DNA of 64,000 nt from Motiliproteus sp. GTDB taxonomy: Bacteria > Pseudomonadota > Gammaproteobacteria > Pseudomonadales > Balneatricaceae. Location of the stretch: assembly GCF_965230735.1 (NCBI RefSeq), contig NZ_OZ246016.1:765194-829193 (forward strand), in the 5' to 3' direction. Each line of letters begins with the position of its first letter. Position 1 is the first letter of the stretch. The translations under genes and the position numbers were made by a program. The notes beneath the pieces are model-generated. The model searched no databases. It was given only the letters and a program-made list of their open reading frames with translations, and was not told the DNA's origin. Below are positions 1 to 64,000 of the stretch, piece after piece.

Positions 1-816
1 GTTGGCGATCATGATCGGTGACACCAGACCGCTGTCCTCGGCGCGCCACCAGCGTGGGGCCCAGTCGCTGCCGCGTTGTTCCTCGAAGGCGCCGTCGCTG
101 AGAAAGGCGACCAGCCGTTCACCGGGTAGCGGCTGGTGAATGTAGTGCAGACCGGCAAACCCCAGATAACCGCCCTCCAGGCTGGCACCGGCGGTGTTGA
201 CGTTGACGTGGCTGCCCAGCGGCGAGGCCGGACGCCCGTCGGCACTGACATGGTAGGCATAAAAGTCCCGTACAAACCGGGTCAGGCCTGCATCGTCGAG
301 CGGGTAGTTGTCGTGATGGATCGGCAGACTGTTGCCCACCAGCAGGTTGGTGGCGTCGACGGCGGCGACACAGTGACCCTGCCCCATCAGCCAGTGCCGG
401 CTGACGCCGCTCAGCGCGTTGATCAACAGGTAGCCGACATAGCCGGGCACCATGTTCAGCGAGCCGCCGGTGTGGCCCTGAGGGTCGCGTTTGAAGTCGG
501 CATGGGTCAGATCACGGCCGTCCCGGTAGACGTTCTCGGCGTAGGTCATATGCACCACCAGCCACATCGCTGCCGAGGCCAGGCGGTCGGCGGCCTGTAG
601 CTGTCGATAGGCGACACTCTTGTCGGTGATTGCGCCCTGGTGGTGGAGCCGGTCGACCAGTTCGTAGACCCTGACCTGGGTTTGAGGGCGGTGGCGGATG
701 ACGCCGTAACCGGCGGCCCAGTCGGCGAAAATAAGATCCCGCTCGCGATACAGCGCGGCGCGCTGTTCGATTTCGTGCTGGTGGTAGCGATGGATCTTCA
801 ACTGCTCCTTGCTCAT
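1..816 (-). CDS. Phosphoketolase (XFP) family TPP-dependent enzyme, N-terminal part; runs off the window edge
   Basis: Not in the ORF track; translated manually from ATG at 816 (AAGGAG RBS upstream), open to base 1: MSKEQLKIHRYH...DPQGHTGGSLNMVP...WLMGQGHC...LGSHVN...EGGYLG...VAFLSDGAFEEQRG. GHxG, GQGH, EGGxLG and the DG-type TPP motif match phosphoketolases. Confidence 0.75.
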   Translation of the reverse strand, partial: MSKEQLKIHRYHQHEIEQRAALYRERDLIFADWAAGYGVIRHRPQTQVRVYELVDRLHHQGAITDKSVAYRQLQAADRLASAAMWLVVHMTYAENVYRDGRDLTHADFKRDPQGHTGGSLNMVPGYVGYLLINALSGVSRHWLMGQGHCVAAVDATNLLVGNSLPIHHDNYPLDDAGLTRFVRDFYAYHVSADGRPASPLGSHVNVNTAGASLEGGYLGFAGLHYIHQPLPGERLVAFLSDGAFEEQRGSDWAPRWWRAEDSGLVSPIMIAN

Positions 817-1021
817 TGCTAACTCCTTGTTGAGACGGGGATATTGAGTCAATGGCGATCCCTTAAACGTAGTCCCAAAAGCGCCCTTTGGAAACCAAAT
901 TCATGGGTCCTGATCAGGCTTGCTATTTACTTTGGTCGGTGGGCTTGGCTAAGGCAAAGATAAATATCCGGACTAAACTGACCGTTATAACGATAAGCCA
1001 GCGGCTAAGGGGTCGAATGCA

Positions 1022-1408
1022 ATGATGATGAAGCTGGAGCAGAGCAGCTCCGATCGTCTCGGTTTTCTGGTCAGCGGCAAGCTGACCGACAACGATTACA
1101 AGAATTTTCTGATTCCGCAGGTGCGCCAGGCGCTGCTGCATCACGACCGGATCCGGCTGCTGTTTTTACTCGAAGGCTTTCGTGGCTGGGAGTTGCAGGC
1201 GGCCTGGGATGATCTGATCTTCGGACTGGAGATCAATCATCGGGTCGAGCGGCTGGCGGTGCTGGGCTCGCAGGAGTGGGAGCGCTGGATGGCGCAACTG
1301 GCCAAGCCCTTCACCTATGGTGAGATTCAGTTTTACCAGCTCAACCAGCTTGAGCAGGCGTGGCAGTGGATAGATCAGCAGCCCGCCGTAGTCGGTAACG
1401 CAGGCTGA
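1022..1408 (+). CDS. STAS/SEC14 (SpoIIAA-like) domain protein
   Basis: 128 aa; VSGKLTxxDY, GWELQAAWDDL and RLAVLGSQEWERW are typical of the SpoIIAA-like family. Confidence 0.8.
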   Translation: MMMKLEQSSSDRLGFLVSGKLTDNDYKNFLIPQVRQALLHHDRIRLLFLLEGFRGWELQAAWDDLIFGLEINHRVERLAVLGSQEWERWMAQLAKPFTYGEIQFYQLNQLEQAWQWIDQQPAVVGNAG

Positions 1409-2597
1409 AGGCCAGCGCCGCCGTCAGCGCCAAAATCAACAGCGATCCCAATACCACCCCATTCCATCCCTGGGCCTGCCAGAACCGGTCCAGGTAGAAG
1501 CCCCCGCTGGCGGCTCCCAGGTAATAGCAGACCAGATAGAGCGACGAGGCGCTGGCCCGGGCATGCTCGGCGTTGCGGTTGACCCAGGCGCTGCAGACCG
1601 AGTGGCAGATAAAGAAGCCAAAGCTACTGACCAGCAACCCCAGCACGATGGTTGGTAGAGCCTGGTATAGCGTCAGTAGGGAGCCGAGCATCATGATCAG
1701 CACCCCGGCCAGCATGCAGTCCGGTTGGCCAAAGCGCTGGCTCAATTTGCCCGATACCGCCGAGCCCAGCGAGCCGCTCAGGTAGGTTAGAAACAGCATT
1801 CCCAGCCAGCTGGGAGCCAGCTCGAACGGCGCATCACTGAGTACATAGGTGATGTAGCTGTACTGGTTGGAGAAGATAAAGAAATTCAGACCCCCGATCA
1901 GGTAGGCGGTCACCAGCAGCGGATTGCGCAGGTGGCCGGCCAGATCGGTCGCCATGGTTTTCGGCCTGAGCGGGCGGGGTTGGAAGTGCTGCGACGGCGG
2001 TAGCAGCCAGGCCACCAGCGCCACGCCCAGCAGGCTGAGAACGCCAAGCAGATAGAAGGCGCTGTACCAGTCTAGCCAATCGGTGACAAAGCCACCCACC
2101 AAGCGACCGCTGATGCCGCCCAGCGAATTGGCACTGATATAGAGCCCCACCGCCAGCAGCAGCGCCGGGCGCTCGAACTCATCCCCCATGTAGGCGATCG
2201 CGATCGCCGGTAACCCGCCCAACAGCAGTCCCTGCAGCATCCGTAGCGCCAGCAGCGAGTCGTAACTTTGTGTCAGCGGGAGCAGCAGGCTCAGGACGCT
2301 GGATCCGAATAGGGTCAGCAGCATGATCCGGCGCCGCCCCAGTGCATCCGACAGCGGCCCGTAGACCAGCAGCGACAGGCCCAGGGTCAGCATCGGCAGG
2401 GCCAGCGACCAGGTGGCCTGTAGATCGGTCAGCTCGAACTGGGTCCGCAGCAGCGGAAACAGCGGCTGGGTGATGTAGAGGTTGGCGAACACGATAAAGG
2501 AGCCCAGGCACAGGGCTAGGGTAGCGCGGGTAAAGGCGGTGGTGCCGGTTTGGATCATGCTGGGCTTCATCGAGTCAGTGGGATAGCGGAGCTCCAC
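1341..2597 (-). CDS. MFS transporter (YnfM/YybF-like)
   Basis: About 12 hydrophobic segments, motif A GPLSDALGRRRIM, NLYITQPLFP, ASASSLYL. True start may be ATG 2570 or 2558. Confidence 0.85.
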   Translation of the reverse strand: MELRYPTDSMKPSMIQTGTTAFTRATLALCLGSFIVFANLYITQPLFPLLRTQFELTDLQATWSLALPMLTLGLSLLVYGPLSDALGRRRIMLLTLFGSSVLSLLLPLTQSYDSLLALRMLQGLLLGGLPAIAIAYMGDEFERPALLLAVGLYISANSLGGISGRLVGGFVTDWLDWYSAFYLLGVLSLLGVALVAWLLPPSQHFQPRPLRPKTMATDLAGHLRNPLLVTAYLIGGLNFFIFSNQYSYITYVLSDAPFELAPSWLGMLFLTYLSGSLGSAVSGKLSQRFGQPDCMLAGVLIMMLGSLLTLYQALPTIVLGLLVSSFGFFICHSVCSAWVNRNAEHARASASSLYLVCYYLGAASGGFYLDRFWQAQGWNGVVLGSLLILALTAALAFSLRYRLRRAADLSTATPAQAG

Positions 2598-2626
2598 TGT
2601 AGGTCAATCCAGTGAATATCAAAAAT

Positions 2627-2650
2627 ATATAATCTCTATAGAATTTATAG
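2627..2650. promoter_or_regulatory. Probable LysR binding sites (T-N11-A) in the divergent MFS/LysR intergenic region
   Basis: Palindrome CTATA-GAATT-TATAG (2636-2650) plus adjacent TATAATCTCTATA. Confidence 0.4.
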
Positions 2651-2697
2651 CGAGTTGGTATAGTGTCTGCATTAGCAGAGTTGGTTGAGAGCGAGCG

Positions 2698-3573
2698 ATG
2701 GACCTACGCAAACTACGCATCTTTGTCGAAGTGGCCCGCCACGGCAGCTTCAGCGGCGCCGCCCGGGCGTTGCCACTGGCCCAACCGGCCGTCAGCGTGG
2801 CGGTGCAGAAGCTGGAGCAGGAGCTGGACCTGCTGCTGTTTCACCGTCACGACCGCCGTATCAGCCTGACCTCCGAGGGGAAGGTACTGCTGCAGCATGC
2901 GCAGCGGATGCTGGAGGACCTGCGCCAGGCCCAACTGGAGATGGATGAGCTCAAGGGGCTGCGCAAGGGCGAGGTTCGGATCGGCATTCCGAGCATGCTC
3001 GGTACCTACTATTTTCCCGAGCTGCTGATGGCGTTCAAGCAGCGTTATCCACAGCTCAAGCTATCGGTGGAGGAAGCCGGTGCCCGGGATATCCAGCAGA
3101 TGATCGATGCCGGCGAGCTGGATATGGGGATTATCGTACGGGAGCAGTTACCGGAGTCGCTGGAAGCTGAGCTGTTCCTGCGCGAGCAGATGGTGGTCTG
3201 CCTGCCGCCGGAGCACCCCTTAGCGGCCCAACCGAGCGTCAGTTTCGAGCAATTTTTCGCCGAGCCGCTGGTGCTGTTCAAGCCAGGTTATTTTCATCGC
3301 GCCTTTATCGATCGGTTGGCCCAGCAGACCGAGCTGCCGATGCAGATCGAGTTTGAAACCAACTTGATTCCGCTGATTCGTAAGATCGTCCGCAAGGGGT
3401 TCGGGGTCACCACCTTCCTGGCGATGGTGGCCGAGGGGGATTCGGAACTGGCGGCACGGCCGTTCAGTGAGCCGGTCTGGCTGGACCTCTGTATCGCCTG
3501 GAAACGGGGCGCCTATCTGTCCCATGCCGACCGCAGTTTCGTCGAGTTTTTGCTCGAGCACAGCCGGGTCTGA
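2698..3573 (+). CDS. LysR family transcriptional regulator
   Basis: N-terminal HTH (LRIFVEVARHGSFSGAARALPLAQPAVS) and LysR substrate-binding domain; divergent from the MFS gene. Confidence 0.95.
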   Translation: MDLRKLRIFVEVARHGSFSGAARALPLAQPAVSVAVQKLEQELDLLLFHRHDRRISLTSEGKVLLQHAQRMLEDLRQAQLEMDELKGLRKGEVRIGIPSMLGTYYFPELLMAFKQRYPQLKLSVEEAGARDIQQMIDAGELDMGIIVREQLPESLEAELFLREQMVVCLPPEHPLAAQPSVSFEQFFAEPLVLFKPGYFHRAFIDRLAQQTELPMQIEFETNLIPLIRKIVRKGFGVTTFLAMVAEGDSELAARPFSEPVWLDLCIAWKRGAYLSHADRSFVEFLLEHSRV

Positions 3574-3761
3574 GCCGATCAATTCGCTGTATTAATTAAT
3601 TTCAATACTTGATTGAAAACTTTCAACGCCATTCATGCTGCGACAGCGCTGCATTGATCAATCTTTATGCTATGATTGCCGCCCATTTTTGAAGCAGCCC
3701 GCGGATTCCGGAGTGAGCCTGGAGTGTACCGCCGGCAGGAAAGTTTGAGGTCGTTGTTGCC

Positions 3762-4994
3762 ATGAGCAAGATTACATCCCTGGACAAGAGCAAGATTAAG
3801 TTTCTGCTGCTTGAGGGCGTTCACCAATCCGCCGTCGATACCCTGAAGGCGTCCGGCTACAGCAACATCGATTACCTGACCACCGCGCTGCCGGAAGACG
3901 AGCTGATCGAGCGGATCAAAGACGCTCACTTTGTCGGTATCCGTTCCCGGACTCAGCTCAACGAGCGGGTGTTCGAAGCGGCGTCCAAGCTGATGGCGGT
4001 GGGTTGTTTCTGTATCGGTACCAACCAGGTTGATCTGAACGCGGCGATCGCCAAGGGTGTGACCGTGTTCAACGCGCCCTACTCCAACACTCGCTCGGTG
4101 GCGGAACTGGTGATTGCCGAAGCGATCATCCTGATGCGTGGCGTGGCCGAGAAGAATGCCAAGGCCCACCGTGGGGTCTGGAACAAGTCGGCTTCCAACT
4201 CCTATGAAGTTCGTGGCAAGAAGCTGGGCATCATCGGCTACGGTTCGATCGGTTCTCAGCTGAGCGTGATGGCCGAATCCCTGGGTATGGAAGTGATCTT
4301 CTACGATACCGTCACCAAGCTGCCGCTGGGTAACGCCAACCAGGTAGGCTCGCTGAAAGAGCTGCTGAACCAGGCCGACATCGTCAGCCTGCACGTGCCG
4401 GAAAGCCCGTCGACCAAGAACATGATCGGTCCGCAACAGCTGGAGCAGATGAAGCCGGGCTCGATCCTGATCAACGCTGCCCGCGGTACCGTGATCGAGA
4501 TCGATGCGCTGTGCGAAACCCTCAAGACCGGCAAGCTGCTGGGTGCGGCGATCGACGTGTTCCCGGTTGAGCCCAAGTCTAACAGCGAAGAGTTCGTCTC
4601 GCCGCTGCGTGAGTTCGACAATGTGATCCTGACCCCGCACGTCGGTGGCTCCACCATGGAAGCGCAGGAGAACATCGGTTTTGAAGTGGCCGAGAAACTG
4701 GTCAAGTACTCCGATAACGGCTCCACCATCACCTCGGTCAACTTCCCCGAGGTGGCCCTGCCGGCGCATCCGGACAAGCACCGCCTGTTGCACATCCACG
4801 AGAACGTGCCGGGCGTGATGACCGCGATCAACCATGTGTTCTCCGATAACAATATCAACATCTCCGGTCAGTACCTGCAGACCAACGATAAGGTCGGTTA
4901 CGTGGTGATGGATATCGATGCCGAGCACTCCGATCTGGCGGTCAAACAGCTCAAGCAGGTGCCGGGCACCATCCGCTGCCGGGTACTGTTCTAA
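3762..4994 (+). CDS. serA: D-3-phosphoglycerate dehydrogenase
   Basis: GIRSRTQL, GCFCIGTNQVDL, NAPYSNTRSVAELV, LTPHVGGST and C-terminal ACT domain; E. coli-type SerA. Confidence 0.97.
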   Translation: MSKITSLDKSKIKFLLLEGVHQSAVDTLKASGYSNIDYLTTALPEDELIERIKDAHFVGIRSRTQLNERVFEAASKLMAVGCFCIGTNQVDLNAAIAKGVTVFNAPYSNTRSVAELVIAEAIILMRGVAEKNAKAHRGVWNKSASNSYEVRGKKLGIIGYGSIGSQLSVMAESLGMEVIFYDTVTKLPLGNANQVGSLKELLNQADIVSLHVPESPSTKNMIGPQQLEQMKPGSILINAARGTVIEIDALCETLKTGKLLGAAIDVFPVEPKSNSEEFVSPLREFDNVILTPHVGGSTMEAQENIGFEVAEKLVKYSDNGSTITSVNFPEVALPAHPDKHRLLHIHENVPGVMTAINHVFSDNNINISGQYLQTNDKVGYVVMDIDAEHSDLAVKQLKQVPGTIRCRVLF

Positions 4995-5024
4995 GCCGGA
5001 TTGCTAAACGGCGACAAACCCTCC

Positions 5025-5051
5025 AAGCCCTGCTGTATAGCGGGGCTTTTT
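5025..5051 (+). terminator. Rho-independent terminator after serA
   Basis: AAGCCCTGCT-GTAT-AGCGGGGCTT followed by a T tract. Confidence 0.7.
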
Positions 5052-5202
5052 GGTATAGGCTTAGTAACTAAGCTGTTTCTGTATTAGTTCGCTTTAAAGC
5101 GCAACTGAAGGGATGGTCTAGATCTCGGCAATGCCGTTGGACGGCATGGGGAGATGGGTTGACGGTCGGACGGAACAAACCGACCGGATGTAGTCTGAAG
5201 GG

Positions 5203-7035
5203 ATGGCCATGCCTTTATCGATACTGCACCAACGCCTTTCGAACTGGATCCTGGTGGCGATTGCTCTACTGCTGGCCGCCCTCTCCCTGCTATGGCTGAT
5301 TATCACCACCGCCTCTGAACGCCAGGATCAGGCTGCCGCCGAGCAATACCGGCAGCAGGTCGACTCGGCCTTGAACTACGAGATCAAGGGCTTAGGCACC
5401 CATGCGATGGATGCCGCCTGGTGGGATGAAGCGATCCGGAACCTGGTGCAACAGCCTGACCCGGACTGGGGCCAGAGTAATATCGGCGCCTATCTGGATG
5501 AGGAGTTCGGGATTCCGATCTCGATGGCGATCGATCAGCACGACCGCCTGCTGCAGGGGTTTGTCGATTCGGAACCGATGCAGCATTTTGAGCCCTTTGC
5601 CGACAGCCGTTCACTGGCGATATTGATTCAGCAGGCACGGGCTAGTTCACTTCAGGACCCGGAAGGGTTCGGCGGTTTGATCGAAGTGGCCGGACAGCTC
5701 TACGTTGCCGGGGTGGCCCCTTTTACCACCGAAGAGGTCGCCGACGATGATGTCCGCAGTGGCGAACTGTTCAGTGTGCTGGTGTTTTTAAAGCGCTTTG
5801 ACGCCGACTATGTCGACGGCTTCTCTGAGCGCTTTTCGCTGCAACTGACCGGTATCAGACCTTATGCCGGTAACAACAGTCTGCCGATGACCACCTTAAC
5901 GGGTAATAATCTCGGCCACCTGCATTTCTCCCCGCCGACACCGGGCCTGCACCTGATCGATTCGATCCTGCAGCCGGTATTGCTGTTCAGTGCGGTGCTG
6001 GGGGCGATGTTCCTGCTCAATGCCTACTTCAGTTTCCGTACCGCCCGACTCAGCCAATTGTTGGAAATAGAACACAAACAGTTACGGCAGACCCGTTTCG
6101 AACTGAAGATCAATCAGGAGATTATCGGTTCGATCAAGGAAGGGGTGGTCGTGGTCGATGAGCAGTATCTGATCACCTATACCAATCCCGCCTTCAGCCG
6201 AATCACCGGTTTCTCTGACGCAGAAGTGATCGGTAAACGTGCGCTGATGGACCCGAGGATCGACGTCAGTAAATCGCTATATCAGCAGATGCAGCAGGCG
6301 ATTGACGAGCAGGGTAACTGGGAACATGAGATTAACGCGCAGCGCAAAGATGGGACGAACTATACCCTGAGCATGTCGGTCAGCCCGTTGATCGATCAGG
6401 GGCAGTGCAGCAGCGAGCTGGTGGGAATCTTCACCGATGTGACCGAGCGCAAGCAGCAGGAGCGACTGCTGGAGAAGCTGGCCAATCAGGATACCCTGAC
6501 CGAACTGTTGAATCGGCGTAGTTTCAAGCAGCGGGTGGAGCAGAAGATTGAGCGGGCGGGGCGTCACCCCGATACCCGATTGGCGTTGCTGTTTATCGAC
6601 CTGGACCTGTTTAAGGAGGTCAACGATTCCTACGGGCACGAGATTGGCGATCAACTGCTGATCGAGATTGCCGTGAGAATCCGGCGCTGCCTGCGCGCCT
6701 ATGACACGGTTGGCCGCATCGGCCTTGAGGAAGCGACAGCGCAAGTGAGCGGCGCCCTGGTCGGGCGGGTCGGCGGTGATGAATTTACCATCGCGATTGA
6801 CGAGCTTGCCGGCCAGCAAGATCTGGAGCGGGTGATCCAGCGCCTGCTCGAGCAGATTGAACAGCCCTTAACCCTTGCGGGCCAACAGGTGGCGGTGACC
6901 GCCAGCATCGGGGTGGCTATCTACCCGGAAGACGGAGGCAGTTATGCCGACCTGATCCGCCATGCCGATAAAGCGATGTATCGTTCCAAGCAGGGCGGGC
7001 GCAACCGCTCCTGCTATTACTCCGACCCGGTCTGA
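5203..7035 (+). CDS. Membrane diguanylate cyclase (CHASE4-PAS-GGDEF)
   Basis: Two TM segments flank a CHASE4-like region (DAAWWDEA). PAS (ITYTNPAFSRITGFSDAEVIG), DTLTELLNRR, FIDLDLFKEVNDSYGHEIGD, GGDEF, ADKAMYRSK; no EAL domain. Confidence 0.9.
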   Translation: MAMPLSILHQRLSNWILVAIALLLAALSLLWLIITTASERQDQAAAEQYRQQVDSALNYEIKGLGTHAMDAAWWDEAIRNLVQQPDPDWGQSNIGAYLDEEFGIPISMAIDQHDRLLQGFVDSEPMQHFEPFADSRSLAILIQQARASSLQDPEGFGGLIEVAGQLYVAGVAPFTTEEVADDDVRSGELFSVLVFLKRFDADYVDGFSERFSLQLTGIRPYAGNNSLPMTTLTGNNLGHLHFSPPTPGLHLIDSILQPVLLFSAVLGAMFLLNAYFSFRTARLSQLLEIEHKQLRQTRFELKINQEIIGSIKEGVVVVDEQYLITYTNPAFSRITGFSDAEVIGKRALMDPRIDVSKSLYQQMQQAIDEQGNWEHEINAQRKDGTNYTLSMSVSPLIDQGQCSSELVGIFTDVTERKQQERLLEKLANQDTLTELLNRRSFKQRVEQKIERAGRHPDTRLALLFIDLDLFKEVNDSYGHEIGDQLLIEIAVRIRRCLRAYDTVGRIGLEEATAQVSGALVGRVGGDEFTIAIDELAGQQDLERVIQRLLEQIEQPLTLAGQQVAVTASIGVAIYPEDGGSYADLIRHADKAMYRSKQGGRNRSCYYSDPV

Positions 7036-7178
7036 GTCACTGCGCCAACAAACCACTGCTGATCCCGTCTAGACTGAGTTTATAGACTGCTTTCTAAGGA
7101 ACCTGCGAATAAGCGGTTTCTGCAAGTGCGAGACGCTGGCAAGGACTTCTTGGCAGGCTCCTTAACAAGGAGGCGCCT

Positions 7179-8255
7179 GTGAACGTTATCCGCCCGATCG
7201 AGCGGGATGACCTGAGCGCGTTGCTGCGGATTGCAGAGCTCAGCGGGCCGGGCTTCACCTCGTTACCGCTGCATCCGGAACTGCTGGAGCAGCGAATCAA
7301 CCAATCCATTGCGTCGCTGCAACAGGCGTCAGGGCGATTCGACGGCGATCACTACCTGTTTGTGCTCGAGCACGGTGAAACCGGCGAGGTGATCGGTACC
7401 ACCGCCATCGCCTCCCGGGTTGGAATGCAGGACCCCTGGTATCACTACCGGATCGGAACTGTGGTTCATGCCTCGCGGGAGATGGGAATCCACAACCGCT
7501 TCAATACCCTCTATCTGTGCAATGACTACACCGGTCACTCGGAGGTCTGCAGCCTGTTTCTGGACCCCGCCTACCGCCGTGATCGCAATGGCACCTTGCT
7601 ATCGAAATGCCGGTTTCTGTTTATGGCGCAGTTTCCGGAGCGGTTTGCCGAGCGCGTTATCGCCGAGATGCGCGGAGTTTCCAACGACGCCGGAGACAGT
7701 CCGTTCTGGGAAGGTCTGGGGCGGCACTTCTTCAGCATGGAGTTCTCCGAGGCGGATTACCTGACCGGATTGGGAAATAAGTCGTTTATCGCCGAGTTGA
7801 TGCCCAAGCACTCGATCTACATTCATCTGCTGCCCGAGAGCGCGCAGCAGGTGATCGGTGAAGTTCATCGCAATACCCGCCCGGCCCGCAAAATGTTGGA
7901 GGATGAGGGTTTTCACTTCGAAGGCTACGTCGACATCTTCGATGCCGGACCGACCCTGATCTGTCGGCTCAATGATATTCGCAGCGTCAGTTACAGCGAG
8001 CAGCAACGCCTGGCCAAGGTGGTGAAAAAACTCCCCCCGGGACAGGCTTGTTTGCTGGCCAACACCCGGTTGCAGGGTTACCGCTGTATTTTGACCGAGT
8101 TGCCCTATTTCCCCGAAGGAAAGCTGCAACTTAGCCGGATCCAGGCCGACGCGCTGCAGGTTGAGCCGGGCGATGGGTTGCGGCTGGTGCCGTTGGCGCT
8201 GACCCGTAAACGAGCCGCCGCCGAGCCGGACTCTGATGGCTCTGCAAGCGGCTAG
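7179..8255 (+). CDS. astA: Arginine N-succinyltransferase
   Basis: SGPGFTSLP, YHYRIGTVVHAS, LCNDYTGHSEVCSLFL, IAEMRG, SPFWEGLGRHFF, YVDIFDAGP. Confidence 0.9.
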   Translation: MNVIRPIERDDLSALLRIAELSGPGFTSLPLHPELLEQRINQSIASLQQASGRFDGDHYLFVLEHGETGEVIGTTAIASRVGMQDPWYHYRIGTVVHASREMGIHNRFNTLYLCNDYTGHSEVCSLFLDPAYRRDRNGTLLSKCRFLFMAQFPERFAERVIAEMRGVSNDAGDSPFWEGLGRHFFSMEFSEADYLTGLGNKSFIAELMPKHSIYIHLLPESAQQVIGEVHRNTRPARKMLEDEGFHFEGYVDIFDAGPTLICRLNDIRSVSYSEQQRLAKVVKKLPPGQACLLANTRLQGYRCILTELPYFPEGKLQLSRIQADALQVEPGDGLRLVPLALTRKRAAAEPDSDGSASG

Positions 8256-8354
8256 CTGGTGGCTCAATGGCGGTTGGATGGGTGTTTTTACTGGCAAAGC
8301 CTCGGATTCAACGCTAACTTCAGGGGCTCGATTTAATGGACAAAAAGGCGATGG

Positions 8355-9131
8355 ATGGCGGTGTTTGAACTGCAGATATTGGGCGTTGGTGGGGGGATCT
8401 CCCACATCTACCAGAGCGAGTGCTCCAGCAGCCTGCTGTTGCTTCGCCATCAACAGCCCTGGGCGCTGATCGATCTGGGACTGGGGGTGGTCGATGCGCT
8501 GCATCGGCAGGGATGGAGCCTGCCTGAGCGGGTGCTGATCAGTCATAACCATACCGACCACGCCGGTGAGTTGCCGGTGGTTTTGCGGGTTGAACAGGCG
8601 GCCGGACGACGGCTGCAGGTCCTGGCCGAGACTGGCGTCTGCCAGCGGTTGATCGAGCATCGAATGGCCGAGCATGCACAGTTGATTGATCCCCATGAGC
8701 TGGCCGAATGGCGGTCCGCCGAGGCCGGTGAGCGCGTCGATTTGGGGGCTGGTCTGACACTGGAGTGGCTACCGACCCGGCACAGCGAGCGTTGCTTCGG
8801 ATTTTTGCTTTATCTGGAGGGCGCTCCGTTACTGGGTTACAGCGCCGACAGCGGTGAGCTGACCTCGCTTTATCAGCGGTTGTGTGAGGCGCCGACGGTG
8901 ATCTTTGATGCCCGTGAAACAGGGAGCGACTGGCATGCGGGATTCGATCAGATTCAGCCCTGGTTGGCAGCGGGACGGTATTTGATCAGCCATGGTATTC
9001 CGGCAGAGCAGCAACCGGACTACCGATACCGGGGACGGCGGCTACCGTTGTTGCAGCCTGGCCAGCGATTGGTTCTCGGTACGGCAACGCGCGGCGAGCC
9101 TGAGGGCGAGCATAGGGAGGTGAATCGATGA
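8355..9131 (+). CDS. MBL-fold metallo-hydrolase (RNase Z / cNMP phosphodiesterase-like)
   Basis: LGVGGG start, LIDLG, HNHTDH metal motif, TRHS, YSADS, late HA and SHG. Confidence 0.8.
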   Translation: MAVFELQILGVGGGISHIYQSECSSSLLLLRHQQPWALIDLGLGVVDALHRQGWSLPERVLISHNHTDHAGELPVVLRVEQAAGRRLQVLAETGVCQRLIEHRMAEHAQLIDPHELAEWRSAEAGERVDLGAGLTLEWLPTRHSERCFGFLLYLEGAPLLGYSADSGELTSLYQRLCEAPTVIFDARETGSDWHAGFDQIQPWLAAGRYLISHGIPAEQQPDYRYRGRRLPLLQPGQRLVLGTATRGEPEGEHREVNR

Positions 9132-9775
9132 AGATTGCTGAGACCGTCGAGCAGACCATTGACTGCATCTATTGGTTATCCCCTTATCGCTGGGTCGATC
9201 ACCACCTGAAAGGGCGTGAGTCGGAGCACCGGCCGGGAACTCCGGAACAACAGCGCTGGCGTCAGCGCCGGTTGCGGCTCTCCGAGCGCTATATCTGCTA
9301 CTGGCTTGTGGCGGCGGTGTTGCTGTATCTGTTGCACCCGTATTTGGTGCCGTTGGGACTCTGGTTGATGGTGCCGCTGCTGCTGCGGGTATTTGGCATT
9401 CTCAACAAAGAGTTGGGCGTGGCGCTGTTCAATCGCTGCAAAATCACCGATGGCCCGCGGGTGGCAGCGACGGGTCGAACGATCGTGCTGGCGTTGATCA
9501 ACTACCTTACCGCACTGTTTTTGCTGGCGGCCTGTTATGGCTTGCAAGGCGCTGCCGCCTTTCAGGATACGCCGGTCTATGCGGTCAACGGGGTCGAGCT
9601 TTGGCCGCTGATCCAGGCGGCCAAATTGCACTTTACCCTCGGCGAAGCCTTTACCCCGGTCAGTGCGGCCGGTTGGTTGTTAACGCTGTTCCATAGCGGC
9701 TTCTGCTTTCTGTTCGGTACCCTGGTGATCTCGTTGTTCGTGTCCCTGTTGAACGTGAGCTCGGAGAACGCCTGA
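9128..9775 (+). CDS. Membrane protein with C-terminal ion-channel-like (Ion_trans_2-like) segment
   Basis: ATGA start/stop overlap with the MBL gene; about 4 TM helices; HFTLGEAFTPVSAAGWLL resembles the pore-helix/filter/TM pattern TTLGYGDITPxxxxGRLL. Confidence 0.55.
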   Translation: MKIAETVEQTIDCIYWLSPYRWVDHHLKGRESEHRPGTPEQQRWRQRRLRLSERYICYWLVAAVLLYLLHPYLVPLGLWLMVPLLLRVFGILNKELGVALFNRCKITDGPRVAATGRTIVLALINYLTALFLLAACYGLQGAAAFQDTPVYAVNGVELWPLIQAAKLHFTLGEAFTPVSAAGWLLTLFHSGFCFLFGTLVISLFVSLLNVSSENA

Positions 9776-9788
9776 TCGAAGCCGGTCC

Positions 9789-10205
9789 CTAGCGGCGCGG
9801 CGGCAGTTGATCATACTCGGGTAACTCGGCAGCACTGCGGTACCACTCGGCGCGGGAGTTGCAGAAGATATTCTGCGAAGGCCGGATATCCGGTACCTGG
9901 TCCAGCGTGCCGGCGGGAATCACCACCACCTTGCCGCCTTTGGCGATCCAGGGCATCGAGGAGCCGCAGGTTTTACAGAAGCTGGTGGCAAAGTAGCGGC
10001 TGTTGTCCGGTTCAAAGCGTCCCAGCGTCTCGGTGCTGCTGAGCCATTGAAAATGCTCCGGCTGGACAAACAGATTGGCCGCGTGCGCACTGCCGGTGAA
10101 TTTACGGCAGCGCGAGCAGTGGCAGTACTGAAAAATGTCCAGATGACCACTGGCTTGATAGCGCAGCGCACCGCATAAACAGCTGCCTTCGATCGGTTTA
10201 TTCAT
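9789..10205 (-). CDS. GFA (CENP-V) family zinc protein
   Basis: GSCLCG, CHCSRCRK and FCKTCGS motifs. Confidence 0.85.
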   Translation of the reverse strand: MNKPIEGSCLCGALRYQASGHLDIFQYCHCSRCRKFTGSAHAANLFVQPEHFQWLSSTETLGRFEPDNSRYFATSFCKTCGSSMPWIAKGGKVVVIPAGTLDQVPDIRPSQNIFCNSRAEWYRSAAELPEYDQLPPRR

Positions 10206-10230
10206 CGCCGCTGTACCTCGTGGCTGGATG

Positions 10231-10686
10231 TTATTGTGGCATCAAGGGCTTGAGCACCTGTTGCAAGCGTTCGTTATCCATGTGTTGCTGCAGCCCGGCC
10301 ATCCCCTGTTTGACCTCCGGATTGGCAAACAGCTCCTGGGCCGCGACCTGTCCCAGTACCCGAAAGCTGGCTTGCAGTGCCAGCGGGCCTTCGTATTTCA
10401 CCGCGTTCTGCAGCTGTGGCAGACAGCGCTCGGTGGTCAGCTGCATAAACAGTCCGGCCACTTCCTGGTTGGCCTGATCCCGTTGATCGGCATTGATCGA
10501 GGCCATCGATTGGACCGAGGGGTGGAGCGCCATGGCACTGAACATCCAGCGTACCAGAGTCAATTTATCCTGATGGGTGGAGGATTCGACCAAACAGCGG
10601 GACAGGTCGTCGGTGTAGATCTGGGCCTGGGCCGTGAGCGGGGCCGAGCAGAGCAGGGTTAGGGCGATCGGGCGTAGCAGTTTCAT
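10231..10686 (-). CDS. Hypothetical exported protein
   Basis: ATG 10686 with RBS; signal peptide MKLLRPIALTLLCSAPLTAQA; mature region DDLSRCLVEST...ASFRVLGQVAAQELF. Confidence 0.7.
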   Translation of the reverse strand: MKLLRPIALTLLCSAPLTAQAQIYTDDLSRCLVESSTHQDKLTLVRWMFSAMALHPSVQSMASINADQRDQANQEVAGLFMQLTTERCLPQLQNAVKYEGPLALQASFRVLGQVAAQELFANPEVKQGMAGLQQHMDNERLQQVLKPLMPQ

Positions 10687-10767
10687 CACAGCATCCTTTT
10701 CTGAGTTGAACCTCAAGCTTATACCGAATCGGTCGGAGGGGGTTATCCAGCTCGCCCCCAATTCGTC

Positions 10768-11121
10768 TTATCCGGCGCGACTACCATTGGGAACCGGTGT
10801 CTCCGGCGTGGCCAGACAGGGGGTCAGCTTATCGGCATAACCGATATCAAACAGCATGCCCTGAGACAGTTCCCCGGCCATCTTGCGCTCGGGCAGGTTG
10901 ACCACAAACAGGGCCTGCTTGCCTTCGATCTCTCTGGGGTTGTCCCGCTCCTGTTTGATACCGGCCAGGATCGAGCGTTGATGATCGCCGAAGTCGACGG
11001 TCAGTTTCATCAGTTTGTCGGACTTGGCGACCTCGCTGACCTCCAGAATAGTACCGACGCGGATATCAAGCTTGTCGAAATCTTCGAAACTGATCGGGTC
11101 TTTGATCGGGGCGGGTTCCAT
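10768..11121 (-). CDS. tRNA-binding OB-fold protein (CsaA/Trbp111-like)
   Basis: ISFEDFDKLDIRVGTILEV, KLTVDFG, FVVNLPERKMAGELSQGM. Confidence 0.85.
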   Translation of the reverse strand: MEPAPIKDPISFEDFDKLDIRVGTILEVSEVAKSDKLMKLTVDFGDHQRSILAGIKQERDNPREIEGKQALFVVNLPERKMAGELSQGMLFDIGYADKLTPCLATPETPVPNGSRAG

Positions 11122-11167
11122 GGTGGGCTCCTTTGATTCTTGCTCTGAAGGTTGAGCGCTGAGCAAT

Positions 11168-11202
11168 AAAAAACCCCAGCGGATCGCCCGATGGGGTTTT
11201 TG
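11168..11202. terminator. Bidirectional terminator-like hairpin downstream of ilvE
   Basis: A-tract, CCCCAGCGG...CCGATGGGG stem, T-tract. Confidence 0.65.
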
Positions 11203-11222
11203 AAAGTCTTATTTGGTTGGTG

Positions 11223-12218
11223 TTAAACCGTGGTCAGCCAGCCGTGCTTGTCTTCGGCCTTGCCCCACTGAATATCGTTGAGAGTCTGGCGCAGTTTGAC
11301 GGTGGTCGGGCCAACGCTGCCGCTGCCGACTTTCAACTCTTTACCCTGGTAGATCAGGGTGCCGACCGGGGCCAGTACCGCCGCTGTACCGGACAGAGCC
11401 GCTTCACAACCGGGCTTGGCGGCACGCTCGAGCAGCTCGTCGACGCTGAGCTGGCGTTCGGACACTTTCATTCCCAGGTCGCGGGCGATGGTCAGGATCG
11501 AGTCGCGGGTCACCCCGTGCAGGAAGCTTTCATCCAGTGCCTTGGTAATGATCTCGTCACCGTCGATCAGCAGGAAGTTGGCGGCGCCGGTCTCCTGGAC
11601 ATCGCCGCCGGGCGCGAACAGCACCTGATCGGCCTGGAACTCGGCCCGGGCATTCATGATCGGCTGCAGCGCGCTGGCGTAGTTGCCACCGCTCTTGACC
11701 ATCCCCATGTGGGCGGCGCAACGCATGCCGTCGTCTTCGATCAGCAGCCGCAGGCAGGCATCGCCACCGGCGAAGTAGTCGCCAACCGGGGACAGCAGCA
11801 CATACTGACAGGAGCTGGTGGACGGGGCCGCCGCCTTGCCGATCGCGGCTTCGGTACCGATATGGGTCGGGCGGATATACATCGAACCGGGAGCTGCCGG
11901 GACTTCGTCGGCGAAGTGGGCGACGACATCGGTGATCATCTTGGCGGTGGCGTCCGGATCGATCTCCGGCAGGGCCAGCAGGCGGCTGCTTTGAGCGAAA
12001 CGGACGATATTACGGTCCATCCGGAAGATCTTGGTGGAGCCGTCTTCGTGTCGGAACGCTTTCAGGCCTTCGAAGCAAGTGCTGGAGTAGTGCAGCACGT
12101 GGGCACCGGGGTGTAGTTGAATACTGTCGCTGGAAACCATCTCGGCCTCGCTCCAGCTTGTTCCATCAAACCAGGAGATCGCCATTTTCGGCATGAAAAC
12201 GGTACCAAATGCAGACAT
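11223..12218 (-). CDS. ilvE: Branched-chain amino acid aminotransferase
   Basis: LHYSSTCFEGLKAFR, YIRP, KSGGNYA (PLP lysine), ETGAANF, FLHGVTRDSIL, SGTAA. Confidence 0.9.
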   Translation of the reverse strand: MSAFGTVFMPKMAISWFDGTSWSEAEMVSSDSIQLHPGAHVLHYSSTCFEGLKAFRHEDGSTKIFRMDRNIVRFAQSSRLLALPEIDPDATAKMITDVVAHFADEVPAAPGSMYIRPTHIGTEAAIGKAAAPSTSSCQYVLLSPVGDYFAGGDACLRLLIEDDGMRCAAHMGMVKSGGNYASALQPIMNARAEFQADQVLFAPGGDVQETGAANFLLIDGDEIITKALDESFLHGVTRDSILTIARDLGMKVSERQLSVDELLERAAKPGCEAALSGTAAVLAPVGTLIYQGKELKVGSGSVGPTTVKLRQTLNDIQWGKAEDKHGWLTTV

Positions 12219-12390
12219 GTAGCTACCTCAATGCAAACTTTTATTCTTAAATGGAGCCACGTGGCTGAGTCGGAATAACCGGTTCGGTGAAGCAGTCTGG
12301 CCGGTGAAACTCGTGGGGCGGGAGCCGCCCGGTGGCGTATGGGTTTGATTGTAATCAGCCGCGTCGCAAAAGGGAATCACCGCTAACCGG

Positions 12391-13098
12391 TTAGCCGGCG
12401 TGATAGCCGTCCAGCAGCCGTTGCCAGTGGGCGCTGTGATCCTGGTTGGGAAATAGCTTGTTGAGCGAACGCAGCAGTCGGTCCAGGTTGCCCTGCTGCC
12501 AGCCGGGTTCGGATGGGCGCAGCCGACAACGGTCGAAATCGATCAGATAAACTTGCTGCTGGGTGTCGATCAGGATATTTCGCAGGTTCAGGTCGACGTG
12601 ATCGAGCCCGGCGTGGTGGAAGCGGGCGATGGTGCGGCCGACCTCCTGCCAGGGAAAATCCCGCAGCGACTGCTGCAGCCGGTCGGCCATTGAGGCGACA
12701 TCGGGTAGCCGTTCGGTGATCAGGTCGGCCTGATAGCTCAGGCCGCGGCGTACGATGGCGGCGGCCACTGGGCGGGGAACCGGCAGACCCCGGCTGCGAA
12801 GCTGGTGGGTCAGTTCGAATTCCTGGTAGGCGCGGGTCTGTTTCAGGCCACTCCAGAGATAGCGATCTTCGCTCAAGCGGGCCGCCATGCCGCCGCGCTT
12901 GTAGTGACGCCAGACCAGGTTCAGTTGCAGCTCCGGATGGCACAGAAAGTGGCTCTCACCCCGACCCGGTGCCGAGCCGAGCCAGCCGCCATTGCCGCGC
13001 CACCAGTTGAGATCGAACCATGATCGGTTAATATGCTCAACCAGTTCCGGTGCAACCAGCAGCGTAGCTCCAGCCTGTTGAATAACTTGGAAACCCAT
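12391..13098 (-). CDS. kdkA: Kdo (3-deoxy-D-manno-octulosonic acid) kinase
   Basis: GRGES, RHYKRGG, TRAYQEF, YQADLITE, HVDLNLRNIL, YLIDFDR; located in the LPS locus. Confidence 0.9.
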   Translation of the reverse strand: MGFQVIQQAGATLLVAPELVEHINRSWFDLNWWRGNGGWLGSAPGRGESHFLCHPELQLNLVWRHYKRGGMAARLSEDRYLWSGLKQTRAYQEFELTHQLRSRGLPVPRPVAAAIVRRGLSYQADLITERLPDVASMADRLQQSLRDFPWQEVGRTIARFHHAGLDHVDLNLRNILIDTQQQVYLIDFDRCRLRPSEPGWQQGNLDRLLRSLNKLFPNQDHSAHWQRLLDGYHAG

Positions 13099-13100
13099 TC

Positions 13101-14216
13101 GTGAACCCCAGTGCTAACTCCAGTACGACCTGTGCCGATCAGACGTTGAAGATCTCGCCGTTGCTTGGTCGGGCACCGGAATCAATCTGTGTGCTGCGCC
13201 TTTCGGCGCTGGGCGATGTCTGCAATACCCTGCCGGCAGTTCGAGCGCTGCAGCGGCAGTGGCCCGATTGTCGCATAACCTGGATCGTAGGCAAGGTCGA
13301 AGCCATGATGCTGGACGGCATCGATGGGGTTGAGTTGCTGGTCTACGACAAACGCAGTGGTTTCAAGGGGATGCTTGAACTTCGAAAGCAGCTCAAAGGA
13401 CGTCGCTTTGATCTGTTGCTTCATATGCAGGCGGCGCTGAGGGCCAGCCTGCTGTCACTGTGCATTCCGGCCAAAATACGCTTGGGGTTCGATGCCGAAC
13501 GGGCCAAGGATAATCAGCGGTTGTTTACCAATCGCCAAATCGCCCCGAACCCCCGCAAGCATGTGCTCGACGGCTTTATGGATTTTATCCGTGCCTGCGG
13601 CGCCGACGCCGAGTCGCTGGAGTGGCGGATGCCGATTCCCGATCAAGATCGACAGCAAGCCCGCCGGTTGGTCGGTGAGCAGCGCTATCTGGTGATCAGC
13701 CCCTGCTCCAGCCAGCGGATTCGCAATTTCCGCAACTGGTCGGTCGAAGGCTATGCCGAGGTGATCGACCATGCCTGGCAACAACATGGCCTGCGAACGG
13801 TACTCAGCGGCGGGAACACCGAGTTGGAGCAGCACTACGGAGAGCGTCTGGGTGAGCTTTGCAGCGCGGCGCCGATTAATCTAATCGGTAAAACCTCCTT
13901 GAAGGAGCTGCTGGCGCTGATCGAAGGGGCTGAGCTGGTGTTGGGTCCGGATTCGGGACCGATGCACATGGGAACCGCCACCGGTACCCCTGCGCTGGGG
14001 CTCTATGCCAGCTCCAACCCGGATCGGACCGGTCCCTACCTGAGCCGACAGTGGGTGGTGAACGCCTACCCGGCGCAGGTTCATAAAGCGTTCGGCTGCG
14101 AGGTGGATTCGATCAGCTGGGGCAAACGGGTACGCGAACCCGATGTGATGGACAGTATTCAGGTTGCCGAGGTGACAGCGATGATGGACCGTCTACTGGC
14201 GGAGCGTTCCGCTTGA
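13101..14216 (+). CDS. GT9 glycosyltransferase (heptosyltransferase, OpsX-like)
   Basis: LRLSALGDV, HMQAALRAS, RLGFDAERAK, GPDSGPMH; true start may lie further downstream. Confidence 0.85.
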   Translation: MNPSANSSTTCADQTLKISPLLGRAPESICVLRLSALGDVCNTLPAVRALQRQWPDCRITWIVGKVEAMMLDGIDGVELLVYDKRSGFKGMLELRKQLKGRRFDLLLHMQAALRASLLSLCIPAKIRLGFDAERAKDNQRLFTNRQIAPNPRKHVLDGFMDFIRACGADAESLEWRMPIPDQDRQQARRLVGEQRYLVISPCSSQRIRNFRNWSVEGYAEVIDHAWQQHGLRTVLSGGNTELEQHYGERLGELCSAAPINLIGKTSLKELLALIEGAELVLGPDSGPMHMGTATGTPALGLYASSNPDRTGPYLSRQWVVNAYPAQVHKAFGCEVDSISWGKRVREPDVMDSIQVAEVTAMMDRLLAERSA

Positions 14217-15481
14217 GTCGGTTGTTCTATCAGCTGCTACTGATTCTGGCGGCACCCTTGCTGTTGTGGATGGGGCGTAAGCAGGATCCGGTCCGTTGGC
14301 GTGAGCGCTTGGGGCGCTACCCGGGCGAGCTGCCACAGCGGCCGATCTGGCTCCATGCCGCCTCTTTCGGTGAGGCCAAGGCGGCCGGGGTGTTGATCGA
14401 GGCGGTACGCAACGCCGGTTATACCGGTCCCTGGCTAGTGACCACCACCACCGCCACCGGTGCCGAGGAGATCGGCAAGGCTCTCCGTCCTGGCGATCGT
14501 CATCTCTACGCGCCGCTGGACTCACGGGCGGTGGTCAAACGGGTACTGGAGCAGATCCAGCCGCAACTGCTGCTGGTGATGGAGGTCGAGATCTGGCCCA
14601 ATCTCTGGGCTGAGTGTGCCCGGCAACAGATCCCTGTGGTGCTGGCCAATGCACGCTTATCCGAGTCCTCAATGCGAAGCTATCAGCGTTATCTCCCGGC
14701 GTTATGGCGCTCAACCCTGGCCAAGGCTAGTCTGATTCTGGCGCAGGATGGGGGTATCGCCACTCGTTTCTCAGCCCTTGGCGTTGCTGAACAGCGACTG
14801 CGGCTGGGGGGGAATCTCAAGTACGCGCAACCCCTGCCCTCTGATATTACCCGGCAAGGTGAAGCTATGCGCCAGATACTGGGGACTAAGCGACCGGTGT
14901 GGCTGGCGGCCAGCACCCACGACGGCGAAGAGTCGATCGCGCTGGAATGCCACCGACAGTTGCTGGCGCAGCAGCCTGATGCCTTGCTGGTGCTGGTGCC
15001 GCGTCACCCGCAGCGGTTTGAGACTGTGGCGCAACTGTGCCGACAGTCGGGATTCAATTGGCAACGGCGTAGTGATTCGAAGCAAGAGCCGGTGGCCGAT
15101 GACTGCGAACTCTATCTGGCCGACAGCCTGGGCGAGCTGCTGCCGTTTTACGCCGCTGCTGATCTTTGCTGGGTAGCCGGCAGCTTTGTCGATGTTGGCG
15201 GACATAATATTTTGGAGCCCGCCGGTTGCGGCTGTCCGATGCTGGTTGGGCCCGATATGCGCAATTTTGAGACCATCAATCGCCAGTTTGTTGAAGCCGA
15301 TGGTTTGATTCAGGTTGATGATCAAGCGGCGTTGGCCGAACAGGTGGTTCGGTTGATGCCAGATAGTGAAGCGAGAATCCGGATGGCCGAGTCGGCTCGG
15401 CAGCAATTGCAGGGCTATCAAGATGTTGCGCTAAAGCAAGCCGAAGCGGTACTGGACGCATTAAATCAGCCCGCGCCTTAG
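14213..15481 (+). CDS. waaA: Kdo transferase
   Basis: IWLHAASFGE, TTTTATG, EVEIWPN, NARLS, AASTHDGEE, PRHPQRF, GGHNILEPA. Confidence 0.92.
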   Translation: MSRLFYQLLLILAAPLLLWMGRKQDPVRWRERLGRYPGELPQRPIWLHAASFGEAKAAGVLIEAVRNAGYTGPWLVTTTTATGAEEIGKALRPGDRHLYAPLDSRAVVKRVLEQIQPQLLLVMEVEIWPNLWAECARQQIPVVLANARLSESSMRSYQRYLPALWRSTLAKASLILAQDGGIATRFSALGVAEQRLRLGGNLKYAQPLPSDITRQGEAMRQILGTKRPVWLAASTHDGEESIALECHRQLLAQQPDALLVLVPRHPQRFETVAQLCRQSGFNWQRRSDSKQEPVADDCELYLADSLGELLPFYAAADLCWVAGSFVDVGGHNILEPAGCGCPMLVGPDMRNFETINRQFVEADGLIQVDDQAALAEQVVRLMPDSEARIRMAESARQQLQGYQDVALKQAEAVLDALNQPAP

Positions 15482-15571
15482 TCAAATCCGGTTCTATGAT
15501 AGAATCACGCCCATTTACTCGGCCCAGCGGTAGGGGCCGGGCTATCTCATTCAGTTAATTGAGAAATCAGA

Positions 15572-17299
15572 TTGAGAACCAATAGAGAACTGCTGGGTCG
15601 TCTGATGACCTATGTGCGGCCGCACTGGGGCAAATTTGTCATCGCGATCATTGCGATGGCGGTGGTGGCCAGTACCGAGCCGGCGGTGGCGGCGATGATG
15701 CAGCCGCTGATCGATGGAACCTTTATCGACAAGGATCCCGATGCCATTGTGATGGTACCGCTGACCTTCGTCGGGTTGTTTTTCGTCCGCGGAGTTGCCC
15801 GGGTCGTGGCGACGCTGGGGGTGACCTCGGTGGCAACCCGGGTGGTGATGCAGCTGCGGGTTGAGCTGTTCAGCCATATTCAGCAGCTGCCACAGTCCTA
15901 TATGGATTCCAACACCACCGGCAAACTGTTGTCGAAGGTGACTTACGATGTCGAGCAGTTGTCATCGACCGCCAGTAAGGTCTGGCTGGTTTTGGTTCGT
16001 GATTCGCTGATTATCATCGGTCTGCTTGGCTACCTGTTCTACCTCAACTGGCGACTGGCGATGCTGATGCTGATCGCCGGGCCGGTTATTGCGGTGATCA
16101 TCAAGCTGGTCAGCAAGACGATGCGCAAATCCAGTCGACTGCTGCAGGACAATATGGGCCAACTGACCCACCGGTTGGAAGAGAACCTGAAAGGGCATCG
16201 GCTGGTGAAACTGTTTCTGGCCGAATCCCAGGAAGAGACCAAGTTTTACGATGTGGTGAACCAGTTACGCCAGAATACCCTGAAGCTGGTAGTGATCGGT
16301 GCAGCCAACTCACCGGTGGTACAGTTTGTGATCGCCATCGCCCTGGCCAGCGTGATCTATTTCGCCGCCACGCTGGAGGGTGATTCGGCCATGACGCCGG
16401 GTGAGTTTGTCTCCTTCTTTACCGCGATGGGTATGCTGTTTGCCCCGATGCGTTCGCTGACCAGTGTCAACGAGCCGTTCCAGCGCGGCATGGCGGCGGC
16501 CGAGACCCTGTTTACCCTGCTGGACCATCCGACCGAATCGGACAGCGGCGATGAACTGAAGCAGCCGTTCAGCGGAAAGATCGAGATTCAGAATCTGAGT
16601 TTCCGCTATGCGCCCGAGCTGGATCCGGTTCTCAAAGGAGTCAGTGTCGGGTTGAATCCCGGTGAGACCTTGGCGTTGGTGGGAGGCTCCGGCAGCGGCA
16701 AATCGACCCTGACCCAGCTGTTGACCCGTTTCTACCAGCCCGAATCGGGCCAGATCCTGTTCGATGGAACGGATATCCAGACCCTGAAGCTCAGCTGCTT
16801 ACGTAGCCAGATCGCCTATGTGGATCAGGATGTGTTCCTGTTCAATGAGAGCGTGGCCGATAACGTCGCCTTTGGTGATCCCGAGGGCGCCGATCTGGAT
16901 CGGGTCCGCGAAGCGCTCAGGCATGCCCATGCCGAGGAGTTCGTCGACAAGATGGATGGCGGTATCCATGCCCAGATCGGTGAACAGGGTAGCCTGCTGT
17001 CCGGTGGTCAACGCCAACGGCTGGCCCTGGCCCGGGCCTTCTACAAGGATGCGCCGCTGCTGATCCTGGACGAAGCCACGTCGGCGCTGGATAACGAGTC
17101 CGAGCGTCAGGTACAGGCAGCACTGGAAGAGCTCTGTGAAGGTCGGACTACGATTATCATTGCTCACCGCTTGTCGACCATCGAGCATGCCGATCGAATT
17201 CTGGTGATGGACAAGGGTGAAGTGAAAGAGATGGGAACCCATCAGCAGTTGTTGGAAAAAGGCGGTATCTATCGCCAGCTGTACCGGGAGATGCACTGA
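15572..17299 (+). CDS. msbA: Lipid A-core flippase, ABC transporter
   Basis: TMD plus NBD (GGSGSGKST, LSGGQRQR, LILDEATSALD); lies between waaA and lpxL. Confidence 0.95.
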   Translation: MRTNRELLGRLMTYVRPHWGKFVIAIIAMAVVASTEPAVAAMMQPLIDGTFIDKDPDAIVMVPLTFVGLFFVRGVARVVATLGVTSVATRVVMQLRVELFSHIQQLPQSYMDSNTTGKLLSKVTYDVEQLSSTASKVWLVLVRDSLIIIGLLGYLFYLNWRLAMLMLIAGPVIAVIIKLVSKTMRKSSRLLQDNMGQLTHRLEENLKGHRLVKLFLAESQEETKFYDVVNQLRQNTLKLVVIGAANSPVVQFVIAIALASVIYFAATLEGDSAMTPGEFVSFFTAMGMLFAPMRSLTSVNEPFQRGMAAAETLFTLLDHPTESDSGDELKQPFSGKIEIQNLSFRYAPELDPVLKGVSVGLNPGETLALVGGSGSGKSTLTQLLTRFYQPESGQILFDGTDIQTLKLSCLRSQIAYVDQDVFLFNESVADNVAFGDPEGADLDRVREALRHAHAEEFVDKMDGGIHAQIGEQGSLLSGGQRQRLALARAFYKDAPLLILDEATSALDNESERQVQAALEELCEGRTTIIIAHRLSTIEHADRILVMDKGEVKEMGTHQQLLEKGGIYRQLYREMH

Positions 17300-18204
17300 T
17301 GCGGATAAAGAATCCGACCCTCAAAGACCTGATTGGCCCCCGGTTTTGGTTGCTTTGGCTGGGGCTGGGGATCTTGCGGCTGTTGATCATGCTGCCGTTT
17401 CCGATGCAACTGGCGATCGGTCGGTTTGTTGGGCGACTGCTGTACCGTCTGGCACCGAAACGGGTCAAGGTCGCACGTCGCAATATCGAGCACTGTTTTC
17501 CTGAGCAGAGCGCCGAACAGCACGAAACGCTGACCCGGCAGCACTTTGAAGCTCTGGGTATCTCGTTGTTTGAAACCGGTCTGAGCTGGTGGGGCCGTGA
17601 TCGTCAGATCGCACCCCTGCTAAAAGAGATCAATGGACTGGAGCACCTGCAGGCAGCCCAGGCTGAAGGCAAAGGGGTGATCCTGCTTTGCGCCCACTTT
17701 ACCGATCTGGAGATCGCCTGCCGGATGCTGGTACCCCATGCCAGCTTCGCCGCGGTTTACCGGCAGATGAACAATCCGTTGCTGGAATATGTCACCGCGG
17801 CCGGTCGTAACCTTCACTCCGAAGAGGCGATTCCCAAGGACAATATCAAGCGCATGATCAAGCTACTGCGTAACGGACGCACGATCTGGTTCGCCTCGGA
17901 TCAGAGCTATCGGCGTAAGAACAGTGAACTGATCAGCTTTTTCGGCCAACCGGCTCCGACCGCGATGGTGATTCCTTCGTTGGCGCGGATGGGAAAGGGG
18001 GTGGTGATTCCGTTTAATGTTGCCCGGATCGACGACGGTTACCGGATCGATATTCTTCCCGTCTGGGAGGCATACCCTTCCGGCGATGAAGTGGCCGATA
18101 CCGAGCGCTACCACCGTACCATTGAGGATCAGGTCCGAAAGGTGCCGGAACAGTATCTGTGGGTGCACAAGCGGTTCAAGGGTGCACCAGGCTTCGAATA
18201 CTGA
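17299..18204 (+). CDS. lpxL: Lipid A lauroyl acyltransferase (LpxL/LpxP family)
   Basis: AHFTDLE catalytic HX4E, FFGQPA, PEQYLWVHKRFK. Confidence 0.85.
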   Translation: MRIKNPTLKDLIGPRFWLLWLGLGILRLLIMLPFPMQLAIGRFVGRLLYRLAPKRVKVARRNIEHCFPEQSAEQHETLTRQHFEALGISLFETGLSWWGRDRQIAPLLKEINGLEHLQAAQAEGKGVILLCAHFTDLEIACRMLVPHASFAAVYRQMNNPLLEYVTAAGRNLHSEEAIPKDNIKRMIKLLRNGRTIWFASDQSYRRKNSELISFFGQPAPTAMVIPSLARMGKGVVIPFNVARIDDGYRIDILPVWEAYPSGDEVADTERYHRTIEDQVRKVPEQYLWVHKRFKGAPGFEY

Positions 18205-18217
18205 GGAGTTTTCACCG

Positions 18218-18985
18218 ATGAGTGCTGCCATCCCGACGCTGACGGTTATCGTGTTGACTAAGGACTCCGCCTCCTTTCTTCGACGTTGTTTGGCCAGCGC
18301 GGACTGGGCAGACGAGTTGTTGGTCTACGACAGCGGCAGTTCTGATGAGACGTTAGCGATTGCGGCTGAGTTCAATGCCAAGGTGGTGGTGGATGAAGAT
18401 TGGCAGGGCTTTGGTCGTCAGCGCCAGAAGGCCCAGCAACAGGCTACCAGTGACTGGCTGTTCTGGCTCGACAGCGATGAAATTATCTCGGCCGAGCTGC
18501 GAGATTCGATCCGAGAAACCCTTCAAGAGGCACAACCTGATTACGCCTATCGCTGTGCCCGCCTAACCGACTATTTCGGTAGCTTTATCCGCCATGGTGG
18601 CTGGTACCCGGACTGGGTGGTGCGGCTGCATGATCGCCAGCGCTACCAGTACAACGATGCTCAGGTGCACGAATCGATCAGCTGTGACAAAGAACAGATC
18701 CGCACCCTCAACGGAGACCTGGAACACTACACCACCGAATCCTTCAGTGCTTACATGGCTAAGTCGGTCCGTTATGCCGATGACTGGGCACGGGACCGCC
18801 ATGCCCGCGGCAAGAAGGTTTCCGTTGCTGGGGTGTTGTTACGCTCTGGCTGGATGTTTATCCGTAAATACCTGCTCCAACGCGGCTGTTTAGACGGCAA
18901 GCATGGACTGCTGCTGGCGGTACAGTCGAGTCACTACACCTTCAATAAGTACTTTGCCCTCTGGATCCTGAACCGTCGTCGTTAG
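18218..18985 (+). CDS. GT2 LPS core glucosyltransferase (WaaE/KdtX/LgtF-like)
   Basis: ATG 18218 with GAGGAG RBS; YDSGSSDET, WQGFGRQRQ, WLDSDE, GGWYPD, VHE, GCLDGKHG. Confidence 0.85.
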   Translation: MSAAIPTLTVIVLTKDSASFLRRCLASADWADELLVYDSGSSDETLAIAAEFNAKVVVDEDWQGFGRQRQKAQQQATSDWLFWLDSDEIISAELRDSIRETLQEAQPDYAYRCARLTDYFGSFIRHGGWYPDWVVRLHDRQRYQYNDAQVHESISCDKEQIRTLNGDLEHYTTESFSAYMAKSVRYADDWARDRHARGKKVSVAGVLLRSGWMFIRKYLLQRGCLDGKHGLLLAVQSSHYTFNKYFALWILNRRR

Positions 18986-18995
18986 ATCCTAATAA

Positions 18996-19999
18996 TCAGC
19001 GATTCTTACTGATCCATTTTTGCAGCCGCCACTGTCCTTCGATCCACTTTCCCGGTAGCAGTATGGCTCTTAAAAGGCCCTGCTTAAATTGATCGCTGGT
19101 GCCTGAAGGAATCTCCATCGATGGGTCACAGTAGCTGCGATATAGTCGTTGCCAGCCCAAGTGAGACAGGTAAGTGATGCGCCCGCTGAGACGGTTGGCT
19201 CGCTCATCATCCGCAAACTTGCTGTTCAGTCCCAGGCCGATAGTCTCGGGCTCGCCGACGACAAGGTTATTGGCATAACAGATATCGCTGATACGCTTTA
19301 ACCGATCAGAGTATTCATGCAGGTGTTGGAGTTCGATGCTGGGATCGAATTTCTGCAAGGCGGCAAGCCAGAACTTCTGCGTGCAATCCGGTGGGAAGTA
19401 GGGGCTGCCCAAGCCTTGGACTTTCCCCAATCTGTCGGGATCGAGCTGATAATCCTCAAACAGAGCTAGATCCCAAAGTACCAGCAGGTCTTCGGTCAGA
19501 CCAAAATAGAAGAAGTCGCAGGCGTGAAACACCACCGGCATCCCCTTGGCGTATTCGCGGGTAAAGGTGTTGTTGACCACCACCCGTTCTTTCAAGAACG
19601 CATACTCGGGGTGACGCTGGCTGAACTGCTGTTGCAGGGTCTTAAACTGATCCCCGACCAGGAAATTATCCGAGCGAAGCTTCATCGCATAGCGGTCTTG
19701 ACCCGTTTCAACCCTTCCCGGGATGAGACGATCTGGCGATTGTTGTTGAGCTTGCCGGGGGTGCCATCGGCCAGATAGCGGTAGATATTGGGGCCGGGAT
19801 CCTCACAGATGACGAGTTCATCGTAATCCAGCCCTTGCAGATTTTGATCTGGCCAGGTCGACAGAATGATGTGGGCGCCCGGCAGGTACTGCCGAATACT
19901 TTGGAGACTACGATAGGTGATCCCTTCGTCCATTGGGCGGTCGTCCCGCGCTTGGACCGGTCCTTGAACGACGACACTGATGTCTGCATTGTTGATCAT
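18996..19999 (-). pseudogene. wavE: WavE LPS synthesis protein, frameshifted into two ORFs (19682-19999 and 18996-19685)
   Basis: ISVVVQGP, IILSTW, NNNRQIVSSREGL end in KTAMR*, and the next ORF starts MKLRSDN. Adding one C (ACC GCT to ACC CGC T) gives continuous KTRYAMKLRSDN and a 334-aa protein. Confidence 0.85.
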
Positions 20000-20718
20000 G
20001 GTGTTTGCTTCAGTACCGCTTGGTATTCATCGGGAGTGCCGCAGAAGATCACTTCTTCGGGGTCAATGACCGAGTAACGGATATCCTTAGCATCACGAAT
20101 GGCCAGGTTGTATATCGGGGCGATATAGAGCTCTCCCGCGTCCAGTCGATCGGTTTCGAACTGGCTGTACTCTTGATAGTAGTGGCGGTATAGCTCGGCG
20201 CTGGCCCAATGGTAAAGACCGGTGCAACAGAACTCCGAGATCTCCTGCTTTTCAGCGGTTCGGATTACCCGGTCGGAGCCCGGGGCCTGTGGCTCGATAT
20301 TGCTCCAGTTCTTACCTGAACCGATAAAGGTTTCCAGATAGCCATCGGCTTGATCACAGAACCCGGGCTTGCGGTAGTTGGGGCGGAAGGTATCAATATT
20401 GAAGATATACAGCGGTTCGTCGGTCAGCCCATCCAGCCCCAACGCCACGGTTTCTGCCTGGCCGCCGGTGGGTTGATTCAGGATAACCAGCTGGTAATCG
20501 CGAATACCCAACCGTTTGGCCTCGGTCTCGACAAAGGCGGGAGTATCAAACTGATCTCTGACGATAAACAGGAAGGGGTCGGTGTCAAAATAAGCGCTGA
20601 AGCTGCATACCGAGTGGGCAAACAGACTCTGACCATGGGCGTCGAGCTTGTACTTGGGTTCGGTATAGCCGGCACTGAAAAAGCGCGACGACATTCCAGC
20701 CATCGGTATCACGAACAT
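19996..20718 (-). CDS. Nucleotidyltransferase/GT-A fold capsule/LPS biosynthesis protein (BcbG-like)
   Basis: VIPMAGMSSRF, PKY, TGGQAETV, IFNIDT, CTGLY, GELYIAPIYN, FCGTPDEY. Confidence 0.75.
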   Translation of the reverse strand: MFVIPMAGMSSRFFSAGYTEPKYKLDAHGQSLFAHSVCSFSAYFDTDPFLFIVRDQFDTPAFVETEAKRLGIRDYQLVILNQPTGGQAETVALGLDGLTDEPLYIFNIDTFRPNYRKPGFCDQADGYLETFIGSGKNWSNIEPQAPGSDRVIRTAEKQEISEFCCTGLYHWASAELYRHYYQEYSQFETDRLDAGELYIAPIYNLAIRDAKDIRYSVIDPEEVIFCGTPDEYQAVLKQTP

Positions 20719-22305
20719 GGCTGTTCTCCTTGAAGTTCGGCGTAGAGACGATAGGCATTTGCCAGCATGGTCATCTGTCGTTCCGGCTGGTCATTGTGAA
20801 GCGGAAGCATCGACAGAAAAAGCTGGACTCCAATGGCTTGAACGCAATCTTGAAGTTGTGGCTGGTCGCTGAAGAAGACTTCATTAAAGGCTTGATTGAT
20901 CCCCAGATGATAGGTTGCCGCATAGTCGCGTAACTCCAATCCGGAATCCGTCTGTTTGGCCTTGAGGCGGCCAGCAATGATCAGGTCATAGAGACCGTGC
21001 ACGGAATGGTAAAGCTTGGCGTAGTCATAACGGCTGTCGCCATAGAGGGTCGGTCTGCCTTGCGCATCGATGCCCCTTGGGTCGATAACTTTGATCCGAC
21101 GGGTGCGGAAGTCGTAGAGGATGTTGCTGAAGCAAAAGTCGCCATGAACGATCGCAACATTCTGCAGGGTTGCTGCCGGAATCCGCTCGCTACTCTGTTC
21201 GGCAATGTCACGAGGTGATGGATACAGGGTGCCATTGAGATGAATCGGCTTATCGATATCAACACCGCTGTGGATGGCGAACTGTTCCAACCTGTCCAGG
21301 GTTTTGGGTAGGTACAGTGAATCAATGTCAGTGGGATGAAGTTCACTGGACTCCGGCGAATAGGCTTTACAGCGGGCTAGGAAGCGGTGGCAGGATTGGA
21401 AGATTCGACGCCAGGAGGCCTTTGCCAGATGACCGAAGACGAACAGATCGCTGAGCGGGAGGTTGTAGAGGTACTCCAGCGAATAGCCGGCACGGTCACC
21501 GTCATTGAAACGGCTTAGCAGCTTGGGGCTGTAGATCTGGATATCATTGGGAAGAGCTTCAAACCAGTTCGCTTCACCTTCCATTTTGTCCACTTTGTGG
21601 CTGGATTTACGCGCGGTGCTGCGATTGATTTCCAGTGCATTGAAGCTGCGCTGAGTGGTAAAGGCGGCTCTCGAATTGAAGTAGGCGTTCAGATGGCCGA
21701 AATCGAACCAATCATTGGCCTGCACCAGGCTGATTTCAAGCTGTTCGTGGTATCGGTTGATCGCACCGATAAAATCGCCCCGTTGTTGGGTCAGATGGCG
21801 GACTAGCTTAAGAGAGGAAGAAAAACTGAAATAGCCGCTGGCGACGATATCGCCGTCAACAGCCAACTGCCAACTGCTCGTCCAGTAATTGCGCTGAATG
21901 CTGTTGGCTTAATGCACGACGGTAATATCCGGAGTTGGGAGAGATACTGACCAGATCGTTTCCTTTCGGAAGGTTCTGGAAAAGTGTGTCGCCGTGCAGA
22001 ATCTGTAATTGAGAGTTTCCACACTGTGCCATATTCAGACAATAAAGCACCGACTCTCCCAAGCTCAGCCCCTCGGGCACGGTAATCAGCTTAACGCTAT
22101 GCTCGGCAATGAATGCCTGTTCATAGTCGCTCAGTTCAAAACTCTCCGGAATCGACAGGTAGATATCATCAGAGAGGGGTTCTGCCAGAGCGATCTGGTA
22201 TTCGTACAGACAGCGATTCCCCAGCGGTAGAAAGCTGGGAGGAAGGCACCCCAACTCGCTGGCAAACTCCTGGCTGATATAAGCCCCGGAAGTGATCAGG
22301 AACAC
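20709..22305 (-). pseudogene. NTP-transferase-like + APH/choline-kinase-like fusion (BcbE-like), split by a 7-bp duplication
   Basis: 5' ORF (LITSGAY, LPPSFLPLGN, ILHGDTLF) and 3' ORF (WFDFGH, HGDFCFSNIL, VIDPRG, LFLSMLPLH). Removing one GCCAACT copy gives ...DEQLAVDGDIVASGY... and one 529-aa ORF. Confidence 0.85.
21862..21877. repeat. 7-bp tandem repeat GCCAACT x2.3 causing the frameshift
   Basis: GCCAACT GCCAACT GC read directly at 21862-21877. Confidence 0.9.
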
Positions 22306-22698
22306 TCAATTGCCCTCTTTCAAGCGCTGGGCTTCATCTGCGAGCAGCTTGTCGATTTGTACGGGCTCCAAGCTGGCAAACTCACTGGGTCGAATCGCTT
22401 TGTTATCAACGTAGAAACCTTCAAAGCCGCACCAGGGCTTGCCTACTTGAACCTCATCGTAGGGAACCCGATGCCGGTCAAGCCATTCCAGTATGGTCGG
22501 TAACGTATGTACATTGATCTTGCCGATGTCGCCTTGATACGTACGCATATTGCGGGCGGTGGCAATACAGATCTCGAACCCCTGTTCTTTGTAGTGGCGT
22601 AGCTTCTCGATAACCGCTAGGTTCGGCTCTTTGGACTCGTAAGGGCCGGGCTTGTCTATCGTCAGGGTGCCGTCCAGATCGATAACCAGTTTTTTCAT
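22306..22698 (-). CDS. HAD-IIIC capsule biosynthesis phosphatase (EcbF/BcbF family)
   Basis: VIDLDGTL, ATARNMRTY, KPWCGFEGFYVDNKAIRPSEF; its TGA directly abuts the GTG of the next gene. Confidence 0.85.
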   Translation of the reverse strand: MKKLVIDLDGTLTIDKPGPYESKEPNLAVIEKLRHYKEQGFEICIATARNMRTYQGDIGKINVHTLPTILEWLDRHRVPYDEVQVGKPWCGFEGFYVDNKAIRPSEFASLEPVQIDKLLADEAQRLKEGN

Positions 22699-22713
22699 GA
22701 TGGTTCTTCTGCC

Positions 22714-23808
22714 TTAGCGATTAGATTCAAGAAGGTGCCGGAAAAATGCCCGCGTGTTGGCTACCGCCTGATCGACAGTGAAATGATCCGCTAATCGCTG
22801 TCGTGCGGCCTTGCCCATCTGATGTCGATCTTCAGGCGAATCGATCAGCCGTTTGATCGATTCTCCAAGTGCGGCACCGTCTCCGGGGGCAACCACTAGC
22901 CCCGATTCTCCACTGACGATTAACTCGGCACTGCCGCCGGTGTCCGTTACCACGCAGGGAAGGGCATAGGCCATCGCCTCGATCACGGTTTTGGGTAAAC
23001 CTTCGCGTTTTAAGGAGGGCAGTACCGAGATATCACTGGCACTGACCAGGGCTGGAACGTCGTTACGGAAGCCCGCCAAGTGGATTCGTTCCCTGGCCGG
23101 GCTTTGTTTCACCTGGCTGGTAAATTCTTCAGCATCCATACCTCCGCCGACCAGTATCAAGTGGGCGTCGGTATCAATTTGGCCAAAGGCTTCAACCAGT
23201 AACGGCATCCCTTTACGTGGCCTGGCATTTGCGACGCAGATTACCTTGACGGCAGATCCGGGGATCCCGAACTCGGCCTCTAAATCTGCTGGCTTAACAT
23301 CCTCGTACCAGCGCAGGTCGTGGCCTTTGTAGACGGTGACGACGTTAGATTCTGGTAGAAAAACTCGGGGTCGCAGGTCATCTCGAACGGCGTTAGCGAC
23401 GCCGATAATGCCGTCGATGCGAGGGTTCAGGTGGGTTAGATAGCTGGCCGGATCATGGCGGTAGATATTACCGGTCTGGCCCCGGTAGTTGACGACCTTG
23501 ACCGGTAGGCCAATGGCGGCCAGAGCACCGTTGACGATCGCCTTGTTATTGAACAGGTACAGAATATCGTAACTACCCTGCTTGAGCTCGTGTCGAATAC
23601 GGCGAATGGCTGCCCAACTGAATTTTTTTTGTGGATGATAATCGATGACCCGAATGCCCTGTTCCTCAAAACGGGGAGCGTACTCGGATTGACCCTGGGT
23701 CATCAGGGTAAGGTCCACACCGGCTTTATGGAGGCCGATCAACATCTCGGCTTCCGGTCTGACACTGTTCCAAGTATCGGTATAGGAGCTGATAACCAGT
23801 ACTTTCAT
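22714..23808 (-). CDS. GT4 glycosyltransferase
   Basis: CVANARPRKG, GFRNDV, SVLPSLKREGLPKTVIEAMA, TDTGGSAE. Confidence 0.9.
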   Translation of the reverse strand: MKVLVISSYTDTWNSVRPEAEMLIGLHKAGVDLTLMTQGQSEYAPRFEEQGIRVIDYHPQKKFSWAAIRRIRHELKQGSYDILYLFNNKAIVNGALAAIGLPVKVVNYRGQTGNIYRHDPASYLTHLNPRIDGIIGVANAVRDDLRPRVFLPESNVVTVYKGHDLRWYEDVKPADLEAEFGIPGSAVKVICVANARPRKGMPLLVEAFGQIDTDAHLILVGGGMDAEEFTSQVKQSPARERIHLAGFRNDVPALVSASDISVLPSLKREGLPKTVIEAMAYALPCVVTDTGGSAELIVSGESGLVVAPGDGAALGESIKRLIDSPEDRHQMGKAARQRLADHFTVDQAVANTRAFFRHLLESNR

Positions 23809-23935
23809 CGATAGGGCTCTAGTTTTCCGGCAAAGTGTGCAAGTTTATCATCTGAACGCTGGATTCGCTGGGAGTTCGGTACCTGACGTGCTTTATCGTT
23901 ATACTCGCGGGCAAGCCAAGGGGGACAAGCGTTTC

Positions 23936-24976
23936 ATGCCCAAACTATTACATATCAATCTATCCAGTGCTTTTGGCGGTGGCGAGCGCCAAACGGCTAA
24001 TCTAATCAGCTTCCTTAGCCGGCAGCCCGATATGGAGCAGATACTGATTACTCGGCCGGGCAACCCATTGGCTGAACTGGGCCAACAACATGGATGTCAG
24101 GTTATAGAAGCCAAGAATCAGCTGCAGCAGCATTTTTCACCGCTATGCCGAGGTGTGGATCTGGTGCACTGTCATGATGGCCGATCGGTCTACTGGGGGC
24201 TGTTGCATCGCTGGTTGAAGGGTACTCCTTATGTGATTAGCCGCAGAGTCGAGCACCCGATCAGTGCCAAGCGATCATCACGCTGGGCCTATCAGAATGC
24301 CGAGAAGATCATCTGCTTGAGCCGAGCAATCCGATCCCAGGTGGCTAAGGTGGCGCCGATCGATAAAACAGTGATCATTCCTTCGGCATGCTTTCCCGTT
24401 CCAAGCGATCCCGAGAAGTCGGCAGCGATTCGGGCATGCTATCCGGGTAAGCGGCTGATTGGCCAGATAGGGGCTCTGATCGATCTTAAAGGTCAGCGTT
24501 ATACGCTTGAGGTGGCCAGGCAACTGCAACACAGCCATCCTGATGTTCACTTTCTGTTCTTGGGGTCTGGGCCAAATCTGGGATCGCTGAAACAACAGGC
24601 GGCGGGCTTGAGCAATGTGGAGTTTGTTGGGCAGGTCCAGAATGTTGGAGATTACCTGGCGTGCTTTGAACTGCTGTTGATGCCGTCACTGATGGAAGGG
24701 TTTGGTTCGACCATTCTCGAAGCCATGCATCATGGTGTCGCGGTGATCGCGTCTGAAGTGGGTGGAATTCCCGATATTATCCAAAACCAGTCCAATGGGT
24801 TGTTGGTACCGCCAGCTGACAGCCAGTCACTGGCGAATGCAGCAGTTTGCCTATTAGACCACCAGGCCGAGCGAGAGCAGATTGCCGAAAACGGCCGTCA
24901 GACGGTGGGTGCCTACCGCCCGGAAGTGGTCTTTAACCAGTGCTGGACGTTATACCAGAATCTGCTGGGCTGTTAG
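23936..24976 (+). CDS. GT4 glycosyltransferase
   Basis: Likely ATG 23936; FGGGERQ, HCHDGRS, LKGQ, PSLMEGFGSTILEAM, SEVGGIPDII. Confidence 0.9.
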   Translation: MPKLLHINLSSAFGGGERQTANLISFLSRQPDMEQILITRPGNPLAELGQQHGCQVIEAKNQLQQHFSPLCRGVDLVHCHDGRSVYWGLLHRWLKGTPYVISRRVEHPISAKRSSRWAYQNAEKIICLSRAIRSQVAKVAPIDKTVIIPSACFPVPSDPEKSAAIRACYPGKRLIGQIGALIDLKGQRYTLEVARQLQHSHPDVHFLFLGSGPNLGSLKQQAAGLSNVEFVGQVQNVGDYLACFELLLMPSLMEGFGSTILEAMHHGVAVIASEVGGIPDIIQNQSNGLLVPPADSQSLANAAVCLLDHQAEREQIAENGRQTVGAYRPEVVFNQCWTLYQNLLGC

Positions 24977-26195
24977 ACGGCGTCCCATGCAAGCGCTTTT
25001 GATGACTCAAGCAACCGGCTAGGATGACCACCAGGGCTACCAAAAATACGGTAGTTATGTTGTGGCTTAACATCGCCTGCGTCAGGCCAAAATCAACATA
25101 GCCAAATACCAGTAACAAACCAGCGGTGGCCAACTGTAAGTCGACTGATCGCATCCGATAGAAGAAACGTAACAGTAGCGCGTAAAAGGCGAGCAGGGCT
25201 GCCAAACCGAACACTCCCAGCTCGGCCAGGGTTGTCAGCATTTCACTATGGGCATGACCATAGCCGATATTACGGGCAACCTGCTTTTGGCTAATCAGTT
25301 GCTTGACGCTGCTTCGATACTCTCCTTCGCCAACTCCGAATACGGGGGACTGTTGGAACATAATCCCAGCGGCACGCCACATCTCTAAGCGAGTGCCCGC
25401 TGAGCCCTCTACACTGCCTTCTTCCGATAGATAGCTGATCGTATCAGCTACAGCCTTATCAACTTTGTATTTGACCAGTTGATTATTTTGATAGACGCCC
25501 AAAGTCGCTATTAAAAAGCATGCATAGATACCGAAGCGTATGGGTTTAATTTCTATAGCTTCGCGAAGAATTAGCCACAGCATAACCGGGATTGCGATCC
25601 AACCCCCACGGGTTCCTGAAGTAATGGATCCCATCAATCCAAATCCAAAAGCAATAATCGCTAACATAATCAGCCATTTGCTCCGTGGATGGTCCGGTTT
25701 CGGCTTGATGCAGTAGGTCAACGACAGCACACCTAGTATTAGCGATAGATCACCAAAAGAAATCTTAGAGATATATCCATGAGCTACCACCAAGCCGAGC
25801 ACATATTTTTGATAGTAACCAAAACATCCCGCCCCGATCGCACCGATAAAAAGTCCGGCATAGAGCCAGCTTTTTGAGGCGCCAAAGCGCCGGACGGCAA
25901 AGAAGATCGGTAGCACCAGCAAAAATCTGGAGGCAATATCGAAATCGGCCAGATCGCTGTTCTGGTGCACCAGCATGTTGATTAATACCGCCAGGGGGTA
26001 GATCGCCATGGCCACCAGCAGAAGCTTCTCGTCCTGCTCCAGCTTAATGCCCCGGTTATGGCGGGTCAGCAGCATGGCGATCGACAATAACAGCATTAGT
26101 AAGGCGACGGCACCGATCGATCGATCGACCACCAACAGCAGGGCGGTGAACAGCATTAGTGCCAGGTTAAAGCCTTGGGAGAGTACAGCGTGCAT
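24933..26195 (-). CDS. waaL: O-antigen ligase
   Basis: Multi-TM; SGTRGGWIA, large periplasmic loop with SAGTRLEMWRAA, GVGEG, HAHSEMLTTLAELGVFG. Confidence 0.85.
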   Translation of the reverse strand: MHAVLSQGFNLALMLFTALLLVVDRSIGAVALLMLLLSIAMLLTRHNRGIKLEQDEKLLLVAMAIYPLAVLINMLVHQNSDLADFDIASRFLLVLPIFFAVRRFGASKSWLYAGLFIGAIGAGCFGYYQKYVLGLVVAHGYISKISFGDLSLILGVLSLTYCIKPKPDHPRSKWLIMLAIIAFGFGLMGSITSGTRGGWIAIPVMLWLILREAIEIKPIRFGIYACFLIATLGVYQNNQLVKYKVDKAVADTISYLSEEGSVEGSAGTRLEMWRAAGIMFQQSPVFGVGEGEYRSSVKQLISQKQVARNIGYGHAHSEMLTTLAELGVFGLAALLAFYALLLRFFYRMRSVDLQLATAGLLLVFGYVDFGLTQAMLSHNITTVFLVALVVILAGCLSHQKRLHGTPSNSPADSGITSSTG

Positions 26196-26215
26196 GACAA
26201 CTTCTTCTGGATTAC

Positions 26216-27226
26216 TTAATTCTGATTAGAGGGGATGCAGGCAAGGACCTGGTCCACGCTGACATCAACTAGCGAATGGTTCTCAGGCAGCTCCCGAATC
26301 GCTAGTAGGCTCTCATCTCCGCCCAGGTCGGCCCGCAGGATATCGGCATTGCGGGTAAGCGGTGGGGTGTATTCGGGGGTGGTGGTTCGGTAGATTGCGA
26401 TCAGGTGGCAACCCACGGCGGCGGCGATGTGCATCAGGCCGGAGTCATTGCTGATCGCGTGTTGTGCCAGGGCTAGCAGGTCGACGGCGTCTTCGAGCTG
26501 GGTTTCGCCGCACAGGTTAAGCAGCTCGCAGTTGGCCTGTTGCTGAATCGCATCGGCAACCGCTCGATCTTTGGGTGAGCCTAGGCACCAGAGTTGATAG
26601 CCCTGCTTGGCCAATTGATCCGCTGCTTGTGCCCAGTACTCCGCCGGCCACTGTTTAGCAGGGCCGAACTCAGCCCCGGGCAGTAGAGCTACCACGGGTT
26701 TGCTCAGATCCAGCTGATGTTGATCGATCAACCGTTGCTGGTTCTTCTCATCGACGGTGAGTTGCGGATCGATGATCGTGGGTGGATCCAGGCTTGGCTT
26801 GTCTCCCAACGCGACCATCCGCTGTACGGCCAGCGGTAGGCGTTCCTTGTCGAGCAGGCGCATGTCGTTGATGACGCCGTAGCGCATCTCGCCACGAAAC
26901 CCCCGGCGTTCGGGGACTTCGGCGATCCAAGGTAACAAGGCGGCTTTGAACGAGCGAGGAATCACGATGCTGTGGCTGTATTGACGTTTGACCAGCCCCA
27001 GCCCTAGTTGCCAGCGTTTCTTCAGCCCCAGCTCGCCGTGTTTAACATCCAGCGCGATGGCATTTTCCACCTCCGGCATTCTCGCCAGAATCGGTAATGA
27101 CCAGCCCGGTGCCACCACATCGATGGTGCAGTTAGGCTGTTGCTGTTTCAGGTGTTTGAACAGACTTTGGCACATCACCATATCGCCGACCCAGGAGGGG
27201 CCGATGATCAGCCAGCGTTTTGACAT
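26216..27226 (-). CDS. waaF: LPS heptosyltransferase II
   Basis: IGPSWVGDMVM, PRSFKAAL, GEMRYG, PGAEFGPAKQWP, NDSGLMH. Confidence 0.93.
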   Translation of the reverse strand: MSKRWLIIGPSWVGDMVMCQSLFKHLKQQQPNCTIDVVAPGWSLPILARMPEVENAIALDVKHGELGLKKRWQLGLGLVKRQYSHSIVIPRSFKAALLPWIAEVPERRGFRGEMRYGVINDMRLLDKERLPLAVQRMVALGDKPSLDPPTIIDPQLTVDEKNQQRLIDQHQLDLSKPVVALLPGAEFGPAKQWPAEYWAQAADQLAKQGYQLWCLGSPKDRAVADAIQQQANCELLNLCGETQLEDAVDLLALAQHAISNDSGLMHIAAAVGCHLIAIYRTTTPEYTPPLTRNADILRADLGGDESLLAIRELPENHSLVDVSVDQVLACIPSNQN

Positions 27227-27277
27227 GGTGGGTAATCCCGTGTGATCTGGAGTAGTTGGATGTTCACGCTTGATCGA

Positions 27278-28225
27278 TCAGTCTCGATGCAGCCACTGCA
27301 TATATTCGGCAACGCCTTGCTGTACGGTTTTAAACGGCTCGTCGTAGCCCAGGGCCCGTAGTTTGCTGATATCAGCCTGGGTGAAGCTCTGGTAGGAGCC
27401 CTTCAGGTGATCGGGAAACTCGATGAATTCGATCTGGCCCTTGCCGTGGTAGGCGATGACCGAATCGGCTACATCCTTGAACGACTGGCTGCGACCGGTA
27501 CCGAGATTGAAGATCCCTGAGTGCTCCGGGTGGTCCATAAACCACAGATTGACGTTGACTACGTCGCCGACAAAAACAAAATCCCGTTTCTGACCACCAG
27601 CTTCGTAGCCATCGTAGGCACCGAACAGTTTCGGGTCTTCGCCGCGCTGGATCTGGCAGTGATTGTGGTAAGCCACACTGGCCATGCTACCTTTATGTTG
27701 CTCGCGGGGGCCGTAAACGTTGAAGTAGCGGAAGCCGACGACCTGCGAACTGGGCTGCTGAGGCAGAATCCGACGCACGTACTGGTCAAACTGCCACTTG
27801 GAATAGCCGTAGACGTTGATCGGTCCTTCGCAGGCCAGCTCTTCGCGGAAGATCTCGCCCTTACCATAGGTTGCCGCTGAAGAGGCGTACAGAAACGGAA
27901 TCTCGCGCTCCAGGCAGTAGTGCAGCAACACTTTGGAGTACTCGTAGTTGTTCTCCACCATGTATTTGCCGTTCCACTCGGTGGTGGCAGAACAGGCACC
28001 TTCGTGAAAAACCGCCTCGATCGGCCCCAAGGCTTCCCCGGCTTTGATTCGGGCCAGGAAGTCGTCCTTGTCTAGATAGTCGCTGATCTGGCAGTCCTGT
28101 AGGTTCCAGAACTTATGCCCGTCGGTCAGGTCATCCACCACCAGAATGTCGGTGATACCCCGATCATTCAGGCCTTTGACGATGTTGCTGCCGATCATGC
28201 CGGCGCCGCCGGTTACGATAATCAT
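27278..28225 (-). CDS. hldD: ADP-L-glycero-D-manno-heptose 6-epimerase
   Basis: [48 protein letters not shown]. Confidence 0.96.
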
Positions 28226-29673
28226 GAACCTTGATTCTCCTCGGTGGTGCGGATCCGGCGGACGATATTGGTGGTGGAGCAGCCGTCCAGGAAGCCCAGG
28301 ATGATCACTTCACCGCCGTTAAGGATCACCGCCTCGCCGCCGGCGACATCTTCGGCCTTGTAGTCGCCGCCTTTGACCAGGATATCCGGCAACAGCTCTT
28401 TGATCAGTTCGGCAGGAGTGTCATCGACCGAATCCTTGCCGAACGGCACCACCCAATCGACACTGCCGAGGCCGGACAGTACCGCCATCCGTTGCTCCAG
28501 CGGGTTGATCGGCCGCTCCGGCCCTTTCAGTCGCTCGACCGAGTCGTCGGAGTTGACGGCCACAATCAGCTTATCGCCCAGCGAACGGGCTTGTTCCAGA
28601 TACTGCACGTGACCGGCGTGGAGGATGTCGAAGCAGCCGTTGGTCATCACCACCTTCTCGCCGCGGGCGCGGGCGGTCTGAATCTGTTTTTGCAATGCAT
28701 GGACGCTGAGGATACCAGTCTCTTCGACCGCCTCGCCCAGTACCGCGCGGTTAAGCTCCTCGGCGCTCAGGGTAGCGGTTCCCAGCTTGGCGACCACGAT
28801 GCCGGCGGCCAGGTTGGCCAGACGGGTGGCGTCTTCGATGGTTTCGCCGGCGGCCAGCGACGCGGCCAGGGTTCCGATCACCGTATCGCCGGCACCGGTG
28901 ACATCGTAGACCTCTTGCGCCAGGGTCGGGATATGCAGTTCCTGATCAGATTGGATCAGGGCCATACCGCGTTCGCTGCGGGTCACCAGCAGGGCATCCA
29001 GCTCACAGGCCGTGCGTAAGTTGTGGGCTCGCTCAACCAGCTCGGTATCGTCCTGCCACCAGCCGACCACCGCGGCAAATTCTGACTCGTTGGGGGTAAT
29101 CAGGGTGGCCCCGGTATAGCGGCTGAAGTCGGTACCTTTCGGGTCGACCAACACCTGCTTACCGGCGGCGCGGGCACGGGAGATCATCGCTCGGATCTCA
29201 TCCAGACAGCCCTTGCCGTAATCGGAGAACACCACCGCGTCGCAGTCTCGCAGGCAGTGGTCAAAGCGGCTTAGCAGATGGGCGTGATCGTAATCTTCGA
29301 AACCGTCTTCAAAATCGAGTCGGATCAACTGCTGGTTGCGGCTCATGACCCGCAGCTTGGTGATGGTGTCCGAACCCTCGACCTCTTCGAACTCGCACTG
29401 AACACCGGCTTCATTGAGTTGTAACCGCAGACTATCGGCGGCTTCGTCTTTACCGACCAGCGATAGCAGGGTGGCATTGCCACCCAGGGCGACGATGTTC
29501 AGGGCAACGTTTCCGGCGCCGCCGGGGCGGCCTTCATGATCCTTGATATGGACCACCGGCACCGGTGCCTCCGGTGAAATTCGACCGGTCTGGCCGTGCC
29601 AGTAACGATCGAGCATCAGGTCGCCCACCACCAGAACGCGGGCGCTGGAAAAGTCCGGAGTAAAGAGCTGCAT
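28222..29673 (-). CDS. hldE: Bifunctional heptose-7-P kinase / heptose-1-P adenylyltransferase
   Basis: [45 protein letters not shown]. Confidence 0.96.
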
Positions 29674-29702
29674 GGATTGGTCCGCTTAATTCGTTTCCAT
29701 CG

Positions 29703-30266
29703 TTAAGCCAGATCGCTATCGATCTGCTCGCACAACCAGTGGCCGATAAAGATATGGGCTTCCTGAATACGGGCCGTCTCATCGCTGGGGACGGTTACCG
29801 AGATATCGGCCATTCCCGCTAATTTCCCACCGTCACGACCCAACAAGGTCGCCGATTTGATTCCCATGGCTTGGGCTTGTTCCACCGCTTTGATGATATT
29901 GCCGCTGTTGCCAGAGGTGCTGATGCCGATCACCAGATCACCCGGCTTGGCCAGCCCTTCGATCTGACGCGAGAACAGGGTTTCGAACTCGTAATCGTTG
30001 CTGTGGGCGGTGACCAGCGAACTGTCGGTGGTCAAGGCGATGGAACCCAGAGGTCCCCGTTCGGCCTTGTAGCGCACCATCAGCTCCGCCGCCAGATGCT
30101 GAGCATCGGCCGCGCTGCCGCCGTTACCCATCCACAACACCTTGCCGCCGCCGCGCAGACACTCGACCACGGCCTCGGCCAGCGCAACCACCTCGGGACC
30201 CAGAGACTGAACCCGCTCAAAGGTTTCCTGATGACGTTTGAGCGCACCTTCGAAACTTGAAATCAC
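29703..30266 (-). CDS. gmhA: Phosphoheptose isomerase
   Basis: Likely GTG 30266; GNGGSAADAQH, NDYEFETLFSRQ, STSGNS, RIQEAH. Confidence 0.93.
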   Translation of the reverse strand: MISSFEGALKRHQETFERVQSLGPEVVALAEAVVECLRGGGKVLWMGNGGSAADAQHLAAELMVRYKAERGPLGSIALTTDSSLVTAHSNDYEFETLFSRQIEGLAKPGDLVIGISTSGNSGNIIKAVEQAQAMGIKSATLLGRDGGKLAGMADISVTVPSDETARIQEAHIFIGHWLCEQIDSDLA

Positions 30267-30359
30267 GCTAGGGACTCTCCGCAGACTGAAAAAAGGAGCC
30301 CAGTATACCAGAGCCCCCACAGGACTGTTAAAAACCTGAATTGCTTCTATGGGATATGC

Positions 30360-30395
30360 TTGACAGCGATAACTAAACCCGCTTAAATACGCGCC
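30360..30395 (+). promoter_or_regulatory. Probable sigma70 promoter of tRNA-Phe
   Basis: TTGACA at 30360, TTAAAT/TAAATA 17-18 bp later, then GC-rich discriminator GCGCC. Confidence 0.5.
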
Positions 30396-30415
30396 TCTTG
30401 CGCATCAGCGCCTGT

Positions 30416-30491
30416 GCCCGGATAGCTCAGTTGGTAGAGCAGAGGATTGAAAATCCTCGTGTCGGTGGTTCGATTCCGCCTCCGGGCACCA
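30416..30491 (+). tRNA. tRNA-Phe (GAA)
   Basis: 76 nt GCCCGGATAGCTCAGTTGGTAGAGCAGAGGATTGAAAATCCTCGTGTCGGTGGTTCGATTCCGCCTCCGGGCACCA; cloverleaf with encoded CCA. Confidence 0.98.
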
Positions 30492-30499
30492 TCTCTTTC

Positions 30500-30530
30500 A
30501 AAGGCTTGCAATCAAATGCAGGCCTTTGTT
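30500..30530 (+). terminator. Terminator after tRNA-Phe
   Basis: AAAGGCTTGCA...TGCAGGCCTTT stem followed by GTT. Confidence 0.65.
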
Positions 30531-30744
30531 GTTTCTGGGTTTAGCACATGGCCATCGACCGCGAGTTGAAAGTTGAAAAAGTGCTACTCAGATCGTGGAT
30601 TTTGTGCGACATTTCACGCCTCTCAACAGGCGCCTAGTCTGGCGTTATATTTTTCTTTGAGTTTCGCCCTTTCCTAGCGAAACCAAGCTCACGACGATCA
30701 CTATCGACAGAGAGGTCGATGCTGTTTATTGGGGGTTTTATGCC

Positions 30745-32667
30745 TTGGAAAATCAATCCATAACTCACTGGAGTGCTGAGCAATCGGCACAACTCTACGG
30801 GATCAACGACTGGGGTTCTGACTACTTCGAATTGTCCGATCAGGGCGATGTTGTCGCTAAGGTGCCCGTCAACGACAAACTCGTTCGTCTTCCTTTGCCT
30901 GAAATACTCTCCGGCATTCGTCAACGGGGCTTACCGCTGCCGTTGATCCTGCGAATCGAGAACCTGCTCGACGCCCAGATTCAGAAGCTCAACGAAGCCT
31001 TTAAGCGGGCCATTGACAGCTCCGGCTATCAGGGGGCCTATCAGGGTGTGTTTCCGATCAAGGTCAATCAACAGGCCCAGGTGATCGATGAGATCGCTCA
31101 CTTTGGCCAGCGCTACCGCCATGGTCTGGAAGCGGGCAGTAAGGCCGAATTAATCATCGCCTTATCAACACTGAAGGCCGATGGTCGCTTGATCGTCTGC
31201 AACGGCTACAAGGATCAAGAGTTTATCGACCTGGGGCTGCGTGCGCAGCGGCTGGGTTATCGCTGTCTGTTTGTGATCGAAACGCCGACCGAGCTGCCGA
31301 TCATTATCGAGCGCAGCCATGCGCTGGGGATCCGGCCGCTGGTGGGGGTCCGGATCAAGCTGTCTTCCAAGGTCAGTGGGCTGTGGAACAAGACCAGCGG
31401 CGATCGCAGCATCTTCGGGCTGACCACCAACCAGCTGATCGAGGTGATCGATACCCTCAAGCAGCACCAGATGCTCGACTGCCTGCAGTTGCTGCACTAC
31501 CACCTGGGCTCCCAGATCCCCAATATTCGCGAGATTCGCAACGGGGTGATGGAGGCGTGCCGTTACTATACCGACCTGGTCAAGGAAGGTGCCGCGATGG
31601 GCTTTCTCGACCTGGGCGGTGGCCTGGCGGTCGACTACACCGGTGCCAGCAGCAACCAGGAGCACTCCAAGAACTACAACCTCAACGAGTATTGCAGCGA
31701 TATCGTCGAGGTGGTGATGAGCACCCTTGATGCCCAGGGCATCGAGCACCCCTGTATCGTCACTGAATCGGGACGGGCCACGGTCGCTTACTCCTCGATG
31801 CTGCTGTTCGATGTGCTGGAAGTGACCCAGTTTGAGCCGGTCGACAGCGCGCCGACCGTGCCTGAAGATTCCCACGAACTTATTCTGAACCTGCAGGACG
31901 TGCTCAAGGGGATCACCTCGAAGAACCTGCAAGCGAGCTACAACGACGCCCTCTATTACCGCGATGAGATCGGGGAGCTGTTCAAGCGCGGTCAGATCAG
32001 CCTGCGCGATCGCTCGGGGGCAGAGAACCTGTTCTTAGCGACGCTGCAGCGGATAGTCGCGCTGTTGAAACAGTCGGATCGGATTCCGCCGGATCTGGAA
32101 GGGTTGCGTGAATACCTGGCCGATATTTACTACGGCAATTTCAGCGTGTTCCAGTCGCTGCCCGATGTCTGGGCGATCGACCAGGTGTTCCCGGTGATGC
32201 CGATTCACCGCAACGACGAAGAACCGACCCGCGAGGCGATCATCGCCGATATCACCTGCGACTGTGACGGCAAGATCGATCGGTTTATCGACGCCAGCGA
32301 GATCCGCAACACTCTGCCATTACATCCGTTGCGTGAGGATGAGGATTACATCCTGGGAGTGTTCCTGGTCGGTGCGTATCAGGAAACCCTGGGGGATCTG
32401 CATAACCTGCTGGGCGATACCGCGGTGGCCAGTGTGCGGATCAATGAAGACGGAACCTTCGATGTGATGAAGGAGCTGGAGGGAGACAGCATCGCCGACG
32501 TGCTCAGCTATGTTGAATTTCAACCCAAGGCGTTGTTTGAAAACTTTCGCGCAACGGCGGAGCAGGCGGTCAGAGATAAAAAAATATCGCCCTCTGAACG
32601 GCGCGATGTGCTGCGTAGTTTCGATGAGAGTCTGCGCGGTTATACCTACTACGAAAAAACCAAATAA
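30745..32667 (+). CDS. speA: Biosynthetic arginine decarboxylase
   Basis: VFPIKVNQ (PLP lysine), GLEAGSKAEL, CNGYKD, HYHLGSQI, DLGGGL, TESGRA, DITCDCDG, GAYQETLG. Confidence 0.95.
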   Translation: MENQSITHWSAEQSAQLYGINDWGSDYFELSDQGDVVAKVPVNDKLVRLPLPEILSGIRQRGLPLPLILRIENLLDAQIQKLNEAFKRAIDSSGYQGAYQGVFPIKVNQQAQVIDEIAHFGQRYRHGLEAGSKAELIIALSTLKADGRLIVCNGYKDQEFIDLGLRAQRLGYRCLFVIETPTELPIIIERSHALGIRPLVGVRIKLSSKVSGLWNKTSGDRSIFGLTTNQLIEVIDTLKQHQMLDCLQLLHYHLGSQIPNIREIRNGVMEACRYYTDLVKEGAAMGFLDLGGGLAVDYTGASSNQEHSKNYNLNEYCSDIVEVVMSTLDAQGIEHPCIVTESGRATVAYSSMLLFDVLEVTQFEPVDSAPTVPEDSHELILNLQDVLKGITSKNLQASYNDALYYRDEIGELFKRGQISLRDRSGAENLFLATLQRIVALLKQSDRIPPDLEGLREYLADIYYGNFSVFQSLPDVWAIDQVFPVMPIHRNDEEPTREAIIADITCDCDGKIDRFIDASEIRNTLPLHPLREDEDYILGVFLVGAYQETLGDLHNLLGDTAVASVRINEDGTFDVMKELEGDSIADVLSYVEFQPKALFENFRATAEQAVRDKKISPSERRDVLRSFDESLRGYTYYEKTK

Positions 32668-32750
32668 TTTCAACACGTCGGTTGCGATTTGCTCGCAACC
32701 GGACCTTTTCATTCAGTGGGGAAAACCCCGGAGAATGTGGAGAAAAAACC

Positions 32751-33950
32751 ATGTCTAAAGTACTTATTATCGGTGCCGGTGGTGTCAGCGGTGTGGTGGT
32801 TCACAAATGTGCGCAGTTGCCGGAGGTGTTCTCCGAGATCGTGCTGGCAAGCCGTACCAAATCAAAGTGTGACGCGATCGCTGCTCAGATCGATCGTCCG
32901 ATCGAAACCGCCCAGGTCGATGCCGACAACGTGCCGGAACTGGTTGAACTGATCAATCGGGTCAAGCCGGAACTGGTGATCAACGTGGCTCTGCCGTATC
33001 AGGATCTGACGATCATGGACGCCTGTCTGGAGACCGGGGTTCACTATCTGGATACGGCCAACTACGAGCCGCTGGATACCGCCAAGTTCGAGTACCACTG
33101 GCAATGGGCTTATCAGGATCGTTTCAAGGAAGCGGGCCTGACCGCGCTGCTGGGTTCGGGCTTCGATCCCGGTGCCACCAACATGTTTACCGCCTATGTG
33201 GCCAAGCACTACTTCGACGAGATCCACACCCTGGATATCATCGACGTCAACGGCGGTGACCACGGCTACCCGTTCGCGACCAACTTCAACCCCGAGATCA
33301 ATATCCGCGAAGTGACCGCCGAGTGTCGTCACTGGGAGAACGGAGAGTTTGTTGAAACGCCGGCGATGTCGACCAAGCAGGAGTTCACCTGCCCGGAGGA
33401 GGTCGGTACCTTCAATATCTACCGGATGTACCACGAGGAGCTGGAGTCGCTGACCAAGCACTACCCGACCCTGAAAAAGGCGCAGTTCTGGATGAGCTTC
33501 GGTGACAGCTACCTCAAGCATCTGGAAGTGCTGGGCAATGTCGGGATGACCGGTATCGAGCCGGTGGAGTACAACGGTCAGCAGATCGTGCCGATCCAGT
33601 TTCTGAAGTCGCTGCTGCCCGACCCGGCTTCACTGGGGCCGCGTACCGTCGGTAAGACCTGTATCGGTTGTTATGTCCGCGGTATCAAAGACGGACAGCC
33701 GAAAACCGTCTACATCTACAACACCTGCGATCACCAGGCCTGTTATCAGGAAGTGAAATCCCAGGCGATCTCCTACACCACCGGGGTGCCGGCGATGATC
33801 GGTGCCAAGATGATCCTGGAAGGTGGCTGGAAGCAGCCGGGGGTCTGGAACATGGAGCAGATGGATCCGGATAACTTTATGGCGGATATGAACCAGTACG
33901 GCCTGCCCTGGACCGTAATCGAAGACCCCGAGTTTGAGCTGATGCCCTAA
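32751..33950 (+). CDS. Carboxy(nor)spermidine dehydrogenase/synthase (saccharopine dehydrogenase family)
   Basis: LIIGAGGV, INVALPYQDL, YLDTANYE, GSGFDPG, TNFNPEINIRE, HEELESL, SYTTGVPA; lies next to nspC. Confidence 0.92.
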   Translation: MSKVLIIGAGGVSGVVVHKCAQLPEVFSEIVLASRTKSKCDAIAAQIDRPIETAQVDADNVPELVELINRVKPELVINVALPYQDLTIMDACLETGVHYLDTANYEPLDTAKFEYHWQWAYQDRFKEAGLTALLGSGFDPGATNMFTAYVAKHYFDEIHTLDIIDVNGGDHGYPFATNFNPEINIREVTAECRHWENGEFVETPAMSTKQEFTCPEEVGTFNIYRMYHEELESLTKHYPTLKKAQFWMSFGDSYLKHLEVLGNVGMTGIEPVEYNGQQIVPIQFLKSLLPDPASLGPRTVGKTCIGCYVRGIKDGQPKTVYIYNTCDHQACYQEVKSQAISYTTGVPAMIGAKMILEGGWKQPGVWNMEQMDPDNFMADMNQYGLPWTVIEDPEFELMP

Positions 33951-33991
33951 CGGCGTTGGCTCAAAGTCGGTGATGGTTGAGGAAAGCGCCC

Positions 33992-35179
33992 GTGACGATT
34001 AAATGCCAAACCTTCGAGGGCTTTGATCCCTCCCGTGTGCCATCGCCCTGCTTTGTCGTTGACGAAGCGGCGGTCGAGGCGAATCTGAAGCTGTTGCAGC
34101 AGCTTCAGCAACGCAGCGGCGCCAAGGTGCTGGCGGCCTTGAAGGCGTTTTCCTGCTGGCAGCTGGGTGAGCTGACGGCACGCTACCTATCCGGTAGTTG
34201 CGCCAGCGGTTTGCATGAAGCCAGGCTGGCGCGGGAGCACTATAGCGGCAGCGATGGAAGCGGCGAGGTACATGTCTATTCCGCCGCCTACAGCGAAGCC
34301 GATATGGTTGCACTGGTCGAGCTGGCCGATCATCTGGTGTTCAACTCGTTCGATCAGTGGCGCCGTTTCAAGCCGCTGATCGAGCAGGCCCAGCAGCATC
34401 GGCCGCAGCTGAAAGTCGGTCTGCGGATCAATCCCGAGCACTCCGAAGGCACGGTGGCGATCTATGATCCCTGTGCTCCCGGCTCGCGTCTGGGGATTCC
34501 GCTGGCGGCCTTCTCGGGTCAAGATCTGAGCGGCCTCAGCGGGTTGCATTTCCATACCCTGTGCGAGCAGGGCTTTGATGCGCTGGATCGCACCCTGGTG
34601 GCGGTCGAGCGCAAGTTCGGACACCTGTTGCCGCAGCTGGAGTGGATCAATTTCGGTGGTGGCCACTGGTTGACCGCACCCGGCTATGATCTGGATGGGT
34701 TGGTTGAGCGTATCCGAGACTTCTCTCGACGGTACGATCTTCAGGTCTATCTGGAGCCGGGGGAGGCGATCGCGATCCATACCGGGGTGCTGGTTGGCGA
34801 GGTGCTGGACGTGGCGCAGACCGATCGCCAGCATGCGTTGTTGGACGTATCGGCCACCTGCCATATGCCCGATACCCTGGAGATGCCCTACCGTGCCGAT
34901 ATCTTTACGGCCGGTGAGGCGGACGCCAAGCCCCATACCTATGAGCTCGGCGGGCCCAGCTGTCTAGCCGGTGATCGGATCGGTCAGTACAGCTTTGATC
35001 GACCGCTGAGGGTCGGGCAACGGTTGCTGTTTGATGATATGGCACACTATACGATGGTGAAGACGACCACCTTCAACGGGGTGAAACTGCCGGCCATTGC
35101 GATCTGGAACTCGGATACGGACGAGCTACGGGTGGTGCGCGAGTTTGGTTATCAGGACTTCAAGACGAGGTTGTCCTGA
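33992..35179 (+). CDS. nspC: Carboxy(nor)spermidine decarboxylase
   Basis: LAALKAFS, ASGLHEARL, RINPE, YDPCAPGSRLG, HFHTLCE, NFGGGH, LEPGE, DMAHYTMVKTTTFNG. Confidence 0.93.
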   Translation: MTIKCQTFEGFDPSRVPSPCFVVDEAAVEANLKLLQQLQQRSGAKVLAALKAFSCWQLGELTARYLSGSCASGLHEARLAREHYSGSDGSGEVHVYSAAYSEADMVALVELADHLVFNSFDQWRRFKPLIEQAQQHRPQLKVGLRINPEHSEGTVAIYDPCAPGSRLGIPLAAFSGQDLSGLSGLHFHTLCEQGFDALDRTLVAVERKFGHLLPQLEWINFGGGHWLTAPGYDLDGLVERIRDFSRRYDLQVYLEPGEAIAIHTGVLVGEVLDVAQTDRQHALLDVSATCHMPDTLEMPYRADIFTAGEADAKPHTYELGGPSCLAGDRIGQYSFDRPLRVGQRLLFDDMAHYTMVKTTTFNGVKLPAIAIWNSDTDELRVVREFGYQDFKTRLS

Positions 35180-35187
35180 GCGGGTCG

Positions 35188-36111
35188 ATGGACCCGGCAA
35201 CGGAGGTAATGATGGATAATTTTGATCAATTGGTGGCGCCCGAGTATCCGATCTTTCTGGGCTCCGAGATCGAGCAGCCCAGTCCGCAGGAGGCGCGCTT
35301 CCATATCCTGCCGGTTCCCTACGAAGACAGTGTCTCTTACGGCGGCGGTACCGCCAATGGCCCCAAATCGATCCTGCAGGCGTCCTGGCAGCTGGAGACT
35401 TGGGATGGTCAGTCCAACCCCAGCGAGCTGGGAATCTATACCCATCAGCCGATCAACTGTCATGGGGAAGCGCAGGCAGTGATCGGCCGGATCGCCGCGC
35501 TGACCTACGAGATCGCCAAATTGGGCAAGATGCCGGTTGCCCTGGGGGGAGAACATTCGGTGACCTGGGGGGTGATCAAAGGATTACTGGACGCCGGTAT
35601 TGACGATTTCGGAGTGGTCCAGATCGATGCCCATGCCGATCTGCGCGATGCCTATGAGGGTAACCCCTACAGTCATGCCAGTGTGATGAAGCGGATCGTC
35701 GACCAGGGGGTGCCGCTGTTCCAGTTGGGTATCAGGGCCTTCTGCGACGAGGAGCGCCAGACTCGAGAACAGTTTGGGGTCCATTATCTGGATGCGGATC
35801 AGTTGGTTCCGCAGCAGATCAATCAGATCGAACTGCCCAGCGATTTTCCCAGCCGGGTGTTCTTCACCGTCGATGTCGATGGCCTTGATCCCAGCGTATT
35901 TCCCTCAACCGGAACGCCGGTTCCCGGAGGGTTGGGTTGGTACCAGACCCTGAGTCTGTTCGAATCGGTCGCCAGGCAGCGCCAGATCATCGGTTTCGAT
36001 GTTATGGAACATGCGCCTATTCCCGGTTTTCATGCCTATGATTTCGCCGCCTCGATGCTGGTCTACAAACTGATGGGAATTGTGCAGCGGACCCAACCTG
36101 CGCCTGTTTGA
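35188..36111 (+). CDS. speB: Agmatinase
   Basis: GGEHS, IDAHADLRD, DVDGLDPS, TGTP ureohydrolase motifs; in an operon with speA. Confidence 0.9.
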   Translation: MDPATEVMMDNFDQLVAPEYPIFLGSEIEQPSPQEARFHILPVPYEDSVSYGGGTANGPKSILQASWQLETWDGQSNPSELGIYTHQPINCHGEAQAVIGRIAALTYEIAKLGKMPVALGGEHSVTWGVIKGLLDAGIDDFGVVQIDAHADLRDAYEGNPYSHASVMKRIVDQGVPLFQLGIRAFCDEERQTREQFGVHYLDADQLVPQQINQIELPSDFPSRVFFTVDVDGLDPSVFPSTGTPVPGGLGWYQTLSLFESVARQRQIIGFDVMEHAPIPGFHAYDFAASMLVYKLMGIVQRTQPAPV

Positions 36112-36199
36112 GCAGTTCTTGGATCGGGACTCTGTTGGTAATCCGTTTCGCTAGGGTCGAACGGTATTCGGCTTGATGCTGAGCGGTTAGCTGCTTAGG

Positions 36200-36478
36200 A
36201 TGAGCCGAGTTTCAATTAATGAGGAAAATCTGATGGTCGATAAGCGGGAGATTCGTAAGGACCGGTACTTGAAGTTGATGACTAAGACCGGGATTCCGCT
36301 GGCGATCATCAGTGTGCTGAGTCTTTGGGCCGGACGCTATTTTGGCTCGCCGGGACTGGGGATGCTGTTCTTTATCACCTGCCCGTTGGCGATGGCGATT
36401 GGCCTGGCCTACAACATCCGTTACGTGATGCTGGCGGTGCGCAAGCAGCGTGAGGCGAAGGAAAAAGAGGAGCGGTAA
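36200..36478 (+). CDS. Small 2-TM hypothetical membrane protein
   Basis: Two hydrophobic segments with basic flanks; ends 3 bp before the Crp gene. Start may be ATG 36233. Confidence 0.6.
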   Translation: MSRVSINEENLMVDKREIRKDRYLKLMTKTGIPLAIISVLSLWAGRYFGSPGLGMLFFITCPLAMAIGLAYNIRYVMLAVRKQREAKEKEER

Positions 36479-36481
36479 GCC

Positions 36482-37156
36482 ATGAGCGAACTCCATCCGC
36501 TGCTCGAAATGCACTTTCCGACCCTGGCCGGCGTTGATGATGCCGAGGGTCGGGCGATTCTGTCCGAGGCGATGTTGCTGGAGGTACCGCCGGGGCAGTC
36601 GGTGTTCCGGGTTGGTGATCCTTGCCAAAATTTTCTGATGGTCGCCGCCGGCCAGGTCAAGGTGATCGGGCGCGGCAGCAGCGGACGTGAAATTCTGCTG
36701 TACCGGATTGATCAGGGTGGCACCTGCGTGCTGACCACCGCCTGCCTGATGGGGCACGATGCCTATCCGGCCGAAGGGATTACCGAGACCACGGTACAGG
36801 CGTTTGCGATTCCGCGGCAGCGGTTTGAGCAGGCGCTGGCCGGTTCGGAAGGCTTACGTCGGTTTGTGTTCGCTTCTTATGGCGAGCGGTTGAGCGACCT
36901 GATCCGGCTGGTTCAGCAGTTGGCCTTCGAACGGATCGACCTACGCCTGGCCCGCTATCTGATCGAAAACTGCCGTGAACGGATCGAGGTGCAGATTACC
37001 CACCAGCAGTTGGCGATCGAACTGGGCTCGGCCCGAGAAGTGGTCAGTCGCCAGCTCAAGAGTTTCGAACGTCAGGGCTGGATCAGCCTGGGACGCGGAA
37101 CCATCCGGGTCGAACATCTGGCCGGACTGGAAACCCTGCTCGATTGTCAGGGCTGA
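36482..37156 (+). CDS. Crp/Fnr family transcriptional regulator
   Basis: cNMP-binding fold (GREILLYRI, TCVLT) and HTH THQQLAIELGSAREVVSRQLK. Confidence 0.92.
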   Translation: MSELHPLLEMHFPTLAGVDDAEGRAILSEAMLLEVPPGQSVFRVGDPCQNFLMVAAGQVKVIGRGSSGREILLYRIDQGGTCVLTTACLMGHDAYPAEGITETTVQAFAIPRQRFEQALAGSEGLRRFVFASYGERLSDLIRLVQQLAFERIDLRLARYLIENCRERIEVQITHQQLAIELGSAREVVSRQLKSFERQGWISLGRGTIRVEHLAGLETLLDCQG

Positions 37157-37191
37157 GCCGGCTTCTTCATCCGCCACTAATTCGCCCTTAT

Positions 37192-37204
37192 GTGACCTAG
37201 TCAC
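37192..37204. promoter_or_regulatory. Palindrome GTGAC-CTA-GTCAC, candidate operator upstream of the DUF2892 gene
   Basis: Perfect inverted repeat 78 bp upstream of ATG 37282; half-sites resemble the CRP family. Confidence 0.4.
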
Positions 37205-37281
37205 TGAACTCTCCATTAGGCTCGACTAAAGTAGCTCCATCTGCCGTACGGCACTCAAGCGACTTGATAAGGAGCCTTCCT

Positions 37282-37476
37282 ATGAACGCGAATATTGGCA
37301 CTGTCGATAAGATCCTGCGCATCGTTGCCGGATTGGTTCTGATCTCCCTGGTTTTCATCGGCCCGCAGACCCCTTGGGGCTGGGTTGGCCTGGTGCCCTT
37401 GCTGACCGCACTGATCAACTTCTGTCCGGCTTACCGGATCTTCGGTATCAGCACCTGCCGCAAGTGCGACTCCTGA
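37282..37476 (+). CDS. DUF2892 (YgaP-like) membrane protein
   Basis: NIGTVDKILRIVAGL...PLLTALINFCPAYRIFGISTC; AAGGAG RBS. Confidence 0.9.
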   Translation: MNANIGTVDKILRIVAGLVLISLVFIGPQTPWGWVGLVPLLTALINFCPAYRIFGISTCRKCDS

Positions 37477-37649
37477 TCCGATTCTAATCGGTACGGGCTA
37501 GGGTTCTGCTCGAGGCTGGCCTCGTCAGGCTTGACGTCCGGGGTCGGTGACCGACCTGTTTTTCGATGGTTTGGGCTGGAAGGGAGTCTGCCGCAGTCTT
37601 CCTGGCCAGATGTAAGGCGCCAAGGTCCTGAAATTTGGTTATGCCCCTT

Positions 37650-37686
37650 ACGGCAGCGTTAGTAACCCGACGCTGCCGTTTTTTTC
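37650..37686 (+). terminator. Rho-independent terminator
   Basis: ACGGCAGCGT-loop-ACGCTGCCGT followed by a T tract. Confidence 0.75.
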
Positions 37687-37747
37687 TGTCTCCGCGGCTC
37701 CACTGCTATGTCTGCTCAAATGCCGCGATGTCGGTTTTCTATTTCCA

Positions 37748-37764
37748 GTTCAGTCAGTATTCAT
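37748..37764 (+). promoter_or_regulatory. PhoP-type box (GTTCAG-N5-ATTCAT)
   Basis: Matches the Pseudomonas PhoP direct repeat GTTCAG-N5-RTTCAG; TAATCT about 11 bp downstream; precedes the operon carrying the PhoP/PhoQ-like pair. Confidence 0.5.
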
Positions 37765-37812
37765 TGATCGCGCCCTAATCTGTGTTTAGAAACGCTAACA
37801 GGGGACAGAACG

Positions 37813-38433
37813 ATGAACACTCATCTCAACAAAACCAAGCGTCCATTCAAGAGCATGCTGCTGGGGCTGGCGATCAGCGCTTTGATTGCTGCGCCGGTGA
37901 TGGCCGAGGCCGGCCACCGCGGTGATCACAAGTATCAGAATCACAACTACCAGAAAGGAAAGGCTCGATACGACTATGCCAAAGTGGTGTCGGTCGAGCC
38001 GGTGACCCGATCGGTATCGCGCAAAGTGCCCTACCAGAGTTGTTGGCAGGAGGAGGTGGCCTACGAGGTGCCGACCCATGGTGGCTACCGATCACGTACC
38101 CCGGAGATTCTCGGTGGCATTGCGGGTGTCGCGCTGGGGAGCAGCCTGGGCAGCAATCACCACAAGAGCAACCGCACCATCAAGGCGATTGCCGGTGGTT
38201 TGCTGGGAGCATCCATCGGACGGGATCTGGGGCGTCAGCACCACCAGCCGGCGACCCGAACGGAATACCGCACCGAACAGCGTTGTGATACCCACTACGA
38301 AACTCACTGGGAGGAGCGGATTACCGGCTACGATGTCCGCTACCGCTATCGGGGAGAGACATACCATACCCGCATGGACTATGATCCGGGGAACAAAATT
38401 CGTGTCCAGGTACAGGTAAGGCCGGTGTTCTGA
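37813..38433 (+). CDS. Glycine-zipper 2TM domain protein (YcfJ-like)
   Basis: Signal peptide; YDYAKVVSVEP, GGIAGVALGSSLG, AGGLLGASIG, GYDVRYRYRG. Confidence 0.8.
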   Translation: MNTHLNKTKRPFKSMLLGLAISALIAAPVMAEAGHRGDHKYQNHNYQKGKARYDYAKVVSVEPVTRSVSRKVPYQSCWQEEVAYEVPTHGGYRSRTPEILGGIAGVALGSSLGSNHHKSNRTIKAIAGGLLGASIGRDLGRQHHQPATRTEYRTEQRCDTHYETHWEERITGYDVRYRYRGETYHTRMDYDPGNKIRVQVQVRPVF

Positions 38434-38467
38434 TTGCAGCACGTCGGCCGATGGAGGCTAGTCCGGT

Positions 38468-38752
38468 TTGACCCTGAATAATCAACTTGTTCGCAGTGTG
38501 GGTGTGTCGTTGTTAACGGGGCTGTTGATGCTGACCACGCCGACCGTGCAGGCAGCCGATCCAATCGGCAGAGACCGGGCCGCTGAGTTGGTGCAGCAAC
38601 GCTACGGCGGCAAGGTGTTGGATCTTCAGCGGGTCGGCAGTGGCAACAAGATGGCCTATCGGGTCAAGCTGCTGCAGCCTTCCGGGCGGGTTAAATTGAT
38701 TCTGATCGACGCCACCAGCGGTAAGGACTTGCCCTTCAAAGGGCGCCAGTAA
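38468..38752 (+). CDS. PepSY-like domain protein
   Basis: Signal peptide; AAELVQQRYGGKVL, YRVKLLQPSGRV, IDATSG. Confidence 0.8.
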   Translation: MTLNNQLVRSVGVSLLTGLLMLTTPTVQAADPIGRDRAAELVQQRYGGKVLDLQRVGSGNKMAYRVKLLQPSGRVKLILIDATSGKDLPFKGRQ

Positions 38753-38789
38753 ACCGCCAGCTTGGAAAGGATAACGAAAGGGGACAACG

Positions 38790-39467
38790 ATGCGTGTTCT
38801 GGTAGTTGAGGATGAACAGGCGCTGCGTGAGCAGTTGGGTGAGGCGCTGAAGTCGCGCAATTATGCGGTCGATCTGGCGCCTGACGGTGAAGAGGGGCTT
38901 TATCTGGCCCAGGAGTGGGAGTTTGATCTGGCCGTGATCGACCTGGGACTGCCGGGGCTGAGCGGACTGGAGCTGATTCGTCGTATCCGTGAGCAGGGCA
39001 GCCGCCTGCCGATCCTGATTCTGACCGCCCGCAGCGACTGGCAGGATAAGGTGGAAGGTCTGGAAGCCGGTGCCGACGACTATCTGACCAAGCCCTTCCA
39101 TATTGAGGAGCTGCTGGCGCGGGTCAACGCGCTGCTGCGCCGATCGGCCGGTCAGGCCAGCCCCAGCGTCAACTACGGCCCGATCCGGATCGATACTGCC
39201 GCCAAGCGGGTCTACCTGCAGGAGCAGCCGCTGGAGTTGACCGCCTACGAATACAACACCCTGGAATACCTGATTCATCAGGCCGGCAAGGTGGTTTCCA
39301 AGACCGAGCTGACCGAGCACCTCTACGATCAGGACTTTGATCGCGACAGCAACGTGATCGAAGTCTTTATCACCCGCTTGCGCAAGAAGCTCGATCCCAG
39401 CGGCGAGCTGAAACCGATCGCCACCGAGCGCGGTCGCGGTTACCGGTTTGTGTTGAGCGCCGACTGA
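38790..39467 (+). CDS. OmpR-family response regulator (PhoP-like)
   Basis: VVEDE, DLGLP, ILTAR, GADDYLTKPF, winged-helix VIEVFITRLRKKL, RGRGYRF. Confidence 0.93.
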   Translation: MRVLVVEDEQALREQLGEALKSRNYAVDLAPDGEEGLYLAQEWEFDLAVIDLGLPGLSGLELIRRIREQGSRLPILILTARSDWQDKVEGLEAGADDYLTKPFHIEELLARVNALLRRSAGQASPSVNYGPIRIDTAAKRVYLQEQPLELTAYEYNTLEYLIHQAGKVVSKTELTEHLYDQDFDRDSNVIEVFITRLRKKLDPSGELKPIATERGRGYRFVLSAD

Positions 39468-39474
39468 TCTGCTT

Positions 39475-40821
39475 GTGTTGCGACTGCGGATCCCCTACTC
39501 CCTCAATGCCCGTCTCGGGCTGGCGTCCTGTCTACTGCTGCCGCTGATTATCGGCCTGACCGCGCTGATTCTGGATCAGGCCTACAGCCGCAGTCTGGAG
39601 CAGACGGTGCGCGAGCGGCTGGAGCTGCAGACCTACGTGCTGTTGGGCGCCGCCGAAGCCGGTGGCGGGGTGTTGTGGATGCCGCCAAGCCTGCAGGAAC
39701 CGCGTTTCAGTCAACCCGGCTCCGGTCTGTTCGGGCTGGTCAGCGATGCCGACGGCAAGCTGCTGTGGCGCTCCGAGTCCAGTCTCGGGGCGGAGCTGCA
39801 ACCGCTGCAATCCAAGCCCGAGCCGGGACAGGCGTTGTTCGGGGTCGATGATATGGGGTTGTTCTTCTACAGCTACCGGGTGTTGTGGGAAATCGAGTCC
39901 GGGCAGGTGACCGAATTTGTTTTCAGCACCCTAGAGCGACCGGATCGTTTTCGGGCCGCGCTACGCGAGTTTCGATTCCACCTGTGGAGTGGACTGGCGT
40001 TGTTGGGCTTGCTGCTGTTGGCAGCCCAGGCGCTGCTGATGCGCTGGGGATTACAGCCGTTGCAGCAGATGGCTCAGGACATCAAATCGATGGAGACCGG
40101 CGATCAGAACCAATTGGAGGGACGCTACCCCCAGGAGGTTCAGCCGCTGACCCACAACCTCAACCTGCTACTGGAAACCGAACGCGGCCGACGCCAGCGT
40201 TACCGCAACACCCTGGCCGATCTGGCCCACAGTCTCAAAACGCCGCTGGCGGTGATGCGGAATGAAGTGGAGACGGATCGATCTGCGCCGACCAACACCG
40301 AGCTGCTGCAACAGCAGGTGGATCGAATGGAGCAGATCATCAATCACCAGCTCGGTCGGGCCGGTTCGGCATCGGCGCAAAAACTGTTGCAACGCACCCA
40401 GGTTCGCCCGGTAGCCGAGCGTATCGGTCTGGTGATGGCCAAGGTCTATCCGGATAACTACCGTAGTTTCGAGGTGATCGGCGAAGACGAGTCTTTTACC
40501 GGCGACGAGCGGGACCTGATGGAGATGCTCGGCAACCTGATCGACAACGGATTTAAGTATGGCGCCGGCCGGGTTCAGGTACAGATCGAGACCGGAGCGC
40601 AGCAGTTGTTGATTCGGATCGAGGACGACGGCCCGGGGGTGGCCGACGAGCTGGGTGAGCTGATCATTCAGCGGGGCACCCGCGCCGATTCGATCGCACC
40701 TGGGCAGGGTATCGGCCTGTCTGTGTTGCGCGATATTCTCAGCAGCTACGGCGGCACCCTGACCCTGGGGCGCAGCGAAAGCCTCGGCGGCGCCAGTTTC
40801 TGTCTGCAATTGCCCCGCTAG
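39475..40821 (+). CDS. Sensor histidine kinase (PhoQ-like)
   Basis: Two TM, HAMP, LAHSLKTPL, GNLIDNGFKY, EDDGPG, GQGIGL. Confidence 0.93.
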   Translation: MLRLRIPYSLNARLGLASCLLLPLIIGLTALILDQAYSRSLEQTVRERLELQTYVLLGAAEAGGGVLWMPPSLQEPRFSQPGSGLFGLVSDADGKLLWRSESSLGAELQPLQSKPEPGQALFGVDDMGLFFYSYRVLWEIESGQVTEFVFSTLERPDRFRAALREFRFHLWSGLALLGLLLLAAQALLMRWGLQPLQQMAQDIKSMETGDQNQLEGRYPQEVQPLTHNLNLLLETERGRRQRYRNTLADLAHSLKTPLAVMRNEVETDRSAPTNTELLQQQVDRMEQIINHQLGRAGSASAQKLLQRTQVRPVAERIGLVMAKVYPDNYRSFEVIGEDESFTGDERDLMEMLGNLIDNGFKYGAGRVQVQIETGAQQLLIRIEDDGPGVADELGELIIQRGTRADSIAPGQGIGLSVLRDILSSYGGTLTLGRSESLGGASFCLQLPR

Positions 40822-40845
40822 TCGGGGCGGTTCGGCTTTGGCGAC

Positions 40846-42234
40846 TCAGCCCAGACTCTTCTCAAACACCTTGGAATTACGCTGCAGGTTGTAGAGCGCC
40901 TGCTTGCCTTTGGGTAGAGTGCTCAGATCCGCCTCGACAAAGCCGCGTTCCTGAAACCAGTGGGCGGTGCGGGTGGTAAGCACAAACAACCGCTCGATTC
41001 CCTGAGCACGGGCCTGCTGTTCGATCTGGCTCAGCATCCGGTCCCCCCGGTTGCCACCACGATAGTCGTCGCTGACCGCCACGCAGGCTAGCTCGGCCGA
41101 GCCATCCTGGTAGGGGTAGAGCGCCGCGCAGCCGATGATGCTGTTGTCACGTTCGACCAGCACGAAGCGGTCGATCTCGGTCTCCAGCAGTTCGCGCGAG
41201 CGCCGAACTAGCACCCCGCGCTCCTCCAGCGGCCGGATCAGTTCCAGAATCCCGCCGACATCGTCGATGCCGGCCTGGCGTACCTGCTCGTAGCTCTCCT
41301 GCAGCACCATGGTGCCGGTGCCGTCGCGGGTAAACAGCTCCAGCAGCAGCGCCCCATCCTGGTGGTAGCTGATCAGGTGGCCGCGATCGACCCCGCCGTG
41401 GCAGGCGGTGGTCACGGCGGTCAGTTGGCGGGCCAGCTGGCTATGGGGTTGCTGCGAATCGGTCAGTCCGTCCAGATATTGCTGCAGCAACCGTTCGGCG
41501 GCCTTGGTCAGCAGTTCGGAGTGCTGTTGGCCGCTGTCATGGACGATGCCATTATCCTCGCCGAAGCAGATCAGCTTGTCGGCTTTCAGTGCGATCGCCA
41601 CTTGGGCGGCGACGTCTTCGATCGCCAGGTTGAACACTTCGCCGGTGGGGGAGTAGCCCAGGTTGGACAGCAGCACCATCGAGCCCTGATCGAGTAGATG
41701 GTTGATCGAGCTGCTATCGACCCGACGCACTTCACCGGTGTGGCAGTAGTCGACGCCGTCGACCACACCCAGGGGTTTGGCGGCGATAAAGTTACCGCTG
41801 CACACCCGCAATTTGGCCCCGTGCATCGGCGAGTTGGGTAGGCCCATCGACAGCCGCGCTTCGATATCGGTCCGCAGTCCGCCGATCACCTCTTTGACGC
41901 ACTCCAGGGTTGGCCCGTCGGTAATTCGCAGGTGCCGGTGCAGTTGGGACTTGATTCCCCGTTGGGCTAGTTGCGATTCGATCTGCGGGCGACCGCCATG
42001 GACGATCACCAGGCGGAGACCGAGGCTGTTGAGCAGCGCCAGGTCGTTGGCAATGTTATTGAATTTGCCGTCGGTCAGGGCATCGCCGTCGAGCAGCAAC
42101 ACCAGGGTCTTACCGCGATGGGCATTGATGTACGGCGAGCAGTGACGGAAGAACTCGACGTAGTTCGCGTTAGCGTTGGCGCTGGGATTGGTGCCGGCGC
42201 CTGGGTTGGCGATAGTAGCGCTGACTTGGCTCAC
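40846..42234 (-). CDS. argA: Amino-acid N-acetyltransferase (N-acetylglutamate synthase)
   Basis: PYINAHRGKT, VHGGRPQI, GNFIAAKPLG, ELFTRDGTGT; C-terminal GNAT domain LFVLTTRTAHWF. Confidence 0.95.
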   Translation of the reverse strand: MSQVSATIANPGAGTNPSANANANYVEFFRHCSPYINAHRGKTLVLLLDGDALTDGKFNNIANDLALLNSLGLRLVIVHGGRPQIESQLAQRGIKSQLHRHLRITDGPTLECVKEVIGGLRTDIEARLSMGLPNSPMHGAKLRVCSGNFIAAKPLGVVDGVDYCHTGEVRRVDSSSINHLLDQGSMVLLSNLGYSPTGEVFNLAIEDVAAQVAIALKADKLICFGEDNGIVHDSGQQHSELLTKAAERLLQQYLDGLTDSQQPHSQLARQLTAVTTACHGGVDRGHLISYHQDGALLLELFTRDGTGTMVLQESYEQVRQAGIDDVGGILELIRPLEERGVLVRRSRELLETEIDRFVLVERDNSIIGCAALYPYQDGSAELACVAVSDDYRGGNRGDRMLSQIEQQARAQGIERLFVLTTRTAHWFQERGFVEADLSTLPKGKQALYNLQRNSKVFEKSLG

Positions 42235-43415
42235 GCGCGGGGTTCCTCCTGAACGGCTGGCTGGAGTGACAGACAGCTATCGATTATCAGTTGTTGCAAC
42301 AGCTCAACGGTGGGCTGGATCTGGTCGAAGGCCAAAAACTCATCCGGTTGATGGGCCTGGTCGATCGAACCGGGCCCGAGCACAATGGTATCCATCCCCA
42401 GTTGTTGCATAAAGGGGGCTTCGGTGCCGAACGCGACGGTTTCTGCCGGTTTTCCGGTGAGTTTTTCGGCTAAGCGAACCAGCTCGGAATCCGGCTGATT
42501 GTTGAATGCGGGGATTCCGGGAAATAGCGATTTGGCCTCGAGTTTAACCCCGAGATCGGCGGCGATCGGCGCCAAACGGTGCTTGATCTGATCTCTTAGC
42601 GCCTCAAGCTCCATCCCCGGCAGTGGCCGCAGATCGAAATCCATCTCACAGTGGCCGCAGATCCGATTGGGATTATCGCCACCATGGATACAGCCGAGAT
42701 TGAGGGTCGGGACCGCGACTTCGAAGGCGTCGTTCTGGTATTGCAGTTGCAGCTCCTGGCGGAATTGGAGCAACTCGGCGATCAGTCGGTGCATCGCTTC
42801 CATCGCATTGTTGCCCAATGCCGGATTAGAGGAGTGGCCGGCCCGACCGGTGAGTCGCACCCGCTCCATCATCATGCCCTTATGCAGGTAGACCGGCTTC
42901 AGTCCGGTCGGCTCGCCGATCACCGCCCGGCGGGCTTTGGGTTTACCGGCCAGCGCCAGCGCCCGGGCACCGGACATGCTGGTCTCCTCGTCGGCGGTCG
43001 CCAGGATGATCAGTGGCTGCTGCAGCGGTTGGTCGACAAACTGCCGGGCTGCTTCGATCGCGAGGGCGAAAAAGCCCTTCATGTCACAGCTGCCCAGGCC
43101 ATAGAAGCGCTGGTCATGCTCGGTCAGCTTGAACGGATTGTGGTTCCAGCGTCCGGCATCAAAGGGCACGGTGTCGGTGTGGCCCGACAGCACCAGGCCG
43201 CCGGAGCCGCTGCCGAGAGTGGCGATCAGGTTGGCTTTGCCGGGATGACCCTCGACCGGCAATACCTCGGTGTGAAATCCCAATCCATCGAGCCAGCCTT
43301 CGAGCTTCTCGATTACCGCCAGGTTGCTGGTGTCGAGCTCGTCCAGGGTCGAGCTGATCGACGGCGTGGCGATCAACTGTTGCAGCATCTCGGTTAACGA
43401 GGGAACGGCGTTCAT
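42231..43415 (-). CDS. argE: Acetylornithine deacetylase
   Basis: SGHTDTVP, GSCDMKGF, ADEE, GEPT, NRICG, FGTEAP, AHQPDE. Confidence 0.93.
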   Translation of the reverse strand: MNAVPSLTEMLQQLIATPSISSTLDELDTSNLAVIEKLEGWLDGLGFHTEVLPVEGHPGKANLIATLGSGSGGLVLSGHTDTVPFDAGRWNHNPFKLTEHDQRFYGLGSCDMKGFFALAIEAARQFVDQPLQQPLIILATADEETSMSGARALALAGKPKARRAVIGEPTGLKPVYLHKGMMMERVRLTGRAGHSSNPALGNNAMEAMHRLIAELLQFRQELQLQYQNDAFEVAVPTLNLGCIHGGDNPNRICGHCEMDFDLRPLPGMELEALRDQIKHRLAPIAADLGVKLEAKSLFPGIPAFNNQPDSELVRLAEKLTGKPAETVAFGTEAPFMQQLGMDTIVLGPGSIDQAHQPDEFLAFDQIQPTVELLQQLIIDSCLSLQPAVQEEPRA

Positions 43416-43508
43416 GGGGTGACCCGGCAATCAGTGGCTAATTCACTATTCTGCCGCCATCGGGGCGCAAAAATAAAGGTTCTTCACGGATTGGCGGGGG
43501 ATTGGGTG

Positions 43509-44369
43509 CTATTGCGACGGCTTGGCGAAGGATTTGAGATACACAGCAATGGCGGCACGGTCCGCTTCGCTCAGCTGCGAGGTGCTGTTGTCGACCACTT
43601 TGCCCATCGAGCCGCTGAAGAAATCACCGTCGAGCATCATCCCGGTTTCCAGCGCAAAGCGGATATCTTCATCCTGCCAATGCCCGAACTCAGGATTGCT
43701 GTTGGCGGTCAATCCCGGCACCGATTCGCCTTCCGGTCCGTCGGGAGTGCCCTCGAGTAGACGCTTCCGCTCCAGCCCGCCCAGCCAGGTCCGAGGGCTG
43801 TGGCATTCGACACAGTGGGCGGGGCCGTTGACGAGATAGGCGCCACGGTTCCATTGCGCGCTCTGATCCGGGGAGGGTTGAAAGCGCCGATCGTCGAGGT
43901 AGAGCCATTTCCACAGCCCCAACAGACTGCGGTAGCGGTACGGGAAGTTGAGCTGGTGCGGTTTCGACGGCTCGGCACTGGCGGGTTGGCTGTCGAGGTA
44001 GGCCTTCAGGTCGTGCAGTTCGGCGTCGCTCATCAGGCTGTAGGCGGTATAGGGAAAAGCGGGGTAATAGTGCTCACCCTCGGGGCTGATCCCCCGACGC
44101 ATGGCGCGGATAAAGTCTGCGTCGCTCCAGGCGCCGATACCTTGCTGCGGATCGGCGCTGATATTGGGGGTGTAGAAGGTGCCGAACGGTGTGGCCATCG
44201 CCAGGCCACCGGCCAACGGTGCTCCACCATTGTCGGCATCGGTGTGGCAGGAGGCGCAGCCACCGAGGGCGAACAGGTAGGCACCGCGCTGGATGGCGGC
44301 TGGGTCAGCCTGGGCTGTCGGTACCAGTAGCAGCGTCAACAGTAGAATTAAGCCGGAGCGTCGGATCAT
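43509..44369 (-). CDS. Diheme cytochrome c
   Basis: Signal peptide; CASCH and CVECH; TPFGTFYTPNIS, YYPAFPY. Confidence 0.88.
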   Translation of the reverse strand: MIRRSGLILLLTLLLVPTAQADPAAIQRGAYLFALGGCASCHTDADNGGAPLAGGLAMATPFGTFYTPNISADPQQGIGAWSDADFIRAMRRGISPEGEHYYPAFPYTAYSLMSDAELHDLKAYLDSQPASAEPSKPHQLNFPYRYRSLLGLWKWLYLDDRRFQPSPDQSAQWNRGAYLVNGPAHCVECHSPRTWLGGLERKRLLEGTPDGPEGESVPGLTANSNPEFGHWQDEDIRFALETGMMLDGDFFSGSMGKVVDNSTSQLSEADRAAIAVYLKSFAKPSQ

Positions 44370-44833
44370 TTTTTCGGTTTACGGAAGTCGGTATGGCAGC
44401 CTTTGCAGCTCTTGCCCAGCAGCACGAACTGCTTGCGAAGGGCTTTGAAGTCCGCCTCTTGAGCGGCAAGATCGGCCAACCGCTGAGCTTCGCCACGACT
44501 GGTTTCGGCCTGCTGCTCGAACTTGGGCCACTGTTGCCAGATCTTCGGCAACGCTTCGGATTTTCCGGTGGCCGAACCTTCCGGGAACATCATCAGCAGA
44601 TGCTGGTTATGTTCCAGAATCGTGGCCGAGCCTCGGCTGAAGGTCTCCAACTCGAACGGCTGCTTACCTTTGACGATCGCCGACATCGCTTTCATGGCAT
44701 CGCCCATCGCTTTCATCGAATCCATCCGCTCTTTGACGATCCCGGTGGCCCCCTGGTGGGCCTGTACAGCCAGAGAGCCCGACAGCAGCAGGCCGGCTAG
44801 GGTGGTAAGCAGAGTGGTGTGGCGTCGAGACAT
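44366..44833 (-). CDS. Cytochrome c' / c-556 (class II)
   Basis: ATG 44833; signal peptide; FPEGS, IWQQWPKF, C-terminal CKGCH. Confidence 0.88.
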   Translation of the reverse strand: MSRRHTTLLTTLAGLLLSGSLAVQAHQGATGIVKERMDSMKAMGDAMKAMSAIVKGKQPFELETFSRGSATILEHNQHLLMMFPEGSATGKSEALPKIWQQWPKFEQQAETSRGEAQRLADLAAQEADFKALRKQFVLLGKSCKGCHTDFRKPKK

Positions 44834-44896
44834 CGGGGAGTCCTTTAAATCAATAACGGGTGGGTTTTGGGATGAAGGTAGAACGATTGATTCGCC

Positions 44897-44948
44897 GCTG
44901 CAATCAAAAGCTGCAACCCATCGCTGCAACAAATAGCCGCAACCAATA
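44897..44948. repeat. Four direct repeats with 13-bp period (GCTGCAA core) upstream of cytochrome c'
   Basis: GCTGCAA at 44897, 44910 and 44923; GCCGCAA at 44936. Confidence 0.7.
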
Positions 44949-44983
44949 AAAACGGCGGAGAGCTTTCGCTGTCCGCCGTTACT
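44948..44983 (-). terminator. Terminator after pit
   Basis: AACGGCGGA...TCCGCCGTT stem with an A-tract on the + strand. Confidence 0.65.
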
Positions 44984-45012
44984 GGATCTAATGTTGCCTG
45001 GATGGCTAAGCC

Positions 45013-46278
45013 TTAGGCGAAGATCCCCTTCAGGGTGAAGAAGATCAGGATCGCCAGACCGGCACCAGCCGGCAGGGTCACGATCCAGGACATGAAGATG
45101 GTGCCGACGACGCGCAGGTTCAGCGCCGACAGACCACGGGCGATACCCACACCCAGTACCGCACCCACCAGGGTGTGGGTGGTGGAGATCGGCAGACCGG
45201 TACCGGAGGCGATAACCACGGTGGTGGCCGCCGCCAGGGTTGCGGCAAAACCGCGGCTCGGGGTCAGTTCGGTGATGTTGTTACCGACGGTGGCGATAAC
45301 CTTGTGGCCGTACATGATCAGGCCGAGAACAATACCGCCGCCGCCGAGCAGCAGAATCCAGGACGGCATGGCGCTCTTCTGGGCGATCTCACCACCGGCA
45401 CCGACGATGCTGACAACCGCAGCCAGCGGGCCAACGGCGTTGGCCACGTCGTTGGAGCCGTGGGCGAAGGCCATCGCACAGGCGGTAAACATCATCAGTA
45501 CGCCGAACACCTTCTCCACGCTGGTGAAGTGGTAGTCACGGTTTTCCTCTTCGGTTTGAGTGATGCTTTTTTGCAGGTGCTTGGCCAGGAAGAACACCAC
45601 CAGGCCGGCAACGACAGAATACAGCGCCGCCTCACCGAAGCTGACGCCCAGGCCGATATGCTTGAGACCCTTGGTAAAGGTCACCATCGCGATGATGTAA
45701 CCGACCAGGAAGCTGTAGACCGGCACGTATTTTTTGGCGTTGGCGAACGGGTCCGCCGTGTCCATTATCAATTTCTGCACCGATCGGAACAGCAGATAAC
45801 CGAGGCTACCCGCGAGTACCGGCGAGACCACCCAGCTGGCGACGATCTTGCCGACCTTGCCCCAGGCCACCGCATCGACGGAGATACCCACGGCGGCAAA
45901 GCCAACCACGGCACCGACGATGGAGTGGGTGGTGGAGACCGGCCAACCGAAGTGGGTCGCGATCAGCAGCCAGATACCGGCGGCCAGCAGAGCGGCGATC
46001 ATGCCGAATACCAGCAGTTCCGGCGTGCCACTGAGCATGCTCGGATCGATGATCCCTTTACGGATCGTTTTGGTGACTTCGCCACCGGCCAGGTAGGCAC
46101 CGGCGAATTCGAAGATGATGGCGATCATAATCGCCTGCTTGATGGTCAGCGCCTTGGAGCCGACTGAGGTACCCATAGCGTTGGCCACGTCGTTGGCACC
46201 AACGCCCCAGGCCATAAAGAAACCAACCACACAGGCAAGGATGACGAGTACGTCACCGTACTGGCTAATAATTTCCAT
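45013..46278 (-). CDS. PiT family inorganic phosphate transporter
   Basis: GANDVANAMGTSVG, PVSTTHS, HGSNDVANA, GLPISTTH. Confidence 0.95.
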   Translation of the reverse strand: MEIISQYGDVLVILACVVGFFMAWGVGANDVANAMGTSVGSKALTIKQAIMIAIIFEFAGAYLAGGEVTKTIRKGIIDPSMLSGTPELLVFGMIAALLAAGIWLLIATHFGWPVSTTHSIVGAVVGFAAVGISVDAVAWGKVGKIVASWVVSPVLAGSLGYLLFRSVQKLIMDTADPFANAKKYVPVYSFLVGYIIAMVTFTKGLKHIGLGVSFGEAALYSVVAGLVVFFLAKHLQKSITQTEEENRDYHFTSVEKVFGVLMMFTACAMAFAHGSNDVANAVGPLAAVVSIVGAGGEIAQKSAMPSWILLLGGGGIVLGLIMYGHKVIATVGNNITELTPSRGFAATLAAATTVVIASGTGLPISTTHTLVGAVLGVGIARGLSALNLRVVGTIFMSWIVTLPAGAGLAILIFFTLKGIFA

Positions 46279-46298
46279 GATCTTTCCTCGGAAGTGTT

Positions 46299-46979
46299 CT
46301 AGCGGGCCAGCAATAGCTGGAAGCGACTACCTACCTGCTCGGCCCGGTCGGCCAGTTCACCGACCCAGTCGATGACCTTGTACAGGAACATAACGTCGAT
46401 GGGAGGAAGATCCTTTTCCAGTTCGAACAGTTGATGACGCAGCTGTCGTTCACGCTCATCGGTGGCGGTTTCCAGCTCGTCCAGGCGAGTGATGATCTTC
46501 TCCACCACGTCAGCCTCGCGACCACGGAAGCCGGTGGCGACCAGCTCGTCCAGTTCGTTCAGTGCCTGAACCGCCTGTTCACAAACGGCGATGGAGCCCT
46601 TCAGGTACTCCATCATCAGATCGGCCATGCTAGCCGGAATCTGCATTTGGCGGCCCAGCATGATGCCGGCAATGTCCTTGGCCTTATTGGCGATCTGGTC
46701 CTGCATCCGTAGCAGTTCCAACAGATCGGAACGCGGCACCGGCATAAACAGGCTCTTGGGCAGGTGCTGACGCAGGTCCTGCTTGAGCGTGTCGGCTTCG
46801 TGTTCAAGATCACTGATGCGCTGCTGGGCTTTCTCGGCCTGGTTCCAATCCTGGCTCAACACTGCGTCGAAGAAGGGGATCAGCTCAACAGCACAGCTAT
46901 GGGCCTTCTCGATATGGGTCTGCAGCGGTTTAACCGGAGATTGGGCAAACATGTTTAGAAAGGAACTGTTTGCAACCAT
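46299..46979 (-). CDS. TIGR00153/DUF47 (PhoU-like) phosphate transport regulator
   Basis: LEHEADTLK, LFMPVPRSDLL, LPPIDVMFLY, LADRAE; directly upstream of pit. Confidence 0.9.
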   Translation of the reverse strand: MVANSSFLNMFAQSPVKPLQTHIEKAHSCAVELIPFFDAVLSQDWNQAEKAQQRISDLEHEADTLKQDLRQHLPKSLFMPVPRSDLLELLRMQDQIANKAKDIAGIMLGRQMQIPASMADLMMEYLKGSIAVCEQAVQALNELDELVATGFRGREADVVEKIITRLDELETATDERERQLRHQLFELEKDLPPIDVMFLYKVIDWVGELADRAEQVGSRFQLLLAR

Positions 46980-47027
46980 AGTGAACCACCTCTAGGGTTA
47001 GAAAATTTGGCGCAAGTATAAGGTCGG

Positions 47028-47100
47028 CTGTCATCGTTTTGTAGCTTTTTTACACAAATAAATTCAGCCAACTTTCACCCAATTGTCATCAAAATGTCAC
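47028..47100 (+). promoter_or_regulatory. Phased Pho-box (PhoB) array
   Basis: CTGTCAT 47028, TTGTAGC 47039, CTTTCAC 47072, TTGTCAT 47083 and ATGTCAC 47094 all fall on an 11-bp register. Confidence 0.6.
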
Positions 47101-47154
47101 AATTGATATACATCAGACGCTAACCGGTTTTTGTTGTCAGCATGGAGGCCAATC

Positions 47155-48111
47155 ATGCCCAGTGAGATCGAGCTGAAACTCAGCCTTCCGGTGGACGCCC
47201 AGCAACTGTTCGCGGAGCTGCCTCTGCTACAACAGTATAGCGATGGCGTGCGCCAGGATTCGTTGCTCAACTGCTACTTCGATACACCCGATCAGCAGCT
47301 GAATCGACACCGGGTGGCGTTACGGATTCGCCGCATCGGCGAGCGGTTTATCCAAACCCTGAAAACCCGAGGCAGCAGCCAGGGGGGACTGCACCAGCGG
47401 CAGGAGTGGGAGTGGGATGTGGCGGGTGAACAGTTGGAGCTGGATAAACTACCGGCTGAGGCACTGCCCCAGGATATCCCGCTGCAACAGCTGGGTGCCG
47501 CCTTCAACACCGACTTTCAACGCACCAGTTGGCAGCTGAGTTATCCCTATCAAGGCCAGACAACCCAGATCGAGCTGGTGCTGGACCAGGGCCAGGTCAT
47601 CGCTGCCGGTCGGCATGATCCGATCAGTGAGATCGAGCTGGAGCTCAAGCAGGGTGAAACCGGTGCGCTGTTCGACCTGGCTGAAAAGTTGGCCGATCAG
47701 GTGCCGTTGCGTGTCAGTCGGATCAGCAAAGCCGAAAAAGGTTACCGATTGCATAGCCCGGATCGGGCTCGTCCGGTGCCGCCGTTGCCGGAGTCGACCG
47801 CGGAATCCGATGATCCGGCGGTAGTCGGGCAACTGATCGAACGGTTGCAGGCGCTGCTGGAGCTGTTCGAGTTCAATGCTGATGCGCAACTGTTGCCCCA
47901 GGCGCAACAATGTCTGCAGGGATTACACCGGCAGCTGGCCGAAGCCCAGCCGTCACTGGGTCAATTGCTGCTGGAGCAGGGCAAACGGCTACACAGTCTG
48001 CTTGAGGTGACGTACGATTGGGAGAGTTGCCAGCAGTGGCTTCATAGCCGTGACCTGGGTGTCTGCCTGCTGCGTCTCAGCCGCTGGCTGTATCAACAAT
48101 CTCAGGGCTGA
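47155..48111 (+). CDS. CYTH-domain protein (YgiF-like inorganic triphosphatase)
   Basis: EIELKL, YFDTPD, LRIRR, QTLKT, EWE, FQRTSW, EIELELK, SKAEKGY. Confidence 0.88.
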   Translation: MPSEIELKLSLPVDAQQLFAELPLLQQYSDGVRQDSLLNCYFDTPDQQLNRHRVALRIRRIGERFIQTLKTRGSSQGGLHQRQEWEWDVAGEQLELDKLPAEALPQDIPLQQLGAAFNTDFQRTSWQLSYPYQGQTTQIELVLDQGQVIAAGRHDPISEIELELKQGETGALFDLAEKLADQVPLRVSRISKAEKGYRLHSPDRARPVPPLPESTAESDDPAVVGQLIERLQALLELFEFNADAQLLPQAQQCLQGLHRQLAEAQPSLGQLLLEQGKRLHSLLEVTYDWESCQQWLHSRDLGVCLLRLSRWLYQQSQG

Positions 48112-48192
48112 TCGAACCTCTCGTTTGGCCCGACCGCTTTACCAGCCTTCGGCGGGCGCCGCCCGCCACCCGGCACGATCAAAGGATGAACC

Positions 48193-51129
48193 ATGCCCCA
48201 GACTTTGCCTCCTTCTATTCCCGCCTCCTGCTACGACCTGCTGCCCGCCTCGCTCGCCTCAGAGCTGGAGACCAACTGGCAGCGCTATCAGGATCAGGCG
48301 GACAGCGACCAGTATGAACAACTGCAGGCGTTGCCGGAAGACTTCTGGCAGCAGCTGAGTCGGTGCTGGAGTGGCAGCCTGTTTGTGGTGGAGCAGTGCC
48401 TGAATCGTCCCGAGCTGCTGCCGGATCTGCTGCCCGATCTGGAGCGAAGCTACGACGACGGGGAGTACGCCCGACGACTGGAGCAGATCCTCGCGAGTGC
48501 CGAAACCGAGAATGATCTGCATCGCTGCCTGCGCCAGTTCCGTCACCGTGAGATGAGCCGGATCATCTGGCGTGATCTGAATCGACTGGCCGAGATGGAG
48601 CAGACCACCGCCGACCTCAGCGCGCTGGCCGATGCCTGTATCGATCAGGCGCTGAACTGGCTTTACCGTTGGGCCTGCGACAAGTGGGGCACGCCCCACT
48701 CCCGCGCCCGCGAAGGCCAGCCGGCCCAGCCGCAGCAGATGGTGGTGATCGGGATGGGCAAATTGGGGGCTGGCGAGCTGAACCTGTCCTCGGATATCGA
48801 CCTGATCTTCGCGTTCCCGGAGATGGGGGAGACCGAAGGTGCCCGTCGTTGCCTCGATAACGCCAGCTTCTTCAATAAACTGGGTCAGAAACTGATCCAG
48901 GCGCTGGACCAGCAGACCGCCGACGGCTTTGTATTCCGGGTCGATATGCGCCTGCGCCCCTACGGCCAGAGCGGTATTCTGGTGCCGCATTTTGCCGCGA
49001 TGGAGGAGTACTACCAGGATCAGGGCCGCGACTGGGAGCGCTACGCGATGATCAAGGCGCGGGTGGTGGCCGGTGATCAACAGGCTGGCGCCCAGCTGAT
49101 GGCCGATCTACGCCCGTTCGTGTACCGCAAGTACCTCGATTACAGCGCGTTCGAATCGCTGCGCGAGATGAAGGCGATGATCAACCGCGAGGTGCGCCGC
49201 AAGCAGTTGCACGGCAACGTCAAACTGGGACCGGGCGGAATTCGCGAGGTCGAGTTCGTGGCCCAGGCGTTCCAGCTGATCCGCGGTGGTCGCGACTCTC
49301 GTCTGCAACAGCGGGAGCTGAAAACCATTCTGAGCCTGCTGCCGGATGCCGTAGGCATGCCAGAGCAGGCCGCCGACGAGCTGTATCAGGCCTACCGGAT
49401 GCTGCGAAACGCCGAGCATGCGATCCAGGCGGTCCAGGATCGCCAGACTCAAGAACTGCCCACCGAAGAGCTGGAGCAGACCCGCATCGCCTTCAGCATG
49501 GGCTTTGAGCGCTGGGAAGATTTTATCGCCGAGCTGGAGCAGCAGCGGGCCAAGGTGCGTCATCACTTCGCCGAGGTGATCGCGCCGGTGGATGACAGCG
49601 ACGATGACGAGTCCAACGACGATAGCTGGGCCTTGTTGTGGAAGGGGGAACTGGACGAAGCCAGCGCGGTGGCAGAGTTTAGCGCCCAAGGCTTTGAACA
49701 GCCGGAACAGGCCCAGAAGCTGCTCGACAACCTGCGTAGTAACCGCAAGGTGCTGGCGCTGCAGTCGATCGGCCGGGAGCGGCTAGATCGGGTAATGCCG
49801 TTATTGCTGGAAGCCGTCGCGGGACAGCCGCAGCCGACCCAGACCCTGGAGCGGACCCTGCAGTTGATCGACTCGGTATTGCGCCGCAGCGCCTACCTGG
49901 TGCTGCTGTGGGAAAACCCCGGTGCGTTGGCCCAGCTGGTCAAACTGTGCTCGGCCAGTCCCTGGTTTGCCGAACAGTTGGCCAAACAGCCGATTCTGTT
50001 GGATGAACTGATCGACGTCACCAGTCTCTACGCGCCACCGAATAAAGAGCAGCTGCAGCAGGAGCTGCGTCAGCAGTTGCTGCGGATTCCGGAAGAGGAT
50101 GTCGAGCAACTGATGGAAGCGCTGCGCTACTTCAAGCATGCCCATGTGCTGCGGGTGGCGGCGGCCGAGATCAGCGGTGCGCTGCCGTTGATGAAGGTCA
50201 GCGACTACCTGACCTACATCGCCGAAGTGGTGCTCGAAGGTGCTCTCGATATCGCCTGGCGAATCCTGACCGACAAGCACGGCCTGCCGCAGCAGTCAGC
50301 GGGGGTGCCCTGTGAGCGTGACTTTATCGTGGTCGGCTACGGCAAGGTCGGCGGTCTGGAGCTCAGTTACGGTTCCGACCTGGATCTGGTGTTTATCCAC
50401 GACGGTGCTCTGAACCAGCATACCGACGGCAACAAGCCGATCGATAATCAGGTGTTCTTCACCCGCCTGGGGCAGAAGATCATCCATATCCTCAACACTT
50501 TCACCACCTCCGGCCAGCTCTACGAGGTGGACATGCGACTGCGCCCATCCGGCAACTCCGGAATGTTGGTCAGCTCGCTGAAGGCGTTTCGTGATTACCA
50601 GCTCAGCGAAGCCTGGACCTGGGAGCATCAGGCCCTGGTACGGGCCCGGGTGGTGGCGGGTAGTCCGTCCTTGCAGCAGCGGTTCGAAGAAGTCCGCGCC
50701 GAAGTGCTGTCCCAGCAACGCGAGTTGCCGAAGCTGAGAACCGAAGTGATCGACATGCGCCGCAAGATGCGTGAGCACCTGGGCAGCAGCCAGTCCGATG
50801 ATACCGACAGCGCCGTGTTCCACCTCAAGCAGGACAGCGGCGGCATCGTCGATATCGAGTTTATGGTGCAGTACCTGTCCCTGGCCTATTCCGAGCAGCA
50901 ACCGGCGCTGATCGAGTACACCGACAATATCCGTATTCTGGAAGCCGCCGAGCGGCTGGAACGACTCAGTGTCGAGGATGCCGAGCTGCTGCGTGAAGCC
51001 TATAAAACCTACCGATCCGTGGGCCACAGTCGGGCGCTGCAGGAGCAATCCAGTCTGGTCGATGATCAACAGCTGGGTGAGTTGCGGGCCAAAGTGGCGG
51101 GTATTTGGAAGCAGCTGATGAATGCGTGA
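48193..51129 (+). CDS. glnE: Glutamine synthetase adenylyltransferase / adenylyl-removing enzyme
   Basis: Two NT domains: GMGKLGAGELNLSSDIDL and GYGKVGGLELSYGSDLDL; VDMRLRP twice, WERYA, WEHQAL. Confidence 0.96.
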   Translation: MPQTLPPSIPASCYDLLPASLASELETNWQRYQDQADSDQYEQLQALPEDFWQQLSRCWSGSLFVVEQCLNRPELLPDLLPDLERSYDDGEYARRLEQILASAETENDLHRCLRQFRHREMSRIIWRDLNRLAEMEQTTADLSALADACIDQALNWLYRWACDKWGTPHSRAREGQPAQPQQMVVIGMGKLGAGELNLSSDIDLIFAFPEMGETEGARRCLDNASFFNKLGQKLIQALDQQTADGFVFRVDMRLRPYGQSGILVPHFAAMEEYYQDQGRDWERYAMIKARVVAGDQQAGAQLMADLRPFVYRKYLDYSAFESLREMKAMINREVRRKQLHGNVKLGPGGIREVEFVAQAFQLIRGGRDSRLQQRELKTILSLLPDAVGMPEQAADELYQAYRMLRNAEHAIQAVQDRQTQELPTEELEQTRIAFSMGFERWEDFIAELEQQRAKVRHHFAEVIAPVDDSDDDESNDDSWALLWKGELDEASAVAEFSAQGFEQPEQAQKLLDNLRSNRKVLALQSIGRERLDRVMPLLLEAVAGQPQPTQTLERTLQLIDSVLRRSAYLVLLWENPGALAQLVKLCSASPWFAEQLAKQPILLDELIDVTSLYAPPNKEQLQQELRQQLLRIPEEDVEQLMEALRYFKHAHVLRVAAAEISGALPLMKVSDYLTYIAEVVLEGALDIAWRILTDKHGLPQQSAGVPCERDFIVVGYGKVGGLELSYGSDLDLVFIHDGALNQHTDGNKPIDNQVFFTRLGQKIIHILNTFTTSGQLYEVDMRLRPSGNSGMLVSSLKAFRDYQLSEAWTWEHQALVRARVVAGSPSLQQRFEEVRAEVLSQQRELPKLRTEVIDMRRKMREHLGSSQSDDTDSAVFHLKQDSGGIVDIEFMVQYLSLAYSEQQPALIEYTDNIRILEAAERLERLSVEDAELLREAYKTYRSVGHSRALQEQSSLVDDQQLGELRAKVAGIWKQLMNA

Positions 51130-51242
51130 GTTGAGTCGTGCTTCCCGAAGCCTTTGACCATGCACGCTCGGGAGGCTGTAACAGGATTTAGTTAAATTGA
51201 TGGTGTTGGTTCTAACTCTCTGAGTTTGAGGATAGTTCTTAT

Positions 51243-51460
51243 TGCGCTCACTCGAGTGCGTTCATTTTTGTCGCAACAAAAACGAACCAAAAAATGCTTT
51301 GCCCGATGACTTGGCCCTTCGGGCATTCATTCGGTACATCCCTGTGCCTCACCCTGCGCGCTGATTTAAAAAACGGGCTCAGATGGAAACTCGGCCTTCG
51401 GCCTCAAACAGCCATCATCGCTGATCCGTTCTCCAAACCCGTGCTCGGCTGCGTCAAGGG
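51243..51460 (-). repeat. Structured intergenic repeat-like element A
   Basis: Multiple hairpins (GTTCATTTTTG..ACAAAAACGAAC, GCCCTTCGGGC, GGCCTTCGGCC); minus-strand core TGTTTGAG..CGAAG..GAGTTT shared with element B. Confidence 0.55.
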
Positions 51461-51512
51461 CGGTTGAGGCCGTGCTATTTGCAGTTCCGTTGCCTCAGAA
51501 TAAACACCCACA

Positions 51513-51714
51513 CCCCTTTTGTGCCGGTGAGCATTGCAGTCTGACAATGGAGTAGAGCGATTGATGTTTGAGGGAGCGAAGCGAGTGAGTTCCAATCGCG
51601 GCCATTGGCAGGCGAAACGCGCAACGTAGCCAGCGAAGCTGGCCAAGCAAGCGGGGCCGCCTAGGGTTGTTAGGGAAATGGCGGCGCATTTCCCTAACAC
51701 GCCCGAAAGGGCGT
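51513..51714 (+). repeat. Structured intergenic repeat-like element B
   Basis: Core TGTTTGAG..CGAAG..GAGTTC; hairpins GCCAGCGAAGCTGGC, TGTTAGGGAAATG..CATTTCCCTAACA, CGCCCGAAAGGGCG. Confidence 0.55.
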
Positions 51715-51746
51715 AACTGAAGTTAACTGCGCGCTTTCAACTTAGA

Positions 51747-52499
51747 TCAGGAGCGGCTGACCGGCAATCCCAGTTCATCCTCAAGTGATTTCTGTAACAC
51801 CAGCACCCGCTGGGACTCTTTCAGAATATAGCCGTCGCTCTGCATTCGGGTCAGCACCCGGCTCAGGGACTCGGGTGTCAGTGACAGGTAGCTGGCCAGA
51901 TCCTGTTTCGGCATCGGCAGTTTGATTCGTGGCGAGGTCGAACCGTTACGACGGTTGCGTTCCTGCAGCTGGTACAGGAAGCGCATGACGCGAACCTCAG
52001 CGGGGTCGCTGCGTAGGACTTTCCAGTCCTGCTCGTGCTGTTGGATCGTCATCCCCATTCGCTCGATAAAGCGGCTCTGCAACTTGGGTGCATGTCCGCA
52101 AAGGTCCAGCAGCTCTTTGTAGGGGATTTCACAGATCCAGGTGGTCTCCAACGCGATCAGATCGGTCGGATAGCTGGTGGACCCGATCCCGTCGAGACCG
52201 GCCAGGTCGCCGGGGTGGAAAAAGCCCACCACGGAGGCGCGACCATCGACAGTGACCGTTTCGGCTTTGACGCAGCCGGATTGGATTGAAAAGATCGAGC
52301 GGAACGGATCGCTCTGACGGTAGATGGTATCACCGGCTTGGTAGGGGCCACGCTCCTGGATCAGGTCGCGCATCTCGGCGCCGATTGATTGATCCAAGCC
52401 GAAAGAAAGGCACAGTTTTTCAGCCTGGCAATGCTGACACTGGCGATGGCTATCGACCAGATGCAAGCGAGCCCGGCAGTTTTTATCCTGAGTGGTCAC
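51747..52499 (-). CDS. FNR/ANR-type [4Fe-4S] Crp-family regulator
   Basis: C-x2-C-x5-C (CQHCQAEKLC) plus central TWICEIP cysteine; recognition helix DLASYLSLTPESLSR. Confidence 0.85.
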   Translation of the reverse strand: MTTQDKNCRARLHLVDSHRQCQHCQAEKLCLSFGLDQSIGAEMRDLIQERGPYQAGDTIYRQSDPFRSIFSIQSGCVKAETVTVDGRASVVGFFHPGDLAGLDGIGSTSYPTDLIALETTWICEIPYKELLDLCGHAPKLQSRFIERMGMTIQQHEQDWKVLRSDPAEVRVMRFLYQLQERNRRNGSTSPRIKLPMPKQDLASYLSLTPESLSRVLTRMQSDGYILKESQRVLVLQKSLEDELGLPVSRS

Positions 52500-52529
52500 A
52501 AGGGGCGTCCGTTCTTATTGTCTAATGAA

Positions 52530-52545
52530 AGTGATATATATCACA
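52530..52545. promoter_or_regulatory. CRP/FNR-family palindrome upstream of the FNR-like gene
   Basis: AGTGA-TATATA-TCACA (equivalently GTGAT-N4-ATCAC), 31-46 bp upstream of the ATG. Confidence 0.55.
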
Positions 52546-52869
52546 TCCGAGTTGGCGAAGACGAGTGTTCGGAAGCGTTTTCATCGAAAACTCTTCAATG
52601 TCCGCGTAAGCCGCATGGTTAAAGGGGTAAGCGTTTTCCGGCAAGGTGACTTAAAGCCCCGAATTGATCCAACAACCGGTCCAAAAGGACCGATCATTTT
52701 CCGGGGTGTTGCCGACGAGGGCGCGATCATACGGGAACCAAAACTCCGATTACAGTCTTTATATGATTATTTTTGGAACATCGGAATTTGTGTCCGAACA
52801 GGCTGGCCCCAAGGTGCTCCGAGAAATATAGTCGATATCTGCGAAATGGCATGGGTTGGAGGTCAATAA

Positions 52870-53469
52870 ATGACCGATCACATGATTGAGTCCTGGCAGC
52901 AGCTCCTCGAGGACGTTAAGGCTTGTCGTCAATGCCAGGCCGATCTTCCCTTTGAGCCAAGACCGATTCTGCAGTTTGACCCGCGAGCGAGGATTCTGCT
53001 GGCCGGGCAGGCACCGGGCCGGATCACCCACGAGCGTGGGATTCCATTTGATGATCCCAGTGGTGAACGACTGCGGGCTTGGTTGGGGCTGGATCGACAG
53101 CAGTTCTACGATCCCTCTAAGCTGGCCATTCTGCCGATGGGATTTTGCTACCCGGGTCGTGGTCGTAGCGGTGATCTGCCGCCGCGGCCGGAGTGTGCTC
53201 TACGTTGGCGTGAACCTCTGATGGAGCAACTGACTCAGTTGCGGATGATTCTGCTATTGGGTAAATACGCCCAGGACTACCACCTGCAGGACCGCCGCTC
53301 GTTGTCCGAGCGGGTGGCTGACTGGAAAGAGGCGGCTTCTACCGACCGTCCTCAGATTATCTGTCTACCCCATCCCAGCCCGAGAAATCAGCATTGGATC
53401 AAACAGCGACCCTGGTTCGAAGCCGAGCTGTTGCCCTGGTTGCGCCAGCAGGTGGCGAGCTACCTTTGA
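52870..53469 (+). CDS. Uracil-DNA glycosylase family protein
   Basis: CRQC, GQAPG, PFDDPSGERLR, GFCYPG, LGKYAQ, LPHPSPRN. Confidence 0.88.
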   Translation: MTDHMIESWQQLLEDVKACRQCQADLPFEPRPILQFDPRARILLAGQAPGRITHERGIPFDDPSGERLRAWLGLDRQQFYDPSKLAILPMGFCYPGRGRSGDLPPRPECALRWREPLMEQLTQLRMILLLGKYAQDYHLQDRRSLSERVADWKEAASTDRPQIICLPHPSPRNQHWIKQRPWFEAELLPWLRQQVASYL

Positions 53470-53475
53470 TGGGGC

Positions 53476-56358
53476 TTAAAACGCCTTACTGAAGGACTGT
53501 AGCGCGTCGATGCTGGCCTGAAGCAGCTGGGTCAGTTCGTTTAGCTGCTCGGCGGTTAGCGGTTGGTTTCGGCTGCTGGCTTCAAGGGCCTGACAGCGTT
53601 GATACAGTTGTTCCAGTCCCAGGCTGGCGGCGGAGCCTTTAAGGCTGTGGATCAGATCCGGTTGTTGGTCGGCGTTGTCGTGGCAATCGATCTGCTCCAG
53701 AGTCTTGGGTGCGTTGCTGACAAACAGGTCGATCATCTGCTGCACCGTGGCCGGGCCCAGTTGCTGCAGATCCTGCTCGAGTACCGAGCGCTTGAGCAGC
53801 TCGACATCAGCGAAATCGGAAGCCTGGACGGGCGGTTGCTCGGGTAAGCTCTCCGCCATCCCCATGGCTTTCATGAGGGCCTGGCTCAACGCCTGGCGCT
53901 GGATCGGCTTGGCGATAAAACCATCGAAGTCGGCGGCCAGATAGTCGTCGATCTCCTCTTTGAATACATGGGCGGATACCGCCAGGATCGGCATCGATCG
54001 ACCCTGTTCGGCCAGTTTCGCTTTGAGTTGTGAGCACAGCGCCACGCCGTTGATATCGGGCAGGTTGATATCGACCAGGGCGATATCAAATGGCTGCTGC
54101 GACAGCTGCTGCAGAGCGCTCTGTCCATCGACGCTGCTCTGAACCTGGTGCCCCAGCTGTTGCAGCAAGCCTTCGGCTACTAAGCGATTGATGGGGTTGT
54201 CCTCCACCAGCAATACCCGCAGCCCGGACAGTGCCGGTTCGGAATCTGAAGCAGGCTGAAGGATTGGCTGCTCGTCTGACTGTTGTGGCGGCTCTGCTTC
54301 GCACAGTGGCAGCTCAAACCAGAAACAGCTGCCCTCGCCATGACGGCTGCGTAGTTGTAGATCGCCCCCCATGGCCGCCACCAGACTTTTGCTGATGGTC
54401 AGTCCCAGTCCGGTACCGCCGAGCTGATGGTTGCTGCCGACCTGGGAGAAGGCATTGAAAATATCCCGTTGTCGTTCTTCGGCGATACCGATACCGCTAT
54501 CGGTCACCTCAACCCGCAGCCGGGCCGACTCAGCCTGGGTATTGAGACCGACCTGTAACTGTACCGAGCCCTGTTCGGTAAATTTGATCGCGTTGCCGAC
54601 CAGGTTGGTCAGCACCTGGCGTAGCTTGCCTTGATCGGCGCGAATCCACTTCGGTAACTGCGGATCAACCTGTAGCCGGAGTGATAACCGCTTATGATCG
54701 GCTCGCGGCTGCATCAGCGTGATCAGCTGATTTAGCATCCGGGTCAGCTCGAAATCCTGCTCGCTGATCTCGACCCGGGTCGATTCGACCTTGGAGTAGT
54801 CCAGGATGTCGTTAAGGATATCGAGCAGGTTCTCACTGGAGATCAGCGAGGTGTCGACGTAGGTCCGTTGCTGCGGGTCTAGCGGGCTCTGCTTGAGCAG
54901 CTCCAGGGTGCCGATAACGCCGTTCATCGGGGTGCGGATCTCGTGGCTCATATGGGCCAGGAAGGTGGATTTGGCCCGATTGGCCTGCTCGGCCCGCAGT
55001 TTGGCTTCGGCGTGGGCGGCGGCTTCGTTGTTGAGTTGAAGGTTGGCCTGGGACAGTTCCCGGGTGCGCTGATTGACCTGCTGCTCCAGATCCTGCTTGT
55101 GTTCCCGTAGCTGTTGTTCGAGTTGCTGTCGGGCCAGGATATTCTGGCGGAACACCTCGATGGCACGGGCCATGTCGGCCAGCTCGTCGTTGCCACGCTG
55201 GTCCAGCTCAATCGCCAGATCGCCCTCTGCCAGCCGGTGCAGTGCCTGGGTGCGGTCCTCCAGTCGGCGTACGATATCGCGGTAGACCACCTTCCACATC
55301 AGCAACACCAGCAGCACTAGGGTGGCGATACCGCTGACGATCACCACCCGCTCGCCTTCGATCAACAGCTCATTGAGCCCGTCGGTGGCTTGTCCGATCC
55401 GGCGGCTGCCGTGATCGACGATCGCTTTGACCACCTGGTTGAGGTTGCTGAACAGCTGCTGGTTGCTGTGATCGAGCATCCGCAGTTCCTGATTGACCGC
55501 CAGCCACTGCCGCCTGGCCTCGAAGGGACTTCGCAGCTGCTGGATCTGGCGCAGGGTAGCCTGGGCGCGCTCGGCCCGTTGCGGGTCGGCAATCACTCGG
55601 ACTCGGCGTTGCATCACTTCCAGCACTTGCAGGTACTGCTGCTCCAGCTGATCGATAACGTTGGTGCTGTCCAGCGAGGCCAGCTTGCCGATGTTGTAAC
55701 GCAGCTGATAGCTCTTTTGCAGCAGCTCCGACATCTGTTCGAGCTGGTCGATATCGTCTTCCAGGGTCTGATCCAGCGAGCGGAACACCTGCTCCGGCTC
55801 GACCTGACGATCGACCAGATCATAAACATTCACCAGATTGACGATGGCAATGGTATTGGCGTTGGCGACCTGGGATTGGGTCAGATCGGCGATCTCGCTG
55901 AGCATCTGGTCCAGTTGCTGCAATCTCGAATCGAGCTGCTGCTGATAGGTGATACGGCGGCTGGTCAGTGGTTCGAGCTGGCGCAGGTTGGTCTCGATTC
56001 GTCCCCCCAACTGACGGACCTGATCGAGCTGTTCGGCCGAGAACAGGTGATCCAGATCGGCCCGGAACAGGGTCTGCAGCTCGGCGCTCAATCCGGCCAG
56101 GGCTTTACCCAGGGCGTAACTGTCGGGCTGGCTGTTGGTGGTGCTGAGCAGCTGGGCGGTCTTGGAGATCCCGATATTCAGCTCCGCCAGTTGTTGCGCC
56201 ACCCGCATGGCCGGAATCGCCTCTTCGGAGACCAGCCGCTCTTTGCTGGTCACCTGCTTGAATCCGGACCAGGCGATCAACGACGCCAGCGACGACAACC
56301 CCGCCATCAACAGGAAGGCGTAGAGTAGTTTGCGTGTGATGCCGATCCTTAGGGTCAC
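53476..56358 (-). CDS. torS: TMAO sensor hybrid histidine kinase
   Basis: Large periplasmic domain, [29 protein letters not shown], receiver and HPt (HSLKGSA); divergent from torT. Confidence 0.92.
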
Positions 56359-56512
56359 CGCGTGCTCCCGGGCCGTTTGGGTTGAGCTTAGTGCTAACAG
56401 GCCCTAGTCTATCGACAATCCCGCTCAGGTTGAAAAGCGATTGCCGGTCGTTTGACGGTGCTCAAACCGCAACCTGTCCGACGGCGGGTCCGGTCAACGA
56501 ACAGGTGCAGAC

Positions 56513-57592
56513 GTGAACAGATCCGCTTGCCATTGGTGGCATCGGTACCGATTTGGGCTGGTAACGATAATCCTGACCGTCATGATGACATCGACGGCGC
56601 AGGCCTGGACGGTGCAATCCCGCCAGCCCCTGTTCCAGTTTGAGCAGTGGCAGCAAGCCCAGATCGAGCCGATCACCACCGCCAGCCGACCCTGGCGCCT
56701 GTGCGCGCTGTATCCCCATATCAAAGACTCCTACTGGCTTAGCGTCAATTACGGCATGGTCGATCAGGCCGAGCGGCTCGGAGTGCAGCTCAAAGCGGCC
56801 GAAGCCGGCGGCTACCACCACCTGGAGCGGCAGTGGCAGCAACTGCAGGCCTGCCTGGACTGGCCCGCCGATGCGATTCTGCTGGGAACGGTGGCGTATC
56901 AAGAACTCAACAGTCGGTTGCAGCAGCTCGATAGCGAGGTGCCGCTGTTCGGGGTGGTGAATGATCTGTCCCGCGATGGTCTGACCGGTCGGGTGGGGGT
57001 GTCCTGGTACCAGATGGGCTTCAAGGTCGGCCGTTTTCTGGCCGAGCGCCACCCGGCCGGGAGCGTACCGGCCAAAGTCGCCTGGTTCCCCGGCCCGAAA
57101 CGGTTGGAAGCCAAATCGGAAGTGGGCAGCGGCATCCGTGATGGGCTGGCCGACAGCGCGGTGACCGAGGTGATCACCGCCGGTTACGGCGACAACGATC
57201 GTGACGTGCAGCGGGCGTTGTTGCAGCAACTGCTTGATCAGCATCAGGATCTGGACTACATCGTCGGCGGCGCGGTGCTGGTCGAGATCGCCATCAATGA
57301 ACTCAAACACCGTCAACTCGACAAACCGCCGCAACTGATCAGCCACTACTATTCCCACGGTATGTACCGGGCGCTGCTGCGGGGCAAAGTGTTGATGGCC
57401 AACACCGATCAGATGGTGCTGCACGGCCGCTTGGCGATCGATCAGGCAGTACGCTATCTGGAAGGGCAGCCGCTAGAGCACGATATCGGCCCGGAGATTA
57501 TCAGCCTGACCCGGGACCGGCTCAGTCCGCAGATCAAGCAGGACTCGCTGTCACCGGCCAGCTTTATGCCGACCTATCGGGTAGAGCCTTAG
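56513..57592 (+). CDS. torT: TMAO reductase system periplasmic protein
   Basis: LCALYPHIKDSYWLSVNYG, EAGGY, VSWYQMG, AWFPGP, YGDND, AIDQAVR, LSPASF. Confidence 0.92.
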   Translation: MNRSACHWWHRYRFGLVTIILTVMMTSTAQAWTVQSRQPLFQFEQWQQAQIEPITTASRPWRLCALYPHIKDSYWLSVNYGMVDQAERLGVQLKAAEAGGYHHLERQWQQLQACLDWPADAILLGTVAYQELNSRLQQLDSEVPLFGVVNDLSRDGLTGRVGVSWYQMGFKVGRFLAERHPAGSVPAKVAWFPGPKRLEAKSEVGSGIRDGLADSAVTEVITAGYGDNDRDVQRALLQQLLDQHQDLDYIVGGAVLVEIAINELKHRQLDKPPQLISHYYSHGMYRALLRGKVLMANTDQMVLHGRLAIDQAVRYLEGQPLEHDIGPEIISLTRDRLSPQIKQDSLSPASFMPTYRVEP

Positions 57593-57786
57593 GCGTTGTA
57601 AAAAGCGGTAACCCAAATAGGTTTTGCCGGGGAATAAAGCAGACTATCGGTACAAACGCTAAGCTATAGTATCGAGACGATAAGTACCCAGCGTGCCGGT
57701 AACAGTATCGGTCCACCCTTCTAAGATCAGGGAGATCACAACGATCAGCAGGGACAGCTTCTTCCAATCATTTTCAATCTTTGGTG

Positions 57787-57928
57787 GCCTAACCATTTGC
57801 CCGTTGGGCGAACTGGGCCTGATAGATGTTGCTGAATCGATGGATGATTTTTCCTTGCTACCTTGGAAGGTAGACCAAGCTTGCAAGGAAGGTCTTCTTT
57901 ACAAGGGCCAAGTATTGAAGTGTTAAGC
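57787..57928 (+). repeat. Leftmost recombination site (degenerate long attC or attI-like)
   Basis: R' GTTAAGC at 57922; candidate R'' GCCTAAC at 57787; inner inverted repeats TTCCTTGC..GCAAGGAA and TACCTT..AAGGTA; L-box spacing non-canonical. Confidence 0.45.
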
Positions 57929-57960
57929 AAATACTCAAATTGACTTTGAGGAGGTAGCTA

Positions 57961-58398
57961 TTGGAATCCCTTAAAATTCTAAAGACAGAAATTGATAGTC
58001 ACATTGAGAGCTTCTCTTCGAAAGCTAACAGGGATAAAGGGAAAACCTTTAGATTTAAATTAGCCACACTAACCCTAACGTTAATTGCTACTCTCGCATT
58101 AGGTATCGAATTTGGGGAAGAGAATAAGGTGCTTATGAAGAATGCAGCTTTTGTATGTAGCGCATTTGTTACTTTTCTGACAGGGCTTGATCTTTATTAC
58201 AATCACAAAGGGCTTTGGGTCCAGTATGTTAAGACTAGAAACCAGTTATACGCACTAAAGTATGAGATAAAAATTTCGGAAGCTCATGAAAAAGATCTGA
58301 ACGAAGATCTCGTGAAAGAGTTCAGCCAGAAGCTTGAGAGAATATTGGAAGAATGCAACAAATGGTGGCTTAAAGAGAGATCGCGAGAAGATGCTTAA
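57961..58398 (+). CDS. Cassette 1: SLATT/DUF4231-like 2TM protein
   Basis: TTG start with GAGGAGG RBS; helix, two TM segments, then NHKGLWVQYVKTRNQLYALK and a helical tail. Confidence 0.75.
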   Translation: MESLKILKTEIDSHIESFSSKANRDKGKTFRFKLATLTLTLIATLALGIEFGEENKVLMKNAAFVCSAFVTFLTGLDLYYNHKGLWVQYVKTRNQLYALKYEIKISEAHEKDLNEDLVKEFSQKLERILEECNKWWLKERSREDA

Positions 58399-58467
58399 CA
58401 AGGCCAAGCAGTGCGTGCCCTTCGGGCACCGGACTCGCTTCGCTCGCCGCTGTTAGCGGCGTTATGC
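58393..58467 (+). repeat. attC site 1 (75 bp)
   Basis: GCTTAAC-AAGGC-CAAGCAG...CTGTT-AGCGGC-GTTATGC; extrahelical G in L''; inner hairpins GCCCTTCGGGC and CGCTTCGCTCG. Confidence 0.9.
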
Positions 58468-58482
58468 GACAAAAGGAACCGC

Positions 58483-59289
58483 ATGAGATTTATTAAAGCA
58501 AATCTACCATTTTTGCTAGCTTGTATTGCTACGCTTACAGCTTTTATATGGTTAGTAGCATCCCCTGATTTCGAACCAATAGTTACAACAGTAGTGGGCT
58601 TAATTACATGCATTAGCTTAAGACCTAAAGATTGGATGATCATCAGAAAAAGGAATCAATCAGAACTACCAGATTTCGAGTTCAATCGAATTAGCGTAAC
58701 AAAAAATACAAGAAGAGATAATATATACACAGAAGAAAATGGCTTGAAGCGTTTTAATTTTGATCATGCTTTAAGCGATAGAGATAAGTCCATAGAGTTC
58801 TCTGCTAAACCCGGAAAATACAAGTATAGCGAATGGAGCAAGGTGCCTATTCGTGTAGTTATTCTGTCGCAATCAAATACGTGGGGAGAAAACAAACACT
58901 ATGTATATGCGATAGTCCCAGATAAGAGTCCGGTTTGTTTTTATCAGTTCGAAGCTGTGTGCTGCGAAATATGCGCAGATGATGTTGATGGTGATGGGAA
59001 TTTAGAGGTTGTAATAGGCTACAAGTGCGGTGCTCATACTGAGGGATTAAGGGTTTTTCGTTTGGATGATCATTTTGACCTGATTTCAGTCCCTGGCTCT
59101 GACATAGGCAGTGACTTCCCATTAATTACTTGGGGGAGAGCGGATGGCGTTGACTATTCCGTTAACTCTTACAGCAGAAACTGGGGTGAGAATAGAGAGG
59201 AGTGGCATACACAAATTGAAGTATACAGGTATAGAGATGGAAAGTTTGATCTCTACAAGTCTGAGAAAGTGCAGTGGCAACCCGCATAA
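58483..59289 (+). CDS. Cassette 2: hypothetical protein with N-terminal 2TM and an FG-GAP-like DVDGDGNLE motif
   Basis: ATG 58483 after AAAGGA; hydrophobic N-terminus; DDVDGDGNLEVVIGY; stop lies in the attC2 R'' box. Confidence 0.75.
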   Translation: MRFIKANLPFLLACIATLTAFIWLVASPDFEPIVTTVVGLITCISLRPKDWMIIRKRNQSELPDFEFNRISVTKNTRRDNIYTEENGLKRFNFDHALSDRDKSIEFSAKPGKYKYSEWSKVPIRVVILSQSNTWGENKHYVYAIVPDKSPVCFYQFEAVCCEICADDVDGDGNLEVVIGYKCGAHTEGLRVFRLDDHFDLISVPGSDIGSDFPLITWGRADGVDYSVNSYSRNWGENREEWHTQIEVYRYRDGKFDLYKSEKVQWQPA

Positions 59290-59358
59290 CAAATCAAAGC
59301 AGCACTGCTACTTCTTGGCTGGACGCGCTAACGCGCGCCGCTGTTTGAGGTGTTAAGT
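59284..59358 (+). repeat. attC site 2 (75 bp)
   Basis: GCATAAC-AAATC-AAAGCAGC...GCTGTTT-GAGGT-GTTAAGT; extrahelical G; inner CGCGCTAACGCGCG hairpin. Confidence 0.9.
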
Positions 59359-59372
59359 GAAAAGGAAGCTCT

Positions 59373-60338
59373 GTGAAAATATGGTATTTCGAAACATCTG
59401 CTGTTAATTATCTTATGGATATCATGTCTGCACATGATGCTGTTGAAACAAAGAAAATACAGCTTCTGAAAGGAAGAGATTGGTGCATATCGCCAGTAAC
59501 TCTGCTTGAAATACTGCAAACATCAGACCCAGAAAGACGAAGGGAGATTGTTGAGTTCGCACAATGCTTATTTAGTAGTGAGCTTCTAGCCTCTCCAGAA
59601 GAAACAATTATTCACTATATAAATCAGGGCTTTCCATCTGAAGAGAAAAGGGTAAGACTTTCCTCGCAAAGCCTATTAGCTGATGTTTGGCGTGATACAT
59701 CCACAAATTATAAAGAAATAAATGTAGATGTTGAACAACTGAAAAACAGGAATAAAATTTTAAAGTCTTTCACGAAGATGATTCATCAGGTTATTAATGG
59801 AAAAGATAATATAATTATTCCAACATCAGAGAATGAGTCGTTTAATTATTCTTTAGAGGCGTGGTTAAATAGCTTAGAGTTCATTAAAAACGACTCTCCA
59901 TATACGCAAGAGCTAAGAACCATATTTAAATTATCGATTGTCTATCTAATTTTATTAATATGCTGTCATGTCGGCCCAGGCCAAGAGATAACTAATAGGT
60001 TATGGGAAAAAATAGGTATTGATAAAACAAAATGCAGAATTAATTATGCGCTCAGCAACTGGGAGCCATTAATATATAAAGGCCCTCTATCTACCTTAGC
60101 AAAAATGGCTTATAGCCAATCATTGGTCAGATTTTCAAGGGGTGTTTATAACGATAGCCTACATGCAATGTACCTTAATTACACGGATCTCATTTTTTCT
60201 GATGATGGCCACTTCAAAGATCTTCAAAACGCCCTTGCTGGAACTCCCTACTTCAGTAGAGTTCAGATCATGTCTGAAATTCCATTTAAAAAGGAGTCTC
60301 ATAGAGGTGAATTTAAATCTAACATGGTAATCACTTAA
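59373..60338 (+). CDS. Cassette 3: PIN-like domain protein (putative RNase)
   Basis: YFETSAVNYL, CISPVTLLEIL, and C-terminal YNDSLHAMY..LIFSDDGHF match the PIN acidic tetrad, split by a long insert. Confidence 0.65.
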   Translation: MKIWYFETSAVNYLMDIMSAHDAVETKKIQLLKGRDWCISPVTLLEILQTSDPERRREIVEFAQCLFSSELLASPEETIIHYINQGFPSEEKRVRLSSQSLLADVWRDTSTNYKEINVDVEQLKNRNKILKSFTKMIHQVINGKDNIIIPTSENESFNYSLEAWLNSLEFIKNDSPYTQELRTIFKLSIVYLILLICCHVGPGQEITNRLWEKIGIDKTKCRINYALSNWEPLIYKGPLSTLAKMAYSQSLVRFSRGVYNDSLHAMYLNYTDLIFSDDGHFKDLQNALAGTPYFSRVQIMSEIPFKKESHRGEFKSNMVIT

Positions 60339-60396
60339 CTACACGCCTTTCAGGCACCTGACGCAGCAAAGCTGGCCGGTTATTAAGGCGTTATAT
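60333..60396 (+). repeat. attC site 3 (64 bp, partly degenerate)
   Basis: ACTTAAC...GCACC..GCAGC-AAA-GCTG..CCGGTTATTAAGGC-GTTATAT; L''/L' pairing imperfect. Confidence 0.7.
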
Positions 60397-60549
60397 CAGA
60401 AACTAAAAGCCCACTTGTGGGTTAAATCCACTCCACCGACAAACAGCCAGTCCTTGCTATACAAGGCCTTCAACTATACTCCCTGCTGTTCTAAGCAACT
60501 CGGTCCAGACCGTTAATGTGGGGCGGTGGATTTGAAATAGGGGCAGTGG

Positions 60550-61266
60550 ATGATACAGAGAAACCACCCGAAGCGTTCTATCATCGCCCTGGTGTTGCTG
60601 CTACTAGCCCCCATCTATTTGGCACTGCCCGTCTCCGCCGCTCAGTATCGTTGCGATAACATCCCGGAAGTTTCCCTCTCTGCGCCCAACGACAACATGC
60701 TCGACTATGTTTGCACGGCCGCGGCCAGGACGTTCGAATTTCTAGGCCGCTATCAGATGGGACCTCAAAGGCCGATCCAGGTTGAGATCATTGAGCATCA
60801 GATTAACTCGGGCGGCTACAAGGCCTTTGGCAGTTATGACCGCCAAAGCGAGCGCGTCCGAATTATGTCGCTACCTGCCGTATTGAACAGCAGCCAATCA
60901 CCGCAGATGTACAAGATGCCGTTTGATCAGGAGCATTATATCGGTGCCCTTGCTCATGAGCTGGCCCATGCGGTGTTTCACCAGAATGCCGTCGACGTCG
61001 AGGAGAAGTGGAACAATACCGCCCACGAATATATCGCCCATGCCACCCAGCTCGGTGTGTTAGCGGCGCCGAAGCGTGAGCAGATTATTTTGTCTGAAGA
61101 GACGGGCCCTTGGGAGTCAGGGGATGAGATCAGCGTGACTTACATGGCCTTCAATCCCACCGGCTTCGCGGTGAAGTCCTATCTGCATCTGACTCAATTG
61201 AGCAATCCGCAGCCGTTTATCAAGCTGCTGTTGAATCACAAATGGCTGTATATCTCGGTGCCCTGA
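60550..61266 (+). CDS. Exported hypothetical protein with HExxH motif
   Basis: Signal peptide; ALAHELAHAVFH followed by HEYIAH; not followed by an attC. Confidence 0.7.
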   Translation: MIQRNHPKRSIIALVLLLLAPIYLALPVSAAQYRCDNIPEVSLSAPNDNMLDYVCTAAARTFEFLGRYQMGPQRPIQVEIIEHQINSGGYKAFGSYDRQSERVRIMSLPAVLNSSQSPQMYKMPFDQEHYIGALAHELAHAVFHQNAVDVEEKWNNTAHEYIAHATQLGVLAAPKREQIILSEETGPWESGDEISVTYMAFNPTGFAVKSYLHLTQLSNPQPFIKLLLNHKWLYISVP

Positions 61267-61308
61267 GGAGCTGATGCTCTGGACAATTAGCGTTGATGAG
61301 CTGTCGGC

Positions 61309-62052
61309 TCAGTTCACCTCGGCGGCAAACAGGTAGCCTTCGCCGTGGACGGTGATCAGTACTTCCGGGGCTTTCGGATCGGTTTCGATCTTGTTGCGCA
61401 GGCGCCGAACCAGTACATCGATGGTGCGATCGCTGGGGCTGTCGACCCGATGACTGATCAGGTTCAACAGTCGCTCACGACTCAGGACTCGGTTGGGGTA
61501 GGCGACAAAGGCCACCAGAATTTCGTACTCGGCCTTGGTCAGTTTGACCGGTTGATCGCCACGGCACAGCTTGCGGCGCGGGATATCGAAGCGCCAGTCG
61601 CCAAAGCGCAGGATGTCGCTGTCCTCTTCAACCTCCGGCTGTTGGGCCTCTGATTGGCGCGCCAGTGAGATCCGCCACAGCAGGTTCTTTACCCGCACCA
61701 GCAGCTCGCGCAGCTCCACCGGCTTGGTGACATAGTCGTCGGCGCCCATCTCCAATCCCACGATCCGGTCCACCGTATCGGTGCGGCCGGTGACCAGAAT
61801 AATGCCGATGTTGGACTGGCTGCGGAGCTCGCGGGTCAGTGCCAGGCCGTCTTCCCCCGGCAGGTTGATATCCAGCAGCACCAGATCGATCTCGGCCTTG
61901 GCCAGCTCCTCGCGCATCTCGACCCCGCTGCCGGCCTGGCTGACCCGGTAACCGGCGTTTTCGAAATAGCCGCTCAACTTGAGCCGGGTGATCGGATCAT
62001 CTTCGACCACCAGGACGTGGTAGGTCGGTGCCGGTTGGTAGCTTGTGCTCAT
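61309..62052 (-). CDS. torR: TMAO response regulator
   Basis: OmpR family; VVEDDPITR, DINLPGEDG, VTGRTDTVDRIVGLEMGADDYVTKP, TVHGEGY; divergent from torECA. Confidence 0.92.
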   Translation of the reverse strand: MSTSYQPAPTYHVLVVEDDPITRLKLSGYFENAGYRVSQAGSGVEMREELAKAEIDLVLLDINLPGEDGLALTRELRSQSNIGIILVTGRTDTVDRIVGLEMGADDYVTKPVELRELLVRVKNLLWRISLARQSEAQQPEVEEDSDILRFGDWRFDIPRRKLCRGDQPVKLTKAEYEILVAFVAYPNRVLSRERLLNLISHRVDSPSDRTIDVLVRRLRNKIETDPKAPEVLITVHGEGYLFAAEVN

Positions 62053-62155
62053 GTTGGTTTCACTCTGTGCGGCGGGTGACGGCAGCGGGATTTGCTCGAC
62101 CACTGTCGGCAAGGATACCCGGTTTTGCCGGGATGGCATCGTCCCAGGTCAATTT

Positions 62156-62218
62156 CTGTTAACAATTTTTCATATTTCGTTCCCGCCTGTACATAACCGC
62201 CGACAGACCCGTTCACAC
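62156..62218 (+). promoter_or_regulatory. tor boxes (TorR sites, consensus CTGTTCATAT)
   Basis: Decamers CTGTTAACAA 62156, TTTTTCATAT 62166, TCGTTCCCGC 62177, CTGTACATAA 62187, CCGTTCACAC 62209 on a 10-11 bp register. Confidence 0.65.
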
Positions 62219-62348
62219 CCTCGCTTTAGCATTAAATCCATACAGAAGTTAATGGCATGTGGTGCCGGCGACTGCCGCCCTCTCCTGCAATGGTGGTCGC
62301 CGGTTCACCCCGCTACCGATTCACGCTAAACGCCCGAGTGAGGTTGTT

Positions 62349-62519
62349 ATGAACACGAACTCTGAAACCAAAAACGAGGTTAGCGCAGTCCAGGAAACCA
62401 AGGCGTTTCTGCTGATCTCTGTGCTGGCTATCCCGCTGCTGACCGTGCTGGGTATTGCCGGTTACGGCTTTGTCGTCTGGATGATGCAACTGCTGATGGG
62501 CCCTCCGGGCCACTTTTGA
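62349..62519 (+). CDS. torE: TorE/NapE family small membrane protein
   Basis: 56 aa; ETKAFLLISVLAIPLL..GYGFVVWMMQLLMGPPGH; directly precedes torC. Confidence 0.85.
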   Translation: MNTNSETKNEVSAVQETKAFLLISVLAIPLLTVLGIAGYGFVVWMMQLLMGPPGHF

Positions 62520-62567
62520 TCGGCCTGCGCGAATCCGTCGCCTCGAAACTAATTCTGGAGTGAAATC

Positions 62568-63746
62568 ATGTCTATTCCTTCCATGTGGAAAATCATCCGC
62601 TCGCCGAGCACCCACCTGAGTCTGGGTGTGCTGACGCTGGGCGGATTTATGGCCGGTGTGGTGTTCTGGGGTGCCTTCAATACCGGGCTCGAAGCCACCA
62701 ATACCGAAGAGTTCTGTATCAGCTGTCACGAGATGGAGGCCAACGTCTATCAGGAGCTGCAAGAGACCGTGCACTGGTCCAACAACTCCGGTGTTCGGGC
62801 CACCTGTCCTGACTGTCACGTCCCTCACAACTGGACCGACAAGATCGCCCGTAAGATGCAGGCCAGCAAAGAGGTGTTCGGCAAACTGTTCGGCACTATC
62901 GATACCCGCGAGAAGTTTCTCGACAAGCGGCTCGAGCTGGCGCAGCACGAATGGCAGCGCTTCTCGGCCAACAAGTCGCTGGAATGCCGCAACTGCCACG
63001 ATTACAACAGCATGAACTTCGACAACATGTCGGAGAAAGCCCAGGTCCAGATGCGTCGCGCCGCCGAGCGTGATCAGAGCTGTCTGGACTGCCACAAAGG
63101 CATTGCCCACGAACTGCCGGACATGCTTGAAGGGGTCTCCGAAGCCTTTGCCCAGCTGGAGCAGGGTGCCGCGGTATCCGGCTTCGACACCGGTAAAACC
63201 TATTACAGCATCCGCCAGCTACCGATCTACGAAGACCCGCAATTGGCGGTCGAAGCCGGTCAGCTGAATGCGGCTACCCCGGTCAAGGTGCTGGAGATCG
63301 ACGGTGACAGCCTCAAGGTCGAGCTGAGCGGTTGGCGTCGGACCAAGGGCTTTGGTCGGGTTATCAACGAAGACTTCGGCTTCAACATCTCCTCCGGCCA
63401 CCTGTCCAAGGCCGCGGCCCAGAACGATCAACTGGTTTCCGGCTTCGAGCGAAAAGAGGACGACATGACCGGGCTGGAATGGGAGCGGATCAACGCGGTG
63501 GTCTGGATGCGGGCCGGTTCCCTGGCCGAGTCCACCGAGATGATCTGGGACTATGCCAAAGAGACTTACCAGAGCAGCTGTAGCGTCTGCCACACCCAGC
63601 CCGATGAGAACCACTTCGACGCCAACACCTGGCCGGGGATGTTCAACGGCATGCTGTCCTTCGTCAACCTCGACGGTGACAGCCAGGCGGTGATCCTGAA
63701 GTACCTGCAGAAACATTCGTCCGATTTCTCCGACGACAAGCATTGA
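62568..63746 (+). CDS. torC: Pentaheme c-type cytochrome of TMAO reductase
   Basis: N-terminal TM; five CxxCH motifs (CISCH, CPDCH, CRNCH, CLDCH, CSVCH). Confidence 0.95.
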
Positions 63747-63833
63747 AACCCCGGCGCGCGGGCAGGGATAGCCGTAAGTCGCGCTCTTCAGATCACTGAA
63801 GCAGAACGAATTTGAAAATTTAAGGAGCACATT

Positions 63834-64000
63834 ATGTCCATCAACAGACGTAATTTTCTAAAAGGCATCCTGGCTTCATCGGCGGCTTCGATGGTTGGGC
63901 CCAGCCTGCTGGTTCGCAGCGCTCAGGCCGCCGAAACCGATCCGGGCATCTGGCGCATTACCGGCTCCCACTGGGGCGCCTTCCGGGCCCGGATCTACGG
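63834..64000 (+). CDS. torA: TMAO reductase catalytic subunit, N-terminus (partial)
   Basis: Manual translation MSINRRNFLKGILASSAASMVGPSLLVRSAQAA...TGSHWGAFRA; Tat signal; AAGGAG RBS. Confidence 0.9.
   Translation, partial: MSINRRNFLKGILASSAASMVGPSLLVRSAQAAETDPGIWRITGSHWGAFRARIY

What the first reader, a model, noticed from the sequence alone, without database searches (positions are those of the whole stretch)
59373..60338. Cassette 3: large split PIN-like nuclease with no antitoxin
Seen: PIN-type N-terminal strands/helices (FETSAVN with E for the usual D; SPVTLLEI) and C-terminal D..H....SDD residues, separated by about 200 aa of helical insert; no small antitoxin ORF in the cassette. Established: PIN domains are RNases in TA and defence systems. 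Inference: a self-regulated, possibly phage-triggered RNase in which the insert is the sensor.
Basis: partly seen in the sequence, partly recalled or inferred. Interest (0 to 1): 0.65.

Follow-up and report, generated by a model that had tools for sequence, protein, structure and literature searches.

The report
Antitoxin-less split PIN nuclease cassette
This integron gene cassette encodes a lone 321-residue enzyme whose VapC-type PIN nuclease domain is interrupted by a large helical insert; it belongs to a rare, unannotated family and resembles the recently validated one-protein anti-phage system DS-3, but it is not detectably related to DS-3 outside the PIN motifs.

Summary
ORF 59373-60338 (+) is intact and is the only credible gene of a 1.04-kb attC-bounded, low-GC cassette.

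- **Family:** about 210 representative clusters, nearly all 310-330 aa. None has a Pfam, NCBIfam or PADLOC hit or a source name.
- **Conserved residues (106 members):** acidic residue 7 (74 E, 25 D), T8, S9, S40, E46, D261, T/S276 and D278 are invariant or nearly so. In two confident AlphaFold models (pTM 0.87 and 0.92) they sit where PIN active-site residues are defined.
- **PIN similarity:** profile comparison with canonical PIN domains gives P=2e-6 (N half) and 6e-6 (insert removed). Foldseek ranks VapC first, but not significantly (E=0.74).
- **Insert:** about 175 aa lie between strand 3 and the crossover helix. Residues 142-178 are hypervariable.
- **No partner gene:** none is conserved across 15 contexts. 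These include VCR-flanked Vibrio cholerae cassettes and a TIR/SIR2-HerA island.

The closest known system is DS-3 (DefensePredictor, Science 2026), a one-protein E. coli split-PIN defence without an antitoxin. Homology to it is not detectable.

The PIN reading is well supported. The defence role and the sensor role of the insert are inferred. I class this as a new variant of a known kind.

The parts
59284..59358 (+). attC site of cassette 2, which is the 5' boundary of cassette 3. R'' is GCATAAC (59284-59290) and R' is GTTAAGT (59352-59358). L'' and L' pair with one extrahelical G.
   Evidence: Sequence; shared 3' repeat family D1; bottom-strand fold pairs 59285-59358.
59361..59367 (+). Ribosome-binding site AAGGAAG, ending 6 nt before the GTG start. 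No sigma-70-like promoter lies upstream on this strand.
   Evidence: Sequence; promoter scan at chance level, with none upstream on the + strand.
59373..60338 (+). 321-aa split-PIN protein. It is intact and is the only copy in the genome.
59373..59624 (+). PIN N half, residues 1-84: S1 (2-6), E7-T8-S9, H1, H2, S2 (35-38), S40...E46 helix, H3, S3 (about 71-73), SPEE 74-77.
   Evidence: Models. hhalign to PIN P=2e-6, with E7 on the DTN Asp and S40/E46 on the PIN S..E. Pfam PIN matches homologue P0010 residues 6-80 to profile positions 2-77, E=0.031.
59625..60143 (+). Inserted domain, residues 85-257. It is mostly helical, has one beta-hairpin (146-160), and carries near-invariant W106, W211, R222, G237-P238, Q249, R256-G257. 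No fold match was found.
59796..59906 (+). Hypervariable, indel-rich part of the insert (residues 142-178). It is a candidate specificity or sensor surface.
   Evidence: 0.6-0.9 bits per column against 2.4-3.3 at the catalytic loops; indel hot spots at 145, 149, 160, 169 and 176.
60144..60272 (+). PIN C half, residues 258-300: crossover helix H4 beginning at D261 (DSLHAMY), S4 (273-276), S276-x-D278-x-H280-F281, H5, S5 (297-299).
   Evidence: In-register hhalign to PIN 'D..liaA...lvT.D..F'.
59391..59393 (+). Codon of E7, the first active-site acid. It is Glu in 74 and Asp in 25 of the family members.
59508..59510 (+). Codon of E46, the VapC-type catalytic Glu in the helix after S2 (106/106).
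60153..60155 (+). Codon of D261, the acid at the N-terminus of the crossover helix (105/106).
60204..60206 (+). Codon of D278, the acid just after S4 (105/106).
60333..60396 (+). attC site of cassette 3. R'' is ACTTAAC (60333-60339, overlapping the stop codon) and R' is GTTATAT (60390-60396). ACGCCTT (60343-60349) pairs with AAGGCGT (60385-60391).

Best explanation
The gene encodes a stand-alone, metal-dependent nuclease of the VapC-like class of the PIN superfamily. Its catalytic domain is assembled from residues 1-84 and 258-300. A helical domain of about 175 residues is inserted between strand 3 and the crossover helix. The four catalytic carboxylates are E7 (Asp in a quarter of the family), E46, D261 and D278, helped by T8/S9, S40 and T/S276. 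It travels as a promoterless single-gene integron cassette, here third in an integrase-less array between torT and torR. It works without a partner protein. By analogy with the validated one-protein split-PIN system DS-3, it most likely acts as an antitoxin-less, auto-inhibited anti-phage (abortive-infection-type) ribonuclease. On this reading the inserted domain holds the active site closed or incomplete until an infection cue is met. The hypervariable segment 142-178 is the best candidate for the cue-reading surface. Shown: the family, the motifs, the predicted topology, the cassette structure and the absence of a partner gene. Inferred: nuclease activity, RNA as substrate, auto-inhibition and the defence role.
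For: - Family and conservation: 210 representatives at E<=1e-3, nearly all full length at 310-330 aa. The four acidic positions and their S/T helpers are near-invariant in 106 members. The catalytic loops are the most conserved parts, at 2.4-3.3 bits.
- Topology: two AlphaFold2 models (pLDDT 88.5, pTM 0.87; pLDDT 93.5, pTM 0.92) give S1-H-H-S2-H(E46)-H-S3-[insert]-H4(D261)-S4-(D278)-H5-S5. This places each acid where Matelska et al. 2017 define PIN active-site residues (PMC5499597).
- Profile-profile comparison against a PIN alignment built from 30 PF01850 genes: N half P=2e-6 (89% probability); insert-deleted core P=6e-6 over 117 columns, with all four acids in register. Controls: the reversed alignment scores 8; 30 block shuffles reach at most 30.6 against the real 37.5. 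Under the same test the accepted PIN protein DS-3 scores more weakly (P=7.5e-4).
- Foldseek: VapC2 3zvk_C is the top PDB hit. VapC chains 6sd6_C, 3tnd_A, 3h87_A and 4chg_A are in the top 27 of 350,542 chains.
- Stand-alone unit: in V. cholerae, VCR repeats flank the gene at 1107-bp spacing, and the neighbours differ between strains. In Pseudoalteromonas it is the second cassette after intI. No neighbour is shared across genera and no small ORF is conserved in position.
- Defence-like context: the Aurantivibrio copy lies beside TIR, SIR2_2 + HerA-like ATPase, and DUF927 primase + AlpA genes. V. cholerae copies lie near AbiV-HEPN, SEFIR/TIR and ParE cassettes. Integron cassettes are documented reservoirs of single-gene defence systems (10.1101/2024.07.02.601686), including the PIN_12 cassette Cosus (10.1101/2024.07.02.601719).
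- Precedent: DS-3 is one protein of 340 aa, with PIN halves at residues 1-75 and 276-327 and no antitoxin. D7A and E42A abolish its defence (PMC13092281).
Against: - No structural match is statistically significant (best Foldseek E=0.74; nothing in BFVD).
- Pfam PIN is below its cut-off: 15.3 against 23.6 bits, in one member of 13.
- The C half alone matches PIN only at P=0.067.
- Glu at the first acidic position is unusual for PIN domains.
- No PADLOC model matches, and no experiment exists on any family member.
- Most genomic neighbours are uncharacterised rather than known defence genes.
- The cassette has no promoter of its own and may be silent here.
- Four of eight species-representative genomic copies are broken or partial. 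This also fits neutral decay of a gene that is not needed.
Confidence: 0.55

Rival explanations
1. It is a genuine split-PIN nuclease, but its role is not anti-phage defence. Possible roles include RNA processing or turnover, competition between mobile elements, or no current role, as a silent cargo gene kept only by cassette turnover.
For: The PIN evidence is the same as above. Most neighbours are not known defence genes. There is no PADLOC hit. The cassette is promoterless and third in an array without a Pc promoter. Half of the species-level copies are degraded. The family is very rare: 1 of 400 sampled genomes of the class.
Against: A rare, patchy distribution across phyla, low GC relative to every host locus, residence in integron arrays and in a TIR/SIR2-HerA island, and a hypervariable surface patch are typical of conflict genes. 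The only characterised protein with this architecture is a defence system.
Confidence: 0.25
2. The PIN-like scaffold has lost or changed its chemistry. It might be a binding protein, or an enzyme acting on a non-nucleic-acid phosphoester, with E7 replacing the canonical Asp and H264/H280 forming a different site.
For: Glu replaces the nearly universal first Asp in 74% of members. Two near-invariant or common histidines (H264 105/106, H280 73/106) are not part of the canonical PIN site. There is no significant structural hit.
Against: All four canonical acidic positions are kept at 99-100% as acidic residues. E and D interchange freely at position 7, as expected for a metal ligand. Pseudo-enzymes usually lose such residues.
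Confidence: 0.1
3. It is an orphan type II toxin (VapC-like) whose antitoxin is encoded elsewhere or has been lost.
For: The active-site layout is VapC-like. ParE-type toxin-antitoxin cassettes lie next to it in two V. cholerae arrays.
Against: None of the 15 contexts examined has a conserved adjacent small gene. The cassette boundaries leave no room for one. The ParE pair in V. cholerae is a separate, oppositely oriented cassette and is absent from other strains. The protein is 2.4 times the size of VapC and its insert is conserved family-wide. The host genome has no PF01850 PIN gene or VapB partner to borrow from.
Confidence: 0.05
4. It is a SIR2-like NADase related to KomC of the Kongming system.
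For: phmmer against PDB sequences: KomC chains at E=0.003-0.007 over residues 144-306.
Against: The hit disappears when the family profile is used. The catalytic His146 of KomC aligns with D278, and the SIR2 glycine-rich NAD loop aligns with the hypervariable hairpin. No SIR2 Pfam or PADLOC hit was found. The alignment cuts across the predicted domain boundaries.
Confidence: 0.02

Closest known systems
DS-3 (working name PIN8, WP_022645725.1, E. coli), the one-protein anti-phage system from DefensePredictor (PMC13092281, Science 2026)
   Same: It is a single protein of similar size (340 against 321 aa). Its PIN domain is split into an N half (residues 1-75 against 1-84) and a C half (276-327 against 258-300) by a helical insert of about 200 aa at the same topological point, with a conserved Pro just after strand 3 (P75 in both). 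The motif layout is the same: (D/E)7-T-(N/S), (T/S)-x5-E, D-x14-(T/S)-x-D-x-x-F. It has no antitoxin or partner gene. Its authors also propose auto-inhibition.
   Different: No family-level sequence similarity was detected: phmmer and hmmsearch find nothing, and the full-length profile comparison gives P=0.064, out of register. The inserts are unrelated at sequence level (P=0.065). DS-3 has the canonical Asp at position 7; this family mostly has Glu. The near-invariant W106, W211, Q249, R256-G257, H264 and Y267 of this family have no DS-3 counterparts. DS-3 is enterobacterial; this family occurs in marine Gammaproteobacteria, Deltaproteobacteria, Cyanobacteria and Bacteroidota-like genomes and often sits in integron cassettes. 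DS-3 has been tested experimentally; this family has not.
VapC toxins of VapBC type II toxin-antitoxin systems (Pfam PF01850; e.g. PDB 3zvk, 3tnd, 5wzf)
   Same: The order of core elements is the same, and the four acidic residues are the same, including the VapC-specific Glu in the helix after strand 2. VapC gives the best (weak) Foldseek hits and a profile match at P=2e-6.
   Different: VapC is about 130 aa, uninterrupted, and always paired with an upstream VapB antitoxin. This protein is 321 aa with a 175-aa insert between S3 and H4, has no antitoxin, falls below the Pfam cut-off, and has Glu for the first Asp.
Cosus (Brc24), a PIN_12-domain phage-defence cassette of mobile integrons (Kieffer et al., 10.1101/2024.07.02.601719)
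   Same: It is a single-gene integron cassette encoding a PIN-superfamily protein. Its defence depends on the PIN residues.
   Different: Cosus belongs to PIN_12 (PF16289), a different PIN family. The protein here has no PF16289 hit at E<=1 and has a split core.

Membership tests
PIN domain-like superfamily, VapC-like class (Matelska et al. 2017, PMC5499597) | Acidic residue immediately downstream of strand S1 | tested here: met
   E7 follows strand 2-6. The column is E in 74 and D in 25 of 100 residues, followed by T8 (99) and S9 (93), like the PIN motif 'DTN/DTS'.
PIN domain-like superfamily, VapC-like class (Matelska et al. 2017, PMC5499597) | Fourth acid after S2; in the VapC class, a Glu in the short helix following S2 | tested here: met
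   E46 is 106/106, in helix 41-48 after strand 35-38. S40 is 106/106. Both align to the PIN 'S..s..E'.
PIN domain-like superfamily, VapC-like class (Matelska et al. 2017, PMC5499597) | [quoted passage not shown] | tested here: met
   D261 is 105/106, at the start of helix 258-269, which leads into strand 273-276.
PIN domain-like superfamily, VapC-like class (Matelska et al. 2017, PMC5499597) | Asp/Glu just downstream of S4 | tested here: met
   D278 is 105/106, two residues after strand 273-276, in a (T/S)276-x-D278-x-x-F281 motif equivalent to the PIN 'T.D..F'.
PIN domain-like superfamily, VapC-like class (Matelska et al. 2017, PMC5499597) | Three-layer alpha/beta/alpha fold with a five-stranded parallel sheet that superimposes on known PIN structures | tested here: inconclusive
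   The order of secondary-structure elements fits in two confident models. VapC is the top and most recurrent Foldseek hit, but E=0.74-3 and TM about 0.35 on the target. Sheet order could not be read because no coordinates are available.
PIN domain-like superfamily, VapC-like class (Matelska et al. 2017, PMC5499597) | Sequence-profile membership (Pfam PF01850 gathering score) | tested here: not met
   The window protein has no hit at E<=1. The best family member scores 15.3 bits against a cut-off of 23.6. The more sensitive profile-profile test is positive (P=2e-6 and 6e-6, with controls).
PIN domain-like superfamily, VapC-like class (Matelska et al. 2017, PMC5499597) | The four carboxylates cluster in space and bind Mg2+/Mn2+; nuclease activity | not testable with these tools
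   Model coordinates are not exposed, and this cannot be tested without bench experiments.
VapBC type II toxin-antitoxin module | Adjacent, co-transcribed antitoxin gene | tested here: not met
   The cassette has no room for one. No neighbour or small ORF is conserved across 15 loci.
DS-3 one-protein split-PIN defence system (PMC13092281) | One protein without a partner; PIN core split by an insert of about 200 aa between the N half and the C half | tested here: met
   Halves at 1-84 and 258-300 here, against 1-75 and 276-327 in DS-3. No partner gene.
DS-3 one-protein split-PIN defence system (PMC13092281) | Detectable homology to WP_022645725.1 and its relatives | tested here: not met
   phmmer and hmmsearch find nothing. 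hhalign of A2 against A3 gives P=0.064, out of register. The halves align in register but weakly (P=0.057 and 0.0078), and the inserts give P=0.065. The DS-3 alignment is shallow (Neff about 2.7), so distant homology is not excluded.
DS-3 one-protein split-PIN defence system (PMC13092281) | Phage protection that depends on the PIN catalytic residues | not testable with these tools
   Needs plaque assays with the wild-type cassette and E7A/E46A/D261A/D278A mutants.
Integron gene cassette | One promoterless ORF followed by an attC site with R'' (RYYYAAC) and R' (GTTRRRY) boxes and an imperfect palindrome | tested here: met
   ACTTAAC at 60333-60339 and GTTATAT at 60390-60396, with paired L''/L'. 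The upstream attC is at 59284-59358. The three sites share a 3' repeat family. No promoter was found. No dedicated attC covariance model was available, and the fold z-scores are modest (-1.2 to -2.6).
Integron gene cassette | Homologues found as cassettes in bona fide integrons | tested here: met
   In V. cholerae the gene is flanked by VCR repeats at 1107-bp spacing, within shuffled arrays. In Pseudoalteromonas A601 it is the second cassette after an intI gene.
SIR2-family NADase (KomC-like) | Conserved catalytic His and NAD-binding loop; profile-level similarity | tested here: not met
   KomC H146 aligns with D278. The hit is lost with the family profile.

The most novel reading that the evidence does not exclude
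This family is an independent, second invention (or a relative diverged beyond recognition) of an 'insert-gated' PIN nuclease. On this reading a conserved helical domain, grown between strand 3 and the crossover helix, contributes residues to the active site (W106, W211, Q249, R256-G257, H264). Its hypervariable hairpin segment 142-178 reads a phage cue and unlocks the site. A Glu-for-Asp first ligand tunes metal binding for tight auto-inhibition. This would establish intramolecular gating as a general, recurrent way of making antitoxin-free PIN toxins small enough for integron cassettes.
Probability: 0.25. Interest if true: 0.65.

Novelty: new variant of a known kind. Interest (0 to 1): 0.5.

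Why it matters
PIN/VapC nucleases are usually kept harmless by a separate antitoxin. A one-protein version needs a built-in switch, and only one such protein (DS-3) has been tested so far. Its mechanism is unknown.

A second family with the same architecture and an unrelated sequence offers three things:
- about 200 diverse members;
- a confident structural model;
- a clearly delimited hypervariable patch.

Together these give a comparative handle on how such switches work and what triggers them. The family also adds a compact (1 kb) candidate to the set of integron-borne single-gene defence systems. Finally, it shows that an unannotated 'hypothetical protein' in the V. cholerae superintegron has a predictable catalytic site that can be tested by four point mutations.

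Tried and rejected
- Pfam, NCBIfam, PADLOC and PHROGs scans of the protein gave no usable hit.
- The KomC/SIR2 similarity from phmmer against PDB was rejected. It vanishes with the family profile and the catalytic His is not conserved.
- Foldseek of both models against PDB and of the first against BFVD gave nothing significant. The insert domain has no recognisable structural relative.
- I looked for model coordinates in the Python box, to measure carboxylate distances. None are provided.
- Homology to DS-3 was tested with phmmer, hmmsearch and hhalign, full length and by parts. It was not detectable.
- The search for related loci with the 106-sequence alignment failed because no stretch was conserved enough. 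It was repeated with the 13-sequence alignment.
- A profile search of the 5.8-billion-protein set with A2 added no annotated or Pfam-bearing relative.
- A search for a conserved partner or antitoxin (all-versus-all BLAST of neighbours, positional small ORFs) found none.
- The DefensePredictor supplementary tables were searched for the family's N-terminal motif strings. No occurrence was found; several of those tables were cut when stored.
- A search for the family in 400 genomes of the same class found only the window's own genome.
Full report
**1. What is at the coordinates**

ORF 59373..60338 (+) encodes 321 aa from a GTG start. An AAGGAAG ribosome-binding site precedes the start. The ORF lies in a low-GC island of 34-43% GC, roughly 57.6-60.5 kb, inside flanks of about 60% GC.

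- The island sits between a torT-like gene (56513..57592, +) with a torS-like kinase upstream, and a DUF6639 ORF, a torR-like regulator and torC downstream.
- It holds three same-strand ORFs. Each is followed by an attC-like site with RYYYAAC...GTTRRRY boxes and internal pairing: 58393-58467, 59284-59358 and 60333-60396.
- Cassette 3 runs from about 59354 to 60396. It contains only the target ORF. Fourteen nucleotides separate the attC R' box from the start codon, and the stop codon lies inside the next attC.
- No sigma-70-like promoter lies upstream on the + strand.
- The only other ORFs of 40 aa or more overlap the gene, and none keeps its position in homologous loci.

**2. A real protein family without annotation**

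- The word-indexed search found 18 relatives. These include 66%-identical 'hypothetical proteins' of Vibrio cholerae and a 79%-identical one in Aurantivibrio plasticivorans.
- The exhaustive HMMER search of 1.84 billion representatives found 210 clusters at E<=1e-3 and 137 at E<=1e-10. Almost all are 310-330 aa and align end to end.
- No member carries a Pfam domain or an informative source name. The window protein has no hit in Pfam, NCBIfam, PADLOC or PHROGs.
- The family is rare. Only the window's own genome among 400 sampled genomes of its class has it, and it is single-copy there.
- It is phylogenetically scattered: Pseudoalteromonas, Alcanivorax, Maricurvus, Deltaproteobacteria, Microcoleus and another cyanobacterium, Flavobacterium, and a low-GC MAG. 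In every locus where it was measured it is lower in GC than its surroundings.

**3. PIN assignment from sequence**

In an alignment of 106 full-length members (A2) the most conserved columns are:

| Position | Count |
|---|---|
| Y5 | 97 |
| position 7 | E 74 / D 25 |
| T8 | 99 |
| S9 | 93 |
| N12 | 95 |
| S40 | 106/106 |
| E46 | 106/106 |
| P75 | 98 |
| E77 | 89 |
| W106 | 105 |
| W211 | 104 |
| G237 | 102 |
| P238 | 105 |
| Q249 | 101 |
| R256 | 101 |
| G257 | 105 |
| D261 | 105 |
| H264 | 105 |
| Y267 | 101 |
| T/S276 | 100 |
| D278 | 105 |
| F281 | 90 |

(All counts.)

- The pattern (E/D)-T-S ... S-x5-E ... D-x14-(T/S)-x-D-x-x-F is the canonical VapC-type PIN signature 'DTN ... S..E ... 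D..liaA ... T.D..F'.
- I built a PIN reference alignment from 30 PF01850 genes found in genomes of the same class and ran hhalign against it.
  - The N-terminal 90 residues match PIN at P=2.1e-6 (89% probability).
  - With the insert removed in silico, 117 columns align across the whole PIN domain at P=6e-6, with all four acids in register.
  - The C-terminal piece alone is weak (P=0.067) but in the expected register.
- Controls: the column-reversed PIN alignment scores 8. Thirty block shuffles score 14-30.6, against 37.5 for the real alignment.
- One family member (P0010) matches Pfam PIN co-linearly, residues 6-80 to profile positions 2-77, at E=0.031. This is below the curated cut-off.
- A phmmer hit to the SIR2 NADase KomC (E=0.003) was discarded. 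It disappears with the family profile, and KomC's catalytic His aligns with D278.

**4. PIN assignment from predicted structure**

- AlphaFold2 with 13 sequences gave pLDDT 88.5 and pTM 0.87. With 106 sequences it gave pLDDT 93.5 and pTM 0.92. The secondary structure is identical in both:
  - strand 2-6, helices 8-17 and 20-32, strand 35-38, helices 41-48 and 53-66, a bridge at 72, and helix 75-84;
  - then a mostly helical block, 101-252, with one hairpin (146-150 and 156-160);
  - then helix 258-269, strand 273-276, helix 279-287 and strand 297-299.
- Matelska et al. 2017 define the PIN core as S1-S5 and H1-H5. The invariant acids lie after S1, at the N-terminus of the crossover helix H4, and after S4. 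A fourth acid lies after S2, and in the VapC class it is a Glu in a short helix (PMC5499597).
- E7, D261, D278 and E46 occupy exactly these positions. The insert of about 175 residues lies between S3 and H4.
- Foldseek gives no significant match. This is as expected for a discontinuous domain.
- VapC is nevertheless the top PDB hit for the better model (3zvk_C, E=0.74). VapC chains 6sd6_C, 3tnd_A, 3h87_A and 4chg_A recur in the top 27 of 350,542 chains.
- I rate the PIN-nuclease assignment at about 0.85.

**5. The insert**

- It has no sequence or fold relative.
- It is not uniformly variable. It carries near-invariant W106, W211, R222, G237-P238, Q249 and R256-G257, and the last of these directly precede H4. 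Part of it therefore probably builds or covers the active site.
- Residues 142-178 (the hairpin and two short helices) are the least conserved part of the protein. They score 0.6-0.9 bits per column, against 2.4-3.3 at the catalytic loops, and they concentrate indels.
- This is the pattern expected of a specificity or sensor surface, but it is only an inference.

**6. A stand-alone unit**

- In V. cholerae the gene (4001-4969 of L001) is bracketed by VCR repeats at 3860-4009 and 4967-5116. It is therefore a 1107-bp single-gene cassette. Its neighbours differ between strains: AbiV-HEPN, SEFIR/TIR, GNAT, ParE pair and DUF cassettes.
- In Pseudoalteromonas sp. A601 it is the second cassette downstream of an integron integrase.
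- In marine metagenome contigs it sits in a same-strand array of small ORFs.
- In Aurantivibrio it lies in an island with a TIR protein, SIR2_2 plus a HerA-like ATPase, and DUF927 primase plus AlpA.
- In a deltaproteobacterial MAG it is wedged between dxs and a Bro-N protein.
- An all-versus-all BLAST of neighbours finds nothing shared across genera. Neighbours mostly lack Pfam or PADLOC hits.
- Four of eight species-representative copies are broken or partial: Maricurvus, Flavobacterium, Pseudoalteromonas and a cyanobacterium.
- The window's genome has an intI-like gene about 440 kb away (C1:1266349-1267296) next to 5 kb of low-GC DNA. The array here is therefore an integrase-less cluster in a genome that also has a complete integron.

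**7. Comparison with what is known**

  - HHpred placed PIN at residues 1-75 and 276-327 of its 340 aa.
  - D7A and E42A abolished defence.
  - The authors note that there is no cognate antitoxin and suggest auto-inhibition.
- I took the DS-3 sequence from the paper's Table S8, collected its relatives and aligned 20 of them (A3).
  - DS-3 is not a detectable member of the present family. phmmer and hmmsearch find nothing.
  - The full-length profile-profile comparison gives P=0.064, out of register.
  - The PIN halves align in register but weakly (P=0.057 and 0.0078). D7/E7, E42/E46, D297/D261 and D315/D278 are equivalent.
  - The inserts are unrelated (P=0.065).
  - Both proteins have a conserved proline right after strand 3. 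Very distant common ancestry cannot be excluded, and the DS-3 alignment is shallow.
  - Under the same test, the present family resembles canonical PIN more strongly than DS-3 does (2e-6 against 7.5e-4).
- Integron cassettes are established reservoirs of compact defence systems (10.1101/2024.07.02.601686; 10.64898/2026.03.17.712381). These include a PIN_12 cassette, Cosus (10.1101/2024.07.02.601719). None of the passages I read in these papers (term searches and one results section) describes this family.

**8. Verdict**

- The PIN-like, split, antitoxin-less reading is well supported by conservation, topology and profile statistics. It is not yet clinched by a significant structural superposition.
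- The functional reading, an auto-inhibited phage-triggered RNase with the insert as sensor, is plausible. It rests on a direct experimental precedent (DS-3) and on mobile or defence-like contexts, but it is untested for this family.
- The cassette here may be silent. It is promoterless and third in an array without a Pc promoter. Expression data were unavailable.
- I class it as a new variant of a known kind. It has the same architecture and probable logic as DS-3 in an unrelated-looking, unannotated family. Its distinguishing features are the Glu first ligand, its own conserved insert residues and residence in integron cassettes.
- Interest is moderate, at 0.5.

Noticed in passing
genome C1:1261000-1267296 (outside the window; the window is C1:765194-829193): An integron-integrase-like gene is 41% identical over 316 aa to the Pseudoalteromonas IntI (E=5e-74). 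It lies next to about 5 kb of 38-42% GC DNA. The genome therefore probably has a complete integron about 440 kb from this integrase-less array, and that integrase could move these cassettes in trans.
   Followed up: partly
window 57961-58398 (+): Cassette 1 encodes a 145-aa stand-alone SLATT_1 protein (NCBIfam NF033634, E=1.3e-21; below the cut-off in Pfam). No SMODS or SLOG partner lies in the array.
   Followed up: partly
window 58411-59289 (+): Cassette 2 encodes a 292-aa protein with an N-terminal hydrophobic segment and only faint FG-GAP-like hits (E about 0.03). It has no family assignment.
   Followed up: no
window 60550-61266 (+): Between the last attC and torR lies a 238-aa DUF6639 protein (Pfam E=6e-13). 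It has an N-terminal hydrophobic segment, a HELAH motif and faint zincin/M78-like hits, so it may be a metallopeptidase-like protein. Its GC is about 0.53, intermediate between the island and the flanks.
   Followed up: no
window 57553-57565 and 60368-60380: A perfect 13-nt inverted repeat (ACCGGCCAGCTTT / AAAGCTGGCCGGT) brackets the whole island. One arm is in the 3' end of torT and the other is inside the last attC. By my own rough estimate (not computed with a tool) the chance expectation is about 0.1, so this may be coincidence.
   Followed up: no
window 57600-57921: About 320 nt of intermediate-GC, ORF-poor sequence lies between torT and the first cassette boundary (GTTAAGC at 57922-57928). 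It includes a 26-nt imperfect palindrome at 57861-57906. It could be a remnant of an attI/attC site or of a promoter region.
   Followed up: no
L039 (Maricurvus nonylphenolicus), L042 (Flavobacterium), L036 (Pseudoalteromonas), L043 (cyanobacterium): Four of eight species-representative genomic copies of the family are truncated, split or partial. This suggests frequent inactivation, through either cost or neutral decay.
   Followed up: partly
L005:290-4309 (Aurantivibrio plasticivorans): The 79%-identical homologue sits in a small island with a TIR_2 protein, a SIR2_2 protein next to a HerA/FtsK-like ATPase, and a DUF927 primase with AlpA. This looks like a defence-island or satellite-like element.
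   Followed up: no
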